Shown here: positions 1 to 64,000 of the stretch, piece by piece | Numbering within the stretch: position 1 is the first letter of the stretch | How the letters are laid out: every line of letters begins with the position of its first letter | Assembly (NCBI GenBank): GCA_040389905.1 | Contig: JAZJZK010000052.1 | Location: 1-64,000, forward strand | DNA: 64,000 bases | Source of the DNA: Gemmatimonadota bacterium | GTDB taxonomy: Bacteria > Gemmatimonadota > Gemmatimonadetes > Gemmatimonadales > Gemmatimonadaceae | Reading direction: 5' to 3' | Position numbers and translations under genes: made by a program | Notes under the pieces: model-generated | Told to the model about the DNA's origin: nothing | What the model saw: the letters and a program-made list of their open reading frames with translations, nothing else | Database searches by the model: none

Positions 1-60
1 GATTGAACCGGTGACCTCACCCTTACCAAGGGTGTGCTCTACCAACTGAGCTACGTGAGC
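1..60 (-). tRNA. tRNA-Thr(GGT), 3' end cut by window edge
   Basis: Reverse complement GCTCACGTAGCTCAGTTGGTAGAGCACACCCTTGGTAAGGGTGAGGTCACCGGTTCAATC: D-arm, anticodon GGT, T-loop GGTTCAATC. Confidence 0.93.
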
Positions 61-88
61 GAAACCCACCCTGGCTCTTCCCCTCGAG

Positions 89-161
89 AGCGGGAGACGG
101 GGCTCGAACCCGCGACATCAAGCTTGGAAGGCTTGCGCTCTACCAGCTGAGCTACTCCCGC
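89..161 (-). tRNA. tRNA-Gly(TCC)
   Basis: Acceptor stem GCGGGAG/CTCCCGC, anticodon loop CTTCCAA, GGTTCGAG T-loop; CCA not encoded. Confidence 0.96.
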
Positions 162-207
162 GAAGTACCGCCCCGCTTAAGCCACACCGCGTTCGCACCG
201 CAGCGCA

Positions 208-290
208 TGGTGAGGGAAGGATTCGAACCTTCGAAGGCTTGCGCCGTCAGATTTACAGTCTGATCCTTTTGGCCACTCAGGAACCTCACC
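208..290 (-). tRNA. tRNA-Tyr(GTA)
   Basis: Acceptor stem GGTGAGG/CCTCACC, anticodon loop CTGTAAA, long variable arm, GGTTCGAATCC. Confidence 0.96.
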
Positions 291-337
291 GACTTGCCTC
301 GCTACGCCTCGGGACATCCTGACAAGTGCAGAAGAAG

Positions 338-410
<73 letters not shown>

Positions 411-438
411 AGACCCAAAAATTCCGAGCGAGACTCGT

Positions 439-467
439 ACAATAGTAGAGCGAGGCGAGTGAGTCAA
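439..467 (-). promoter_or_regulatory. sigma70-type promoter of the tRNA operon
   Basis: Minus strand TTGACT-N17-TATTGT, 28 nt upstream of tRNA-Thr(TGT). Confidence 0.7.
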
Positions 468-505
468 GGTGGCGAGGGAGCGTAACTTAGGCAGCCCCCG
501 CCATC

Positions 506-1924
506 TCAAGCGATCTTCCAGCGGGTGCCCCCGCTTCCGTCCTCGATCGTCACCCCGCGGGCCTTCAGTTCCGCCCGAATCCGGTCCGCCTCCGCGAAAT
601 CCCCACGGATTCGCGCTTCCCTCCGCGCAGCGATGCGCTCCTCGATCCAGGACTCCAGCTCGCCAGCACTTTCCCGGTCCGGAATGATGTCGAGCACGCC
701 ATTGATCCTCGACAATGCGCCCCGCGCCCGCTCAACCGCCTCTCGATCCCCTCCCCTACGGTCGAGCTCGGCATTCCCCTTCCGGATGAAGTCGAACAGC
801 GCGGCCAACGCCTCCGGTCCGTTCAGGTCGTCGAACAGCGCCTTCTCCGCCGCCGCCACGGCCTCATCCGCAGCGATAGCGAGCTCTGCTGTGCCGCCGA
901 GTTGGAGGGTGTTGTCCGCGTTGAGACGATCCGCAAAGTCGCCGACGCGCCGAACCGCTTGCCGAGAAGCATCCAATGCCGCTTCCGACAAGTTCAGCTC
1001 CTTCCGATAGTGCGTGTTGAACACGAAGTGCCTGAGCGCCGCGGCAGAGAACCGAGCCTCGCGCAGTCCGGCCACCGTACTCACGTTCCCGACGCGCTTG
1101 GCCATCTTCGCGCCTTCTGTCAGAAGGAACGCACCATGGCACCAGACGCGAGAAAACGGCACCCCCGTCGCCGCCTCGCTCTGCGCGATCTCGTCCTCGT
1201 GATGCGGAAAGATCAGATCGATTCCGCCGCAGTGGAGATCGAGCGTTTCGCCGAGCAGGTCCATTGCCATCGCGGAGCACTCGAGATGCCAGCCGGGCCG
1301 CCCCCGGCCCCACGGCGAGTCCCACGCCGCGCCGGCCGCCTCGTCAACGGGGCCGGCTGCCTTCCACAACGCGAAATCCTGCGCGTTTTCCTTACTATAG
1401 TCGTCCTGGATGACGCGAGCCCCCGCTTTGATCTCGCGCGTGTCCAATCGCGACAGCCGTCCGTATGTCGGGAACTTCGCGATCGAGAAGTACACCGAGT
1501 GGTCATCGGCCTGATACGCGACGCCCTGCTCGACGAGCCGCTCCACCAACGCGATCATCTGCGGAATGAAGTCCGTCGCCTTCGGATAGTCCTCAGCCGC
1601 TTGAATCCGCAGGTATTCACGATCGCGGTGGAAGATTTCGATCACCGGCTCGGTCACCTGGCGGATCGTCTTTCCCTGCGCGTGCGCCCGATTGATGATC
1701 TTGTCGTCGACGTCGGTGAGGTTCATCACTTGGTGGACCTTCCACCCGCGCAACGCCAGCACGCGTCGCATAAGATCCTCAAAGAGGAACGTGCGGAAGT
1801 TGCCAAGGTGCGCCGGATTGTAGACGGTCGGACCACACGTGTACATGCGCACCGTCGTGGAATCGGCGGGAGCGAACGGCTCGACCTGACGGGTGAGCGT
1901 GTTGTACAGGCGGAAGTCTGACAT
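506..1924 (-). CDS. cysS: cysteinyl-tRNA synthetase
   Basis: MYTCGPTVY, HLGN (HIGH-like), NLTDVDDKII, GRPGWHLECSAM, FPHHEDEIAQ, KMAKR (KMSKS-like). Confidence 0.97.
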   Translation of the reverse strand: MSDFRLYNTLTRQVEPFAPADSTTVRMYTCGPTVYNPAHLGNFRTFLFEDLMRRVLALRGWKVHQVMNLTDVDDKIINRAHAQGKTIRQVTEPVIEIFHRDREYLRIQAAEDYPKATDFIPQMIALVERLVEQGVAYQADDHSVYFSIAKFPTYGRLSRLDTREIKAGARVIQDDYSKENAQDFALWKAAGPVDEAAGAAWDSPWGRGRPGWHLECSAMAMDLLGETLDLHCGGIDLIFPHHEDEIAQSEAATGVPFSRVWCHGAFLLTEGAKMAKRVGNVSTVAGLREARFSAAALRHFVFNTHYRKELNLSEAALDASRQAVRRVGDFADRLNADNTLQLGGTAELAIAADEAVAAAEKALFDDLNGPEALAALFDFIRKGNAELDRRGGDREAVERARGALSRINGVLDIIPDRESAGELESWIEERIAARREARIRGDFAEADRIRAELKARGVTIEDGSGGTRWKIA

Positions 1925-1933
1925 GTGTGGAAT

Positions 1934-2839
1934 TTAGCCGGGCGGCAGGAGTTGCGGCATGACCGTGGCAATGCCGTCCTGGTCGAGCGATTTCTTGATG
2001 CGGGCGCGTAACGCGCGCGCGACATCGTCCCTTCTATACGGGTCGACTCGGGCAACGGCACGAATCGTCACCCCGCCGTTGGAAAGCTTCTCGATGCCGG
2101 TAAGGCTCGGCGGCGACAGCAAGGCATCCGCAAACGCAGGGTCGGCGCCGAGTTGTTCGGCGGCGCGCTGGACAGCGGTGCCGGCGCGGTCGGCATCCTT
2201 CCACGGAACTTCGACATCGACGACGACGCGCCCCCACGATCTGGTCAGGTTCGTCACCTGCATGATCTGACCGTTGGGAATGATGTGCACGGCCCCGTTC
2301 CCGTCGCGAAGGTAGACCAGCCGCAGCGTGATGTTCTCGACGGTACCTTCGACATTGCCGACGCGAATGACGTCGCCGAGCGCAAATTGATGCTCGAGCT
2401 GGAGGAAAAACCCGGTCACGTAGTCGCGAACCAGGCTCTGCGACCCGAACGATACCGCGAGCCCGACGACACCAGCGCTCGCCAGTAACGGAGAGATATT
2501 GAAATCGAGCTGGTTGAGGACCATCAGTACGCCGACGACCGTGATGACGGCGCGCCCGAGATTGCGGAAAAGCTTCGCGGCCGTCCGCGCGCGCTGTTCG
2601 CGCGCGGAGTGGAGATGGTCGTTGCCGTCGTCGCCGAGCTTCGCGATGCGGCGCGCGACGAAGCGGACGAACATCCATGCGGCAAAGATGGAGATGAGGA
2701 CGCCACCAACGTCGATCGCCTTATCCACCGCGTAGTCCACTCCGTCTCGGCGCCACTCCTGGAGGGTGTGCGGACGGTGCGTTTTCGCCGGGACGGGTTG
2801 CGCGGTCTGTTGAAGAGCCATGTTCGGCAAGCTAGACAT
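1934..2839 (-). CDS. small-conductance mechanosensitive channel (MscS family)
   Basis: TM segments, LLASAGVVGLAVSFGSQSLVRD, GDVIRVG, GTVENITLR, IPNG. Confidence 0.92.
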   Translation of the reverse strand: MSSLPNMALQQTAQPVPAKTHRPHTLQEWRRDGVDYAVDKAIDVGGVLISIFAAWMFVRFVARRIAKLGDDGNDHLHSAREQRARTAAKLFRNLGRAVITVVGVLMVLNQLDFNISPLLASAGVVGLAVSFGSQSLVRDYVTGFFLQLEHQFALGDVIRVGNVEGTVENITLRLVYLRDGNGAVHIIPNGQIMQVTNLTRSWGRVVVDVEVPWKDADRAGTAVQRAAEQLGADPAFADALLSPPSLTGIEKLSNGGVTIRAVARVDPYRRDDVARALRARIKKSLDQDGIATVMPQLLPPG

Positions 2840-2954
2840 GCGCCGACATGGCGGTCAACGGCACCTTGCCATGCGCCGCCGCTCGATGATCGGCGGCGCT
2901 ACAGGGGCTCGCTTTCCTTTCGACGCGCCACTGCCATTCCGAACAGGATCGCGT

Positions 2955-3776
2955 TCAGGTCGCGCGGCGACGGCGGATCGCGACGACCGACACGGCCCCG
3001 GTGGCGAGAAGGAAGAGACTCGACGGTTCCGGGGTGACGTCTTGCTGCTCGTCAAACGAGACGAGGCCGTTCTCGCCGAGGGTCGCCGAGCGCACCAGCG
3101 TGTTCTCTCCGTTGTACCAGTCGACCCCCGCCAACGTGAAGCCCCCCGATGAGGCGGAGGCGCCATTCGTCGCGATGCCCAGGGCGTTGGCAACGAAGTA
3201 AAAGGTGTCGGAGCCTTCGACCGCAGCGGAGAACATGTCGATGCCTGATTGCGTCAGGGTGTAGTTGCTGCCGGATACCTGCCCGTTGTGGTTAATGGCC
3301 CAATACGCGCTCTGCTGCTGTCCGTTGGTCAAGTTCAGGTTGAGCTCCGCGGAGGCGCTTTGGCTGGCACTGATGCTGGAAGAGAGGTCGAACCTCCACC
3401 GCAGGTAGTCAGTCTGTGTCGCGGCAAAGGCTGAAAAATACGAGCCAAATAGGCCGGCCTGCGCCGAGGTTTGGGTCTGGGTCGAAAAGGAGTGTTGTCC
3501 GGCCGCTTGTTGACCAACGGCGATTCCGAAATTCGCGAGATCACCATATGCGTCAACCCTGGCGAAGCTCTCTGACAGGAGCGTCGGTCCACAGTGCGCC
3601 TCTGTTAGCGCTCCCTGTGACGGGGCGTCGATGCACCATGGGGCTCCTCCCTCCTGATGCATTGCGAAACTAGTCGTGTACTGTGCTCTCGCGCTGGCCG
3701 GCAGGACGGCGGCGGCAAGGAAGGCAGTTGTGACAGCAATCTTTCGGGCGCTATGCGACCTGGCGTGTGCGGTCAT
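2955..3776 (-). CDS. PEP-CTERM sorting domain protein
   Basis: Signal peptide (..ASARA-Q); C-terminus VTPEPSSLFLLATGAVSVVAIRRRRAT gives PEP motif, TM helix and Arg cluster; AAGGA RBS. Confidence 0.9.
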   Translation of the reverse strand: MTAHARSHSARKIAVTTAFLAAAVLPASARAQYTTSFAMHQEGGAPWCIDAPSQGALTEAHCGPTLLSESFARVDAYGDLANFGIAVGQQAAGQHSFSTQTQTSAQAGLFGSYFSAFAATQTDYLRWRFDLSSSISASQSASAELNLNLTNGQQQSAYWAINHNGQVSGSNYTLTQSGIDMFSAAVEGSDTFYFVANALGIATNGASASSGGFTLAGVDWYNGENTLVRSATLGENGLVSFDEQQDVTPEPSSLFLLATGAVSVVAIRRRRAT

Positions 3777-3809
3777 TGTCCTTTTTTGTTAATGGCTAGG
3801 AGCGGACAG

Positions 3810-3825
3810 AGCAACAATCAGGCCT
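3810..3825 (-). promoter_or_regulatory. putative sigma54 (-24/-12) promoter of the PEP-CTERM gene
   Basis: Minus strand AGGCCTGATTGTTGCT = GG-N10-GC with TTGCT, 33 nt upstream of the ATG. Confidence 0.55.
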
Positions 3826-3839
3826 TCGGAATAATTACG

Positions 3840-3864
3840 TAAGTTATTGCAAAACAACAACTTA
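3840..3864. promoter_or_regulatory. AT-rich 25-bp dyad, IHF-like site
   Basis: TAAGTTATTGCAAAACAACAACTTA; the right half resembles WATCAANNNNTTR, and a similar dyad lies at 48662-48686. Confidence 0.45.
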
Positions 3865-4023
3865 AACATATGACCAAAAGCGTACTTATGTGTTGTGCTG
3901 CTTTGTTGCCGCGACTGTTGCACGGAAGCACCACCGAAATCACCTCCAAGGCATGTCTTCCCCCGCGTCCTCGAGATTACGTCGTTTGCGCCTCGTGAAT
4001 CCAGTCCGCGGACAACGGCACCC

Positions 4024-4569
4024 CTAGGTGCGAGCGGCATCCCCAATGCCAAGCGACACCGCGACCGGCAACCGCTCCGCCACTCGGCGAACGGGCGCCC
4101 GCCCAATCTGCGTGAGGTGGCCGTCGCGGAGCATGAGGACGCGGTCGACATGCGGTGCTACGCCGGCGACGTCACACCCGGCAAGAATGAATGAGACCGG
4201 AGTGGGCTGAAGCGCCAACTCCGCAAACGCACGCTGATCGTAGAGAGCCAGCGGATTGTCGCCTCCGCTGTCGATCAAAAGGAGCGTGCGCCGAGCGTTC
4301 AGGTTGCACGTTGCGAGGTCCGCGGGGGAGGCGAGGTAGCGGTGCTGCGAGAACATGGACTCGATTCGGCCAGCGTCCACAGTCCGGTGACCCGCAATGC
4401 ATTCGAGCAGCGTCGACTTCCCGGAGCCGCGGCGGCCGACGATGCCGACGCGCTCGCCAAGACCGAGTTCGAGTGAAGTGCCACGAAGGGCCCAGACGCG
4501 GGCGGAGCATCCGCGGACGCCAGCGGAGTAGCTCTTCCAAAGATTGGTGATGGTAAGTGTGGTTGGCAT
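4024..4569 (-). CDS. truncated or degenerate ABC-type ATP-binding protein
   Basis: L..TNLWKSY, ALRGTSLEL..GE, Walker A GRRGSGKST and C-terminal DRVLMLRDG, but no LSGGQ signature. Confidence 0.7.
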   Translation of the reverse strand: MPTTLTITNLWKSYSAGVRGCSARVWALRGTSLELGLGERVGIVGRRGSGKSTLLECIAGHRTVDAGRIESMFSQHRYLASPADLATCNLNARRTLLLIDSGGDNPLALYDQRAFAELALQPTPVSFILAGCDVAGVAPHVDRVLMLRDGHLTQIGRAPVRRVAERLPVAVSLGIGDAART

Positions 4570-4690
4570 GCCGTAACGTGACAGGCCAGACGGGCAAACG
4601 CGTCACCGTTTTATTGCACGCTAGGTGCAATTCATTGCAACACCCGGCAGTCTCAAGTTCCGGTGCGCATTTACGGCTCGTCGCCATTTT

Positions 4691-4863
4691 ACCGCAGAGG
4701 GCGCAGAGGAGCAGAGGTACGCGGAGGAATGCGTGCAAAAGCGTAACAGCAGGTGCAGGCCCTTCGCTTCGCTCAGGGCGACAAAACGAGCGGAGCTGCA
4801 AATGTGCAGGCCCTTCAGTTGCTTTTCCTCTGCGAACCTCTGCTCCTCTGCGCCCTCTGCGGT
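4691..4863. repeat. composite REP-like module: 39-bp inverted arms (family A) enclosing a family B unit
   Basis: Arms 4691-4729 and 4825-4863 (ACCGCAGAGGGCGCAGAGGAGCAGAGGT.., 2 mismatches); inner GTGCAGGCCCTTCGCTTCGCTCAGGGCGACA at 4753-4783. Confidence 0.9.
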
Positions 4864-4904
4864 GAGAAACGCGCGCCGATGTGCATCCAGATCCACTCGA
4901 CTCG

Positions 4905-5963
4905 CTACGATCGAGGCCGTTCTCTGTGAAGCCTTTCGATCGCATCGACGATCGGCTTGGTCTCAAAACGAACCGTGTCCGTCACGGGCAAGCCCGTTTC
5001 ACGCTGGACCTTCTCGATTTCGCGCAACGCCTCGTCTTCTGGGAGATCGTAGGTGTTCAGCGCGACGGCGATGACTGGCGCTGGACGCAGGTACATCGAC
5101 GCCTGCTCGCTCAACCGAATGAAGTCCACGAGCGGGGGGATCTTCACCCATTCACACCGGTTGATGGCCTTGCGCGAGGGTTGCGCGCAGAGGATCTGGG
5201 CGTGCGGCAACGATCCGTGAATGAGGCCGTAGGTCACGCCAGAATAGCTGGGGTGAATGATCGACCCCTGTCCTTCCACGAGCACGAGATCAGCGCCTTC
5301 GGCGCATTCGAGTACGAGCTTCTCCGCCGCACCCGCTATGAAGTCTGCGACGACGGCATCGACGCCCAAGCCGCGGCCCTCGATGAGGATGCCGGTCTGG
5401 CCCGTCGCCGCGAAGTTGGTGCGGATACCGCGCTCGCGAATGGCGCCGAGTATCTGCAACTGCGTTGTCATCTTGCCGATGTTGCAGTCGGTTCCGACGG
5501 TCAGAACGATGGTCGCGCTCACATCGCGCACCCGGCCGTTGGCGACGCGCAGCTTCGCCGGCGGGCGACGTAGGTCATGGATCGCGACGTTGTGCTTCTT
5601 CGCGAGCTCCGCGAGTTCGGGAACATCCCCAATGAACGTGTGCAGACCGCTCCAGATCTCGAGTCCATTCTCGATGGCACCGGCGAGCAGACGGACCCAC
5701 GCATCGGGCAACTGGCCACCGGCAGGAGCAATGCCGATGACGAGTGCGTTGGGATTGAGCTTCAGCCCATCCTCGAGCGTGCCGACGATCGGGATATCTC
5801 CACCGAATCCGATCACTTCTTGCGACGTACGTCCAGCCTTGCTGGCGTCGATGATGCCGGCAACGCGCTCTGGCGTGTAGCGAATGCAGGCGTTGGCGGT
5901 CTTTGATTCCTCGGGGCCGAAGAGGCCGTCCGCGAGGATCAGGTATCGCAGATCACGTGTCAT
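4905..5963 (-). CDS. DUF1611 domain protein (DgcN-like P-loop protein)
   Basis: KTANACIRY, GIAPAGG, SGLH, VGTDCNIGKMTT, ATGQTGILI, DAVVADF, VEGQGS..HP. Start placed at ATG 5963 because the upstream extension overlaps a repeat. Confidence 0.88.
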   Translation of the reverse strand: MTRDLRYLILADGLFGPEESKTANACIRYTPERVAGIIDASKAGRTSQEVIGFGGDIPIVGTLEDGLKLNPNALVIGIAPAGGQLPDAWVRLLAGAIENGLEIWSGLHTFIGDVPELAELAKKHNVAIHDLRRPPAKLRVANGRVRDVSATIVLTVGTDCNIGKMTTQLQILGAIRERGIRTNFAATGQTGILIEGRGLGVDAVVADFIAGAAEKLVLECAEGADLVLVEGQGSIIHPSYSGVTYGLIHGSLPHAQILCAQPSRKAINRCEWVKIPPLVDFIRLSEQASMYLRPAPVIAVALNTYDLPEDEALREIEKVQRETGLPVTDTVRFETKPIVDAIERLHRERPRS

Positions 5964-5991
5964 GCTGGGAGTTCGAGTAGAGGCGATTGAG

Positions 5992-6031
5992 GTGCGTACC
6001 CCTCGACTCGTTGCGCTCGCTCGGGGAGACA
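5992..6031 (+). repeat. REP-like family B variant
   Basis: GTGCGTACCCCTCGACTCGTTGCGCTCGCTCGGGGAGACA, similar to the units at 35238-35327. Confidence 0.65.
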
Positions 6032-6089
6032 CCATTGAACTGCACTAGCTGACCGTCGCTCGCTCGGCGCGCGCGCGGGAGCGGGAAAT

Positions 6090-7280
6090 CTACGCGGGAA
6101 CCGCGATCACGCGACGTTCGAGGATTCCGATGACGTCGACATGTGTCGTGGGGACGATCACACCGCTTTCCGACGTCGGCAGCCGCAGGACGAGTGGCCG
6201 CTCCCGCGTGGTGCGGCGGAAGCCCCCACCCTCGTAGATGCGCGACAACAGGATGCGCCGCACGATGACCATGATCACCGCGAGTCCGGGCACCGCCACA
6301 AGCAGGCCGAGTGGGCCGAGCAGCTTTCCGACGATGAGGACGAATACGATCGTCAGGACGGGGGGAAGGTCTACCTGCCGCTGCATGATGTAGGGCGATA
6401 CCAGATTGCCCTCGATCAGGTGGACGATGACCCCGAGTCCAATGACCCACAGCGCTCGCGATCCGCCGTCCGGGCCGGTGAGGACGAACAGCGCCGGAAG
6501 CGTGGTGGCGAGGAGCGTCCCGAAGAAGGGGACGATGGTCGCGAGGCCTGTGAAGACGCCGAATGTCAGCGCGTAGGGCACTCCGAGGAAACCGAGGCCG
6601 ATGGCCGTGAGCGTTCCGAGGAACGTCATGGTGAGTAGCAGACCGACGATGTACGCGCGGAGCGAGCCTGCGCAGTCGGACAGTACATCGCGAACGAGGT
6701 CGCGGTGGATGGGCGGAAAGAGTGCGATCAGCCACTCGCGGTACAGCGCCGGGTGCAGGGACAGGTAGAGTCCCATGACGACGACGGAAAAGAGGCTGAT
6801 GACGACTTCGACGAGACCCAATACCTTCGGCACGACGTCGCCGAACTGCCCTGAGAGGCGCTCGTACACCGCCATCAGGATCTTGTGCTGGCCCGGCGTA
6901 TACACCGATTTGAGCGCAGGAATCCTGGTCGCGAGCCGGTCGATGGTCGCCTCCCATCCGCCGATGTAGGCTGGAAGGACCTTGATCAGCTCCTGCGTCT
7001 GCGCAATGAGGGGCGGCACCAACGCGTAGAACAGGACAACGAGCCCGCCAAACGAAACCGAGATGGCGAGCAGAAAGGACCAGCGCTCCGACAAATGCAG
7101 TCGCCGGTGTATGACACCGGCGAGCGCCATGAGGTACAACGAGATCAGAATGCCGAGGAACAGGAGGAGGAAAACCTCGGCGGTCTTCGCAGTGAGCCAG
7201 AGCAGCAGAACGGTAAAGACAGTTGCGGCGAGGATGTGGCTGAACTTGAACTTCGAAACCTCGCGCGCGTCTGTCGTCAT
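6090..7280 (-). CDS. AI-2E family (PerM-like) transporter
   Basis: Multiple TM helices, VPFFG, IEGNLVSPYIM, LPPVL, GPLGLLVAVP; ATGA overlap with the pspA stop. Confidence 0.9.
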   Translation of the reverse strand: MTTDAREVSKFKFSHILAATVFTVLLLWLTAKTAEVFLLLFLGILISLYLMALAGVIHRRLHLSERWSFLLAISVSFGGLVVLFYALVPPLIAQTQELIKVLPAYIGGWEATIDRLATRIPALKSVYTPGQHKILMAVYERLSGQFGDVVPKVLGLVEVVISLFSVVVMGLYLSLHPALYREWLIALFPPIHRDLVRDVLSDCAGSLRAYIVGLLLTMTFLGTLTAIGLGFLGVPYALTFGVFTGLATIVPFFGTLLATTLPALFVLTGPDGGSRALWVIGLGVIVHLIEGNLVSPYIMQRQVDLPPVLTIVFVLIVGKLLGPLGLLVAVPGLAVIMVIVRRILLSRIYEGGGFRRTTRERPLVLRLPTSESGVIVPTTHVDVIGILERRVIAVPA

Positions 7281-8065
7281 CTAGCCTTGCCTTCCCCGGG
7301 TCGTTGTATGTCTGCGCTGACTTCCTCTTCGTCCGCGCGCTGGCCAGCTCCCAGCGCCTTGCCTGGTGTCGATGTACCTGCACCTAGCATGCCCATCTTC
7401 TGCTTGAGGGCAAGAAGCTGGTTGTCGACGGTGGCCGTGCTGGAGCCTCGCTCGAGCGCCTTGAAGTCGCGCTGGAGGGTATCGCCGGTGAATTCGTCCT
7501 CGATTTCCGCCGACGCCTTGATCTGGCGTTCGTTGGTTTCGATGCGCTCTTCCATGCGCGCGAAGGCCTCGAACGCACTCTTCTCGGACAGCGACGACAT
7601 CGTCTCGGCGATGCGCTGCTGCGCGACGGCACGACGCTGGCGGGCGACGAGCAGGTTCTTCTTCCGGCGGGCCTCTTCGATCTTGTCGTTGAGGTCGCGG
7701 AGCTGGTTCTTGAGCTTTTCCGACTCGGATTTCTGCGACTCCCACGTCTGCTCGTACTGCTGCGCGTGCGCGAGATGCTCGCCGTGCCGAACGAGCGCCT
7801 GCTTGGCCAGGTCGTCACGACCTTCCTGGACAGCGAGCATCGCTCGACGCTCCCAGTCCTGAGCCTGCTTGTACTCGGCGTCAGCCTGATCGCGCAGGCG
7901 CTTCTCGTCGGCGATGGCGATCGCGACCTGCTGCTTCGCCTTGACGAGCTGGCTGCGCATGTCGTCGAGAATCTGCGTGAGCATCTTCTCGGGATCTTCC
8001 GCCTTCGAGATCAGGTCGTTGATGTTGCTCTTGAGGAGCTGGGAAAAACGATCGAAAATGCCCAT
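7277..8065 (-). CDS. pspA: PspA/IM30 family protein
   Basis: MGIFDRFSQLLKSNINDLISKAEDPEKML, WERRAMLAV..GRDDLAKQAL, FARMEERIE; coiled coil. Confidence 0.93.
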   Translation of the reverse strand: MGIFDRFSQLLKSNINDLISKAEDPEKMLTQILDDMRSQLVKAKQQVAIAIADEKRLRDQADAEYKQAQDWERRAMLAVQEGRDDLAKQALVRHGEHLAHAQQYEQTWESQKSESEKLKNQLRDLNDKIEEARRKKNLLVARQRRAVAQQRIAETMSSLSEKSAFEAFARMEERIETNERQIKASAEIEDEFTGDTLQRDFKALERGSSTATVDNQLLALKQKMGMLGAGTSTPGKALGAGQRADEEEVSADIQRPGEGKAR

Positions 8066-8068
8066 GGG

Positions 8069-8479
8069 TCAGCGTGCCTCGCGGAACGAGCCGAGCTCGC
8101 GCAGGTGCGACGCGAGCGCGAGAGTCATGCTCTCGTAGGTCGCGCGAAATTCTTCGAAGTCGAGGGCCGAGAGCTCGAGCGCTTCGGTGAGGACGATCTG
8201 TTCGTCCTGAATGCCGTAGGACCCATGCAGCAGGTCGGACGCGTTGAGCTCGAGAAGGCGACGGGTGAGGTTGGCGGTCATCGCCGCGTCTTTTGGCAGC
8301 GTCATGACGTCGACGCGAAGCAAAAGCACGGGAGGCGAGTAATTCACGGCGATCGAGAGGTCGCTCTCTGGGCTGGGACGGATGATCCAGAAGCCGGATT
8401 CGACTTCGGAATACGTCGCGCCTTGGTCGCTGAGCCGGAGAAGGAAACTTTCGATGTCTTCTTTCGTGAGCATCTGCAC
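8069..8479 (-). CDS. YbjN/CesT-like chaperone-fold protein
   Basis: 136 aa, acidic, LLELNASDLLHGSYGI motif typical of the T3SS-chaperone/YbjN fold; ends 3 nt before pspA. Confidence 0.7.
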   Translation of the reverse strand: MQMLTKEDIESFLLRLSDQGATYSEVESGFWIIRPSPESDLSIAVNYSPPVLLLRVDVMTLPKDAAMTANLTRRLLELNASDLLHGSYGIQDEQIVLTEALELSALDFEEFRATYESMTLALASHLRELGSFREAR

Positions 8480-8576
8480 ACCTTGGAGCAGTGGTTGCGT
8501 TCACTACGTCGCCGACGCGCGACTCGTTTCATGAGCGCTGGGCAAAGCTATTTGACGGAGGAGCTAGGAGCTAGGA

Positions 8577-8599
8577 GGCAATAACATACTTGACGCAGG
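8577..8599 (+). repeat. left terminal inverted repeat (IRL)
   Basis: GGCAATAACATACTTGACGCAGG is the exact reverse complement of 11755-11777. Confidence 0.95.
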
Positions 8600-8618
8600 T
8601 GGCCTGTTAGCATACATT
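8590..8618 (+). promoter_or_regulatory. transposase promoter with -35 inside IRL; likely leaderless mRNA
   Basis: TTGACG-N17-TACATT, then 6 nt, then the ATG at 8625; no SD sequence. Confidence 0.65.
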
Positions 8619-8624
8619 CTCCGT

Positions 8625-9596
8625 ATGCTCAAACAACATGCGGCCCCGAACACCTTGACCGAAGCGATCTGCTACTTCTCGGACCCTGACGTCAGCTTCG
8701 CCTTTGTCGTCCAGATGCGCTGGCCGAACGGCGTGACGTGCCCGCGTTGTGACGCGGACAAGCCGTCGCTGATTCGGTCGCGTCGTATTTGGGAGTGCCG
8801 TGGCTGTCACAAGCAGTTCTCCGTAAAAGTCGGTACGATCTTCGAGGACAGCCCGCTTGGTCTGGACAAGTGGCTGCCCGCTGTGTGGCTGCTCGCTAAT
8901 GCCAAAAATGGAATCAGCAGCTACGAGTTGGCCCGCGCGTTGGGCGTGACCCAGAAGACCGCATGGTTCATGCTGTCGCGTATCCGCCTCGGAATGCAGG
9001 CGCAGAGCCAGACCAAGATGAGCGGCACCGTGGAAGCCGACGAGACCTATATCGGCGGCAAGCGCGGCAACATGCACCCGAAGCGAAAGGCAGCAGTCAA
9101 GCCCGGCAACATGCACATGGAAGCCGTCATGGGCATGCTGGAGCGGAAGCGCAGCGACAAGCACAGCACCGTCAAGCTGGCTCACATTCGGAGCACCAAG
9201 AAGGCCGAGCTTGGCGCGCAGATCGACGCGACGATCGAAGCCGGATCGAACGTCTACACGGACGCGCACCCAACCTACAAGCGCTTGGCCGCTGTGCAGT
9301 GGGGCGATAAGTACGCCCATGCGGCCGTAGACCACGCCATCCGGTACGTTGACGGTCAGGTCCACACGAACGGCCTTGAGAACTTCTGGAGCCTGCTCAA
9401 GCGCTCCATCAAGGGAACCTACGTTTCGGTTGATCCGTTCCACCTGTTCCGCTATCTGGACGAGCAGGCGTTCCGCTTCAATAACCGTGAGGAAAACGAC
9501 CTTGGCCGTTTCGTTGCGGTCCTGAAAGATGTCGTCGGCAAGCGGTTGACCTACGCTGAACTCATCAGCGCCGACATGCAGCCAGCCCGAACGTGA
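8625..9596 (+). CDS. IS1595-family DDE transposase
   Basis: RWPNG, Zn ribbon CPRC..CRGC, FSVKVGTIFE, GISSYELAR.LGVTQKTAWFML, VEADETYIGG, YTD, HTNGLENFWS.LKR, YLDEQAFRFN. Confidence 0.95.
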   Translation: MLKQHAAPNTLTEAICYFSDPDVSFAFVVQMRWPNGVTCPRCDADKPSLIRSRRIWECRGCHKQFSVKVGTIFEDSPLGLDKWLPAVWLLANAKNGISSYELARALGVTQKTAWFMLSRIRLGMQAQSQTKMSGTVEADETYIGGKRGNMHPKRKAAVKPGNMHMEAVMGMLERKRSDKHSTVKLAHIRSTKKAELGAQIDATIEAGSNVYTDAHPTYKRLAAVQWGDKYAHAAVDHAIRYVDGQVHTNGLENFWSLLKRSIKGTYVSVDPFHLFRYLDEQAFRFNNREENDLGRFVAVLKDVVGKRLTYAELISADMQPART

Positions 9597-9605
9597 GGTA
9601 GTCCG

Positions 9606-9794
9606 ATGCCCAAAGCGAAAGCGGGGGCCGAAACCGAACCGGAAAAGAAGGGGCGGAAAGACTCGGTGAGACCTCCGGCTGACTTGCCGGAGGGAACGCC
9701 GTTCGAGCGCATGGCCGAACTCACGCGACGGCTGCTCAACGTCCCCAAACAGGAGGCCGCTCCACCTGACCCGAAACGGAGTAGGCACGCCTAG
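9606..9794 (+). CDS. small basic protein immediately downstream of the transposase
   Basis: GAGGT RBS, 62 aa, FERMAELTRRLLNVPK; the stop overlaps the convergent CapRel stop. Confidence 0.6.
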   Translation: MPKAKAGAETEPEKKGRKDSVRPPADLPEGTPFERMAELTRRLLNVPKQEAAPPDPKRSRHA

Positions 9795-10870
9795 ATCGTC
9801 TCGCTGATGAGGTCTGTAAATATTTCTGTATCTGCGAAGTAGTTCGGGAACGCCGCTTCAAGATCGGCGAGCTTGTCGATTTCAACGAGCACCGTATCGA
9901 AGTCAGGGTTGTTGAGATGTTCCTTTTCGGCAATCCGATACCGCAGAACAGCCTTGCCGAAGTCCTCCGTTCCGAACCCCCACAGCCTTACGTCGAACTG
10001 TGCCAAGTCATACGCCAGCACGACATAGCGAAATGCTGTTTGCGACTCAATCAACTTTTGGTGCGTGACGTTATAAGCACCGAGCCGATTGACGACGTTG
10101 AGCCATGCGCGGAGCGTAAGAAACTCATCCGCAAACTGGATGCGATCCGACGGCACATCCGGTCCCATTGGCGTGCCGTCGACGTTTGCGAGCTTCGCTC
10201 CCGCAAGAACAAAGAAGCGCAGCCAGTCCGGATCGCCGAGTCCTGACTTGAGATCCTGACGGAGAAACGTGCCTGCGACCTCATTGGCCGTCGCCCATGC
10301 GTGCTGAATGCGTGTGCGAATCTGAAGTTCGATTGTTAGGCCATCAAGCTTGGGATCTTCAGTGTTCTCGCAGCACGAATAAACGAGATGAATAGACCGA
10401 TATCCGGACTCTTTCGGCTCCGTGACATAGTCTGTCGTCCGCAAATGGCGGAAGCCTGGCGTTTCTCCCGTCGCGAGTAAAATGTCCTTCAGGTGCTGCG
10501 CCTCTGCCCATGACCCAACGACGGCACGCAGGCCGCCGATATCCTGCATTTTCGAGAGCTTCATGTCTGGGTATCGGCCCAGTTTGCGAATCATGGTCGG
10601 GATGCGCTTTAGCCGGGCAACTACAAGACTGGAATGGTCCGCAGCACGCGCCCTTGGCTCCAAGATTTCGCGAAACTTTGCGATCACGGCCTGATGGGCA
10701 GTGCGCCAGCGCTCAACGATTCCATACGCCTCCAATTCCTCGTCGGAAACGGTCATCGGCTCGCAGAGAAGGCGACCGGCCCTATCGACAGCCTTTCGGC
10801 TTTGCCACGGCAGATTTCGGACTTCAGCCATCACATACTCTCGCACGCTGAGCGGGGGAGCGCCTAACAT
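9791..10870 (-). CDS. RelA/SpoT-type small alarmone synthetase, fused CapRel-like toxSAS (toxin plus C-terminal antitoxin domain)
   Basis: SRKAVDRAG, WRTAH, RLKRIPTMIRK, MQDIGGLR, SGYRSIH, IELQIRT.IQHAWA; C-terminal VLVEI..L.AAFPNYFADT. Start taken at 10870 (GGGAGG SD); 10885 and 10831 are alternatives. Confidence 0.85.
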   Translation of the reverse strand: MLGAPPLSVREYVMAEVRNLPWQSRKAVDRAGRLLCEPMTVSDEELEAYGIVERWRTAHQAVIAKFREILEPRARAADHSSLVVARLKRIPTMIRKLGRYPDMKLSKMQDIGGLRAVVGSWAEAQHLKDILLATGETPGFRHLRTTDYVTEPKESGYRSIHLVYSCCENTEDPKLDGLTIELQIRTRIQHAWATANEVAGTFLRQDLKSGLGDPDWLRFFVLAGAKLANVDGTPMGPDVPSDRIQFADEFLTLRAWLNVVNRLGAYNVTHQKLIESQTAFRYVVLAYDLAQFDVRLWGFGTEDFGKAVLRYRIAEKEHLNNPDFDTVLVEIDKLADLEAAFPNYFADTEIFTDLISETI

Positions 10871-10938
10871 GGTCCCCTCCCGCATGCTGCGTTAGGCGTC
10901 TTACCGAAGCGCTCTACTGCGTCCATGTTTCCGCGATC

Positions 10939-11712
10939 ATGACTACTTGGGCATCCAGCGGACAGATCAAGATCGACCGGGCCGCAGAACACGTCCACGA
11001 TCTCGCACGGCGCATTGACGCCTTCCGCAACGCCGACCCGTATGAAATTGTCCGCAATGATGATCCGGAAGGATGGAAAGGCACTGTCCTTACCATTCGC
11101 GTTCACCGCGACATTCCAACCGAGTGGAGCGCTATCGTCGCGGACGCCATCCACAACCTTGGTTGCGCCCTCGATCACCTTTGGAAGAATGCGACGGGGG
11201 CGAAGCCCGATAGTCGGAAGAATTACTTCCCCGCTACTACGACTGCCGATGAACTGAAAGCCACGCTGAGGCGAGAAAAAAAGAGCGCAGCGAATACGGC
11301 GCGCCAACTCCTCGATAGTCTCGACGCGTTGCGCGACAACAACCCGTTCTGGGCAATCAGGAAGTTCGACGATGCCGACAAGCACCACGCGATATCCTTG
11401 GTCGCGTGCCGCTTGCAGAGTTTCGCCGTTGATCTCACCCACATTGATGGCGAGCGTCTTGACGAGCCCAAGAGATTGGTCGTTGACCTTGACCCCAAGC
11501 CGGACCTCACTGTTGTCGAAGACGGCGCAGTACTCGCGCGACTCGCCAACACCCACGCGGAAATTGACATATACGACCATCTCGCCTTTGAGATAGCGTT
11601 CGGCAAAGGCGAGATTCTGGAGGGTAAGGCCGTCCTGCCAACGCTCGAGAGCCTCACGACAGCGGTCCAAATACTGGCTGGTGCGTTCCTCGCTGCTGGC
11701 CTCATTACCTGA
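10939..11712 (+). CDS. hypothetical passenger protein (possible HEPN-like fold)
   Basis: 257 aa; KIDRAAEHV, DAIHNLGCALDHL, YFP, DADKHH; divergent from CapRel and ends 42 nt before IRR. Confidence 0.75.
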   Translation: MTTWASSGQIKIDRAAEHVHDLARRIDAFRNADPYEIVRNDDPEGWKGTVLTIRVHRDIPTEWSAIVADAIHNLGCALDHLWKNATGAKPDSRKNYFPATTTADELKATLRREKKSAANTARQLLDSLDALRDNNPFWAIRKFDDADKHHAISLVACRLQSFAVDLTHIDGERLDEPKRLVVDLDPKPDLTVVEDGAVLARLANTHAEIDIYDHLAFEIAFGKGEILEGKAVLPTLESLTTAVQILAGAFLAAGLIT

Positions 11713-11754
11713 CACCCGACTGTCACTCAGAGGCAAAATGCACCTCCGGTGACG

Positions 11755-11777
11755 CCTGCGTCAAGTATGTTATTGCC
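11755..11777 (-). repeat. right terminal inverted repeat (IRR)
   Basis: CCTGCGTCAAGTATGTTATTGCC followed by the duplicated AGCTAGGA. Confidence 0.95.
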
Positions 11778-11821
11778 AGCTAGGAGCTAGTGGACAAGGC
11801 ACAGGGACAGGAACTCCCCGC

Positions 11822-12700
11822 TTAGCCGCGCTTGATCTGAACCAGGCGCTCTCTAGCGAGCCGACGCCCTGTCGGGGTCGCTGCCAAACCGCCTCCTGCG
11901 GTCTCGCGATAGCGGACGTCCATCGAGCGGCCGATTTCGCCCATTACATCGATGACTTCGTCAACGGGGATCTTGAACTCCACGCCGGCAATGGCGAGCT
12001 CGATGCCGGTGAGGGCGATGGCCGCGCCAGTCGCATTGCGGAAGACACATGGCAGCTCGACGAGGCCGCCGAGTGGGTCGCAGACGAGCCCGAGGGTGCC
12101 TTGCATAGCGAGGGCGGTGGCGTGACCGACCTGCGACGGCGTGCCGCCGAGCATTTCCGTGGCGGCGCCGGCGGCCATCGCGGCGGCCGCGCCGGTCTCG
12201 GCTTGACAACCGCCTTCGGCACCTGACAGCGACGCGCGCTCCGCGATGACTGCGCCGATCAGGCCGGCGACAGCCAGTGCGCTGACTAGTTCGTCGTCAC
12301 CGATGTTGCGGGCGGCGGCGAGTCCGGTGAGAACGGCGGGGAGGACGCCCGCGCCCCCTGCCGTCGGTGCTGCGACGATGACACCCATGGCGGCGTTGAC
12401 TTCCTGTACAGCGAGCGCCCGCGCGAGAATGTCACGGAAGGGCGTGCCGGACAGTGGACCGGCCGGTCCCGTACGCAACTTGGCCGCATCGCCGCCAACC
12501 AGGCCTGACGCGGAATACAGGTCGCCGGTCATACCCTGCGCCACGGCACTGCGCATGACGACCAGCGCGCGGAGGAGCGCTGAGCGAATATCCTCGACGG
12601 TGCGCCCCTGGTCCTTCGCTTCGGTCTCGAGCGCGAGCTGCGCGAGGGAGATCTTCTGAGCCTCCGCGTCACGGATGGCGTCGGCGAGGGATTTGTACAT
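11822..12700 (-). CDS. sdaAA: L-serine ammonia-lyase, Fe-S dependent, alpha subunit
   Basis: SGLVGGDA, EVNAAMGVIVAAPTAG.AGVLP, GAEGGCQAE, GLVCDPLGGLVELPC, RETAGGGLAATPTG. Confidence 0.94.
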   Translation of the reverse strand: MYKSLADAIRDAEAQKISLAQLALETEAKDQGRTVEDIRSALLRALVVMRSAVAQGMTGDLYSASGLVGGDAAKLRTGPAGPLSGTPFRDILARALAVQEVNAAMGVIVAAPTAGGAGVLPAVLTGLAAARNIGDDELVSALAVAGLIGAVIAERASLSGAEGGCQAETGAAAAMAAGAATEMLGGTPSQVGHATALAMQGTLGLVCDPLGGLVELPCVFRNATGAAIALTGIELAIAGVEFKIPVDEVIDVMGEIGRSMDVRYRETAGGGLAATPTGRRLARERLVQIKRG

Positions 12701-12762
12701 ACTCAATGATAATGCTCGCGCGAGCGTCGCTTCCACCTCCTCGAACTGTGGGTCAGCATCGA

Positions 12763-13803
12763 ATGGCGCGTCTTCAGGTGATTGTATTTTTCGCGGTTGC
12801 CGCCGTTGGCTGGACGGGTCACGCGCAGGCGCCGGCTCCACTGCCGCGCGACACGACGGACGCCGACGCGCGCACGCTTGCATGGTTCGCCTCAAACGGG
12901 TCGCCGATCGCGGCAATCGACGGTGCGCCCAACGGCGCCGACCTCGCGCGATGGGATGCCCTGACCAACTCGGCGCGAATCATCGGGATAGGTGAGCAGA
13001 CGCACGGCACCAGCGAGTTTTCGCGCATGAAGCTGCGGCTCATCACGCATGGCGTGCTCACGCAGCAGGTGTCCGTCGTCGGTCTCGAGAACGTTCCGGC
13101 GCCCGTGCTGCCCATCAACCGATTTCTCCATGGTGAAGCGGCGAATGTGGATTCGCTCATGCTGGGGCTTTCGAGACTTTGGCGCACCGAAGAGCTGAAG
13201 TCCGTCATCATGTGGCTCCGCAGTCACAACGAAGCGCAACGGCGTCGGGGTGCGCGTGAAGTGGATATGATCGGGATCGATGTGCAGAATGGCGGTGGGG
13301 CGCGCGACAGCATGATGGCGGAAACGATTGTGGCTGCGATCGAGGCGCGTCCCGCTGGCGAGCGTGCGATGATCTGGTCGCACAACGTGCATGTCGCATA
13401 CATACCGACGCGGATCGGACCGCAACTCAGGCGGATGATTGGAACGCGGTATGTCGCGCTCGGCTTCGCCACCGCGCGGGGCACGTATCGCGCGCACGCG
13501 CCGTCGGACTCCGGGCGAATGTTGTCGGATGGCCACGCGCTCGTACCATCATCCACAGGGAGCGTTGAGTTGAGTCTGTCGCGCCTGAGTGCGCAGGTCG
13601 GCGGCGTGGCGCAGTTGTATGATGTGCGGACGATCGTCGCCGACGCGCGGGGCGGCTGGCTCAAGACGGCGCGCGACTTTCACTTCATCGGGACGAACAC
13701 CGACGAGAAGAGCGTGCAGGTGTGGAATGTCGGCGAGGCGTTCGATCTGCTGTTGTTCATTCCCTCGACGACCAGTTCGCGGAGTGTTCCCGGAATACAG
13801 TAG
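12763..13803 (+). CDS. secreted erythromycin-esterase (Ere) family protein, shortened
   Basis: Signal peptide; IIGIGEQTHGTSEF, GIDVQ, RDSMMAE, WSHNVH, GS.E..L, FDLLLFI. Confidence 0.82.
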   Translation: MARLQVIVFFAVAAVGWTGHAQAPAPLPRDTTDADARTLAWFASNGSPIAAIDGAPNGADLARWDALTNSARIIGIGEQTHGTSEFSRMKLRLITHGVLTQQVSVVGLENVPAPVLPINRFLHGEAANVDSLMLGLSRLWRTEELKSVIMWLRSHNEAQRRRGAREVDMIGIDVQNGGGARDSMMAETIVAAIEARPAGERAMIWSHNVHVAYIPTRIGPQLRRMIGTRYVALGFATARGTYRAHAPSDSGRMLSDGHALVPSSTGSVELSLSRLSAQVGGVAQLYDVRTIVADARGGWLKTARDFHFIGTNTDEKSVQVWNVGEAFDLLLFIPSTTSSRSVPGIQ

Positions 13804-13814
13804 TTGGGCGATTT

Positions 13815-13953
13815 ACCGCAGAGGGCGCAGAGGAGCAGAGGTCCGCAGAGGAACTGCAACTGCAAGTGCAGGCCCTTCGTTTCACTCAGGGCGACAAACG
13901 AGCGAGAACTGATAGTGCATGCCCTTCGCTTTGCTCAGGGCGACAAACGAGCG
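13815..13953 (+). repeat. REP-like module: family A arm plus two tandem family B units
   Basis: A at 13815-13853; B at 13866-13904 and 13915-13953 (GTGCAxGCCCTTCGxTTxxCTCAGGGCGACAAACGAGCG). Confidence 0.88.
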
Positions 13954-13993
13954 TCAGGGGAAACCACTCCGGTTGTTCTCCTGTCCCTCTCGT

Positions 13994-14665
13994 CTACGCG
14001 CTGACTTTATCGAGGCGAAACGCCCAGCGTACCCAGGGAAGCAGACGGATTTCGTCTCGCGTGTGCTCGCCCGGCGCTTCGTCCAACTCGATCACCATGA
14101 ACGCGTCGCCACCACGCTCTTTTCTCGACAAACGCAGCGTGGCAATGTTCAGCGACTCCTCGGCGAGGATGGTCGCGATGCGGGCCACTGAGCCCTTCAC
14201 GTCTTCCGCGACGAGCACGATGGTGTGATGGTTTCCGGAGACTTCGACAGGGTAGCCGTCGATTTCCGAGACGCGCACGCGACCAGCACCGAGCGACGCA
14301 CCGGTCATGGTCGCTTTTCGGTCGCCGCGTTCGACCGTCAGCCGCACCGTATTCGGGTGTGCGTCCTCGTCTTCGAGCGTTGTCTTTTCGAACTTGTAGG
14401 CGAGGCCTTCCCGCTCCGCGATCTCGAGGGCGTGGCGGATGCGCTCATCGTCGGGGCGAAAGCCCATGAGTCCACCGACGATCGCCTTGTCGGTGCCATG
14501 TCCTTCCCCAGTGCGTGCGAAGGAGCCATGCAACTCGGCGAGCGCCGATTCCGGCGTGCCACCGACGAGCCCGCGCGCGAGCAGGCCGAGCCGGCAGGCT
14601 CCCGCTGTGTGCGAAGAGCTCGGGCCGACCATGACTGGGCCAATGATGTCGAGCAGGGATACCAA
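13994..14665 (-). CDS. sdaAB: L-serine ammonia-lyase, beta subunit (with ACT domain)
   Basis: DIIGPVMVGPSSSHTAGA, LHGSFA.TG.GHGTDKA, HPNTV; TTG start with GAGG SD. Confidence 0.94.
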   Translation of the reverse strand: MVSLLDIIGPVMVGPSSSHTAGACRLGLLARGLVGGTPESALAELHGSFARTGEGHGTDKAIVGGLMGFRPDDERIRHALEIAEREGLAYKFEKTTLEDEDAHPNTVRLTVERGDRKATMTGASLGAGRVRVSEIDGYPVEVSGNHHTIVLVAEDVKGSVARIATILAEESLNIATLRLSRKERGGDAFMVIELDEAPGEHTRDEIRLLPWVRWAFRLDKVSA

Positions 14666-14679
14666 GCTGAACCTCGGAG

Positions 14680-14720
14680 GTGCAGGCCCATCGCGACGCT
14701 CAGGGCGACAAAACAAGCGG
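14680..14720 (+). repeat. REP-like family B unit
   Basis: GTGCAGGCCCATCGCGACGCTCAGGGCGACAAAACAAGCGG. Confidence 0.85.
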
Positions 14721-14737
14721 GACTCGGGGTGACAACG

Positions 14738-17578
14738 CTACCCAACCTTGCGATGACGCGTCGGCTTCTTCAGCATCGGTTTCAGATACTGGCCGGTGTA
14801 CGATGCAGCCACCGCTGCCACGTCTTCAGGCGTACCAGTCGCGACGATCGTGCCGCCGCGCGTGCCACCGTCCGGACCGAGATCGAGAATCCAGTCGGCG
14901 GTCTTGATGACGTCGAGATTGTGTTCGATTACGAGCACCGTGTTTCCGCGATCGACGAGCCGGTGCAGCACTTCGAGCAGCACGCGTACGTCCTCGAAGT
15001 GAAGGCCGGTCGTGGGCTCGTCGAGGATATAGAGCGTGCGGCCCGTATCACGCTTCGACAGCTCGGTCGCCAGCTTGATGCGTTGCGCTTCACCACCGGA
15101 CAGCGTCGTTGCGCTCTGGCCTAAGTGGATGTAGCCGAGTCCGACGTCGACCATCGTGTCGAGCTTCTGCTTGACGCGCGGCTGGTTCTCGAAGAATCCC
15201 GCCGCATCTTCAACGGTCTGTTCGAGCACGTCGGCGATACTGAGACCGCGGAAACGGACTTCGAGTGTCTCTCGGTTGTACCGCTTGCCCTTGCACACCT
15301 CGCACGGCACGTAGACGTCCGGGAGAAAGTGCATTTCGATCTTCACGAGTCCGTCGCCCTGACATGATTCACAGCGGCCGCCCTTCACGTTGAACGAGAA
15401 ACGTCCGGGACCGTAGCCGCGAATCTTTGCTTCCGGCAGCTCGGCGAACAGCTCGCGAATGGGAGTGAAGAGCCCTGTGTACGTTGCCGGGTTGGATCGC
15501 GGCGTGCGGCCAATCGGGCTCTGGTCGATGTCGATGACCTTGTCGATGTGCTCGAGCCCCGTGATGCGATCGTGCAGGCCGGGAATGACGCGCGCACGAT
15601 AAAAATGTCTCGCGAGCGACTGGTGCAGGATATCCTCGATGAGCGTGCTCTTTCCCGACCCCGACACGCCCGTGACGGCGACGAAGAGTCCGAGCGGAAT
15701 CTCGACGCTCACATTACGCAGGTTGTGCTCACGCGCATTCTGGATGCGAATCATCTTCTTCGAATCCGGTGCGCGGCGAAGCGCCGGCGTCGCAATCTCC
15801 ATCTCGCCGCTGAGATACTTGCCGGTGATCGAGCGGGCATTGTCGATGATCTCGTCGACGGAGCCGGACGCGATCACTTCCCCGCCGTGCTTGCCGGCAC
15901 CGGGCCCCATGTCGATGACGTGGTCCGCGGCGCGCATGGTCTCTTCGTCGTGCTCGACGACGATGACGGTGTTGCCGAGATCACGCAGCTGTTCGAGCGT
16001 CGAGAGCAGCCGCGCGTTGTCGCGCTGGTGAAGCCCGATCGACGGTTCGTCGAGGATGTACAACACGCCGACGAGGCGTGAGCCGATCTGCGTCGCGAGC
16101 CGAATGCGCTGCGCCTCGCCGCCGGACAGTGATTCCGCCGAACGTCCCAGCGTGAGATAGTCGAGGCCGACGTCGACGAGAAAACGAAGCCGCTCGCGCA
16201 CTTCCTTGAGGATCGGGCCGGCGATTTCCGGGTCGAGACCGATCAGACGCTGCTCATCCTTCACGGGTACGGTGTCGAAGAACGCGAGCGACTCGGTAAT
16301 TGCCAGATCGACCAGCTGGCCGATATTGCGCCCATCAATGGTGACGGCGAGCGATTCCGGCTTGAGGCGATGCCCGTGACACTCCGAACAGGGAACAGCG
16401 AGCATATAGGCCTCGAGTTCCATGCGGACCATGTCGGAGTCGCTCTCCTCATAGCGGCGCTCGACGTTGGCAATGATACCCTCCCAATTCGTCTCGCCCT
16501 TCTTCTTCTTGCTGTTTCCGCCGTCGCCGTGGAGCAGGCAATCGCGCACGGACTGCGTCAGTTCGCCCCACGCGGTATTCAGGTCGAACTTGAACTGCCT
16601 CGCCAGCGTCGGCAGCACCACTTTCCGCAGATATCCGGTTGGCTCACCCCAGGGCAGCACGACACCCTCGAGAATCGAGATGCGCGCGTCGCCGAGGACC
16701 AGTTCCTCGCTCACGCGGCGCCGAGTGCCGAGGCCTCCGCACTTCGCACAGGCGCCGAAGGGCGAGTTGAACGAGAAGTGTCGCGGCTCCAATTCGGGCA
16801 TCGAGATGCCGCAGACTGGACATCCGTACTTTTCAGAGAAGGTCTCGACTTTGCCCGTCTCCGCGTTCACGACCTCGACGAGACCCTCGGCGAGCTTGAG
16901 CGCCGTCTCGATCGAGTCGGTGAGGCGGCCGCGGTCGTCTGCCGTGACGACGAGACGATCCACCACGACGGACACATCGTGGTTTTGGCGCCGATTGAGC
17001 TTCGGCGGGTCAGCGACTTCGATGAGCGCTCCATCCACATAAGCGCGAATGAAGCCCTGTTTGCGCACCGACTCGAACAGCTCGCGAAACTCGCCCTTTC
17101 GCCCCTGGATGAGGGGAGCGCGCACTTCGATCTTTGTGCCTTTCGGCCAGCCGAGGACCGCCTCTGAGATCTGGGCGGGACTCTGGCGCTGGACAGGCCG
17201 GCCGCACTGTGGACAATGCGGGGTACCGGCGCGGGCGTAGAGCAGACGCAGGTAGTCGTAGATCTCGGTGACGGTACCGACCGTGGAGCGCGGATTGTGG
17301 CCAGCGGTCTTCTGCTCGATGGAGATGGCCGGCGACAGCCCTTCGATGGCGTCCACATCGGGCTTTTCCATCAGCCCAAGGAACTGGCGGGCATACGCGG
17401 ACAGCGACTCGACGTAGCGACGCTGGCCTTCGGCGTAGATGGTGTCGAATGCGAGGGAGGACTTCCCCGAACCCGAGAGCCCCGTGATGACGGTGAGCTT
17501 GTCGCGGGGGATGGTTACGTCCACGTTGCGCAGATTGTGCTCTCGTGCGCCGCGGACGATCAGTGCGTCTTCTGCCAT
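14738..17578 (-). CDS. uvrA: excinuclease ABC subunit A
   Basis: [21 protein letters not shown], two ABC domains with LSGGEAQRI, Zn fingers. Confidence 0.98.
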
Positions 17579-17640
17579 AGCCCGATAAAGTTCGCTTCAG
17601 GACCGGGGACAGACAAGTCGCGGGACGGCCGCAACAGCAG

Positions 17641-17696
17641 GTGCGGGCCCTTCGGGAAGACGCAGAGGGCGCAGAGAGGCAGAGGGCGCAGAGGAA
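17641..17696 (+). repeat. partial family B head plus family A arm
   Basis: GTGCGGGCCCTTCG followed by ACGCAGAGGGCGCAGAGAGGCAGAGGGCGCAGAGGAA. Confidence 0.7.
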
Positions 17697-17814
17697 AACA
17701 GGCAAGAACGAGCAGAACAACGCATTAGATTTATCGGCGAAGCCTCGCGCCCAGAATGCCGCGCGATGCCGCACGTCCTTCCACCGCGCGTTTGACGCGT
17801 CTACGTACGAGGCC

Positions 17815-18150
17815 ATGCCGCACACTGACGCCATCGTCGTGATGACCACGCTCTCCTCCGCCGAGGAGGCCGTCAAGCTCGTGCAGACGCTGCTCGAGCG
17901 GCGGCTGATCGCCTGCGGGACCGTGTTCCCCGGCGGACGCTCCCTGTATCGGTGGCAGGGCAAGATCGCCGACGAACAGGAAGTGGTGGTCCTGCTCAAG
18001 ACTCGGTCCGCCCGACTCGAGACCTTGCAGCTGGCCTTTGACGAATTGCACCCGTACAAGGTGCCTGAACTCCTCGCACTCCCGGTCACCGCTGGAAACG
18101 CCAAGTATCTGGAATGGATCAATGGCGAAACCACCCTCGCGCTCGCCTGA
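17815..18150 (+). CDS. cutA: divalent-cation tolerance protein CutA
   Basis: LLERRLIAC, SLYRWQGKI, E..LLKT, HPYKVPELL, YLEWI. Confidence 0.92.
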   Translation: MPHTDAIVVMTTLSSAEEAVKLVQTLLERRLIACGTVFPGGRSLYRWQGKIADEQEVVVLLKTRSARLETLQLAFDELHPYKVPELLALPVTAGNAKYLEWINGETTLALA

Positions 18151-18164
18151 TCTCCTACGCCTCG

Positions 18165-18911
18165 ATGAGCCGCAGCATGCCGCACCAGAATACCGACAAG
18201 AGTTCCGCCAACACGCAGGACACGCCACTCGAGGACCGCTCCGACCTTCCCGAGGCCGAACTTCCTCTTCCAGCGACCGATGAGCGCCCCGTCGTGCGTC
18301 CGATCGACCCGGTCGCGCTGTCGAACGACCAGCTGGCACGTGGAGAGATGAGCGGCGCGATGGCCACATTGCGCGCGGCCATCGTTCGCGAGCCCGGGAA
18401 CGCGCGCGCGCGTGCGGCCCTGGCACCGCTGATGGCGAAGCGCGGAGATATCGAAGGGGCCCTCGCCGAACTTGGCCGGGCAATCGAGAGCGCTCCTGAT
18501 GATGTCACCATCCTGTGCGCCCGCGCCGCAATGCTCGCGGCGCGCAGCCGCTACGATCTGGCCGAAGTCGACCTTCGGCGTGCGGCGCGCGCCGCGGACA
18601 CGAGTGCAGAGGTGCACGTGCAGCTCGGAATGCTGTTCTCGAAACGCGCCCGGTGGCGCGAGGCGATCGAGCCGCTGCGCCTCGCCGTGGGGCTCGACCC
18701 CAACCTGGCCGACGCACACTACCACCTCGGCGAAGCCTACAATCACATCGATGATCTCCCGGCGGCCCTCGCGTCGTACGAGGCCGCGGCAGTCTTGCAG
18801 CCGACGAATCTGCGCGCGCTGAAGGGGATCGGCATCGTGCTCGACCGCCTTGGACGTCCGGATGAAGCCGCAGCCGCCTATCGCCGGGCGCGGGACGCGC
18901 AGAAGCGGTGA
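18165..18911 (+). CDS. tetratricopeptide repeat protein
   Basis: About 5 TPR-like repeats (e.g. ADAHYHLGEAY, ALKGIGIVLDRLGRPDEAAAAY). Confidence 0.85.
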   Translation: MSRSMPHQNTDKSSANTQDTPLEDRSDLPEAELPLPATDERPVVRPIDPVALSNDQLARGEMSGAMATLRAAIVREPGNARARAALAPLMAKRGDIEGALAELGRAIESAPDDVTILCARAAMLAARSRYDLAEVDLRRAARAADTSAEVHVQLGMLFSKRARWREAIEPLRLAVGLDPNLADAHYHLGEAYNHIDDLPAALASYEAAAVLQPTNLRALKGIGIVLDRLGRPDEAAAAYRRARDAQKR

Positions 18912-18915
18912 CCGC

Positions 18916-20484
18916 ATGAGAACGACGCTCGGGAAGCGTGGTGTTGCGGCCGTCGCCGTGCTGGTGCTTTGGTTGACGGGACTTGGCCTTCTCACGCAGC
19001 GGGAGCTGTTCCGCCCTCATACCGAACGCTTTGCGGAGGCAGGGCTTCGCATCACCCCGGGCGCCACCTTTTTCGCCGTCCTGCAGCGCGGCCAGCAAAT
19101 CGGCTTTGCGTCGACGAACATCGACACGGCCGACGGCGGCATCTCGGTGCAGGACTATTTGGTGGCCGATTTGCCGGTCGCGGGCAAGCTGCATCGCGCG
19201 AGTGCCCGTACGACGGTTCGCCTGTCGCGGGCACTGCGCGTATCGAGCTTCACCGTCGACATCGATGCCGGCTTGACGCCCATGAAGGCGACAGGCACGG
19301 TGCTCGGCGACTCTATCTTGCTACTCGCGCTGCGTGGCGTGGTGGGTCAGGTGGCGGACACCCAGCGCATTCGGCTGAGCGGGCCGATTCTGCTCCCGAC
19401 GCTGGTTCCCCTCGCCGTGGCGTTGGGCGAGACGCCGAAGGTCGGGGCGAATTACACGCTTCCGCTCTTCGACATCACGTCGATGGCGCCGAAGGAAGTG
19501 CGCATCAACGTGCAGGCCGAAAGCCTCTTCGTGCTTCAGGACAGCAGCGTATTCGACACACCCTCGGCGCGGTGGGTCGGAGCACTTCCTGATACCGTTC
19601 GCGCATGGAGACTGGCGTCTGACACGAGCGGCGGAGCGACGACGGGTTTCTCCGGGTGGGTCGATCATCAGGGGCGCGTGGTGCTCACCAATCAACTGCT
19701 CGGTTTGACGCTCGAGCGGCGCCCGTACGAGGTGGCCTTCGAGAACTGGCGCATCGATGGGGCGAAGCGTGGCAACAGCGTTTCCGCGGACGAGGACATC
19801 TACGAAACGACGGCGATCAGCGCCAACAAGACGATCCGGAAAGACCTCGAGGAGCTGAAGGTGCGGCTCACGGGCGTCGACCTCGGTTCGTTCGACGTGA
19901 AGGGCTATCGGCAACGCCTTCGCGGGGACACGCTGACGATTACGCGCGAGGCGCCGGCCGCTCTCAAGGCGGCGTATGCGCTGCCGCAGGGCGCGTGGAA
20001 CACCGTGATGAGCGTCTTCATGGATCCGGAGCCACTGCTCGAGGTGAAGAGCCCGGAGATCGCGACGCTCGCCCTACGGTTGCGCGGAACGGAGACGGAT
20101 CCGCGCATCGTCGCTGAACGAATCAACCGCTGGGTGCACGATTCACTCGCCAAGAAGATTGCGGTTGGTGTCCCATCGGCGCTGGGAACGCTCCACGCGC
20201 GAAGTGGTGACTGCAACGAGCACTCACAACTGTACGTCGCGCTGGCACGCGCCGCGGGTATCCCTGCCCGCGTCGCCGCGGGACTGGCCTTCCTCGATGG
20301 AAAGTTCTACTACCACGCGTGGCCGGAGATCTGGTTGGAACGTTGGGTCGCGGTGGACCCCACCTTTGGGCAGTTTCCCGCAGACGCGTCGCATCTCCGC
20401 TTCACCATCGGTGGACTCGGTAAACAGGCCGAGCTTCTGCGTCTCATGGGCGCGCTCCACATCGACGTCTTGTCCCAGCGATAA
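18916..20484 (+). CDS. membrane-anchored transglutaminase-like domain protein
   Basis: N-terminal TM; GDCNEH, ARAAGIPAR, YHAWPE, VDPT give a Cys-His-Asp triad. Confidence 0.88.
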   Translation: MRTTLGKRGVAAVAVLVLWLTGLGLLTQRELFRPHTERFAEAGLRITPGATFFAVLQRGQQIGFASTNIDTADGGISVQDYLVADLPVAGKLHRASARTTVRLSRALRVSSFTVDIDAGLTPMKATGTVLGDSILLLALRGVVGQVADTQRIRLSGPILLPTLVPLAVALGETPKVGANYTLPLFDITSMAPKEVRINVQAESLFVLQDSSVFDTPSARWVGALPDTVRAWRLASDTSGGATTGFSGWVDHQGRVVLTNQLLGLTLERRPYEVAFENWRIDGAKRGNSVSADEDIYETTAISANKTIRKDLEELKVRLTGVDLGSFDVKGYRQRLRGDTLTITREAPAALKAAYALPQGAWNTVMSVFMDPEPLLEVKSPEIATLALRLRGTETDPRIVAERINRWVHDSLAKKIAVGVPSALGTLHARSGDCNEHSQLYVALARAAGIPARVAAGLAFLDGKFYYHAWPEIWLERWVAVDPTFGQFPADASHLRFTIGGLGKQAELLRLMGALHIDVLSQR

Positions 20485-20517
20485 GTCCCCGCCGAACTTC
20501 ATTTTCAACGCAAAAGT

Positions 20518-21279
20518 ATGATCAGCCTGCGGCAGCTCACGAAGCGGTATGGCAGGACCTTCGTCGCGGTAGACGCGATCGATCTCGAAGTGCCACGCGG
20601 CGAGTTGTTCGGCTTTCTTGGCCCCAATGGCGCCGGCAAGACGACAACGCTTCGGATGATTGCCGGCATTCTCAAGCCGACGTCGGGGTCGATCTCGATT
20701 GCCGGCGTGGACTTGAGCGCAGATCCCATCGGAGCGAAGATGCGGCTGGGATTCATTCCTGACCGGCCGTTCATCTACGAGAAGCTCACTGGAGGCGAGT
20801 TCCTTCGTTTCGTCGCGGGCCTCTACGAGCAGGAGGGTCCGGAAGTCGAGCATCGCGCACGTGAGCTGCTGGCGCTTTTCGATCTCGAAGAGTGGCGCGA
20901 TGAGCTGGTGGAGAGCTACAGCCACGGCATGCGGCAGAAGCTCATCATCTCGAGTGCATTCGTGCATCGGCCCGAAGTCATCGTCGTCGACGAGCCGATG
21001 GTGGGTCTCGATCCGAAAGCGGCGAAGATCCTGAAGGACCTTTTTCGCGAGTATACACGACGCGGGCACACCATCATGATGAGCACGCACACGCTCGAGG
21101 TGGCGGAGACGTTGTGCGACCGGGTCGCGATCATTGCGAAGGGGAAGATTCGGGCGTGTGGGACGATGGACGAGCTCCGCGCGACTGCGCAGGAAGGGTC
21201 GAAGGGCCTGGAGCAGATCTTCCTCAAGCTCACGGGCGAGAACGCGGCGCGCGAACTGGTCGAGGTTCTGGATGCCTGA
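20518..21279 (+). CDS. ABC transporter ATP-binding protein
   Basis: GPNGAGKTT, YSHGMRQK, VVDEP, STH. Confidence 0.95.
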   Translation: MISLRQLTKRYGRTFVAVDAIDLEVPRGELFGFLGPNGAGKTTTLRMIAGILKPTSGSISIAGVDLSADPIGAKMRLGFIPDRPFIYEKLTGGEFLRFVAGLYEQEGPEVEHRARELLALFDLEEWRDELVESYSHGMRQKLIISSAFVHRPEVIVVDEPMVGLDPKAAKILKDLFREYTRRGHTIMMSTHTLEVAETLCDRVAIIAKGKIRACGTMDELRATAQEGSKGLEQIFLKLTGENAARELVEVLDA

Positions 21280-22972
21280 AGCCGGCGCCCGGCCGGACCC
21301 GAGTCTTGGTTTCGTTCTGCTGCCCAAGTGGCTCACGGCTCGCTCGCGCACGATGGCGGGCGAACGGGGGCGCAGCGCGCGCTTCACGATCCTCGGCTTC
21401 ATCGGCCTGCTGTTCTGGGGCTTCATCTACACGGTGTTGTACAAGTTGCTCGTGTACTTCCGCGGTGTCCCCGACCTCGGGCCCTTCCTCGCGGGCAAGC
21501 TCCTTGGCCTCATCCTCATCGGTTTCTTCTCGATTCTGCTGCTGTCGAACATCATCACCGCGCTCTCGAGTTTTTTCCTCGCGAAGGATCTCGATTTGCT
21601 CGTCGCGGCGCCGGTGGATTGGCTGACGCTCTATGCGGCGAAGTTGCTGGAGACGGCGATCGCGTCGAGCTGGATGGTCCTGCTGATGGCTGTGCCGATC
21701 TTCGCGGCATTCGGCGTGGCGTATCACGGCGGCTATGGATTCCCCGTACTTGTGCTCACGGTGTTCCTGCCTTTTCTGTTGGTGCCGGCCGTTCTCGGTA
21801 GTGCGACGACGTTGATTCTCGTCAATATTTTCCCGGCGCGGCGGACTCGGGACATACTCAGCGTGATCGCGGTGCTCGCCGCCGGCGGCATCGTGTTGCT
21901 GTTCCGTATCGTGCGCCCGGAACGGCTCGCGCGACCGGAGGGGTTTCGGTCGCTGGTGGATTTCGTCACGATCCTCAGAACGCCGACGTCGCCATTCCTG
22001 CCGAGCGAGTGGGTGCAGCGTGCCGTGCTGGGATGGCTGAATCACCGCCCGGATTACCTGCCGATCTATTTGTTGTGGAGCACCGCTGCTGCGGCATTTG
22101 TGATCGGTTCACTGGTGCATCGCGCGCTGTACATGGATGGCTTCAGCAAGGCGCAGGAAAGTGCGCAGCGGTGGGCGCGCAACACGGCAACCAGGCGATT
22201 TGGATATTGGCTGCTCAAGCCACTCGGTGTGTTGCGTCGCGAGTTGATGCTCAAGGAACTGCGATTGTTCTTTCGTGACACCACGCAGTGGTCGCAACTG
22301 ATTCTGTTGGCGGTGCTGGTGATCGTCTATGTATTCAACATCAAGTATCTGCCTTTGCGGGGCGAAGGCATCACGTTCTTTCTCGTGAATGTGATTCCGT
22401 TCCTGAATCTCGTGCTGGCGGGTTTCGTGCTCGCGTCGATCGCGGCGCGGTTCATCTTTCCGTCGGTGTCGCTCGAGGGTCGCACTCTGTGGCTGTTGAA
22501 GTCGAGTCCAATGCCCGTGAAGGATCTGCTGTGGGCGAAGTTCTGGGTCGGGACGCTGCCGCTGTTGATCCTGTCGCTCGGGATCGTCGTCGTGACGAAC
22601 GTGATGCTGCAAGTGAGCGACTTCATGTTCGCGGTGTCCGTCATGACGATGGCCTTGATGACGTTCGCGCTCTGCGGACTCGCGCTGGGATTCGGGACGT
22701 TGTTCCCGCAGTTCGAGACGGAAAACGCCGCGCAGATTCCTACGTCGTTTGGCGGGTTGCTGTTCATGATCGCGTCAGTGGCGCTGATTGCCGGGGTCGT
22801 GGTGCTCGAGGCACGCCCGGTGTATGGCTACATCGCGGCGAAGTACTATCGCACGCCGATCGAACCGACGGAGATGATCATCGGGTTCGGGCTCGCGGCG
22901 ATTCTGTGTGTGGCCACCACGATCATCCCGATCGGCATAGCGAAGCGGCGGCTTGAAGCGGTGGAGCGGTAA
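21272..22972 (+). CDS. putative ABC exporter permease
   Basis: About 12-14 TM helices with internal duplication (DLDLLVAAPV / LWLLKSSPM..LL.AK); overlaps the ATPase stop. Confidence 0.85.
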   Translation: MPEAGARPDPSLGFVLLPKWLTARSRTMAGERGRSARFTILGFIGLLFWGFIYTVLYKLLVYFRGVPDLGPFLAGKLLGLILIGFFSILLLSNIITALSSFFLAKDLDLLVAAPVDWLTLYAAKLLETAIASSWMVLLMAVPIFAAFGVAYHGGYGFPVLVLTVFLPFLLVPAVLGSATTLILVNIFPARRTRDILSVIAVLAAGGIVLLFRIVRPERLARPEGFRSLVDFVTILRTPTSPFLPSEWVQRAVLGWLNHRPDYLPIYLLWSTAAAAFVIGSLVHRALYMDGFSKAQESAQRWARNTATRRFGYWLLKPLGVLRRELMLKELRLFFRDTTQWSQLILLAVLVIVYVFNIKYLPLRGEGITFFLVNVIPFLNLVLAGFVLASIAARFIFPSVSLEGRTLWLLKSSPMPVKDLLWAKFWVGTLPLLILSLGIVVVTNVMLQVSDFMFAVSVMTMALMTFALCGLALGFGTLFPQFETENAAQIPTSFGGLLFMIASVALIAGVVVLEARPVYGYIAAKYYRTPIEPTEMIIGFGLAAILCVATTIIPIGIAKRRLEAVER

Positions 22973-22998
22973 CGACGGGAAAGAGCGGAAGAACGGAG

Positions 22999-23040
22999 GT
23001 GCAGGCCCTTCGCTTCGCTCAAGGGCGACAAAACGAGCGG
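22999..23040 (+). repeat. REP-like family B unit
   Basis: GTGCAGGCCCTTCGCTTCGCTCAAGGGCGACAAAACGAGCGG. Confidence 0.88.
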
Positions 23041-23119
23041 GAGCCAACCAACGCCTGCGCTCCGCTGTCAAACGGCATTACCCAATAGACTCAAGGCAAC
23101 TCCACTCCTTCCGCAAGCG

Positions 23120-24031
23120 ATGCGAAGAACCCTCCTGCTTGTCGCGTGCACCGGCCTGCTGAGCGGAACCGCGCACGCACAAGCGCCCGCTGCAGGCCCC
23201 CTCGCCCTTCTCCTTCCCGCCAGCACCCGCGCCGTTTCCGTCGGGAACGCGTGGGTCGCGTCGCGCGAAGACGCCTCGGTCTTCTACAATCCCGCGCAGA
23301 TCATCGCCACGAACGGCTATGGCATTCGCCTGGCGCGCTACGGCGCTGGCGCGACTGTCGGTACGCTCACGAGCGCGTTCGCGATCGGGAACCTCAACCT
23401 CGGCTGGGGCGCGCAGTACGTCGGCTACAAGGTTCAGAGCAGCGCCGGCTATCCGTTGGCGCCCAGCGACATCCTGACGCGCGGCACGCGCAACGGGACG
23501 AGCCTGGTGGTCGCGACCGGCATCAACGCGGTGTTCAAGGGTTTTCGCACGGGCGCCGGAATGAAGTACGCCGAGGATCGCCTCGAGGCGTCCTCGCTCG
23601 GCGTGAGTCCCGACGCGCGCCTCAATGGACTCATCCTCGGCGACGTCGGCGTGTCGCACGGCCTGCTGTCCGGGCAGGCGGCGCTCGCGGTCCAGAACAT
23701 CGGGCGCGATGACAAGATCAAACTGCCGGTACAGACATCGCTCGGTTGGACGCGATCGATCAACACGTCGCAGGTCGATTTCGCGATCGCCACGGAGGTG
23801 CTCGCGCGCAACGGATGGGTGGGCGGAGGCGGCGGCGCGGAAATGAGTTATGGGTGGCTCGAGGGGTACTCGGCGAGCGTGCGTGCGGGTGCGCATCGAA
23901 CCGAGACCTCGGAGCAGCGACCCATTTCGCTCGGGGGAACGATGAACATGGACCGCCTGACGGTCGAGTACGCGTTGGAGTTTTTCGCTCGCGGCCAGAA
24001 TGCTCACCACTTCACATTTCGGTGGCGCTGA
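23120..24031 (+). CDS. PorV/PorQ-like (FadL-fold) outer-membrane beta-barrel
   Basis: Signal peptide; L.LPASTRAVSVGNA.VA..DAS.FYNPA plug motif; aromatic C-terminal strand HFTFRWR. Confidence 0.7.
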   Translation: MRRTLLLVACTGLLSGTAHAQAPAAGPLALLLPASTRAVSVGNAWVASREDASVFYNPAQIIATNGYGIRLARYGAGATVGTLTSAFAIGNLNLGWGAQYVGYKVQSSAGYPLAPSDILTRGTRNGTSLVVATGINAVFKGFRTGAGMKYAEDRLEASSLGVSPDARLNGLILGDVGVSHGLLSGQAALAVQNIGRDDKIKLPVQTSLGWTRSINTSQVDFAIATEVLARNGWVGGGGGAEMSYGWLEGYSASVRAGAHRTETSEQRPISLGGTMNMDRLTVEYALEFFARGQNAHHFTFRWR

Positions 24032-24033
24032 CG

Positions 24034-25992
24034 ATGACCCACACACGCTGGCTCTCCTCCGCGCTTTTCGCCCTTCCCTTGCTCGCGTCATGCTGGAGAC
24101 AGACGCTGAAGCTCGCGAAGGATGATTCACCTGTCGTCCTCTCGCATCAAACGATCACGGCGCAGAATCCGGCCGATTCGGGCCCGATGAAAGTGATCCG
24201 GATGTACTACGGCAGTGGGACGGACAAGGCGCGTTCCGTCTTCCGCGATTCCGTGACGCTGAAGACAAAGCCGGTCGACATCTCGCCCTTTGCCTCCGTG
24301 ACACCGGAGGCCGCCGACGCCCGCAAGGCCCATTGGGGCTTCGACATGAAGGCGGTGCCGCTGAATGGCCGCGTGTGGTATCCGGAGGGTCCCGGCCCAT
24401 TCCCGCTCGTGCTCGTCGTTCACGGCAACCACAACCCGGAAGACTATTCGGACCCGGGGTACGGCTATCTCGGAGAACTGCTCGCGTCGCGCGGATTCAT
24501 CCTCGTGTCCATCGACGAGAATTTCATCAATGGTCTGTCAGGCGAAAACGACGGGCGCGCGTGGCTGCTCCTCAAGCACCTCGAAGCGTGGAAGAAGTTC
24601 AACGACTCGACTGGCAGCCCGCTGTATCATCGCGTGGACATGAACAACATCGCGCTGATGGGACACTCGCGCGGTGGTGAAGCGGCCCCGCTTGCCGCGA
24701 CGTTCAACACGCTCAAGTACTATCCCGATGATGCGAAGCAGAAATTCGGCTTCAACTTCTCGATCAAGTCCGTAGTGTCCATCGCGCCGGTCGACGGTCA
24801 GTACAAAGCGTCGGGGCAATTCACGCCGCTCGAGAACGTGAACTATCTCGTGATCCATGGCTCGCACGATGGTGACGTGTCGACGTTTCACGGGTTGCGC
24901 CAATTCGAGCGTCTCCGTTTCACGGACGGGAAGCCGTGGTTCAAGTCGGCCTTCTACATGTACCGCGCGAACCACGGCCAGTGGAACACCGTCTGGCAAA
25001 ACAAGGACAATGGTCCGCGGAGCGGACGCTCGCTGGATCTGCGCGCGCTCATCGATCCGGAGGAGCAGCGCAAGTTCGGCAAACTCGTCATCTCGGCGTT
25101 TCTCGAGGCCACGCTGCACGGGAAGAAAGAGTATCTCCCCCTCTTCCAGGACCATCGTACCGCGGGCCACTGGTTCCCGAAGACGATGTACATCACGCGT
25201 TTCCAGGAGAACGGCTACGAACCGTTGGCCGAGTACGACGAAGACATCGACGTGACGACGGGAACAGTGCGCGGCGTGGAGTTGATGGGTGACAGCCTGG
25301 CGACGTGGAAGGAAGGCGTCCTGCCATACCGTTCCCGTGGCGATGACCAACGACACAACGGCGTGTGGCTCGGCTGGAACAATCGCATCGGCGGGCCGGA
25401 CACGACAAAGATGGGGAAGCCCGCGTCGTACACGATCACGATCTCCGATTCGCTGCGGCTCGCGCGCAAACCGGACATCAATAGTGCGATCTACCTGTCG
25501 CTTGCCGGCACGAATGACAAGCCGGGGCCTCGCGCTGCGCCGAAGGACACGACCAAGCCGGATACGTCGGCTGCGGGCAAGGCCCGCGCGAAATTCGTGG
25601 CGGACTCCATCAAGAAGAACACGCCGCCGCCCAAGAAGGCGGAACCGGACACCATTCCCATCGAGATCACCGTGGAGTTGGCTGATTCGGCGGGACACAC
25701 TGCGAAGCTCCCGCTCAGTCGCTTCGGCACGATCCGGCGTCCGCTCGAGACCAAGGTCTACCGGCGGGACGGGCGCGACGAGGCACGCTTTGCGACGATG
25801 TTCGAGTTGGTGCCACAGACGTTCGTCATGCCGCTCGCCGACTTTGCGAAAACGGCCCCGACATTCGATGCCGGGCGGCTCAAAACGATTCGCCTCCTCT
25901 TCGACAAGACGATGGCGGCGACCGTTGTCGTGTCGGACATCGGGCTGTCGACGAAGATCGATCCGGCGTTTCTCGCGGCGCCGTTGCCCTGA
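24034..25992 (+). CDS. alpha/beta-hydrolase lipoprotein
   Basis: Lipobox LASC; GPFPLVLVVHGNH, GYGYLGELLASRG, nucleophile GHSRGG, HDGDV, ANHGQWNT. Confidence 0.85.
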   Translation: MTHTRWLSSALFALPLLASCWRQTLKLAKDDSPVVLSHQTITAQNPADSGPMKVIRMYYGSGTDKARSVFRDSVTLKTKPVDISPFASVTPEAADARKAHWGFDMKAVPLNGRVWYPEGPGPFPLVLVVHGNHNPEDYSDPGYGYLGELLASRGFILVSIDENFINGLSGENDGRAWLLLKHLEAWKKFNDSTGSPLYHRVDMNNIALMGHSRGGEAAPLAATFNTLKYYPDDAKQKFGFNFSIKSVVSIAPVDGQYKASGQFTPLENVNYLVIHGSHDGDVSTFHGLRQFERLRFTDGKPWFKSAFYMYRANHGQWNTVWQNKDNGPRSGRSLDLRALIDPEEQRKFGKLVISAFLEATLHGKKEYLPLFQDHRTAGHWFPKTMYITRFQENGYEPLAEYDEDIDVTTGTVRGVELMGDSLATWKEGVLPYRSRGDDQRHNGVWLGWNNRIGGPDTTKMGKPASYTITISDSLRLARKPDINSAIYLSLAGTNDKPGPRAAPKDTTKPDTSAAGKARAKFVADSIKKNTPPPKKAEPDTIPIEITVELADSAGHTAKLPLSRFGTIRRPLETKVYRRDGRDEARFATMFELVPQTFVMPLADFAKTAPTFDAGRLKTIRLLFDKTMAATVVVSDIGLSTKIDPAFLAAPLP

Positions 25993-26006
25993 GTCGCGCC
26001 GAAGGG

Positions 26007-28436
26007 CTATTGCACGCCGGAATGGGACAGGGTCACCGCTCTGCGACCTTCGATGCAAAGCGGCGCGGCTGGCGATGCACCATCGAGCACGAACGTCCAC
26101 GTTACGGTTGCACCAGCGGCGATCGTGTTTTCGTTGGACCATCCACTGACGCCGGACAGGTCGGGCATCGCCAGAACGAAACCCGAGTTACCGGCGAAGC
26201 CCATGCTCGCCGACGCAGAGATTTGCGCCGCGTTGTCGTTGTACTTCAGCGTCGCAGTGCCGTTGTACTCGGTGGACGCAGAGCCGATCGTGGCCTGAAG
26301 CCGCCTGTATGGGCCGGCCAATCCCACAACGGCGGGAGCGGCAACGACTGGCGCCAATGCGACGGTGCGATTCCCCAACGTGTGAAAGACGGCACTCGCC
26401 GTGCGTCCGCGCGTGCCGGCAACGGCGGTCACCGTGAGCAGGTGAAAGTCCGTTTCCCGCTGAAGTACGGAGGGAATTCCGCGAAGCGTGGCAACCGGTG
26501 ACGCCGACGCATAGAGCACGTTGACGTCACATGCCTGCGTGGTGAGGTAGCTCATCGCGTGGTTGATGACGTCACCTTGCTGGCCGGACACGGTAAGTGA
26601 GGCGGCGTCGGTAACGAATGACTCCGGCCCGAACATGGAGACGAGGCCGAGTGATGCACCGTTGGGCAGGTCCAGATCGCGGCGAATCAGCGCGCGATAC
26701 GACGCACCAGTAAACGAGAGTCCATAGGCGATGAGATCGTGGACTCCCTCGCGTATGCCGGTGATCGTGAAATTGCTCGCGGCGTAGGACGAGGTCGCGC
26801 TTCCTCCGCCGAGTTGATACAGGAACGACTCCGTCGGATTGGTGGAATGCACCGCGGAGCCAGTCACTGTTTTGGTCTGCACGGGGGGAGCACACATGTC
26901 GAACGGCCGCTCCGAGAGCTCGGCCAGTGTCATGTAGCGCACCGTCGTCGTGCGTCCTTCCCGAAACGCAAATGCGCCGCGCGGCGACGTGACGGAGAAC
27001 TGCACCTTGCCACCGGACGGCAAGAGCTGAGTCCAGGCGCTATTGCCGTCCTGCCCCGCGACCCACGCGGGAGGCGAACATGCACTCCAGTCGAGGGTGA
27101 CGTTGCCTGTGCCGATGCTGATCGGCCTGACGGTGATATTGATCGTGACGCCTGGTGCCGCCGGGGTGGGCAGTCCGTCTGGCGTCGCACGCACGACGAT
27201 GTCGTAGTTTCCCGCAGGCACTGTGTTGGCGACCACAATCGCAAGCGCGGCCGAGGTCCCTGTCATAACTGACGGCTGCGCGGTCACGGTCATCCCGGAT
27301 GGAGCGCCTTCTGAAGTCAGCGCCAATGCTCCGTCATACCCGTTGCGTGTGACGGCCACGTTGACAGTTGTGGTCGAACTCGGCGTCACCGTGATCGATT
27401 GAGGACTCACGGCCAGCGAAAAGGCGGCGGGCTTCACGGTCAGTGAAACGGGCGTGATCGCGTCGGGCACTCCCACCCCGCGACCGCGCAGCGTGAGGGT
27501 GGATGTGCCCACCGGTACCGACGCGGACACGACGAGCGTCGTCTTCGCGGTGTTCCCGGAAGCCGACGCGGGCTGAAAAGACGCCGTTGCACCTGCTGGA
27601 AGTCCCTCGAGCTGCAAGAGGACGGGGCCGGCATACCCATTCCGGTTGATCACGACGTCGGCAGTCGTGACCGACGCCTGCGAGAGAACGAAACCGCCAC
27701 CCACGAGGACCTGGAGCGGATCACTTGTCACGGTGATCGAGAGTGGAATCACCTGTTCGGCGATGCCGGTCGCCGTGGCGCGAAGGGTGGCGGAGTACAC
27801 GCCGGGATCGACATCACCCGCGACCATGAGCGTTGCCGACACACGGTCGCCTGCCGTGGGGTTGGCGTCGAAGGCCGCGCTGATGCCGGATGGACCTTGC
27901 AGCGACAGGGATACCGGCGCTGTCACGTTCGTGCGCACGATGCCGACCACGAAGGGTGCGATACCGCCACGCACAACCGCCATGGAAGCGCTGGAGAGCG
28001 CCAATTGAACGGCCGGCACCTCGACGACATTGAGCACGAGCGGCGTCGTGGCATCGCTCAGGCTCGCCGTCCGGCCGCGCAATGTGAGCAGGTAGGAGCC
28101 CAACTTCGCTCCCGGCGCGACGCGAAGCACGACCGTCGCCGTTGTCGTCTGGTTTGCGCCTAACTGCGTCACCACGGATGCCGTGACGCCCTCCGGCAGT
28201 CCTTCCACTGTGAGCGCGATGTCTCCGGTCGTCGAGCCAGTGCGCGTGATGGTCGCGACCACCGTTTCTTCTCCGCCAAGCGGCACGCTCAGCGGCGACT
28301 GCACGCCGACGGACAGCTTTCCTGAGACGGGAGCAGGACCTTCGAGGACCCTGTCGATCTTCCCGCACCCCACGAGCAGCGTCGCGCAAGCGGCGATCTG
28401 CAGGAGTCGGCGCAGAGGACGGCGAGGGCGGGACAT
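26007..28436 (-). CDS. surface lipoprotein with four Ig-like repeats and a Cys-containing C-terminal domain (paralog A)
   Basis: Lipobox LVGC; ~98-aa units (R.G..G...L..EG.P.G.TA...G.Y.L.LR). Confidence 0.82.
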   Translation of the reverse strand: MSRPRRPLRRLLQIAACATLLVGCGKIDRVLEGPAPVSGKLSVGVQSPLSVPLGGEETVVATITRTGSTTGDIALTVEGLPEGVTASVVTQLGANQTTTATVVLRVAPGAKLGSYLLTLRGRTASLSDATTPLVLNVVEVPAVQLALSSASMAVVRGGIAPFVVGIVRTNVTAPVSLSLQGPSGISAAFDANPTAGDRVSATLMVAGDVDPGVYSATLRATATGIAEQVIPLSITVTSDPLQVLVGGGFVLSQASVTTADVVINRNGYAGPVLLQLEGLPAGATASFQPASASGNTAKTTLVVSASVPVGTSTLTLRGRGVGVPDAITPVSLTVKPAAFSLAVSPQSITVTPSSTTTVNVAVTRNGYDGALALTSEGAPSGMTVTAQPSVMTGTSAALAIVVANTVPAGNYDIVVRATPDGLPTPAAPGVTINITVRPISIGTGNVTLDWSACSPPAWVAGQDGNSAWTQLLPSGGKVQFSVTSPRGAFAFREGRTTTVRYMTLAELSERPFDMCAPPVQTKTVTGSAVHSTNPTESFLYQLGGGSATSSYAASNFTITGIREGVHDLIAYGLSFTGASYRALIRRDLDLPNGASLGLVSMFGPESFVTDAASLTVSGQQGDVINHAMSYLTTQACDVNVLYASASPVATLRGIPSVLQRETDFHLLTVTAVAGTRGRTASAVFHTLGNRTVALAPVVAAPAVVGLAGPYRRLQATIGSASTEYNGTATLKYNDNAAQISASASMGFAGNSGFVLAMPDLSGVSGWSNENTIAAGATVTWTFVLDGASPAAPLCIEGRRAVTLSHSGVQ

Positions 28437-28442
28437 GTTGCC

Positions 28443-30866
28443 TTAGATGCCGCCCGTCTGCCTGAGGGTCACCGTTCGCCGACCCTCGGCGCAGGCGGAT
28501 TCCGCAGACGACGCGCCCTCCAGCGTATACGACCAGGAGACCGCCGTCGTCGCCGGAATTGCGTACGCGCTCGACCAACCGGTTGCCGCACTCATGTCGG
28601 GCATCGCGATGGTGAAGGTCTGCGTCCCCGTGTACGCCTTCGTTGCAGTCACGTTCATCACTTTCGAACCGTCGTTGTAGCTCAGCGTCGTCAGGCCGTT
28701 GTACTCTGCGGCCAGGATACCAAAGCTGGCCTGCACGCGCTTGTAACTGCCCGCGAGGACAGTGACCGTTGGCGCGACAATCACGGCGGGCAGCGCGATC
28801 GATGACAGGGAGAGCGAGTGAAATGCCTGTGACGTCGTCCGCGTGCGCGTGGCGGTGATGCCCCGCGCGGTGAGAAGGTGGAAGTCACTCGGTCGCTGGA
28901 ACGCCGCGGGTATTCCATCGGCTCCGGTGGTGAGCGCCGTTGCCGTGACAGTGGCGAGCGGGTTGACGATGCACGCTGGCGTCGTCAGGTAACTCATGGT
29001 GTGGGTATAGGTTTCCGTACCGCCTCCGGCCACGACCATGGTAAACGGCATCCGAGCGAGCGGGAACGATTCCGGGCCATCCATGTTCAGCAACCCAAGG
29101 GAGCCGCCATTGGGGAGGTTGACATCGCGCCGAATGAGGCCGCGCAGGGTGAACGAGAACGTCGACGTTCCGAACGCGATGAAGTCCTGCGGACCGTCGC
29201 GCACACCGGAAATCGTGAAGTTTGGAAGCGCCGCGCTCGACGTCGCCGTCCCACCACCGAGCAGGTATGTGTAGAGCTCTGTCGCGCTCGTCGAGTGAAT
29301 CGTCGTTCCGACGACGGTCTTCGGTCCCGGCAGCTGCGGACACATGTTGATCGGTCCGCTCGCGAGTTCGGGAAGTGTCATGTAGCGGACCGTCGTCACA
29401 CCGCCCTCGACAAACGCGATGGCGCCGCGAGCGGAGGCCATGGTGAACTGGGCCTTGCCACCAACGGGAATCTGCTGCGTCCACGGTCCAGTGCCGTCCG
29501 ATGAAGCGACCCAGGCTGGAGGCGTACAAGCCGACCAGTCGAGCACGACATTCCCGTTGCCGACCGCGACCGGCTTGATCGTAATCGTCACGATGGCCGC
29601 TGGCGCCGCTGACACGGGGACGCCGACCGGCGTCGCACGCAACGCGACGTCGTAGGTGCCGGCGGCCACGTTGCTGGCCGTCGTGATGTTGAGTGTCGCC
29701 GTGGAGATGCTCAGGCTCGCCGGCGAGGCACTGACGGTCAGCCCTGCAGGCGCGCCTTGAGCCGACAGCGTCAGCACACCATCGTACCCCGATCGCACGA
29801 CGCTGATGGTCGCGGACGCCGTCGCTCCCGGCGTGAGCGTGAACGACTGCGGCGCGACGGCGATCGAGAAGGCCGCGGGCTTCACCGTGAGCAACACCGG
29901 TGTCGTGACATCCGGAACGCCCGCACCCCGACCGCGCAGGACGAGGTTGTAGGCGCCCTCTGGCACCGTGGCGCCTATGGTCACCGTCATGACGGAGGAC
30001 GCTCCCGTCGTCGACGGCGCGTCGAATGCAGCGGTCGCTCCCACAGGCAACCCTTCGAGCGTCAGGAGGACCGATGCCGAATAGCCAGCGCGGTTGATCA
30101 CCAGGGTGCGTGTCGCGACGGACGCCTGCGTCGCAACGATATCCGACCCGACGAGTACCTGGAATGGATCGTTCGATACGTTGACCGACAAGGGCAGCGT
30201 CTTCTCCGACAAACCAGCCGCCGTGGCGCGTAGCGTGGCGGAGTACGTCCCCGCCGCAACCTCTGGCGCGATCGCGAGCATGGCTTGCGCCTGATCACCC
30301 GTGAACGGGTTGCCGTCCATGGAGAGCGAAATGCCCGCGGGCCCCTGAAGGGAGACGGAAACGGGCGAGGTGTAGTTCGTGCGGGCGACATTCACGACGA
30401 ACGGTGCCACGCCTCCACGGATGACCGCGAGAGAGGTCTTCGACGCGGTGAGCTGAATCGCCGGTACTTCGACGATGTTGAGGACCAGCGGGGTCGTCGC
30501 GTCGCTGACTCCCGTGCCCCTCGCGCGGAGCGTCAGGAGGTAGGTACCGAGCTTTGTGTCCGCCGAGGCGCGCAGCGAGACCGGGGTGGTGGTGATCAGC
30601 CCCGACGTGGCCGGCGGTCCGACCGTCGCCGTGACGCCGTCCGGCACTCCCTCGACAGTCAGTGCCGCTTCAGCGGTAAATGCCCCGATTCGCGTAATGG
30701 TTGCCGACACGGTCTGCTCGCTTCCCTGCGAGAGGTTCAGCGGCGATGCAACACCAACGGCGACCTTGGCAATGATGGGCTGGGGGCCTTCGAGCACCTT
30801 GTCGATCTTTTCACATCCGAACAAGGCAGCGGCGCAGAGCACCAGCGGGGCGAAGCGACGGAACAC
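28443..30866 (-). CDS. surface lipoprotein with four Ig-like repeats (paralog B)
   Basis: GTG start, lipobox LFGC; colinear with paralog A (KIDxVLEGP, DATTPLVLN.VEVPA, LDWSAC.PPAWVA, C.EGRR.VTL). Confidence 0.82.
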   Translation of the reverse strand: MFRRFAPLVLCAAALFGCEKIDKVLEGPQPIIAKVAVGVASPLNLSQGSEQTVSATITRIGAFTAEAALTVEGVPDGVTATVGPPATSGLITTTPVSLRASADTKLGTYLLTLRARGTGVSDATTPLVLNIVEVPAIQLTASKTSLAVIRGGVAPFVVNVARTNYTSPVSVSLQGPAGISLSMDGNPFTGDQAQAMLAIAPEVAAGTYSATLRATAAGLSEKTLPLSVNVSNDPFQVLVGSDIVATQASVATRTLVINRAGYSASVLLTLEGLPVGATAAFDAPSTTGASSVMTVTIGATVPEGAYNLVLRGRGAGVPDVTTPVLLTVKPAAFSIAVAPQSFTLTPGATASATISVVRSGYDGVLTLSAQGAPAGLTVSASPASLSISTATLNITTASNVAAGTYDVALRATPVGVPVSAAPAAIVTITIKPVAVGNGNVVLDWSACTPPAWVASSDGTGPWTQQIPVGGKAQFTMASARGAIAFVEGGVTTVRYMTLPELASGPINMCPQLPGPKTVVGTTIHSTSATELYTYLLGGGTATSSAALPNFTISGVRDGPQDFIAFGTSTFSFTLRGLIRRDVNLPNGGSLGLLNMDGPESFPLARMPFTMVVAGGGTETYTHTMSYLTTPACIVNPLATVTATALTTGADGIPAAFQRPSDFHLLTARGITATRTRTTSQAFHSLSLSSIALPAVIVAPTVTVLAGSYKRVQASFGILAAEYNGLTTLSYNDGSKVMNVTATKAYTGTQTFTIAMPDMSAATGWSSAYAIPATTAVSWSYTLEGASSAESACAEGRRTVTLRQTGGI

Positions 30867-31101
30867 GACTTCACGGGTGGGAGGTTTCACAAAATACAGG
30901 CCGCCGTCCGACCCGTCCACCTTTCCCGAGCGCTGGCGGACACAACACTAAGCTTTCTTAATCATATTGCCGCGACGCCCGAGGGGTGACATTGTCGAGG
31001 AGGCGGAAGGCCCGGTGCACCCCAACCGTGGGCGCTGGCTCGCCTTCACGCCGCGGAGTTCCCCCCGTTACCGGCACATATCCCCACTTGGAGGTTGTCG
31101 T

Positions 31102-31506
31102 ATGAAGGCGATCAAGTTGTTTGCTGTTGCGCTCGTTCTCGGCGCGACGTCGGTGTCTGCCCAGGTTCAGCAGGGCAAGGCCGATACCTCGAAGAAAGCG
31201 GCTGGCAAGATGGCAGCCAAAACCGACGCGAAGGCTGCTCCGATGGCGGCGAAGGCTGACGCGAAGCCAGCCGGCGCGATGGGCGGAAAGGCCGACGCAA
31301 AGGCTGCCCCGGCGGCTCCGGCGAAGGCCGACGCGAAGCCAGCAGCAACCACGGCGAAGGCAGATGCCAAGCCCGCCGCGGCCGCGCCAAAGACCGACGC
31401 AAAGGCCGCCCCGGCCGCTCCAGCCAAGGCTGACGCGAAGCCGGCTGCCGCCAAGCCCGAAGCAAAGAAGGACGCGCCAAAGAAGGACGCCGCGAAGAAG
31501 CCGTAG
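31102..31506 (+). CDS. secreted Lys/Ala/Pro-rich low-complexity protein
   Basis: GGAGG RBS, signal peptide MKAIKLFAVALVLGATSVSA, seven K(A/T)DAK units. Confidence 0.82.
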   Translation: MKAIKLFAVALVLGATSVSAQVQQGKADTSKKAAGKMAAKTDAKAAPMAAKADAKPAGAMGGKADAKAAPAAPAKADAKPAATTAKADAKPAAAAPKTDAKAAPAAPAKADAKPAAAKPEAKKDAPKKDAAKKP

Positions 31507-31519
31507 TGCATCGGGAACA

Positions 31520-31561
31520 GGAAACGGCGGCCGCATTCTCTCGAGTGCGGCCGCCGTTTCC
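31520..31561. terminator. hairpin terminator between convergent genes
   Basis: GGAAACGGCGGCCGCATTC-TCTC-GAGTGCGGCCGCCGTTTCC. Confidence 0.75.
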
Positions 31562-31575
31562 ATTTGCCTGGGGTA

Positions 31576-32055
31576 CTACGCGGCGAGTTGCCGGCCGCAC
31601 GCGCTACAGAATGCGGCACCTGCCTCACTCACTGGTGCTGCGCAAGAGCTGCACGCCCCGGGCAGATAGCATCCGCAGTTAGAGCAATACAGCGCGTCCG
31701 GCTCCGGACGCGTACCGCATGTCGCGCACGTCTTGAGGCGGCCACGATACTCCAGAACCGCCGCCTCGATCGCATCATCGCTCGAATCGTCGGGCGCCAG
31801 CCGGCGCATCGCGTGCAGCGCTCGTTCGGTGTAGCGGCTTTTGAGCTCCGCGTAGTCCGAATCAGAGAGCTTTCCCGTTTCCCGATCGAACTCGATCTCG
31901 CGCAGGGCGATGACCGCCTCGAGTTCGGCGGAGGGGGGAGCCTCCTTCGACGGAGCGGACACGGGAGTGCCAAACTGCGGCGATGCGAAGAGTGGATAGA
32001 GCACGAAGGCCAGCGCGCCGATGGCGAGCGTCGTGCCGAGGACGAGTGGCAGCAT
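31576..32055 (-). CDS. membrane-anchored Zn-ribbon protein with CcmI-like N-terminus
   Basis: TM, LREIEFD.ETGKLS..DY.EL; four CxxC pairs; coupled to ccmH. Confidence 0.78.
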   Translation of the reverse strand: MLPLVLGTTLAIGALAFVLYPLFASPQFGTPVSAPSKEAPPSAELEAVIALREIEFDRETGKLSDSDYAELKSRYTERALHAMRRLAPDDSSDDAIEAAVLEYRGRLKTCATCGTRPEPDALYCSNCGCYLPGACSSCAAPVSEAGAAFCSACGRQLAA

Positions 32056-32666
32056 CAGTCGTCCCTGGCGATGGCCGCTTTGAGGCGCGCCATTTCGTCG
32101 TCGCTCGCGGCCACGGTTGCCGGCGTGTGTCCGTCAGCCGCGGACGGCGCGACTGGTTGCCGCTGCATGCGCCGCAGCACGGTCACGAGCGCGATCGCTC
32201 CCACGCCCAGCGCGACGGAAGGGACCAGGTAACCCGCCCAGTTGAAGCCTTCGCGTTTCGGCGCCATGAGCGCACGTTCGCCGTACGTATCGACGAACGC
32301 GTCGAGAATCTCCTGTGCGGAGTACCCTCCCTCGACGAGCGAAATGATGTCGCGGTGCATCGCCGGCGACACCTGGCAGGAAAAGTCGGTCGTTCGGCAG
32401 ATGTAGACGTCGAGCGTGCAACCGCACTGACAGCGGATCTCGCGTTCGAGGGCGTCGCGTGCATCCGCTGTCATCGACGGTGCGGCGCCAGGCTTCGGAG
32501 GGCGGCGCACCGTTTTCGCCGCCTCCTGATTCATGTCGAACAGATTGGATGTGCCGCCAGTGGCCGGCTGTTGCGGCTGCGCCGTCCGTTGCGCGCGAAC
32601 GACTCGCGCCGTCGCGAGCCCTGCGCCGCTCAGCGCGACGCTCGCCAGAAAATCCCGTCGTCGCAT
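32055..32666 (-). CDS. ccmH: cytochrome c biogenesis CcmH-like protein with Tat-type signal
   Basis: RRRDFL, IRCQCGC, I..LVEGGYS.QEILDAFV..YGE..L.AP, W...P and a TM helix. Confidence 0.75.
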   Translation of the reverse strand: MRRRDFLASVALSGAGLATARVVRAQRTAQPQQPATGGTSNLFDMNQEAAKTVRRPPKPGAAPSMTADARDALEREIRCQCGCTLDVYICRTTDFSCQVSPAMHRDIISLVEGGYSAQEILDAFVDTYGERALMAPKREGFNWAGYLVPSVALGVGAIALVTVLRRMQRQPVAPSAADGHTPATVAASDDEMARLKAAIARDD

Positions 32667-34693
32667 CAGTGTTCGGCCGCGGCCAGTTCGCGAGCTGGCG
32701 TCAGCGTCGCCACATATCCGCTCGGCGCACGCCTCTTCTCGGCTTGTGGCCACATGACGATCAAGCCGCCGATTGCCATGATGATACCGCCTATCCACAC
32801 CCACACGACCAGTGGGTTGAAACTGATGCGGAGTTCCGCTGTCTCGCCGACCACACCCGCCAGAACGATGTAGAGATCCATCTTCGCCGACGAACGGATT
32901 CCAACTTCGGTGCTCGGTTCGAACTGGGGCTCGTGGTTGCTATCGAAGTGCTGGCGCTTCTCGCTCGACACGATGCCCTGCCGCACGCCGTCGCGAAACA
33001 CTTCGAGGCCAACGGCCGTCACGAACCGATTGAGCGTTTCCGACGTTGAGACGCCCTGACTCACGAAGCGCCAGGTGTGTCCGAGCGGATCGACGAGTTC
33101 CTTCGTCTCTCCGGCCTTCATCTGGAGGTCGTGATCCTTCTTGAAGGCAAGGCCCGCAAAGGCGGCGAACATCACAACGATACCGGCATGCACGATGTAA
33201 CCACCGTATCGGCGACGGTTGCGCGCGATCAGGCGCACGGTCGCGGTGAACAGCGCCTCACTGTGGATGGAGCGACGTGCGTTGATCCCTTTGTAGAACT
33301 CTTGTCCGATGGTACCGGCCACGAAGGCCGCCAGCGCATAGGCAACGAGCGCGTGACCATTCCGCATGCCGATCGCGATGAGCACGCTCCCTGCGAACAA
33401 GCCGCTGAACACCGGCACCGCGAACTGCCGCTTGAGGTTCGACGTCGATGCCTTGCGCCACGCGATGAGCGGACCGACACCGGTGAGCGCGAGCAGCAGA
33501 AGGCCGAGCGGGATGTTCACCGTGTTGAAGAAGGGCGGGCCCACCGTGATCTTCGAACCGCGCACCCACTCGCTGATGATCGGGAACAGCGTACCCCAGA
33601 GGACGGAGAACGAGATGCCGACGAGCACGAGATTGTTGTAGAGAAACGCCGCTTCTCGGCTGACCATGCTCTCGAGAACCGCCGTCGCCTCGAGGTCCTT
33701 GAGGCGTGTGGCCACGAGGTAGATCGTGGCGCCGGTGGTCAGGAAGAAGAACGTACCGAACCACGTTCCAACGGGCGATTGCGCGAACGAGTGCACGCTC
33801 TCGATGATGCCGCTGCGCGTGAGGAACGTGCCGAAGATGGACAGCAGAAATGTCGTCACGACGAGCGTGACGTTCCACTTCCGCAACATGCCGCGCTTTT
33901 CCTGGATCATGATGGAATGCAGGAACGCGGTGCCGGTCAGCCACGGCAGCAGTGATGCGTTCTCGACCGGATCCCACGCCCAGTAGCCGCTCCACCCCAG
34001 CTCGACATACGCCCACCACATGCCAAGGGTGATGCCGACGGTGAGGAAGAACCAGGAGATGAGCGCCCACCGGCGGACGAGCAGGAGCCAGGACGCATCC
34101 AGCTTTCTGGTGATGAGCGCCGCGATGGCGAATGCGAAGGGAATGGCCGCAGCGACGTAGCCCAGATACAGATTCGGCGGATGGATGGCCATCCCGGGGT
34201 TCTGGAGCTGGGGGTTCATCCCCTTCCCGTCTGCCGGCACGAAGGCCATGCGGTCGAACGGATTCGCCTTGAAGCAGGTGGTGGCGATGAAGAAAATGAG
34301 GATGAGCGCCAGCGTGCCGCAGGCCCACGGTGCCAGTTCGCGCGCCTTCTCTCGTGCAGACCAGATCGCGATCGTGGAGTAGCACGACAGAATGAGCGCC
34401 CAGAAGAGCATCGATCCCGCCTGCCCGCCCCAGAATGCCGTGAAGACGTAGATCTTCGGCATGTTCGCACTGGTGTGCGAAGCGACGTAGGTCAGGGAAA
34501 AGTCATGCGAGAGGAGCGCGGTCCAGAGCCCCAGCGACGCCAGGATGATCATGGCGCACGTAGCGTAGAGGCCGCGGCGACCGCTCGTGATCAAATCGTC
34601 GCGACCCATGGAGCCGCCGGCGAACGAGGTGATTGCCGACCACGCGGCCATGAGCAGCGCGACCCAGAGCGCCAACTCACCAATGAGAATCAC
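32666..34693 (-). CDS. ccmF: heme lyase CcmF
   Basis: WGGQAGS, GMNPQLQN..M.IHPP, G.WWAY.ELGW.GYWAWDPVENASL.PWL, SVHSF; GTG start overlapping the ccmE stop. Confidence 0.95.
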   Translation of the reverse strand: MILIGELALWVALLMAAWSAITSFAGGSMGRDDLITSGRRGLYATCAMIILASLGLWTALLSHDFSLTYVASHTSANMPKIYVFTAFWGGQAGSMLFWALILSCYSTIAIWSAREKARELAPWACGTLALILIFFIATTCFKANPFDRMAFVPADGKGMNPQLQNPGMAIHPPNLYLGYVAAAIPFAFAIAALITRKLDASWLLLVRRWALISWFFLTVGITLGMWWAYVELGWSGYWAWDPVENASLLPWLTGTAFLHSIMIQEKRGMLRKWNVTLVVTTFLLSIFGTFLTRSGIIESVHSFAQSPVGTWFGTFFFLTTGATIYLVATRLKDLEATAVLESMVSREAAFLYNNLVLVGISFSVLWGTLFPIISEWVRGSKITVGPPFFNTVNIPLGLLLLALTGVGPLIAWRKASTSNLKRQFAVPVFSGLFAGSVLIAIGMRNGHALVAYALAAFVAGTIGQEFYKGINARRSIHSEALFTATVRLIARNRRRYGGYIVHAGIVVMFAAFAGLAFKKDHDLQMKAGETKELVDPLGHTWRFVSQGVSTSETLNRFVTAVGLEVFRDGVRQGIVSSEKRQHFDSNHEPQFEPSTEVGIRSSAKMDLYIVLAGVVGETAELRISFNPLVVWVWIGGIIMAIGGLIVMWPQAEKRRAPSGYVATLTPARELAAAEH

Positions 34694-35151
34694 GCGCGGG
34701 CCCCGGACTTGTATCCTGGGGTCCGCTTGTACTTGTCGCCCCCAGGTTGACCCGGAGCGTTCTCGTAGCGCGACGCGCACTTCGCAAGGAGCGTCGTTGC
34801 GTGGAAGGTGCCATCGGCGCCCATCCGCCCTTCGACGACGACGTCGACCCCATCGGTGAAGGTGTCCGGTGCAATGCCGCGATAGATCACGGGATAGGCC
34901 CGTGCGCCATCGGTGACATTGAACGCGTACTCCTTGCCACCTGGAATGCGCTTGATGGAACCTGGAACGACGCGCGCGCCCATCTTCACGCCGGTATTCC
35001 GGAAGGTCGGATCCGCGTTGAGCTTGGTCGCAAGCTCGGTTGGCGTGAGGTAATACATGCCGGTGTCCTTGATGGACGTCGCCATGAGGTAGCCGGCGGT
35101 CCCGAGCACGAGAGCGCCGCCGATCAGGAATTTTGTGCGAGGCGAGGACAT
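34690..35151 (-). CDS. ccmE: heme chaperone CcmE, CxxxY variant
   Basis: N-terminal TM, YYLTP.E, V.PGSI, Y.G..PDTF..G..VVVEG, LLAKCASRY. Confidence 0.92.
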   Translation of the reverse strand: MSSPRTKFLIGGALVLGTAGYLMATSIKDTGMYYLTPTELATKLNADPTFRNTGVKMGARVVPGSIKRIPGGKEYAFNVTDGARAYPVIYRGIAPDTFTDGVDVVVEGRMGADGTFHATTLLAKCASRYENAPGQPGGDKYKRTPGYKSGARA

Positions 35152-35237
35152 ACGTCGAATATAGCCGGGGCGGGGACGCCGGTTAGACTGGGGATTCCCT
35201 TACAAACGACTGCCGATGCGCCTTTGCGGACGCGACT

Positions 35238-35327
35238 TGTCACCCCAAGCGAGCAAAGCGAGTCGAGGGGTCTGCACGTCAAACCCAGAATGAAGGTGCA
35301 GATCCCTCGACTTCGCTCGGGATGACA
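35238..35327. repeat. inverted pair of REP-like family B variants
   Basis: TGTCACCCCAAGCGAGCAAAGCGAGTCGAGGGGTCTGCAC ... GTGCAGATCCCTCGACTTCGCTCGGGATGACA. Confidence 0.82.
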
Positions 35328-35348
35328 TGCATGTCTGGGCGCGCAAGA

Positions 35349-35657
35349 CTATCTGGTGCGGACGAGGAGGACGGTCGCGGCACCGGCACCGGCCGCATCC
35401 CACGTGAGGTCCCTGATGCTGAACTCGCCCTTCACCCGCGCGTCGCGCATCTCCTTTCCCACGCCGACCGCCGCCGTCGTGATCGACGCACCGGCCAGCG
35501 ACTGCCCGTGCGAGACGCCCGCAGCGCGCAGCGTTCCGTAGGACATGCTCTGCACGAATGCGGACGTGAAAAAGTGCTGCAGCTTGTCGGGCGAGAGCCA
35601 CTTGTCACTCGGCACTGATGGACTTCCGAGCGAGAAAACGAGCCAGATGCCGTGCAT
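35349..35657 (-). CDS. YfiM/DUF2279-like small membrane protein
   Basis: D.W.SPDKLQHF, GVGKE.RD, FS.RDL.WD.AG. Confidence 0.7.
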   Translation of the reverse strand: MHGIWLVFSLGSPSVPSDKWLSPDKLQHFFTSAFVQSMSYGTLRAAGVSHGQSLAGASITTAAVGVGKEMRDARVKGEFSIRDLTWDAAGAGAATVLLVRTR

Positions 35658-36283
35658 TACGCCACGCTCCGCTTGGAAGTCAGCTTTCGGCCGAGACGAT
35701 CGCCGATGAGCTCGAGTGACCGATCGAGGAGGGCTCGGTGCCCTGCCCCATGAATCCAGCTACTCGCTCCACTTGGGTGCGGCAGCGGGATGACGACCGT
35801 CCTGCGTCCTTCTACCTCGATCGCGTGCTCCTGTCCCACCGCTTCGTCGAGGGCAAGCTTGTCGAGAAAGTGATCGATGGCCAGGCGGCCAACGGGAATG
35901 ATGAGTCGTGGGCGAATGATTCGTATCTCCGCCGCCAGCCAATCACCACAGCGAGCCCGCTCCACCGGCGCCGGCACACGATCGCCTCGGCCGCTCGGGT
36001 GAGGGCCCGGGTAACACCGGGTGATCGCGGCGATATACAATGATTCGCGAGCGGCCGGCTCACTCAACCCGGCGCGTTCCAACCACTGGAATAGCGTTTT
36101 CCCGGCTCGGCCCGCGAACGGACGCCCGCCGAGCAACTCGGTGCGGCCGGGCGCCTGACCCACCAGCATCGCCAAGGGTGCACGCGCGGCCGAGGCGATG
36201 GGCTGCACGCCCGGCGCCAACGCGCACCGGCGACACGCGGTCATGCTCGCGCAGTGTCGGTCCAGCTCGGTGCGAAGAGACAT
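35657..36283 (-). CDS. uracil-DNA glycosylase superfamily protein (family 4/5-like)
   Basis: CRRC, VGQAPG, PF.GRAGKTL, RCYPG, LPHPSG. Confidence 0.85.
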   Translation of the reverse strand: MSLRTELDRHCASMTACRRCALAPGVQPIASAARAPLAMLVGQAPGRTELLGGRPFAGRAGKTLFQWLERAGLSEPAARESLYIAAITRCYPGPHPSGRGDRVPAPVERARCGDWLAAEIRIIRPRLIIPVGRLAIDHFLDKLALDEAVGQEHAIEVEGRRTVVIPLPHPSGASSWIHGAGHRALLDRSLELIGDRLGRKLTSKRSVA

Positions 36284-36291
36284 CCCTGATT

Positions 36292-37347
36292 CTACCCGCG
36301 CGTCGCAGCGGAGTGCCCGTCGTGCACGAAATGATACGGCGTGCGCGAGATGCCTCGATCAGTGATAATCGCCGTGATGAGCTCGGCCGGCGTGACATCG
36401 AAGGCCGGGTTGTAGACACTGACGTCGTGCGGCATGGTCGCGACGCCGTGCACCTCGCGCAGTTCGAGCGCATCGCGCTGCTCGATGGCGATGTCAGCGC
36501 CTGATGCGGTTGCGGGATCGACCGTGGACCATGGCGCCGCGACATAGAAGGGAATGCCGTGATGCCGCGCGGCGATCGCGAGGCCGAAGGTACCGATCTT
36601 GTTCGCGGTATCTCCATTGGCGGCAATGCGGTCGGCACCAACGATGACCAGATCGACCGCCCCCGTGGACATCAACGACGCGGCCATGTTGTCAGCGAGT
36701 ACGGTGACGGGAATCCCCGCTTGGCGAAGCTCCCACGCCGTCAGGCGGCTGCCCTGCAATAGCGGTCGGGTCTCGTCGGCGAACACCTGGGGCGAGCGCC
36801 CACATTGTGCGGCGAGATAGATCGGCGCGAGGGCGGTTCCGATTCCGCCCGTTGCGAGCGCGCCGGCATTGCAGTGCGTGAGCACGCGGGCGCCATGTGG
36901 GAAGAGCGGCAGCGCGTTCTCCCCGATTCGCTCACACATGGCGCGATCCTCGTCGAGAATCATCGTCGCCTCGCGCCGGAGCGCAGCGATCACGTTCTCC
37001 GCGCCACCCTCAGCAGCCTCGGCGACTCGGCGCATCCGAGCCATGGCCCACGGGAGATTGACTGCGGTCGGCCGTACGGCACCGATTCGCGTGCAAAGTG
37101 TAACAACAGTGGTGAGCAACTCTTCGCGCGATAGATGGGTCAATCCCGAGAGCGAGACGACGAGCCCCATCGCTCCGGCGATGCCAATAGCTGGCGCGCC
37201 GCGCACGGCGAGCGTCGCAATGGCATCGCAGACGTCGTCCGCCGTGCGGAGTTGACGCCGCACGAGGTCTTTGGGGAGAAGACGTTGGTCGATGATGTCG
37301 ACGGCATCTCCTGAGGCAGACCACTTCACCGCTTCGACGATTGCCAT
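36292..37347 (-). CDS. mtnA: methylthioribose-1-phosphate isomerase
   Basis: IDQR.LP, VRGAPAIG, RPTAVNL, THCNAGALAT, DETRPLLQGSRLTAWEL, GADRIAANGD.ANKIGT, NPAFDVTP. Confidence 0.97.
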   Translation of the reverse strand: MAIVEAVKWSASGDAVDIIDQRLLPKDLVRRQLRTADDVCDAIATLAVRGAPAIGIAGAMGLVVSLSGLTHLSREELLTTVVTLCTRIGAVRPTAVNLPWAMARMRRVAEAAEGGAENVIAALRREATMILDEDRAMCERIGENALPLFPHGARVLTHCNAGALATGGIGTALAPIYLAAQCGRSPQVFADETRPLLQGSRLTAWELRQAGIPVTVLADNMAASLMSTGAVDLVIVGADRIAANGDTANKIGTFGLAIAARHHGIPFYVAAPWSTVDPATASGADIAIEQRDALELREVHGVATMPHDVSVYNPAFDVTPAELITAIITDRGISRTPYHFVHDGHSAATRG

Positions 37348-37422
37348 ACTGGAAAGTTAGTGTGGCGGTGGTGAACTTGTGACGAGGCGATTCTTCGGAT
37401 TGGCAGGCCTTTCAGTCTGGCC

Positions 37423-37502
37423 GTTTCCGATGCATCCGATCAATCCGCTCCTTAAACGAAAGGAATTGCTTGAGGAACGGATTTGACGGATGCGCCGGAA
37501 AC
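37423..37502. repeat. imperfect 32-bp inverted repeat (family C)
   Basis: GTTTCCGATGCATCCGATCAATCCGCTCCTTA ... TGAGGAACGGATTTGACGGATGCGCCGGAAAC. Confidence 0.7.
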
Positions 37503-37547
37503 CGCTCGGATACGTTTCCGTTCATCAACGCACCTTTTGCAATCGAT

Positions 37548-40361
37548 ATGCGACTGAGACATACCTTCGCGCTACTGCTGTTCGCCTTCGGGACGCCGGT
37601 CCACGCCCAATCGAATCAATCCCCGCTCAACGAGCGGCTGAGAAACGACACATCCGTCGTCCGCGGCGAGCTGCCAAATGGCCTCCACTATTTGATCCGT
37701 CGCAACACGATGCCGCTCAAGCGTGCCGAGTTGCGTCTCGTGGTGAATGCTGGATCGATTCTCGAGACGGAGCAGCAACGCGGACTCGCGCACTTTGTCG
37801 AGCACATGGCGTTCAACGGCACGCGGCGCTTCCCCAAGAGCGACATCGTCAACTATCTCGAGCGGATCGGGATGCGCTTCGGTGCGGACCTCAATGCGTA
37901 TACATCGTTCGACGAGACGGTGTACGAGTTGACCGTACCGACCGACACCGCACGGCTCGTGGATACGGGGCTCGACATTCTCGAAGACTGGGCGCACGGC
38001 CTCGCCTTCGACACTACGGAGATTCGGAAGGAACGCGGAGTCGTTGTCGAAGAGTGGCGCACGGGACGCGGCGCGGAAACACGCGTCCAGAACAAGCAGT
38101 TCCCCGTCATGCTGCATGGCTCGAAGTACGCAACGCGCATCCCCATCGGCACCAAGGAGAACCTCGAACACTTCCCGGCTCGCCTGGCCAAGCAGTTCTA
38201 TGACGACTGGTACCGTCCGGACCTGATGACGGTCATTGCCGTCGGCGACTTCGACGCGAAGGAAATGGAGGCCAAGATTCGCGAGCGCTTTGCGCGACTC
38301 ACCATGCCGGCGAAACCGAAGCCGCGCACATACGCCGCGGTTCCGGACCATGAGGAGACGCTGGTGTCGGTCGAAACCGACGCCGAGTACCCGTCGTCGT
38401 CGATCTCCTTGCTGTGGCTCAAACCGAAGGACAGCACGCGCACGGTGGGCGACATGCGCCGCCAGTTCATCACCTCGCTGTATGATGGCATGGTCAACGC
38501 GCGCTTCGACGAATTGACGCAACGGCCGGATGCACCATTCGCGTATGCCGGTTCGGGCCGTGGATCGATGGTCCGCACGCGCGACGCGTACCAGTTGGAA
38601 GCGGGGGTCAAGGAGAGTGACTTCCTGCCCGCCGCAGACGCACTCCTCAATGAGGCGGAGCGTATTGCGCGCTTCGGCTTCACACAGACGGAACTCGATC
38701 GTCTCCGCACGAACTACCTTCGCAGCCTCGAGCAAGCCTACGCCGAGCGCGCCAAGACGAACTCGAACGTCTTTGCTGGTGCCTACGTCGGCGCGGCGCT
38801 GAGCAACGCGCCCATACTCGGCATCGAGCAACGGCAGGCATTCGCGCAGCGACTGCTGCCAACGATCACCCTGGAAGAAGTCAACGCCGTCGCGCGTTCA
38901 TCGTTCACGACGAGCAATCGCGTCATTCTCGTTGCCGCCCCGAAGAAGCCAGACGTCAAGGTGCCGACGTCGAAGTCACTCCTCGCCGTTTTCGAGAAGG
39001 CCAAGAGTGCGAAGCTCGTCGCGTTTGTCGATTCGACGTCGGACGCACCGCTCGTCGCAAAGTTACCGCAGGCCGGACGTGTCATCAGTGAGCGCACGGT
39101 GACCGGCACGGATATCATCGAATGGAAGCTGTCGAATGGTGCGCGTGTCCTCCTCAAGCCCACGGACTTCAAGGCCGACGAGGTGCTCTTCGCGGCGCAG
39201 AGCCCTGGTGGTGAGTCGCTCCTGCCCGACAAGGATGTGATCAACGCGGACCTCTCGAGCGTTGCACTTTCCGTGAGCGGCGTCGGCGCGTTCAATCAGG
39301 TCGCGCTTGGGAAGAAGCTCACGGGCAAGCGAGCCGGCGTGAGTGCCAGTCTCGGCGAACTGAGTGAGTCGCTCCGGGGGTCAGCCTCCTCGAAGGACAT
39401 CGAGACGATGTTCCAGCTCGCGTGGCTGCGCATGACGCAACCGCGCATCGACTCGAGCGCATTCCAGGCGTTCAAGAATCAGATGCGCGCGATGCTCGCG
39501 AACCAGCGCAACTCGCCGGAATCCGTCTTCGGCGACACCATCACCGTCACCATGGCGCAGCATCATCCGCGCGTGTGGTTGCTCTCACCGGCACTCCTCG
39601 ACTCCGTCAATTTGCAGCGCGCACTCGCCATCTATCGCGACCGATTCGCCGACGCGAGCGGGTTCACGTTCTACCTCGTCGGAAGCTTCAAGCCGGATTC
39701 GGTGCGGCCGCTCGTCGAACAGTATCTCGCGTCGCTCCCCTCACTCAACCGCAACGAGAGGCCGCGCGACACCGGCATCAAGCCGCCCGCGGGCGTCATC
39801 GAGCGCACCGTCTACAAGGGCGTCGAAGCCAAGGCGCAGACGGAGCTGATGTTCACAGGAAAATGCACGTACAGCTACGAGAACCGTCAGGTGCTCTCGG
39901 CGCTGCGTGAGCTGCTCGACATTCGCCTGCGCGAAGCGCTGCGCGAAGACAAGGGCGGTACGTACGGCGTGAACGTCGGGGCGAATTGCCGTCACATCCC
40001 CACAGAGGCGTACGAGATCGGAGTGTCTTTCGGGAGCGCTCCGGAGCGAGTCGAGGAGTTGACGAAAGAAGTCTTCGCCGTGATCGACAGCATCAAGGCG
40101 GGTGCCGTGAGTGATTCGAATCTCACGAAGATTCGTGAAATGCGAATCCGCGGCCACGAAACGTCACTGCGGCAGAATGGCTCGTGGCTGTCGGCGATCA
40201 TGGACGCGGATGAAGACGGCCGAGATCAGCGCGATTTCCTGCGCATTCCGGAGTTGGTCAACGCGGTAACGAAAGAGAAGATCAGCGAAGCGGCGCGGTT
40301 GTATCTGCGTCGAGAGAACTATGCGCGGTTCACGTTGCTCCCGGAGAAGAAGCCGAAGTAG
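37548..40361 (+). CDS. M16 family zinc peptidase (PqqL-like), secreted
   Basis: Signal peptide; GLAHFVEHMAFNGT (HxxEH), NAYTSFDETVY, ERGVV.EE, WYRPD; two-lobed structure. Confidence 0.94.
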   Translation: MRLRHTFALLLFAFGTPVHAQSNQSPLNERLRNDTSVVRGELPNGLHYLIRRNTMPLKRAELRLVVNAGSILETEQQRGLAHFVEHMAFNGTRRFPKSDIVNYLERIGMRFGADLNAYTSFDETVYELTVPTDTARLVDTGLDILEDWAHGLAFDTTEIRKERGVVVEEWRTGRGAETRVQNKQFPVMLHGSKYATRIPIGTKENLEHFPARLAKQFYDDWYRPDLMTVIAVGDFDAKEMEAKIRERFARLTMPAKPKPRTYAAVPDHEETLVSVETDAEYPSSSISLLWLKPKDSTRTVGDMRRQFITSLYDGMVNARFDELTQRPDAPFAYAGSGRGSMVRTRDAYQLEAGVKESDFLPAADALLNEAERIARFGFTQTELDRLRTNYLRSLEQAYAERAKTNSNVFAGAYVGAALSNAPILGIEQRQAFAQRLLPTITLEEVNAVARSSFTTSNRVILVAAPKKPDVKVPTSKSLLAVFEKAKSAKLVAFVDSTSDAPLVAKLPQAGRVISERTVTGTDIIEWKLSNGARVLLKPTDFKADEVLFAAQSPGGESLLPDKDVINADLSSVALSVSGVGAFNQVALGKKLTGKRAGVSASLGELSESLRGSASSKDIETMFQLAWLRMTQPRIDSSAFQAFKNQMRAMLANQRNSPESVFGDTITVTMAQHHPRVWLLSPALLDSVNLQRALAIYRDRFADASGFTFYLVGSFKPDSVRPLVEQYLASLPSLNRNERPRDTGIKPPAGVIERTVYKGVEAKAQTELMFTGKCTYSYENRQVLSALRELLDIRLREALREDKGGTYGVNVGANCRHIPTEAYEIGVSFGSAPERVEELTKEVFAVIDSIKAGAVSDSNLTKIREMRIRGHETSLRQNGSWLSAIMDADEDGRDQRDFLRIPELVNAVTKEKISEAARLYLRRENYARFTLLPEKKPK

Positions 40362-40385
40362 TTGAAGTCATGCACGTGTAGAGGG

Positions 40386-42569
40386 CTACGGCTGCGTGCA
40401 GACCACCACCGTCTCTTCATCCAACGTTGCGTCGTACTCACGCGTCCGCGGACACGCCCTCGGCGCTGCAACGAGCGTGAACACGAACTTTGCGCGGACG
40501 AGTTGGCGAACGGTGTCGCGTCCGACGCGCGCTGGCTCGGCGGTCCATCCGACGATCGCCTCGCGGACTGCGGCCTCGAACAGCTGATGACTCGACTGGA
40601 AGATTCCGATTGATGTGATATCCGCGCGTCCGTTCTTGCCGACAATGAATTGAAGCTGAACCGTTCCGGGTACGCCGGCCGCAACGAACACCTTCGGATA
40701 CCGCGGAACAGGCGACCGTGTCCAATGGACTGGCTTCGTTGTCTGGCAGGCAACGAAAACATTATCATTCGACACTCCATTTTGGACCGGAGGCGGGCAG
40801 TCGACTGCCTGCGCCGAGGTGACGCGACTCTTTCCTAACGCCGCCCGACGCGCGAGGAGCGCTGAATCCGAAGGGGTATGCATCAAGCCTGCGGCGTAGG
40901 CGGAGTCCGCCGCTGCCGGCCTCCCCAGCTGTTCGAGGGCCACGCCGAGAAACAGCGCGGCGACCGGGGTCGACTCCGAGTGCAACAGCGTGCGAGCCGC
41001 CTGGACGACAGCCTCGGGCCCGCTCGCGCGCCCGACCGCATCCAGATAGAGCGCAACGAACCCGGGTTCGCTGCGGGCGTCGCCGTCGCGGAGCAGCGGC
41101 GCGAGGGTCTTCTCTGCCGACGCATATCGTCCGGTGGAGTACAAAACCTGACCGTACTCGAAGCGAATCTGTCGGTCCAAGGGCGCCATCGCATTCGCGC
41201 GCTCGAGCAAGGTGAGCGCTGCGGCGGTATCGCCCCGCGCGCGAGCGTCCATGCCCAGCAGCTTGTAGCTCAGGTGCTCGTTGGGCGACACCTCGGCCAG
41301 CCAGGTCCACAGCGCCCGGTGGCTCGTCCATGCAACCGCGTAGTGCGTTCCGTAGATCGCCGAGCGGGCGATGACCAGCGCACAGATGACGGCCGACGCG
41401 CGCCGGATGAAGCGGGGCATCACTTCGAGCACTAACGCCAGCAGCATTGCGACGCCGACCGTCGCGCCAAAGAGCGTTCGATCGGAAAGAATCTGTCCCG
41501 TCGGGGTAATGAGATTTGATGCGGGAAGATAGCTCAGTACGATCCAGCTCGTCCCGACCAGCGCACGCCGATCCCCACGTTTGGCAGCGAGGACAGCCAG
41601 CACGCTCAGGGCGAGAACGACGGTCGCGCTCAGTAGCGCCAACCCTCGTCCATTCTCGGGGAAGGTCGTCGGCCCGTAGTATGGCGACAGCGAGGTTGGC
41701 CATAACAGCATTCCGGCGACGCGCGGCCAGAGCGACATCATCGCACCCAGGCGGCCCGACGTCGTCAGGCCGCTCAACCCCTGCGCGGCGATGGATCCGT
41801 GTGACACCGGACTACCAAGCACGACGAGGCGCACGAGCACAATCGCGGAGACGGCAACGACCGACGCGAGCACGAAGCGGGCGTGCCGCCGGACGAAGTC
41901 TCGCATCGGGACGTGCTCTTGGGCGGCGGACCACCCCCATGCCGTTACGAGAGCGAGCGGTACGGCAAGCAGACCTGATTCCTTCGCTGCGAGCGCCGCA
42001 CCAGCAAGGAGGCCGAAGGCTACCGTACGTCCCCACTCAGCGCGTGCCGATCGCGTTTCGTCGGATCCACCGAGGAGAGCAGTGAGTCCTACCACACAGA
42101 GAACGACAACAAGCTCCGACGTATTCGCGACGCTCGCCGCAGCTTCGATGTGCAGGGGGTGCGTCGCAAACCATGCTGCCGCGACAAGCGCTGGCAACGC
42201 GCCAACTCCCTTTCGGATGAGCCACCAGGCTGCCAGCGCGGTGAGTGCGGTGAGGATCAGCGCATAGAGATGAAACCATTGCGCCGCGCCACCGGTGAGG
42301 TTCCACACGACGGAGAGCAGCGCGAGTTGCAGCGGACGATACAACCCGAGCGAATCAACGCCGTCAGAGGGCCAGTAGGGCGTCGTCCACACGCGAACGA
42401 GCGCGCCCCACCCCCGAAGCAGCGTGTTGTCCCGGATGATCGTCGTGTCATCGTAGATGAACTGCGCCCGCAATGTCGGCAACAGCGGCACGACCGCCAG
42501 CAGCATCACGAGAATGCGTTCTGGCGCAAAGCGTCGCTGCGTATGGGAATCGTCGCTAGGCTCGTTCAC
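40386..42569 (-). CDS. TMTC-like membrane glycosyltransferase + TPR + C-terminal TonB_C-like domain
   Basis: FIYDD..II..N, YRPL, FA.HP.H.EA, KESG, SDRTLF; TPR helices; PRYP..G.V.LQF.V...G....FEAAVREA...W...PA. Start uncertain. Confidence 0.75.
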   Translation of the reverse strand: MNEPSDDSHTQRRFAPERILVMLLAVVPLLPTLRAQFIYDDTTIIRDNTLLRGWGALVRVWTTPYWPSDGVDSLGLYRPLQLALLSVVWNLTGGAAQWFHLYALILTALTALAAWWLIRKGVGALPALVAAAWFATHPLHIEAAASVANTSELVVVLCVVGLTALLGGSDETRSARAEWGRTVAFGLLAGAALAAKESGLLAVPLALVTAWGWSAAQEHVPMRDFVRRHARFVLASVVAVSAIVLVRLVVLGSPVSHGSIAAQGLSGLTTSGRLGAMMSLWPRVAGMLLWPTSLSPYYGPTTFPENGRGLALLSATVVLALSVLAVLAAKRGDRRALVGTSWIVLSYLPASNLITPTGQILSDRTLFGATVGVAMLLALVLEVMPRFIRRASAVICALVIARSAIYGTHYAVAWTSHRALWTWLAEVSPNEHLSYKLLGMDARARGDTAAALTLLERANAMAPLDRQIRFEYGQVLYSTGRYASAEKTLAPLLRDGDARSEPGFVALYLDAVGRASGPEAVVQAARTLLHSESTPVAALFLGVALEQLGRPAAADSAYAAGLMHTPSDSALLARRAALGKSRVTSAQAVDCPPPVQNGVSNDNVFVACQTTKPVHWTRSPVPRYPKVFVAAGVPGTVQLQFIVGKNGRADITSIGIFQSSHQLFEAAVREAIVGWTAEPARVGRDTVRQLVRAKFVFTLVAAPRACPRTREYDATLDEETVVVCTQP

Positions 42570-42730
42570 GGGATAGGAAACTAGCGTCCCGGCATGGGCT
42601 TTTCTCCTGAGTTGCTCGCCGAGCCATACATTGGGCCGAACGCCGCACCGTTCGAGGATCGAGCGGCCCGCGGCGCGCCGTCGTTGGGCATCGTACACGC
42701 ACGCAGGCTCTCCCCGCCACTTTCCCGGTC

Positions 42731-43861
42731 ATGGACGCATCATGTCGCGCCCGCGCGATTGCTCTCTACTTGCCGCAATTCCACCCGATCCCGGAGAATG
42801 ATGCCTGGTGGGGGCGCGGCTTTACTGAGTGGACGAACACGGCGAAGGCCAGACCCTTGTTTCGTGGGCACTACCAGCCCCACGTGCCCGCGGATCTCGG
42901 GTTCTATGACTTGAGGGTCGCGGAATCACGAACGGATCAGGCCATCATGGCGCGCGAGCACGGTGTCGAGGCATTCTGTTACTACCATTACTGGTTTGCC
43001 GGCCGGCGCATTCTCGAGCGCCCGTTCACTGAGGTGTTAGCGAGCGGCGAACCCAACTTTCCCTTCTGCCTGTGCTGGGCCAATGAGAGCTGGACCGGCG
43101 TGTGGCACGGATCGCCAGGCACGACACTGATCGAACAGACGTACCCGGGCGAGGAGGATCATCGCCGTCATTTCGAGTCCCTGCTGCCGGCGTTCCTCGA
43201 TCCGCGGTATGTCAGGACGGACGGCCATCCCGTGTTCCTGGTCTACCTGCCACGACAGTTGCCCGATACAGGGAAGTGGGCCGACCTTTGGAGGTCGTTG
43301 GCGGCAAGGGCGGGCCTGCCGGGACTACACCTCGTCGCGGTAAATCACACGCTGGTACCGGAGCCAATCCCCGACGGTTTTGACGCACGAATGCTGCAGA
43401 GATTGCCGACGGACCGCCTCTGGTATCCGTGGTCGAGCCCGTTCCGAAAGGTGTACCGGAGAGTCTCGAAGGCGTTCGGGCGGCCGGCCATCTACGCATA
43501 CCGCGATGCGGTCAGAACGATTCTCCCTGATCGCCTTCCAGACGATCGTTCCTACCCGATGGTGTTGCCGAACTGGGACAACTCACCTCGCTGCGGCGCC
43601 CGCGGAATCACGCTGCATGGTTCGACGCCGGAGCTGTTTCGGGCGCACCTTCGGCAAGGGCTCGATGTGGTCCAGACACTTCCGGCCGAACGTCGGTTCC
43701 TGTTCGTGAAGTCGTGGAACGAGTGGGCGGAGGGAAATCACCTCGAGCCCGACGTGCGTTTTGGCCGGGGTTATCTCGACGTCATGCGGGATGAACTTGG
43801 TGTCACGTCTGCGGGCTGTAATGTGCCGCCATCAGCCACCACGCGGTCCAATCGTTTGTGA
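42731..43861 (+). CDS. WbsX / GH99-like domain protein
   Basis: IALYLPQFHPIPEND.WWG.GFTEWTN, LGFYDLR, FCYYHYWF, CWANE.W, PNWDNSPR, WNEWAEG.HLEPD. Confidence 0.92.
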   Translation: MDASCRARAIALYLPQFHPIPENDAWWGRGFTEWTNTAKARPLFRGHYQPHVPADLGFYDLRVAESRTDQAIMAREHGVEAFCYYHYWFAGRRILERPFTEVLASGEPNFPFCLCWANESWTGVWHGSPGTTLIEQTYPGEEDHRRHFESLLPAFLDPRYVRTDGHPVFLVYLPRQLPDTGKWADLWRSLAARAGLPGLHLVAVNHTLVPEPIPDGFDARMLQRLPTDRLWYPWSSPFRKVYRRVSKAFGRPAIYAYRDAVRTILPDRLPDDRSYPMVLPNWDNSPRCGARGITLHGSTPELFRAHLRQGLDVVQTLPAERRFLFVKSWNEWAEGNHLEPDVRFGRGYLDVMRDELGVTSAGCNVPPSATTRSNRL

Positions 43862-45085
43862 TCCCGAAGTCTTCGCGCTGATCTGAAGATTGAAGTTGTT
43901 CGGCGTGCGCGTGTGAAAGCTCTTGTAGGTGGCCGTGTGGATGTTCTTCTCGACCTCCGGCGACGTCGCGATGGAACCCGTATCGACCTGCGCCTGAAGT
44001 CCGCGCTTGCACAGCTCTGCCGCGACCGCGTCTGGGTCGAACGGCGTGATGCCGAATGAGATATGGTCCATCGATGCGCTGCGCGCGGCGGGGAGGTTGA
44101 ACGCCGGCGACAGCGCATTGCCGCCACGGATGAGCAGACCGCCGATATCCGGTGCGATCGTCGTTTCGTTCTGGCTCCCTTCATCGCCGAGTCCCTTCCA
44201 GCCGAGGAGCGCTTCATAGAACGCCACCGTCTCCTTGTAGCTGGTGCACCGGAAGGAGATGTGGTCGAGATACATCGTCTTCCATCCCGTGGACTCGAAC
44301 GGCGCCGGCACGTTCAGCTTTCCGTTCGCCGGCGTGGTACGGCGGTTTTTCTTGTTGCCGTTGCTCATCTGCACGTTCAGTCCGTCCGGATCCTTCACGT
44401 GGAAGCTTCGGAAGTCGTTGCCGCTGTGGTCCGCCACGGGCGCGAGTCCGCGCGACTTGAGCGCCGCCTCCACCTTGTTCGTGTCCCACGGTGTGATGCC
44501 CCAGCAGAACCCGTCCCACGTGACCCCGCCATTTTCCACACCCGCGACTCGCGGCGTCGTGCACGCGGCCATGTGGCTCGCGTCCGCGGCGCCACCACCA
44601 CCACCACCACCCGCTCGCCCACCGCGGCCACCTGTGCTATCCGCTCCGCCTCGTCCGCCGCCAGCGCCGCCGCCAGCAGCCCCGCCGCCTCGGCCTCCAC
44701 CTCCGCCAGCCCGGCCGACGTAACCACCGCGGATCTTCACACCGCCCCAATCACCGATGTCCATGTAGATCTCGCCACCGGTGTTGCTGCGCACCTTCCA
44801 GCCGAGGAGGGCGGCGTAGAACGCGGCCTCGCGCTCCGGATCGGTGACCTGCATGTCGAAGTGATCGAGGAGCACCGTCTTGAACCCCGTGGGTTCGAAC
44901 GGTGCCTTCATCGGCGTGTGATTGCAGACCGCGGTCGTGTCGCGATCGCGGCCCGCGCAGGAACCCTGCCCCAGGGCACGCGCCAGCGGCGCGCCGACGG
45001 CCGCGATACCAAGAGCCTGAAAGAGGCGTCGGCGCGAAATCGTCCCGCTGTCGTAGGCACCAAACAGGGATGACAGATCGTCCAT
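43832..45085 (-). CDS. two-domain VOC (glyoxalase-like) protein with Tat-like signal and Gly-rich insert
   Basis: ISRRRLF; duplicated LDH(F/I)..FY.ALLGW, DPDG; Gly/Arg-rich stretch. Confidence 0.78.
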   Translation of the reverse strand: MDDLSSLFGAYDSGTISRRRLFQALGIAAVGAPLARALGQGSCAGRDRDTTAVCNHTPMKAPFEPTGFKTVLLDHFDMQVTDPEREAAFYAALLGWKVRSNTGGEIYMDIGDWGGVKIRGGYVGRAGGGGGRGGGAAGGGAGGGRGGADSTGGRGGRAGGGGGGGAADASHMAACTTPRVAGVENGGVTWDGFCWGITPWDTNKVEAALKSRGLAPVADHSGNDFRSFHVKDPDGLNVQMSNGNKKNRRTTPANGKLNVPAPFESTGWKTMYLDHISFRCTSYKETVAFYEALLGWKGLGDEGSQNETTIAPDIGGLLIRGGNALSPAFNLPAARSASMDHISFGITPFDPDAVAAELCKRGLQAQVDTGSIATSPEVEKNIHTATYKSFHTRTPNNFNLQISAKTSGSQTIGPRGG

Positions 45086-45212
45086 GCGAAGCTCCGCGAG
45101 AGTCGGTAGAACCGGATGTTTCAAGTCGACGTAACTTTGCTGCCACGGAGGCCGGGTTCGCTAGGCCCTGTACAGAGTCGCTCACTTCGCTCGCTCGGTG
45201 TGACAACCCAGC

Positions 45213-46217
45213 TCATTCACGCGCTCCGCGCCGCCGTTCGGGAAAATGCGTATCGAGGAAACGAATCAGCGCGTGCTCCTCTGGAGAATGCGCATACGCA
45301 TCCGGCCGCGGCGCTCGGCGCGCCGACAGCCGTATCGTCTCCCCCTCATCCACATAGCGCGCAATGACCAGCGGGTGGACGTACGACTTACGACAAATGG
45401 CCGGCGTGTTGCCAAGCTCCGACGCCACGAGTCGCATCGCGGTCGCGACATTGCGCCGCGCCTCGGTGTCCGACGCGGCGGCCCCCAGCTCGGCCAGCAC
45501 CGTCGCAGCCCGCAGCGTGCCACCCCAGGTCCTGAAATCCTTCGCGCTGTACGCCACACCGAGCGTATCGTGGAGATACGCGTTCACGTCCCGAGCGCTC
45601 AGATCGCGCCAACGGTTCCCGTCCTTGTAACGGAAGAGCCGCGCGCCCGGCGAACGGAGTTGACGCGCCACCAGACGGGCGAGCTCCCTGTTCGCCACGA
45701 ACTGGCGCTGCTTGATCGAACGTTTGCCCACGTAGGTGAACACCGCTCGGCCATGTGCCACCTCCACGTGGCGTTTCCGAAGCGTTGCGATGCCGAACGT
45801 CTTGTTCTCCTCCGCGTATTTTTCACCTCCAATCCGAAAGAAGCTCTCGCTGATGAGGCGCACCACCGCGGCGGCGACTGCACGCTTCGACGGCGTATTT
45901 GACGACGCATGCGCACGTATTCGCTTGCGAAGACTCGGGAGCTCCTTTGCGAGTTCACGGACGCGGTAGTACTTCCGCAGCTGTCCCTGCTCGATCGCGC
46001 GTGGGTGATACCGGTACTGCTTTCGCCCTTTGACATCGATGCCCCATGCCTGAATCTCGGCGCGCGCACTTTGCGCGATATGGACATCGCTCCAGCCTGG
46101 CGGCACGACGAGCGACGTGATGCGTGCGAGAGTTCGCGCGTCGCGCACCGGGCGGCCGGATGCCGTGGCGTAGTGAAAGTTCTTGTTGCTGCCGAGCCGG
46201 GTGATCCATTGCGTCAT
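45213..46217 (-). CDS. DNA topoisomerase IB (bacterial, poxvirus-like)
   Basis: PPGW.DV.I, G.D.KGRKQYRYH, FRIG, AKDFRTWGGT, LGNTPAICRKSYVHP. Start at ATG 46217. Confidence 0.93.
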   Translation of the reverse strand: MTQWITRLGSNKNFHYATASGRPVRDARTLARITSLVVPPGWSDVHIAQSARAEIQAWGIDVKGRKQYRYHPRAIEQGQLRKYYRVRELAKELPSLRKRIRAHASSNTPSKRAVAAAVVRLISESFFRIGGEKYAEENKTFGIATLRKRHVEVAHGRAVFTYVGKRSIKQRQFVANRELARLVARQLRSPGARLFRYKDGNRWRDLSARDVNAYLHDTLGVAYSAKDFRTWGGTLRAATVLAELGAAASDTEARRNVATAMRLVASELGNTPAICRKSYVHPLVIARYVDEGETIRLSARRAPRPDAYAHSPEEHALIRFLDTHFPERRRGARE

Positions 46218-46265
46218 GTGGCGAACTGGGGGGCAAGTTGGAGGCCGAAGCAGTAGATTCCGCGA

Positions 46266-47045
46266 ATGTCCTACGAGCTTCTTGCCTTCGACATCGCGGA
46301 CCGGATCGCCACGATCACGGTCAACCGTCCGGACAAACTCAACGCGCTGAACGACGCGCTCATGCTCGAGCTCGGACGAGCCGTCATGGAGGCACGTCGC
46401 GACCCTGCGGTCGGTGCCATCCTCCTCACGGGTGCGGGCCGGGCATTCGTTGCCGGCGCGGACATTGGCGAACTGGTGGACCAAAGTGCGACTGCCGGAA
46501 AAGCGCGCGCCGAGCGTGGCCAGCGAACGTTCCGGCTGTTCGAAACCTCGCCGAAGCCGACGCTCGCGGCGGTGAACGGCTTCGCGCTCGGCGGGGGCTG
46601 CGAGCTCGCGATGGCGTGCCACATCCGCATCGCGAGCGAGAAGGCGAAGTTCGGCCAACCCGAAGTGAAGCTCGGCATCGTGCCGGGATATGGTGGGACG
46701 CAGCGCCTTCCGCGTCTGGTCGGCAAAGGCCGCGCACTCCAGCTCCTGCTCACGGGAGAGATGATCGACGCGGCGGAGGCTTATCGCATCGGGCTGGTGA
46801 ATCGAGTCGTCGCGCCCGAGGAGCTCATCACCGCGTCGCGCACCCTGCTCGCGACGATGCTCGAACAGGGTCCCCTCGCCATCGCGCATTGCATCGAGGC
46901 CGTCGATCGTGGTCTCGACATGGGGCTCGATGATGCCATTGCCCTCGAGGCATCGCATTTCGGGTTGCTGTCGGCCACCGAGGACAAGGCCGAGGGGATG
47001 CGCGCATTTCTCGAGAAGAGAGCGGCCGTCTTCAAGGGCAAGTGA
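46266..47045 (+). CDS. enoyl-CoA hydratase/isomerase
   Basis: NRPDKLNAL, AFVAGADI, VNGFALGGGCELAMAC, FGQPEVKLG. Confidence 0.93.
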   Translation: MSYELLAFDIADRIATITVNRPDKLNALNDALMLELGRAVMEARRDPAVGAILLTGAGRAFVAGADIGELVDQSATAGKARAERGQRTFRLFETSPKPTLAAVNGFALGGGCELAMACHIRIASEKAKFGQPEVKLGIVPGYGGTQRLPRLVGKGRALQLLLTGEMIDAAEAYRIGLVNRVVAPEELITASRTLLATMLEQGPLAIAHCIEAVDRGLDMGLDDAIALEASHFGLLSATEDKAEGMRAFLEKRAAVFKGK

Positions 47046-48190
47046 CATTCGCCGACAGCGCGGAGCGCGTCGAGCTTCGCTCGCTGGCACTACGTGATTT
47101 TCGCAACCTGTCGAATGTCGAGTTGCACTTTCCTCCGCTCGGCGTGGTCGTTGTCGGCGACAACGGACAGGGGAAGTCGAATCTGCTGGAGGCGATCTAC
47201 TACTTACACCTGCTGCGATCGGTGCGCGGCGCGCGTGATGCGGACGTCGTTGCGTTTGGGGCGCAGGGCTTTCACATCTCCGCGCACGCACAGGGCGGCG
47301 TCTATCGCGAACTCACTGCCGCGTTCGTGAAGCAGGGCAAGCGCAAGCGCGTCAAGCTCGACGGCTCCGAACCGGCGCGCCTCAGCGATGCACTTGGCGC
47401 GCTTCCGTGTGTTCTCTTCTCTCCCGCGGATCTCGAACTGATCGCCGGCGCGCCGAACATGCGGCGGCGATACCTGGATATTCTGCTGGCGCTTTCGTCT
47501 CGCCGGTACCTGCATGCACTCCAGCGCTATCGCCATGCACTGGCGCAGCGCAACGCTGCGCTCCGCGATGCGTTCAAGGGGCCGCACGGACAGGCCGAGC
47601 AGCGCGTGTCGGTGTGGGAAGCGCCGCTTGCAGAACACGGCGCGATTCTCTGGCTGGATCGCGTCAGCTGGGCGGAGCGAGCGGCGTCGCGCTTTGCCGA
47701 TGTGTGTGCGGCGATCGGTGAACGGGCTCCGGTCACATTGCGGTACGCGTCATCGCTCGAACCCTCTTCGCGCGAATTGCCGGATGTCACCATGGCACTC
47801 GCGCGCGGTCTCGAGCAGCGACGCGCGCTGGATATCCGCCGCAGCCTGACACACACGGGACCACATCGAGACGACATGCTCATCACGCTGGCGGGGCGCG
47901 AATTGCGGGCGTTCGGGTCGGCGGGGCAACAGCGAACCGCGGCGATCGCCCTTCGCTTGCTGGAGGGAGAAACACTTCGCGAACAAATCCGGGTCGCTCC
48001 GATGTTGCTCCTGGACGATCCATTCGCGGAGCTCGACGTGAATCGCTCATCGCGGATTCTGGAGTTGCTGGCGGAGCAGTCGATGGGCCAGACGATTCTG
48101 ACGGTGCCGCGCGAAAGTGATATCCCGCCTGCACTCACGCAGTTGGCGCGTTGGCACATTTCGGCAGGCGTGATCACGGAGGGCGCATGA
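47042..48190 (+). CDS. recF: DNA replication/repair protein RecF
   Basis: DFRN, GDNGQGKSNLLEAI, RRRYLD, GPHRDD, GSAGQQRT, LLLDD..AELD. Confidence 0.95.
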   Translation: MTFADSAERVELRSLALRDFRNLSNVELHFPPLGVVVVGDNGQGKSNLLEAIYYLHLLRSVRGARDADVVAFGAQGFHISAHAQGGVYRELTAAFVKQGKRKRVKLDGSEPARLSDALGALPCVLFSPADLELIAGAPNMRRRYLDILLALSSRRYLHALQRYRHALAQRNAALRDAFKGPHGQAEQRVSVWEAPLAEHGAILWLDRVSWAERAASRFADVCAAIGERAPVTLRYASSLEPSSRELPDVTMALARGLEQRRALDIRRSLTHTGPHRDDMLITLAGRELRAFGSAGQQRTAAIALRLLEGETLREQIRVAPMLLLDDPFAELDVNRSSRILELLAEQSMGQTILTVPRESDIPPALTQLARWHISAGVITEGA

Positions 48191-48498
48191 GTCCAGCGAA
48201 GAAGAAACCATCGTCGCTCGGTGATGTGCTCGAAGGTGTCCTTCAGAAGGCCGGCATCGCGCGGCGCGTGGAGCAGGCGGGAATCATTCCTGAATGGAGC
48301 GCGATCGTCGGGCCACAGATCGCCGCCGTGACGGAACCGCAGTCGATCTCGATGGACGGCACGCTCTTCGTGCACGTGACGACCAATGCGTGGATGATGG
48401 AGTTGTCGCTGATGGAGCCGGAACTGCTGCGCGCGGTGAACGCGAAGCCGGATCGGATGGACGTGAAGAAGATTCGGTGGTTGATCAAGAGAGGATAA
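48187..48498 (+). CDS. DUF721 / DciA family protein
   Basis: W..IVG..IA..T.P....G.L.V.....W..EL; typical position between recF and gyrB. Confidence 0.85.
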   Translation: MSPAKKKPSSLGDVLEGVLQKAGIARRVEQAGIIPEWSAIVGPQIAAVTEPQSISMDGTLFVHVTTNAWMMELSLMEPELLRAVNAKPDRMDVKKIRWLIKRG

Positions 48499-48560
48499 GC
48501 ATCGCCACCGACGCCGTGGCCGTTTCAGAGTTGTGCGCATTCAAGCAGTGCCTCGGATTT

Positions 48561-48586
48561 AGGAGCGGATCGAACGATCCGTTCCT
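48561..48586. repeat. hairpin built from family C half-sites
   Basis: AGGAGCGGATCG-AA-CGATCCGTTCCT. Confidence 0.6.
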
Positions 48587-48661
48587 CAATCGAGAACGAC
48601 ATTTTCAACTTATTGTGGCGACTTCACCCGAGGCCATTCTGCCGGAATTATCGTAGCGTCA

Positions 48662-50740
<2,079 letters not shown>

Positions 50741-50763
50741 CGCCGAACGTTTAGACCGTGTTT

Positions 50764-50799
50764 CATGGGGGCGAGCTCACACACGAGCTCGCCCCCATG
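50764..50799. terminator. hairpin terminator after gyrB
   Basis: CATGGGGGCGAGCTC-ACACAC-GAGCTCGCCCCCATG, a perfect 15-bp stem. Confidence 0.72.
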
Positions 50800-50975
50800 C
50801 GTTTGCATCCACAAAGGCTTGAGCGAAAGCGCGCATTTGGGCTTCATCTTGCACATGGCAGTGTCCGGTTGTGGCTGCCACGCAGTGTATGCGCTTTCAA
50901 GCCACGCGTCGCTGTCCGCTCCTGCCAACGACGCTCGAGCGCGAAGTTCATTGTACAGACTGTGGGTAAGAACAG

Positions 50976-53906
50976 ATGCGTGCCGCCGAAGGCCGTACTC
51001 CCGCACCGCCCGAGGGAATCCGGGACATCCGACACAGGGAAGCACTCTTGAAGACGGGCGCGCTTCATCGCGCGATTTTCAACAGTGCGAATTTCTCCAG
51101 CATCGCCACAGACGCGAAAGGCGTCATCCAGATCTTCAACGTCGGCGCTGAGCGGATGCTGGGTTACACCGCCGCCGACGTCGTCGACACGATCACGCCC
51201 GCTGACATTTCCGACCCGAAGGAATTGATCGCTCGCGCCGAGGTGCTGAGTGCGGAGGCCGGTGTCTCGATTCTGCCGGGCTTCGAAGCCCTCGTGTTCA
51301 AGGCCTCGCGCGGCATCGAGGACATCTACGAACTCACGTACATCCGCCTCGACGGCAGCAGGCTCCCCGCCGTCGTATCCGTGACCGCGTTGCGCGACGC
51401 CGATGATGGAATCATCGGCTACCTGCTCATCGGGACCGACAATACGGCACGCAAACGGGCGGAAGAGGCATTGCTCGAGGCCGGCGCGCTCCAGAGCGCG
51501 ATCTTCAACAGCGCCAACTTCTCGAGCATCGCCACCGACGCCAAGGGCGTCATCCAGATCTTCAACGTCGGAGCCGAACGCATGCTCGGCTACGCGGCGG
51601 TGGACGTCGTCAACAGGATCACGCCAGCAGACATCTCCGACCCACAGGAATTGATTCACCGGGCGGCGGCCCTGAGCTCCGAAGCCGGGACACCGATCAC
51701 ACCGGGATTCGAGGCGCTCGTGTTCAAGGCCTCGCGAGGCATCGAGGACATTTACGAACTGACGTACGTGCGCAAGGACGGCAGTCGTTTTCCCGCCGTC
51801 GTCTCTGTGACAGCCCTGCGCGACGCCAGGGGAGCGATCATCGGATACCTGCTCATCGGGACCGATAACACGGCGCGCAAGCAGATCGAGGAGGAGCGAC
51901 AGAAGCTCGACCAGCGGCTGCGTGATCAACATTTCTATACCCGATCATTGATCGAGTCGAACATCGATGCACTGATGACGACCGATCCACGGGGCATCAT
52001 CACGGACGTCAACAAGCAGACGGAGGCACTGACCGGCTGTACGCGCGATGAACTCATCGGCGCGCCGTTCAAGGACTACTTCACCGACTCGTTGCGCGCA
52101 GAAGCCGGCATCAATCGCGTCCTGAATGAAGGCAAGGTCACGAACTACGAGCTCACGGCCCGCGCGCGCGATGGCACGCTGACCGTCGTCTCCTACAACG
52201 CGACCACCTTTCACGACCGGGACCGCAGGCTTCAGGGCGTGTTCGCCGCGGCGCGCGACATGACGGAGCTCAAGCGCATCGAACGGGCGCTCCAGCGAAA
52301 GAACATCGAGCTCGAAGACGCGAGTCGCATGAAGTCGGAATTCCTCGCGAACATGTCGCACGAGCTTCGGACACCGTTGAATGCGATCATCGGTTTCTCC
52401 GAAGTGCTCCGCGATGGACTCATGGGCGAGATGAGCGATCAGCAGCGCGGCTTCATCAGCGACATCTTCAGCTCCGGCACGCATCTGCTGTCATTGATCA
52501 ACGATATTCTCGACCTGACGAAGGTCGAAGCCGGCAAGATGGTGCTCGATCTCGAGCCTGTGCATATGTCGTCGCTGCTGACGAACAGCTTCTCGATCAT
52601 CCGCGAGAAGGCCGCAGCGCGGCACATTCGCCTGACGCTCGATGCCCCCGACGACACCGGTACGATCATCGCCGATGCGCGCAAGGTCAAGCAGATCGTC
52701 TACAATCTGCTCTCCAACGCCGTGAAGTTCTCGTCGGAAGGCGGACACGTTGTGCTCCGCGCGCGACACGTCTCCCGCGACGCGGTGGGCAGACACGACG
52801 GCACCTGGCGGCACCGCACTGTTGCGTTGCGCGAAAGTCAGTTCGACGATTTCCTCGAGATCAGCGTCACCGATGGAGGAATCGGCATTTCACCAGACGG
52901 GCTGGAACAGCTGTTCACGCCGTTCACGCAGATCGACGCGGGACTCGCGCGCCGGTTCGAGGGTACCGGTCTCGGTCTCGCCATGGTCAAGCTGCTGGCG
53001 GAACTGCACGACGGCACGGTCGCGGTCGCGAGCGCCCCCAGCGCGGGATCGCGCTTTACCGTCTGGCTGCCATTGCGCTCGACGGTGGCGACGCATGGGG
53101 CGTTCGAACCTGAGCCGGACGTGCCGCTCGTCCAGGCCGTGAGCGGGGAGCGCGTCGCGCTGGTGGTCGAGGACGACCTCAAGTCGGCCGAACTCGTGCG
53201 CGTTCAATTGGAGGCGGAAGGGTTCACCGTCGTCCACGCATCCTCCGCTGAAGTGGCACTCAGGCTCGCGGTCGACCGGCCGCCCTCGTTGATCACACTG
53301 GATATCATGTTGCCGATGATGGACGGCTGGGAGTTTCTCGGCCGCATCAAGAACGTGGAGTCACTGCGGCACATCCCCGTCGTCATCATTTCGATCGTTG
53401 CGGATCGAAGCCAGGGCTTTGCGTTAGGCGCGGCCGCGGTGATGCAGAAGCCGATCTCTCGCCGCGAGCTCTACGACTCGCTGGCGGATCTGGGGCTGCT
53501 GCCGCTCGCCCCGGGTCGCATCCTGCGCGTACTCGTCGTCGACGACGACCCGAAGGCCGTCGACCTGATGGCCGTTCGCATCACGAGCCTGAATGGCACG
53601 GTACTACGGGCCTATGGCGGACGTCAGGCAATCGACATGGCCGGCCGCGAACTGCCGGACCTCATCGTGCTCGATCTGATGATGCCCGACGTCAATGGCT
53701 TCGATGTGGTTGAAGCACTCAGCGTGCGCCCCGACACGTGCACCATTCCGATCATCGTGGTCACCGCGAAGCATATCACGACCGATGACCGCCAGCGGTT
53801 GAACGGCAGCGTGAGCACCATTCTCGAGAAGGGCGAATTCGACGGAGATCGTTTCTCGTCGGAAGTGCGTCGCGCGATGTCGGGCCGGCGTGGTCAGACC
53901 GCATGA
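50976..53906 (+). CDS. cytoplasmic hybrid histidine kinase: 3 PAS, HisKA, HATPase, 2 REC
   Basis: Two 142-aa PAS repeats plus a third PAS; FLANMSHELRTPLN, NLLSNAVKF, GTGLGL; two receiver domains (TLDIMLP, VLDLMMP). Confidence 0.93.
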   Translation: MRAAEGRTPAPPEGIRDIRHREALLKTGALHRAIFNSANFSSIATDAKGVIQIFNVGAERMLGYTAADVVDTITPADISDPKELIARAEVLSAEAGVSILPGFEALVFKASRGIEDIYELTYIRLDGSRLPAVVSVTALRDADDGIIGYLLIGTDNTARKRAEEALLEAGALQSAIFNSANFSSIATDAKGVIQIFNVGAERMLGYAAVDVVNRITPADISDPQELIHRAAALSSEAGTPITPGFEALVFKASRGIEDIYELTYVRKDGSRFPAVVSVTALRDARGAIIGYLLIGTDNTARKQIEEERQKLDQRLRDQHFYTRSLIESNIDALMTTDPRGIITDVNKQTEALTGCTRDELIGAPFKDYFTDSLRAEAGINRVLNEGKVTNYELTARARDGTLTVVSYNATTFHDRDRRLQGVFAAARDMTELKRIERALQRKNIELEDASRMKSEFLANMSHELRTPLNAIIGFSEVLRDGLMGEMSDQQRGFISDIFSSGTHLLSLINDILDLTKVEAGKMVLDLEPVHMSSLLTNSFSIIREKAAARHIRLTLDAPDDTGTIIADARKVKQIVYNLLSNAVKFSSEGGHVVLRARHVSRDAVGRHDGTWRHRTVALRESQFDDFLEISVTDGGIGISPDGLEQLFTPFTQIDAGLARRFEGTGLGLAMVKLLAELHDGTVAVASAPSAGSRFTVWLPLRSTVATHGAFEPEPDVPLVQAVSGERVALVVEDDLKSAELVRVQLEAEGFTVVHASSAEVALRLAVDRPPSLITLDIMLPMMDGWEFLGRIKNVESLRHIPVVIISIVADRSQGFALGAAAVMQKPISRRELYDSLADLGLLPLAPGRILRVLVVDDDPKAVDLMAVRITSLNGTVLRAYGGRQAIDMAGRELPDLIVLDLMMPDVNGFDVVEALSVRPDTCTIPIIVVTAKHITTDDRQRLNGSVSTILEKGEFDGDRFSSEVRRAMSGRRGQTA

Positions 53907-53934
53907 CACTGGCGGTGAGAATCCGGGTGACGAC

Positions 53935-56004
53935 ATGACGCCGAGTCCCGCGTGGTCGCCTGACGTCAGCAGCCGCCCCTCGCGAGTGTTGATCGTCGAC
54001 GACGAGCGCCACAATCGCCAGTTGCTGGAGGTCATGCTTCGGCCGGAGGGGTTCTTCATCGAAGTGGCGACGAGTGGCGAGGAGGCACTCGCGATGGTCG
54101 CCCACGAGCCGCCCGACCTGATCCTGCTCGACATCATGATGCCAGGCATGGATGGGTATCAGGTGGCGACCGCCATCAAGTCGAACCCCATCACGCGGAA
54201 TATTCCGGTCATCATCGTCACGGCGCTCGATGATCGCGATTCCCGCATGCGTGGGCTGAGTGCCGGTGCAGAGGATTTCCTCACGAAGCCGGTCAATCGG
54301 TCGGAGTTGTGCGTGCGCGTCAGGAATCTGCTGCGTCTCAAGGCGTACGGGGACTATCACGACAAATACAGCCAGATTCTCGAGGGCGAAGTCGACCTGC
54401 GCACCGCCGATCTCGTCGAGAGCGAGCGTCTTTACCGCTCCACCTTTGACGCGGCTCCGGTCGGCGTGGTTCACATGGGGTTGGACGGTCGTTGGCTGCG
54501 AGTCAATCAACGGGTCTGTGACCTGCTCGGCTACACGCGGGACGAATTGGAGAACTCACGCATCAGCGAACTGGCCGATGAACAGTACGTCGCCATCGAG
54601 GCCAACCTGATCGCTCGGATGATGTCGGGAGGGGCGGACCATCATGTCGTCGACGAGATGCGCTTCAGACGCCGGAACGGCGGTTTCGTCTGGGCCCGCG
54701 TCAACGTGTCCGTGCATCGCGACGCGGAGGGTACGCCGCGGCACTTCATCTCCGTGATCGAGGACATCACGGAGCGTCGCGTGCTGGAGGAGCAGGTGCG
54801 GCAGGCCGGCAAGATGGACGCAATCGGGCAGCTGGCCGCGGGCGTCGCCCATGACTTCAACAATCTGCTGACGGTGATCCTCGGATTCACCGAGCTGGTG
54901 TCGGGCGATGCCAACACGGTCGAGCGACACGGCAAGGAACTGCACGAGATCATTCGTGCGGCCCGCAGCGCCGCCGGGCTCACGAAGCAGTTGCTCGCGT
55001 TCAGCCGCCAGCAGGTGCTCACTACGAGGCCCATCGACGTCAACGGCCTGATCACGGACATGACGGGAATGCTCGCTCGGTTGATCGGTGAACACGTCGA
55101 CATCTCGCTTCGACTCACACCGGATATCGATTTTGCGCTGGCCGATCGGGGTCAACTGGAGCAGGTCGTGATGAACCTCGTCGTCAACGCGCGTGACGCC
55201 ATGCCATCAGGCGGGCACGTGTTCATCGAGACGAGGAACATCGAGCTCGAGAACTCGGCGTTTCATGATGAGGCGATCGTACCGGGTGCGTATGTGATGC
55301 TTGGCATCACCGACAGCGGCACCGGGATGACGAAGGAGACGCAGCGACGGCTGTTCGAGCCATTCTTCACGACCAAGGAGACCGGCAAGGGAACTGGCCT
55401 GGGACTCTCCACCACGTATGGGATCGTCAAGCAAAGCAAGGGCTACGTGTGGGTGTACAGCGAGCTGAATGTGGGAACGACATTCAAGGTCTACCTGCCG
55501 AGATCGTCGACGCGCGTGTTCGCGACACCGGTGATTCCGACCGACATGATACTGGCGACCACGGTATCCGAGACGGTGCTGCTCGTCGAGGATGAACCGG
55601 CCCTGCTGAAGCTCGCCACGAGAATCCTGGAGAATGCCGGCTATCACGTCTTCAGCGCGAGGAACGGCAATGATGCGGAAAAGATGTATCACCAGCATGC
55701 CGATGCGATCCAACTCCTCGTGACCGACGTCATGATGCCGGCGTGTGGAGGCCCCGAGCTGTTCGCCAGACTACGGGCGGCCGTCCCGGAGTTGCCCGTG
55801 CTCTTCATGTCGGGCTACAGCGAACAATCCGCACGCCATCCCACTGGCGCGGAGGAGTTGGCCTCGTTCATCCAGAAACCGTTCACCGGTGCGGAACTGG
55901 CGCGAGAAGTCCGGCGCTCACTCGACCGGAATGGGCGCCGGCACGCGAAGCCCGCCAGTGCCGACGCCACGGCATCCACGCGGTTGGATACAATCTTGCC
56001 TTAA
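53935..56004 (+). CDS. hybrid histidine kinase REC-PAS-HisKA-HATPase-REC
   Basis: LLDIMMP, PAS, AGVAHDFNNLL, NLVVNARDAM, FEPFFTTK..GKGTGLGL, VTDVMMP. Confidence 0.93.
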   Translation: MTPSPAWSPDVSSRPSRVLIVDDERHNRQLLEVMLRPEGFFIEVATSGEEALAMVAHEPPDLILLDIMMPGMDGYQVATAIKSNPITRNIPVIIVTALDDRDSRMRGLSAGAEDFLTKPVNRSELCVRVRNLLRLKAYGDYHDKYSQILEGEVDLRTADLVESERLYRSTFDAAPVGVVHMGLDGRWLRVNQRVCDLLGYTRDELENSRISELADEQYVAIEANLIARMMSGGADHHVVDEMRFRRRNGGFVWARVNVSVHRDAEGTPRHFISVIEDITERRVLEEQVRQAGKMDAIGQLAAGVAHDFNNLLTVILGFTELVSGDANTVERHGKELHEIIRAARSAAGLTKQLLAFSRQQVLTTRPIDVNGLITDMTGMLARLIGEHVDISLRLTPDIDFALADRGQLEQVVMNLVVNARDAMPSGGHVFIETRNIELENSAFHDEAIVPGAYVMLGITDSGTGMTKETQRRLFEPFFTTKETGKGTGLGLSTTYGIVKQSKGYVWVYSELNVGTTFKVYLPRSSTRVFATPVIPTDMILATTVSETVLLVEDEPALLKLATRILENAGYHVFSARNGNDAEKMYHQHADAIQLLVTDVMMPACGGPELFARLRAAVPELPVLFMSGYSEQSARHPTGAEELASFIQKPFTGAELAREVRRSLDRNGRRHAKPASADATASTRLDTILP

Positions 56005-56017
56005 AGGGTGGAGCCCC

Positions 56018-59000
56018 ATGCGAACACCAATTCATACGGATCAGATGACGGACAGTTCGCTCGAGCTCCATCACTCGGAAACGCTGCTGCGAACGGGCGC
56101 GCTCCAGAGCGCCATCTTCACCAGCGCCAACTTCTCGAGCATCGCGACCGACGCCAAGGGGGTCATTCAAATCTTCAACGTCGGCGCCGAACGGATGCTC
56201 GGATATGCGGCGGCCGATGTGGTCAACAAGATCACCCCTGCGGACATTTCCGATCCGCAGGAAGTCATCGCTCGCGCCAAGGCGCTGAGCCTGGAGCTCG
56301 GAACCCCGATTACGCCGGGATTCGAAGCGTTGGTCTTCAAGGCCTCACGCGGCATCGAGGATATCTATGAGCTGACCTACATCCGGAAGGATCGCAGTCG
56401 CTTTCCCGCGGTTGTCTCGGTGACGGCGCTGCGCGACGCGCACGACACGATCATCGGCTACCTGCTGATCGGCACGGACAATACCGCGCGCAAGGAGGCG
56501 GAAGAGGCGCTGCTCAAGGCCGGTGCGCTTCAGAGCGCGATCTTCAACAGTGCGAACTTCTCGAGCATCGCCACCGATGCGAAGGGCGTCATCCAGATCT
56601 TCAACGTCGGTGCCGAGCGCATGCTCGGCTACACCGCCGCCGAAGTGATGAACAAGATCACGCCGGCCGACATCTCCGATCCGCAGGAAGTGATCGCCCG
56701 CGCTACGGCACTGAGCCTGGAACTCGGCACCCCGATCACGCCGGGGTTTGAAGCGTTGGTCTTCAAGGCGTCACGCGGCATCGAGGATATCTACGAGCTC
56801 ACCTACATCCGCAAGGATGGGAGTCGCTTTCCTGCGGTTGTATCCGTCACGGCGTTGCGTGATGCGGCCGATTCCATCATCGGCTATCTGTTGATCGGAA
56901 CGGACAACACCGCGCGCAAGCAGGCGGAGGAGGCCCTGCTCAAAGCTGGCGCGCTCCAGAGTGCCATCTTCAACAGCGCGAACTTCTCCAGCATCGCTAC
57001 CGACGCCAAAGGCGTCATCCAGATCTTCAACGTCGGCGCCGAGCGCATGCTCGGCTACACCGCCGCTGAGGTCATGAACAAGATCACGCCGGCAGACATC
57101 TCGGATCCGCAGGAAGTGATCGCCCGCGCCACGGCACTGAGCCTGGAGCTTGGCACCCCGATCACGCCCGGTTTCGAAGCGTTGGTCTTCAAGGCGTCGC
57201 GCGGCATCGAGGATATCTACGAACTCACGTACATTCGGAAGGACGGGAGCCGCTTTCCTGCAGTGGTGTCCGTTACCGCGTTGCGCGATGTGACCGATTC
57301 CATCATCGGCTACCTCCTCATCGGCACGGACAACACCGCCCGCAAGCAGGCAGAGGAGGCACTGCGGAAAGCCGGTGCGCTCCAGAGCGCCATCTTCAAC
57401 AGCGCCAACTTCTCCAGCATCGCCACCGACGCCAAGGGCGTCATCCAGATCTTCAACGTTGGCGCCGAACGCATGCTCGGCTATGCCGCGGCCGAGGTGA
57501 TGAACAAGGTCACCCCCGCGGATATCTCCGATCCGCAGGAGTTGATCGCCCGCGCGAACGCGTTGAGCGCGGAAGCCGGGACGCCGATCACACCCGGATT
57601 CGAGGCGCTGGTCTTCAAGGCGTCTCGCGGCATCGAGGACATCTACGAGCTGACCTACGTCCGAAAGGACGGCAGTCGCTTCCCCGCGGTTGTTTCCGTC
57701 ACCGCGCTCCGCGACGAACAGGAAGCGATCATCGGGTATCTACTCATCGGAACGGACAACACGGCGCGCAAACAGGTGGAGGAAGAACGACAGAAGCTCG
57801 ATCAACGCCTGCGCGACCAGCATTTCTATACGCGGTCATTGATCGAATCGAACATCGATGCGCTCATGACGACGGATCCACGCGGCATCATCACCGACGT
57901 CAACAAGCAAACCGAAGCCCTCACAGGATGCACCCGCGACGAACTGATCGGCGCACCCTTCAAGAACTATTTTACCGACGCGGCGCGCGCGGAGGCCGGC
58001 ATCAACCGCGTGCTGAACGAAGGCAAGGTCACCAATCTCGAACTCACCGCGCGTGCGCGTGATGGCACGCTGACCGTCGTCTCGTACAACGCGACCACGT
58101 TCCACGATCGCGACCGGCGGCTTCAGGGCGTGTTCGCGTCCGCACGTGACATGACGGAGCTCAAACGGTTCGAGCAGACGCTTCAGCAGAAGAACGCCGA
58201 GCTCGAAGATGCGAGCCGCATGAAATCCGAGTTCCTCGCGAATATGTCGCACGAGCTCCGAACGCCCCTCAATGCCATCATCGGCTTCTCGGAAGTCCTC
58301 GGCGATGGTCTGATGGGCGAGATGACGGACCAGCAGCGGGGCTTCATCAACGACATCTTTCGGAGCGGAAAGCACCTGCTGTCGCTCATCAACGATATTC
58401 TCGATCTCTCGAAGGTCGAAGCCGGCAAGATGCTGCTCGACCTGGAGGCGGTGCAGCTCTCGTCGCTCTTCACGAACAGCCTGTCGATCGTGCGTGGCAA
58501 GGCCGCGCTGCGACACATCGATCTCGTCATGGAGATGGAGGACGATTTCGGCTCGCTCCACGTGGACGGCCGAAAGCTGAAACAGATCGTCTACAATCTG
58601 CTCTCCAACGCCGTGAAGTTCAGTGCCGACGGCGGAAATATCACGATGCGCGCCGGAGCCGTCGCTCGATCGACGGTCGGGAGACTGTTCGGCCCGTGGA
58701 CGGGACGTACCCTGCCCCTCCCCGCCAACGACTTCGACGAGTTCCTCGAGATCAGTGTGACCGACGGTGGAATCGGAATCCCACCCGAAAGTCTGGATCA
58801 GTTGTTCAAGCCGTTCAGCCAGATCGACAGCGGGCTGGCGCGCAAGTTCGAGGGAACGGGGCTCGGGCTCGCGATGGTGAAGCTGCTCGCCGAACTGCAT
58901 GGCGGGACGGTCGCCGTCGAGAGCGCCGTGAATGAAGGGTCGCGCTTCATCGTATGGCTGCCCCTTCGCCGAGCCGAGCGTGTGCGCGGCGTCGCTCCGC

Positions 59001-59794
59001 CACCACTCGTTACACCCGCGATCGTCAAGGATACCGGGATTCGGACGGCGCTGGTCATCGAAGACGACGACAACTCCGCGGAGCTCATACGAGTACAACT
59101 CGAGGCGGAAGGCTTCCGCGTACTGCACGCGGCGTCTGCCGAGGCGGCGATGCTGCTCGCCACCCAAGAAGCGATTTCGCTGATCACGCTCGACATCATG
59201 CTGCCGAATATGGATGGCTGGGAATTCTTGACCCATATCAAGAAGGTTCCGGCGCTCGCGCACATCCCTGTCGTCATCATTTCCATTGTTGCCGATCGCA
59301 CCAAGGGATTCGCGCTCGGCGCGGCCGCCGTCATGCAGAAGCCGCTGTCGCGCAAGGATCTCACCGGCTCACTCGAGGAACTTGGCATGTTCCCGGTGTC
59401 GAACGGCGAAACACTCAAGGTCCTCGTGGTCGACGACGACGCGCGGACGGTGGAACTGATCGCCGCACACATCGAGGAGATGCAAGGGACCGTGCTTCGC
59501 GCTTTCGGTGGACGTGCGGCAATCGAAATCGCGCGACGCGAGTGCCCGGACTTGATCGTCCTCGACCTCATGATGCCGGAAGTCAATGGCTTCGACGTTG
59601 TCGACGCGCTGCACGGAGATCCGCGAACGGCGGACATTCCCATCGTGGTCGTCACTGGCCATCAAATCAGCGGGCTCGATCGCTCGCGCCTCAACGGCTC
59701 AGTCGCATCGATCGTGGAGAAGGGTCAGTTCGGCCGCGACCGTTTCGCCACAGAAGTTCGACGTGCGACGTCTCGTCGCCGAACGACCAACTGA
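56018..59794 (+). CDS. cytoplasmic hybrid histidine kinase: 5 PAS, HisKA, HATPase, 2 REC (paralog of 50976-53906)
   Basis: Four tandem 142-aa PAS repeats plus a fifth PAS; same kinase and dual-receiver layout; GGAG SD before ATG 56018. Confidence 0.93.
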   Translation: MRTPIHTDQMTDSSLELHHSETLLRTGALQSAIFTSANFSSIATDAKGVIQIFNVGAERMLGYAAADVVNKITPADISDPQEVIARAKALSLELGTPITPGFEALVFKASRGIEDIYELTYIRKDRSRFPAVVSVTALRDAHDTIIGYLLIGTDNTARKEAEEALLKAGALQSAIFNSANFSSIATDAKGVIQIFNVGAERMLGYTAAEVMNKITPADISDPQEVIARATALSLELGTPITPGFEALVFKASRGIEDIYELTYIRKDGSRFPAVVSVTALRDAADSIIGYLLIGTDNTARKQAEEALLKAGALQSAIFNSANFSSIATDAKGVIQIFNVGAERMLGYTAAEVMNKITPADISDPQEVIARATALSLELGTPITPGFEALVFKASRGIEDIYELTYIRKDGSRFPAVVSVTALRDVTDSIIGYLLIGTDNTARKQAEEALRKAGALQSAIFNSANFSSIATDAKGVIQIFNVGAERMLGYAAAEVMNKVTPADISDPQELIARANALSAEAGTPITPGFEALVFKASRGIEDIYELTYVRKDGSRFPAVVSVTALRDEQEAIIGYLLIGTDNTARKQVEEERQKLDQRLRDQHFYTRSLIESNIDALMTTDPRGIITDVNKQTEALTGCTRDELIGAPFKNYFTDAARAEAGINRVLNEGKVTNLELTARARDGTLTVVSYNATTFHDRDRRLQGVFASARDMTELKRFEQTLQQKNAELEDASRMKSEFLANMSHELRTPLNAIIGFSEVLGDGLMGEMTDQQRGFINDIFRSGKHLLSLINDILDLSKVEAGKMLLDLEAVQLSSLFTNSLSIVRGKAALRHIDLVMEMEDDFGSLHVDGRKLKQIVYNLLSNAVKFSADGGNITMRAGAVARSTVGRLFGPWTGRTLPLPANDFDEFLEISVTDGGIGIPPESLDQLFKPFSQIDSGLARKFEGTGLGLAMVKLLAELHGGTVAVESAVNEGSRFIVWLPLRRAERVRGVAPPPLVTPAIVKDTGIRTALVIEDDDNSAELIRVQLEAEGFRVLHAASAEAAMLLATQEAISLITLDIMLPNMDGWEFLTHIKKVPALAHIPVVIISIVADRTKGFALGAAAVMQKPLSRKDLTGSLEELGMFPVSNGETLKVLVVDDDARTVELIAAHIEEMQGTVLRAFGGRAAIEIARRECPDLIVLDLMMPEVNGFDVVDALHGDPRTADIPIVVVTGHQISGLDRSRLNGSVASIVEKGQFGRDRFATEVRRATSRRRTTN
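56096..57799 (+). repeat. four tandem 426-bp coding repeats (PAS modules)
   Basis: Units start at 56096, 56522, 56948 and 57374; two more at 51057 and 51483. Confidence 0.95.
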
Positions 59795-59795
59795 C

Positions 59796-60164
59796 ATGGC
59801 CACCGTGCTCATTGTCGAAGACAACGCCGCGAACATGAAGCTCGCCGTCTTCCTGCTCGAGTCAGCTGGTCATGCCGTCCTCTCCGCCACGAACGCGGAG
59901 GCCGGCCTCGCTCTGGCGCGCACCGAACACCCCGCGCTCATCCTCATGGACATTCAGTTGCCCGGCATGGATGGCATCGAGGCGACGGGAATTCTCAAGC
60001 GCGACGACGAAACGAAAGGCATTCCGGTCATTGCGCTCACCGCGCTCGCCATGAAGGGCGATGAGGAGCGGATTCGTGCCGCGGGTTGCGATGGATACAT
60101 TGCGAAGCCGATCAGCTATCGGGACTTTCTTCAAACGATCGCGGGACAACTCGCGCGGGTGTGA
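59796..60164 (+). CDS. single-domain response regulator (DivK-like)
   Basis: VLIVEDN..N, LILMDIQLPGMDG, IALTALAMKGDEERI..AGCDGYIAKPI. Confidence 0.92.
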   Translation: MATVLIVEDNAANMKLAVFLLESAGHAVLSATNAEAGLALARTEHPALILMDIQLPGMDGIEATGILKRDDETKGIPVIALTALAMKGDEERIRAAGCDGYIAKPISYRDFLQTIAGQLARV

Positions 60165-60171
60165 CGCGGTG

Positions 60172-61950
60172 TCACTCGAATTGTTGGAGTGCCCGGTCGT
60201 ACACACTGAAGACGGCGCCCCTCGTGAGCATACCGGCAAAGCGCTGCACGCCGTCACTGTCCGCATCAACCACCGGTAGTGCGTCTCGTCCAACCGCAGC
60301 CATCGCGGCAAGCGCCTCGTTGAGCGACATCGTCGACTGCAGGGTCGTGACAGTGACCACGACATCCTTCGCGGTCAACTCGCGCCGGCGATCCGACGGT
60401 AACTGCAGGACGTCGTGGAGTTCTTGACTGGAGATGACGCCGAGCAGTGCGCCGGTTTCCTCGAGCACGGGAAGCGTGCTGACGCGCTCGTCGCCCATGA
60501 CGCTCGCGACCGCCGCCACCGGCAGATGCGCAGCAACACGCGGCGCCACGTGATTCACCGCCTCGCGAACATTGAGATGATCCATGATCGCGGCGTCATA
60601 ACCATGCGTCAGGTACTCGCCGCGGCGCGCAAGCCACCCATCGTACAGCCCGTACGTTGAAAAGCGCCGCGCTGTCACGAACGCAACGACGGATACGATC
60701 ATCAGCGGAGCGACATACGACGAGTCATTCGTCAGTTCGAACACCATGAAGATCGCGGTCAGCGGTGCCCGCGTCGCGCCGCTGACCAGCCCAGCCATCC
60801 CGACGAGAGCCCAGCTTGCCGGGTGCACCACATCGCCCGGGACGATGTCGGCCAATAGCGTACCCACGCCACCACCCAGCGACGCGCCGATGAACAGTGC
60901 GGGCGTGAAGACACCTCCGGATCCACCCGCGCTGAGGGAGATGATCGTCGCAAGCATCTTTGCAAATGCCAGCGCGATCAGGACGTACCGCGCGAGTCCA
61001 CCGAACACTTCATCGGGAAGCGCCAGGTGCCCGTTGCCGGCAAGCAGCCCTCCACTTGCGAGTCCGACAACGCCGACGACGGCGCCCCCGACGACGGGTC
61101 GCACCCACTCCGGCCCGGGAATACGCCGAAGAATGCTCGGCGCGATCCCATCGAGTCGCGAGTAAAGTGCGGAGACGAGCCCGCACGCGATCCCAAGAAT
61201 CGGGTAGAGCAGCGCGTTGGCGAGATGGTGGCCGTCCGCGATCGCGGGCATGTGGAACGCGAGGCGGGTACCCAACACCGCTTCGACCGTCAATGCGCCC
61301 ACCACGCTCGCGATGACGACGGGACTGAACGCGCCGACCGAGAAGGACCCGAGGATTTCCTCGAGCGCGAAGAATGCGCCGGCAAATGGCGCGTTGAAGG
61401 CACCGGCGATTCCCGCGGCGGCGCCGCAACCGACCAGAATCTTGAGGTGGCGCGGTTGGAACTTCAATCGGCGACCGAGTTGTGACCCCACCGCTGCGCC
61501 AAGAACGGCAATGGGGCCCTCGCCTCCAACCGATGCGCCACTGCCGAGCGTAATGGCCGAGGCAAACGTCCGGGCGGCAACAGCGCGACTCGAGATGATT
61601 CCACCTCGCTTTGCCACTGCTCGCTGCACGTCCGGCACATTCTGCCCTTCGGCCACGCCCGCGCGGCGCGCGACGTACCACGCGAGCCAGAGACCGAACG
61701 ACGTGAGTCCGACGCCGAATATCGCCGCTGGGATCTCCGATACGTGGCGCTCCGGCCACGCCTTCAGGGCCAGGTGACTGAGGTCGATGAGGCCATAGAA
61801 TCCAATGACGACAACGCCCGAGAGCACGCCGACAACGGCGCCGGCGAGCATGATCGTGCCTCCGCGATCCCAATCGCGGTCATGGAGTTGGTAAAGAAAC
61901 GAATTCCAGTGGTGTCGCACGCACGGGCGCGGGGAGGGAATGCCGCCCAA
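60172..61950 (-). CDS. CLC-family chloride channel/antiporter with CBS pair
   Basis: GGEGP, CGAAAGIAGAFNAP, FALEEI, GSGGVFTP, APLTA..VFELT; C-terminal CBS domains. Start uncertain. Confidence 0.92.
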   Translation of the reverse strand: MGGIPSPRPCVRHHWNSFLYQLHDRDWDRGGTIMLAGAVVGVLSGVVVIGFYGLIDLSHLALKAWPERHVSEIPAAIFGVGLTSFGLWLAWYVARRAGVAEGQNVPDVQRAVAKRGGIISSRAVAARTFASAITLGSGASVGGEGPIAVLGAAVGSQLGRRLKFQPRHLKILVGCGAAAGIAGAFNAPFAGAFFALEEILGSFSVGAFSPVVIASVVGALTVEAVLGTRLAFHMPAIADGHHLANALLYPILGIACGLVSALYSRLDGIAPSILRRIPGPEWVRPVVGGAVVGVVGLASGGLLAGNGHLALPDEVFGGLARYVLIALAFAKMLATIISLSAGGSGGVFTPALFIGASLGGGVGTLLADIVPGDVVHPASWALVGMAGLVSGATRAPLTAIFMVFELTNDSSYVAPLMIVSVVAFVTARRFSTYGLYDGWLARRGEYLTHGYDAAIMDHLNVREAVNHVAPRVAAHLPVAAVASVMGDERVSTLPVLEETGALLGVISSQELHDVLQLPSDRRRELTAKDVVVTVTTLQSTMSLNEALAAMAAVGRDALPVVDADSDGVQRFAGMLTRGAVFSVYDRALQQFE

Positions 61951-62012
61951 TGATAGCGCACACGTCAGTGAAACGCACGCCCCGGTGGGGCGCCACGGTC
62001 ACCGCAGTGCGA

Positions 62013-62588
62013 TCACGACGCGCTTGACGACACGCGGCCGCGCAGTCCGGCGGGCGGCGCATCCACCCAGCGCAGCAAACCACTCTCCACCTGAACGAGT
62101 TGCCCGCAATCGCCCAACGTGGTCCGAACGAGCGCCGCGGCGCGTCCCCATCCATCGCGCAGCGTGGCGGATGTTCCCACGCGCATCGAATCACCGAAGT
62201 GCTTCAGGACGACGAGTAGCAGTGCGCAGACGGCGAGATCATAAGGCTGCCCGCGCGTGTCGCAGCGCCGAACGGTCAGGCGACTTCCGTGTCGCGTCAT
62301 GCGCGAAATCACGCCCTGCCGCGCCTTGCGCTCGAGCGAGAATGCGTCGCCCGCCTGTCCGAGAAATGCATTGCCGTTGAATGAGATGACGTCGGCATCC
62401 AACACAAGCCGGCCGAGGCCCTCGGGACCGCGCAGCACCGCCAACGCCTCATCCGACCGATGACGCTCGAGTTCTGCGCTCGCCATACGGAGCACGAGAA
62501 TCAGGTCGGCATGTAGCGGACGCCAGACGTCCTCCGACAACTCGGCGGGTAGGGTCCAGGCGTGAACGAAACCGGCATCGGTTCGCAT
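62013..62588 (-). CDS. hypothetical protein
   Basis: 191-aa ATG ORF filling the gap between same-strand genes; FNG and CDTRGQPYDLAVCALL motifs. Confidence 0.65.
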   Translation of the reverse strand: MRTDAGFVHAWTLPAELSEDVWRPLHADLILVLRMASAELERHRSDEALAVLRGPEGLGRLVLDADVISFNGNAFLGQAGDAFSLERKARQGVISRMTRHGSRLTVRRCDTRGQPYDLAVCALLLVVLKHFGDSMRVGTSATLRDGWGRAAALVRTTLGDCGQLVQVESGLLRWVDAPPAGLRGRVSSSAS

Positions 62589-62638
62589 GGTTCAACGTGG
62601 CGGCCCGCGCGGGCCGAAGCAGTGACGTACGTCACCGG

Positions 62639-64000
62639 CTACTGTGCGTAACGGAGGACGTCGAACAGGTAGTGCACCCCAAACCCTAGCGTGTCGAGCG
62701 ACAGGCGCTCGTCGTTGCCATGCATGCCCTTCTGCATGTCGGCACTCTCGACCTTGAAGGGATCGAACCCGTACGTGATGATGCCGAGGGAACGATAGTA
62801 CGGCCGATCAGTTGCAGCGGTGAACATTGGCGTGGTCACGAGTGTCTTTGGATCGCGGTCGTGCGTGGCTCGCTCGATGGCGCGGAACAGGTCGGTGTCG
62901 ACCGGATTGTCCATCCGCGCTTTCATCGTGGCTGGCGGGATGAGCTTGATGCCCCTGTCCGCCACGACCTTCGTGAGTTCAGCAAGAAACGCCGCCGGAT
63001 CCTGGTCTGGCAGGAGTCGGATGTCGAGATACGCCGACGCTTCCGGCGGAATGACGTTGTTCTTGTTCGAGCCGGTCAACACCGTCAGCGAAATCGTATT
63101 CCGGAGGATGGCATTCCAGTACACGTCGGCGGTGAGCCATTTCCGCGCAGCCGGATTGCGGACGGCGGCGTCCACGTTCGCCAGCCAGGCGCGCTGTTGG
63201 CCGGTGTAGCCTGACGACAGGGCGGCGAAGTAGCGAGCGACCCCGGGTACCACGTGCAGTGGGGTCTCGTAGCGCGCAACGCGATCGAGTGCCGCGACGA
63301 GGCGAGGAACGGGGTTCTGTTTCGTCGGGCGCGAGCCATGCGAGGGAACGCCAGTCGCGACGAGACGAATGCCGTATGGTCGTTTCTCGTCCACGCCGAC
63401 GCCGTAGTATTTCACGACGCCGTTGACCACCGGGTTGTCTCCGCCTTCAGTGAAGAGAAACTCGACGTCCTTGAGCAAGTCGGCGTGTCTCCGGACGAAG
63501 GTATCGGCGCCTGTTGCGCCGTTTTCCTCGTTGGTATTCGCGATGAACACGATGTCACGCGTCAGTGGCATCCCGCTGCGCTTGATGGCGATCAGCGCCA
63601 TGAGATGCGCGATGCCCTGACCCTTCATGTCGAGCGCACCGCGCCCGTACATGAAGCCATCCCTGATTGCCGCTCCGAAGGGATCGGAGGTCCAGTACGA
63701 TGCCACAGCCGGAACGACATCCATGTGATGCACGAGGGCGATGGCCTTCTTCGTCCCCGATCCGCGCACGCGCGCATACAGATTTGCGCGACCGGTTCCC
63801 AGTTCGGCCGTGTCGAGGATCATCGCCTCGATTCCTTCTTTCTCGAGCACTTGCTTGAGGTAACGCGCCGTCTCGAGCTCGTTCCCCGGAGGATTGGAGG
63901 TGTTGATGCGGATGTACTCACCCAGGCGCTGAACGCTTTCGGTCTGGAGCGCGGTCCAGTCGATCGGCCGCGCGGATTGTGCCGTTAGTGTCAGCGGGAA
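62639..64000 (-). CDS. M20/M25/M40 family metallopeptidase (5' end outside window)
   Basis: Frame is open to the window edge (INTSNPPGNE); HMDVVP, GRGALDMKG, NEE, HGS, NVIP, HGNDER. Confidence 0.92.
   Translation of the reverse strand, partial: FPLTLTAQSARPIDWTALQTESVQRLGEYIRINTSNPPGNELETARYLKQVLEKEGIEAMILDTAELGTGRANLYARVRGSGTKKAIALVHHMDVVPAVASYWTSDPFGAAIRDGFMYGRGALDMKGQGIAHLMALIAIKRSGMPLTRDIVFIANTNEENGATGADTFVRRHADLLKDVEFLFTEGGDNPVVNGVVKYYGVGVDEKRPYGIRLVATGVPSHGSRPTKQNPVPRLVAALDRVARYETPLHVVPGVARYFAALSSGYTGQQRAWLANVDAAVRNPAARKWLTADVYWNAILRNTISLTVLTGSNKNNVIPPEASAYLDIRLLPDQDPAAFLAELTKVVADRGIKLIPPATMKARMDNPVDTDLFRAIERATHDRDPKTLVTTPMFTAATDRPYYRSLGIITYGFDPFKVESADMQKGMHGNDERLSLDTLGFGVHYLFDVLRYAQ

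Follow-up and report, generated by a model that had tools for sequence, protein, structure and literature searches.

Can an insertion sequence of about 3.2 kb act as the vehicle of a phage-defense gene, and is this what lies at positions 8577-11777 of the window (the whole 64,000-nucleotide stretch of DNA analyzed)? The reading that we consider probable is that this is an intact transporter element of the IS1595 family with a fused CapRel in its exchangeable cargo slot, and that this CapRel likely acts by abortive infection to protect the host. Element and CapRel are each of a known kind; the recurrence of CapRel in IS1595 elements is the new part.

The ends of the element are as perfect as the initial annotation had described them. 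The terminal inverted repeats (IRs), at 8577-8599 on the plus strand and 11755-11777 on the minus strand, are reverse complements at 23/23 bp, with mismatches beginning at base 24, and they are flanked by an exact 8-bp target-site duplication, AGCTAGGA, at 8569-8576 and 11778-11785 (plus strand). The left duplication lies within a heptamer tandem repeat (AGCTAGG, AGCTAGG, AGCTAGT), and removing the element together with one 8-mer restores the heptamer phase, as fits an 8-bp duplication. A contig from the likely source run, which is not an independent run, covers 7800-12600 with zero differences (single depth figure, 13.6), so the element is no chimera of this assembly. It sits in an intergenic gap bounded by the same flanking genes in congeners. 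In 16/19 congener loci the gap between these genes measures 119-289 bp and holds no IR; this count includes locus L002 from the unpublished genome G012 (15/18 without it) and describes other species, the exact pre-insertion allele falling outside the comparison. In congener G022, the same gap holds a different gene, of 953 aa, and no IS. The insertion had also been called recent and possibly active. For this claim the intact ends are what speaks, since the genome holds a single copy and an IR search of it returned no further match, hence no sister copies or MITEs; nor did three DNA runs contain empty-site or circle joints, the element being covered by one of them only (X1, possibly the source run).

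The transposase (8625-9596, plus strand, 323 aa) is an IS1595-family DDE enzyme with an open frame, a Zn ribbon (CPRC/CRGC) and the motifs DETY, TD, NGLENFW and YLDE. It scores 169.8 bits against NF033547 (cut-off 75) and exceeds the cut-offs of Pfam DDE_Tnp_IS1595 (PF12762) and of the Zn-ribbon model (PF12760). Its predicted promoter, TTGACG-17-TACATT at 8590-8618, has its -35 box inside the left IR, and 41/49 delimited relatives have a similar promoter at their own left IR. Behind the transposase comes a small basic accessory ORF of 62 aa (9606-9794, plus strand), an addition to the earlier gene list. It is a conserved backbone gene: ORFs like it occur in 33/72 element rows (a count that includes the present element and three duplicate rows), and it has no family match in Pfam, PADLOC and NCBIfam-type profile searches. 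All 3.2 kb are likely mobilized together by the transposase, and the defense gene would thereby pay for the element's keep.

The passenger that gives the locus its interest (9791-10870, minus strand, 359 aa) starts at the ATG at 10870, preceded by GGAGG, with the frame open to 10885 and an alternative ATG at 10831; its stop and that of the small ORF overlap in CTAG. Like the transposase, it is uninterrupted, as had been noted. RelA_SpoT is its sole Pfam domain, with no hydrolase, TGS or ACT match at E<=0.1, which bears out the earlier description of a synthetase devoid of these domains. The PADLOC model PDC-S33 matches it with 324 bits over 26-363 (CapRel-SJ46 itself scores 290). The CapRel structures 7ZTB and 9ERV are matched at full length with E 1.9e-32, RelQ at 1e-10 and in the synthetase core only. 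The predicted structure (pLDDT 89.9) aligns with 7ZTB in 352 columns at a TM of 0.82, whereas no RelP/RelQ match among those listed exceeds 0.43, and it includes a pseudo-zinc-finger domain (pseudo-ZFD) with strands at 282-288, 293-299 and 324-330 and a helix at 301-317. Among the residues whose catalytic and interface roles were established in SJ46 (PMC9712102), R79, R116, Y155, V338, L339, A351 and Y355 are kept, the first three as R86, R115 and Y157. Three interface residues depart from SJ46: A77 reads V84, A341 reads E330 and Y352 reads F341. Among 120 homologues, F stands at the F341 position in 21/120 and V at the V84 position in 5, while E at the E330 position is less common than the five commonest residues. 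Consequent on F341, the autoinhibition motif YXXY reads FXXY (FPNY). The C-terminal extension had been said to end in xPNYF.DT; the string AAFPNYFADT is indeed present, but near the C-terminus rather than at it.

Judged by profiles, alignment, tree and structure model, the passenger is thus a fused CapRel toxSAS, the identity first proposed for it. Its anti-phage activity is inferred by analogy. If it works as CapRel-SJ46 does, the C-terminal pseudo-ZFD would keep the ATP site closed as long as no phage protein is bound to it, and the freed N-terminal domain would then pyrophosphorylate tRNA 3' ends, bringing translation to a stop.

Two further ideas about this gene found no support. A palindromic pair, GCCTAAC-22 nt-GTTAGGC (10862-10897), lies between the two divergent passengers (the genome has 3 pairs of this kind), and could have formed a regulatory hairpin across the start of CapRel; folding is no better than that of shuffles (z -0.2). 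The gene was also considered as an integron cassette. A 36-bp paired box stands upstream only, with none downstream; 1/36 homologue loci has an upstream box and 0 a downstream one, and no integron integrase scores above cut-off in the own genome.

The present element does not stand alone. Five more IS1595 elements (L085, L098, L099, L100 and L309), with IRs and exact 8-bp duplications, enclose a CapRel convergent with the transposase, which strengthens the earlier suggestion that a compact transposon is spreading the toxin. In quick trees, as all ours are, the six CapRels do not fit a single clade (p-AU 2.7e-5), nor do the transposases of five of the carriers (p-AU 1e-63). Since neither CapRels nor transposases of the carriers are monophyletic, CapRel has been captured repeatedly and independently by this IS1595 clade, in at least three lineages, and small IS1595 transposons likely spread phage defenses. 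IS-borne CapRels are a minority: 3/25 in the phylum draw, 1/11 metagenome loci, 1/80 viral loci and 0/4 plasmid loci. Four viral loci (L277, L280, L282 and L307) have IS1595-like transposase pieces beside CapRel and no convincing IR pair, and were left uncounted. The cargo of sister elements includes type II restriction-modification (RM) pairs, PemK, Panacea, DUF3800 and the PADLOC candidates PDC-M24/M38, with no tRNA inside the 9 element loci scanned, and these elements are frequently inserted in attC boxes or heptamer repeats. Our literature search found neither a link between CapRel or toxSAS and IS1595 nor an account of IS1595 attC targeting; subscription papers and supplements, including CapRel genomic-context tables, lay mostly outside its scope.

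It is unlikely, if conceivable enough to deserve weighing, that element and CapRel are real and this copy silent or fading, its CapRel lying away from the end promoter and unexpressed. No more than ~90 bp separate the CapRel start from the cargo-side IR in each of the five other carriers, 4/5 of which have an inward promoter-like site there. Here, a second passenger of 257 aa intervenes, the inward site in the right IR is weak (TTGACG-18-CATTTT, 8/12), and a consensus scan of 10831-11400 found no further minus-strand site of at least 8/12. Displaced CapRel, weak IR site and the lack of a better one make CapRel expression uncertain, although consensus scans overlook many genuine promoters. Signs of wear could be read the same way: the departures at V84, E330 and F341 may be tolerated only because CapRel is unexpressed, the CapRel of L100 is split, so that cargo can decay, and the 257-aa protein has G where 104/110 homologues have R. 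Yet the CapRel ORF is full length, with all catalytic residues and a GGAGG before its ATG; FPNY is also found in the close homologues P0002 and P0011; and the two nearest 257-aa homologues lack that R as well, having H.

Alternatively, the beneficiary of CapRel could be the element and not the host: CapRel would then work as a module for addiction or against competitors, set off when the element is lost or when other mobile elements appear. TA- or RM-like genes can stabilize mobile DNA, and other cargo of the slot is of this sort (PemK, Panacea, RM pairs). A fused toxin-antitoxin, however, would have no separately decaying antitoxin, and the three fused CapRels tested in PMC9712102 protect against phages, which makes this alternative quite improbable.

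Still less probable is that CapRel and the 257-aa protein (10939-11712, plus strand) form a two-gene system, the partner being a second effector alongside a sensor, or else an antitoxin. The genes are adjacent and divergent in one element and share the palindrome between them. But members of the 257-aa family are carried by five other IS1595 elements that lack CapRel (L150, L244, L193, L198 and L214), CapRel is present in 0/14 extended loci of the family, and a tblastn search of 36 other CapRel loci gave no match to the 257-aa protein, which is therefore not a partner of CapRel.

The initial annotation had the toxin spreading together with a second cargo gene; they reside together here, but each is found in other elements without the other and they form no travelling cassette. 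The original layout was probably transposase, small ORF and 257-aa gene, as in L244 and L150, and CapRel would have entered later, in reverse orientation, between small ORF and 257-aa gene. An antisense ORF, 10864-11736, was dismissed, as the homologues belong to the plus-strand ORF. Across 110 members the 257-aa family has no Pfam or PADLOC assignment beyond single weak matches; an Atlas search gave unnamed clusters only, and one unnamed viral model matches the protein (E 1e-7). The catalytic motif of HEPN RNases is R-x4-6-H; the family consensus, R-x-L-D-N-x-D-K-H with H149 invariant, is spaced differently. The fold predicted for the 257-aa protein is a HEPN-like bundle of helices into which a beta portion is inserted: HEPN chains top both structure-comparison (VIA) lists at Z 8.8-9.2 (6M6W: Z 9.2, rmsd 3.6, 122 aligned; 4NQF: Z 8.8), a range common for helical bundles, unrelated ones reaching 8.7 in a wide search, and Foldseek against the PDB gave no match at E<=0.001.

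Finally, that the CapRel passenger is a housekeeping ppGpp synthetase of RelP/RelQ type is barely credible: the synthetase core is shared and the NCBIfam YjbM model gives 44.6 bits, but this is far under its cut-off of 320, the protein has 359 aa against ~200-240 aa for a single-domain synthetase, its full-length CapRel match includes the antitoxin domain, the tree (with SJ46, Phrann gp29 and six further SAS or RSH proteins as references) groups it with CapRels and apart from the SAS of Bacillus, Listeria and Staphylococcus, and CapRel is present in 25/400 genomes of the phylum, the host having its own long RSH.

An intact element with a protective CapRel thus being the reading we prefer, a broader one can be ventured, which we hold only tentatively: that this IS1595 clade is a minimal defense shuttle, with a 1-kb backbone, a swappable slot served by a promoter in the right end, and landing in safe sites (heptamer repeats and the attC boxes of integron arrays), which has sampled CapRel at least 3 times. 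Prophages and genomes are where fused CapRel is known to occur; the six IR- and duplication-bounded elements show an autonomous vehicle of 2.3-3.4 kb for it, which may be a route to distant phyla. Because CapRel is an experimentally validated defense family, its repeated presence supports the slot as a defense hotspot, which makes unnamed passengers (the 257-aa family, DUF3800 and others) direct candidates for anti-phage function. Were the shuttle reading true, cargo such as the HEPN-like 257-aa family and DUF3800 would amount to a catalogue of undiscovered single-gene anti-phage systems in poorly studied soil and water phyla. Also, few elements are known to home into integrons, and with the apparent targeting of attC a DDE family would join them.

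Among known systems, the closest to the passenger are the fused CapRels CapRel-SJ46, -Ebc and -Kp (PMC9712102; PDB 7ZTB, 9ERV; PADLOC PDC-S33). It shares with them a single ORF with an N-terminal toxSYNTH and a C-terminal three-stranded pseudo-ZFD plus terminal helices, and the equivalents of R79, R116, the G-loop Y155 and Y355; sequence identity is 32% across 94% of the length, and the TM of the model is 0.82. It differs in its FXXY motif and two more changed interface residues, and in residing in a likely Gemmatimonadota host, on an insertion sequence instead of a prophage. The 257-aa passenger may resemble HEPN RNase toxins (HepT of the MntA-HepT pair, and its relatives) in its predicted helical bundle, with a conserved polar D-K-H at a helix end, whereas it has a large beta insert, no MNT partner, no canonical R-x4-6-H and no Pfam or PADLOC match. 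For transporter ISs (tISs) of the IS1595 family, Siguier et al. 2009 is a work cited. As defined in the TnCentral preprint (10.1101/2021.05.26.445724), tISs have in common with the present element an IS1595 transposase, short terminal IRs, an 8-bp duplication and passengers between transposase and right end; what sets our element and its clade apart is cargo from a validated anti-phage family, repeatedly captured, a conserved micro-ORF behind the transposase, and, in Gemmatimonadota, insertion that seems to favor attC boxes and heptamer repeats. In the transposon-like RM units of Furuta et al. (2010; PMC2853133), too, defense genes lie between IRs with an 8-bp duplication, and type II RM pairs are part of the cargo of sister elements in the present clade. 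In the portions of that article drawn on here, those units have RM genes only and no transposase is mentioned inside the Xanthomonas unit, whereas the present element is autonomous and carries a toxSAS.

The IS1595 element (8577-11777, 3,201 bp) is bounded by 23-bp ends that are exact reverse complements of each other, and AGCTAGGA adjoins both of them, which confirms the perfect inverted repeats (IRs) and exact 8-bp duplication of the initial annotation. The uninterrupted transposase it had described is also intact (8625-9596; NF033547, 169.8 bits against a cut-off of 75). The target is a heptamer tandem repeat, and taking out the element and one 8-mer brings the repeat back into phase. Inside lie a 62-aa ORF (9606-9794), a RelA/SpoT-domain gene on the minus strand (9791-10870) and a 257-aa ORF (10939-11712). 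A single contig of the likely source sequencing run, which is not independent of the assembly, covers the region with 0 differences. The IR search for sister elements, proposed in the same annotation, found neither a second copy nor any further IR match in the host genome (84.6% complete assembly). The small ORF is basic, with an amphipathic core and a basic tail. It is conserved, following the transposase gene in 33 of 72 element rows, and is a possible regulator of transposition. A 36-bp palindrome (GCCTAAC...GTTAGGC, 10862-10897), of a kind with three pairs genome-wide, overlaps the start of the RelA/SpoT gene and may be an attC remnant or an operator.

The element's neighbours are sdaA on one side and, on the other, a CesT-like gene that lies upstream of pspA. 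Both genes are separated by an IR-free gap of 119-289 bp in 16 of 19 congener loci (one, L002, from the unpublished genome G012), which belong to other species at ~80% identity and are stand-ins for the exact pre-insertion allele. Two of the remaining three are cut off, and one, in G022, has another gene in the gap. This gene (L348:355-3216) encodes 953 aa, presumably a secreted peptidase-like protein, so the gap accepts other insertions.

The RelA/SpoT-domain protein is well supported as a member of the fused CapRel toxin-antitoxins, in agreement with the architecture first proposed. The PADLOC model PDC-S33 gives it 324 bits over residues 26-363 (290 for the reference protein CapRel-SJ46), and it matches the CapRel structures 7ZTB and 9ERV over the full length (E 1.9e-32) and RelQ/RelP in the synthetase core only. 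Its AlphaFold model, built from 67 sequences (pLDDT 89.9), reaches TM 0.82 against 7ZTB versus at most 0.43 against the housekeeping SAS rows shown. Clustering with RelP/RelQ-type SAS was not seen: in a quick tree, built from 86 rows less 3 that were too short (83 synthetase domains), the protein falls among CapRels, apart from the SAS of Bacillus, Listeria and Staphylococcus and from the host long RSH. According to PMC9712102, R79, R116 and the G-loop Y155 of SJ46 are catalytic or ATP-site residues, and its autoinhibitory interface comprises the YXXY motif with V338, L339, A341, A351 and A77. The window copy keeps equivalents at R86, R115, Y157, V327, L328, A340 and Y344, and departs from SJ46 at A77 (V), A341 (E) and Y352 (F, as in 21 of 120 homologues). 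The second tyrosine, reported to have the greatest weight in the related antitoxin ATfaRel2 (PMC11782079), is retained. We infer that the window CapRel is active.

Of 400 genomes of the phylum, 25 have a CapRel homologue, and the majority of CapRels are not carried by an IS. Twenty of these 25 loci were extended by ~6 kb per side and the other five checked within 1.5 kb. In three of the 25, CapRel is enclosed by an IS1595 element with IRs and an exact 8-bp duplication (L098, L099 and L100, the last with a split CapRel). IR- and duplication-bounded CapRels also turned up once among 11 metagenome loci (L085; several of these contigs end too soon to judge), once among 80 viral loci (L309) and in none of 4 plasmid loci. 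The common layout is transposase, small ORF, then CapRel in the opposite strand. The six IS-borne CapRels share 30-44% pairwise identity (60% between L099 and L100) and are spread over at least three separate tree regions; a single clade is rejected for all six (p-AU 2.7e-5) and for four of them (p-AU 1.7e-5). The transposases of five carriers likewise do not form one clade, and the sister of the L098 transposase, L052, has an AAA ATPase-DUF3226 pair in place of CapRel. Members of the transposase clade are rare: at E<=1e-70 they appear in 17 of 400 same-order genomes, with few candidates scored per genome, and 2 of 19 transposase matches from the same-order set have CapRel cargo. Across the quick trees, IS-borne CapRels seem to have the longer end branches (0.5-1.0 versus a median of 0.26 in the 83-domain tree). 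On viral contigs L277, L280, L282 and L307, possibly decayed carriers, CapRel faces, in convergent orientation, IS1595-like Zn-ribbon genes that are short or distant and have no recognisable ends. Outside the L098 element, between two IS1595 transposases, lie two tRNAs (L098:4328-4525): tRNA-Leu and one whose anticodon is TTA (stop-reading).

The 257-aa passenger belongs to a large unnamed family (at least 120 matches; 12 of 400 phylum genomes) that makes up all or most of the cargo of L150, L244, L193, L198 and L214, with CapRel in 0 of these 5. Its gene directly follows the small ORF in L244 and L150, which suggests that the window CapRel was gained by insertion into an element already carrying the 257-aa gene. 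In the predicted fold (pLDDT 89.1), a helical bundle is combined with a beta insert. HEPN chains top both structural lists (4NQF, Z 8.8; 6M6W, Z 9.2, rmsd 3.6, 122 aligned), but unrelated bundles score up to 8.7, so HEPN is a candidate fold. The family conserves K11, D-x-x-H-N-L-R-x-A-L-D-H and D-K-H, and in the window protein G replaces the R of the longer motif. A second member lies at a contig end in the same genome (L154, G000:C54:64-798); the 7 kb read there contains no IS1595 transposase.

A scan for exact 20-bp IR matches reduced 38 loci to 14 distinct complete elements, 11 with exact duplications. In a transposase-led set of 99 loci, 52 elements (1.7-5.9 kb) could be delimited; 38 of the 52 have exact duplications, and 3 repeat IR-scan elements. 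CapRel was present in 0 of these 52 (the two genome carriers already known came from a separate retrieval). When 84 selected ORFs from the 52 elements and 27-34 from earlier ones were scanned against Pfam and PADLOC, the greater part had no match; the others included 5 methylase-nuclease pairs, 2 more methylases, 7 DUF3800 matches, a PDC-M24 pair, a PDC-M38-like pair, Panacea and PemK. A recurrent family of ~280-320 aa (L029/L252, L253, L254, L260) with an RN-x3-H-like motif at its end, which we take to be HEPN-like, has no Pfam or PADLOC match. In L244:1-2700 (G654:C71) two IS1595 elements stand in tandem, the second beginning directly after the duplication of the first. The -35 box lies within the IRs, and inward promoter-like sites occur at 41 of 49 left and 20 of 49 right ends, as raw counts with no shuffle control. 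CapRel starts at most about 90 bp from the right end in the other five carriers, four of which have a promoter-like site there (7-10 of 12). In the window the 257-aa gene separates CapRel from the right end, where the site is weak, and this is the chief doubt about the window copy.

Target choice provides a strong lead, namely attC-like boxes and heptamer repeats. Among 20 distinct duplication-bearing elements from Gemmatimonadota, CTAAC or GTTAG lies at the target in 10 (0.16% of random sites in the window's genome) and a heptamer tandem repeat in 5 (background 0.2%), including the window element and the set's three closest transposases. It is a lead and not a test, since the pattern was noticed before counting, a single genome supplied the background and the elements are relatives of one another. 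Full paired attC-like sites could be reconstructed from 3 targets, and several targets lie among many attC-like boxes. Heptamer repeats surround the window element at 8562-8576 and 11778-11791, and likewise its closest relatives L241, L242, L243 and L255 (transposase identity 71-76%). In Gemmatimonadota, many members of this IS1595 clade have inserted into attC-like R boxes (CTAACAAG or a similar sequence), and several of them lie within cassette arrays; R-box examples are L100:6185-9149, L245, L246, L150:3988-6080, L053, L029, L052 and L098.

The use of the finding lies in the repeated capture of a validated defence family, which gives an anchor for reading the cargo slot behind the transposase as a defence hotspot. 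The window protein belongs to the fused CapRels and, by analogy, would work like them, and its element fits the definition of a transporter IS in the TnCentral preprint (10.1101/2021.05.26.445724). RM units bounded by IRs with 8-bp duplications are on record (PMC2853133), and the literature searched held no report of a CapRel-IS1595 association. CapRel and the IS1595 transporter are both known kinds, and what is new is the repeated capture of the one by the other.
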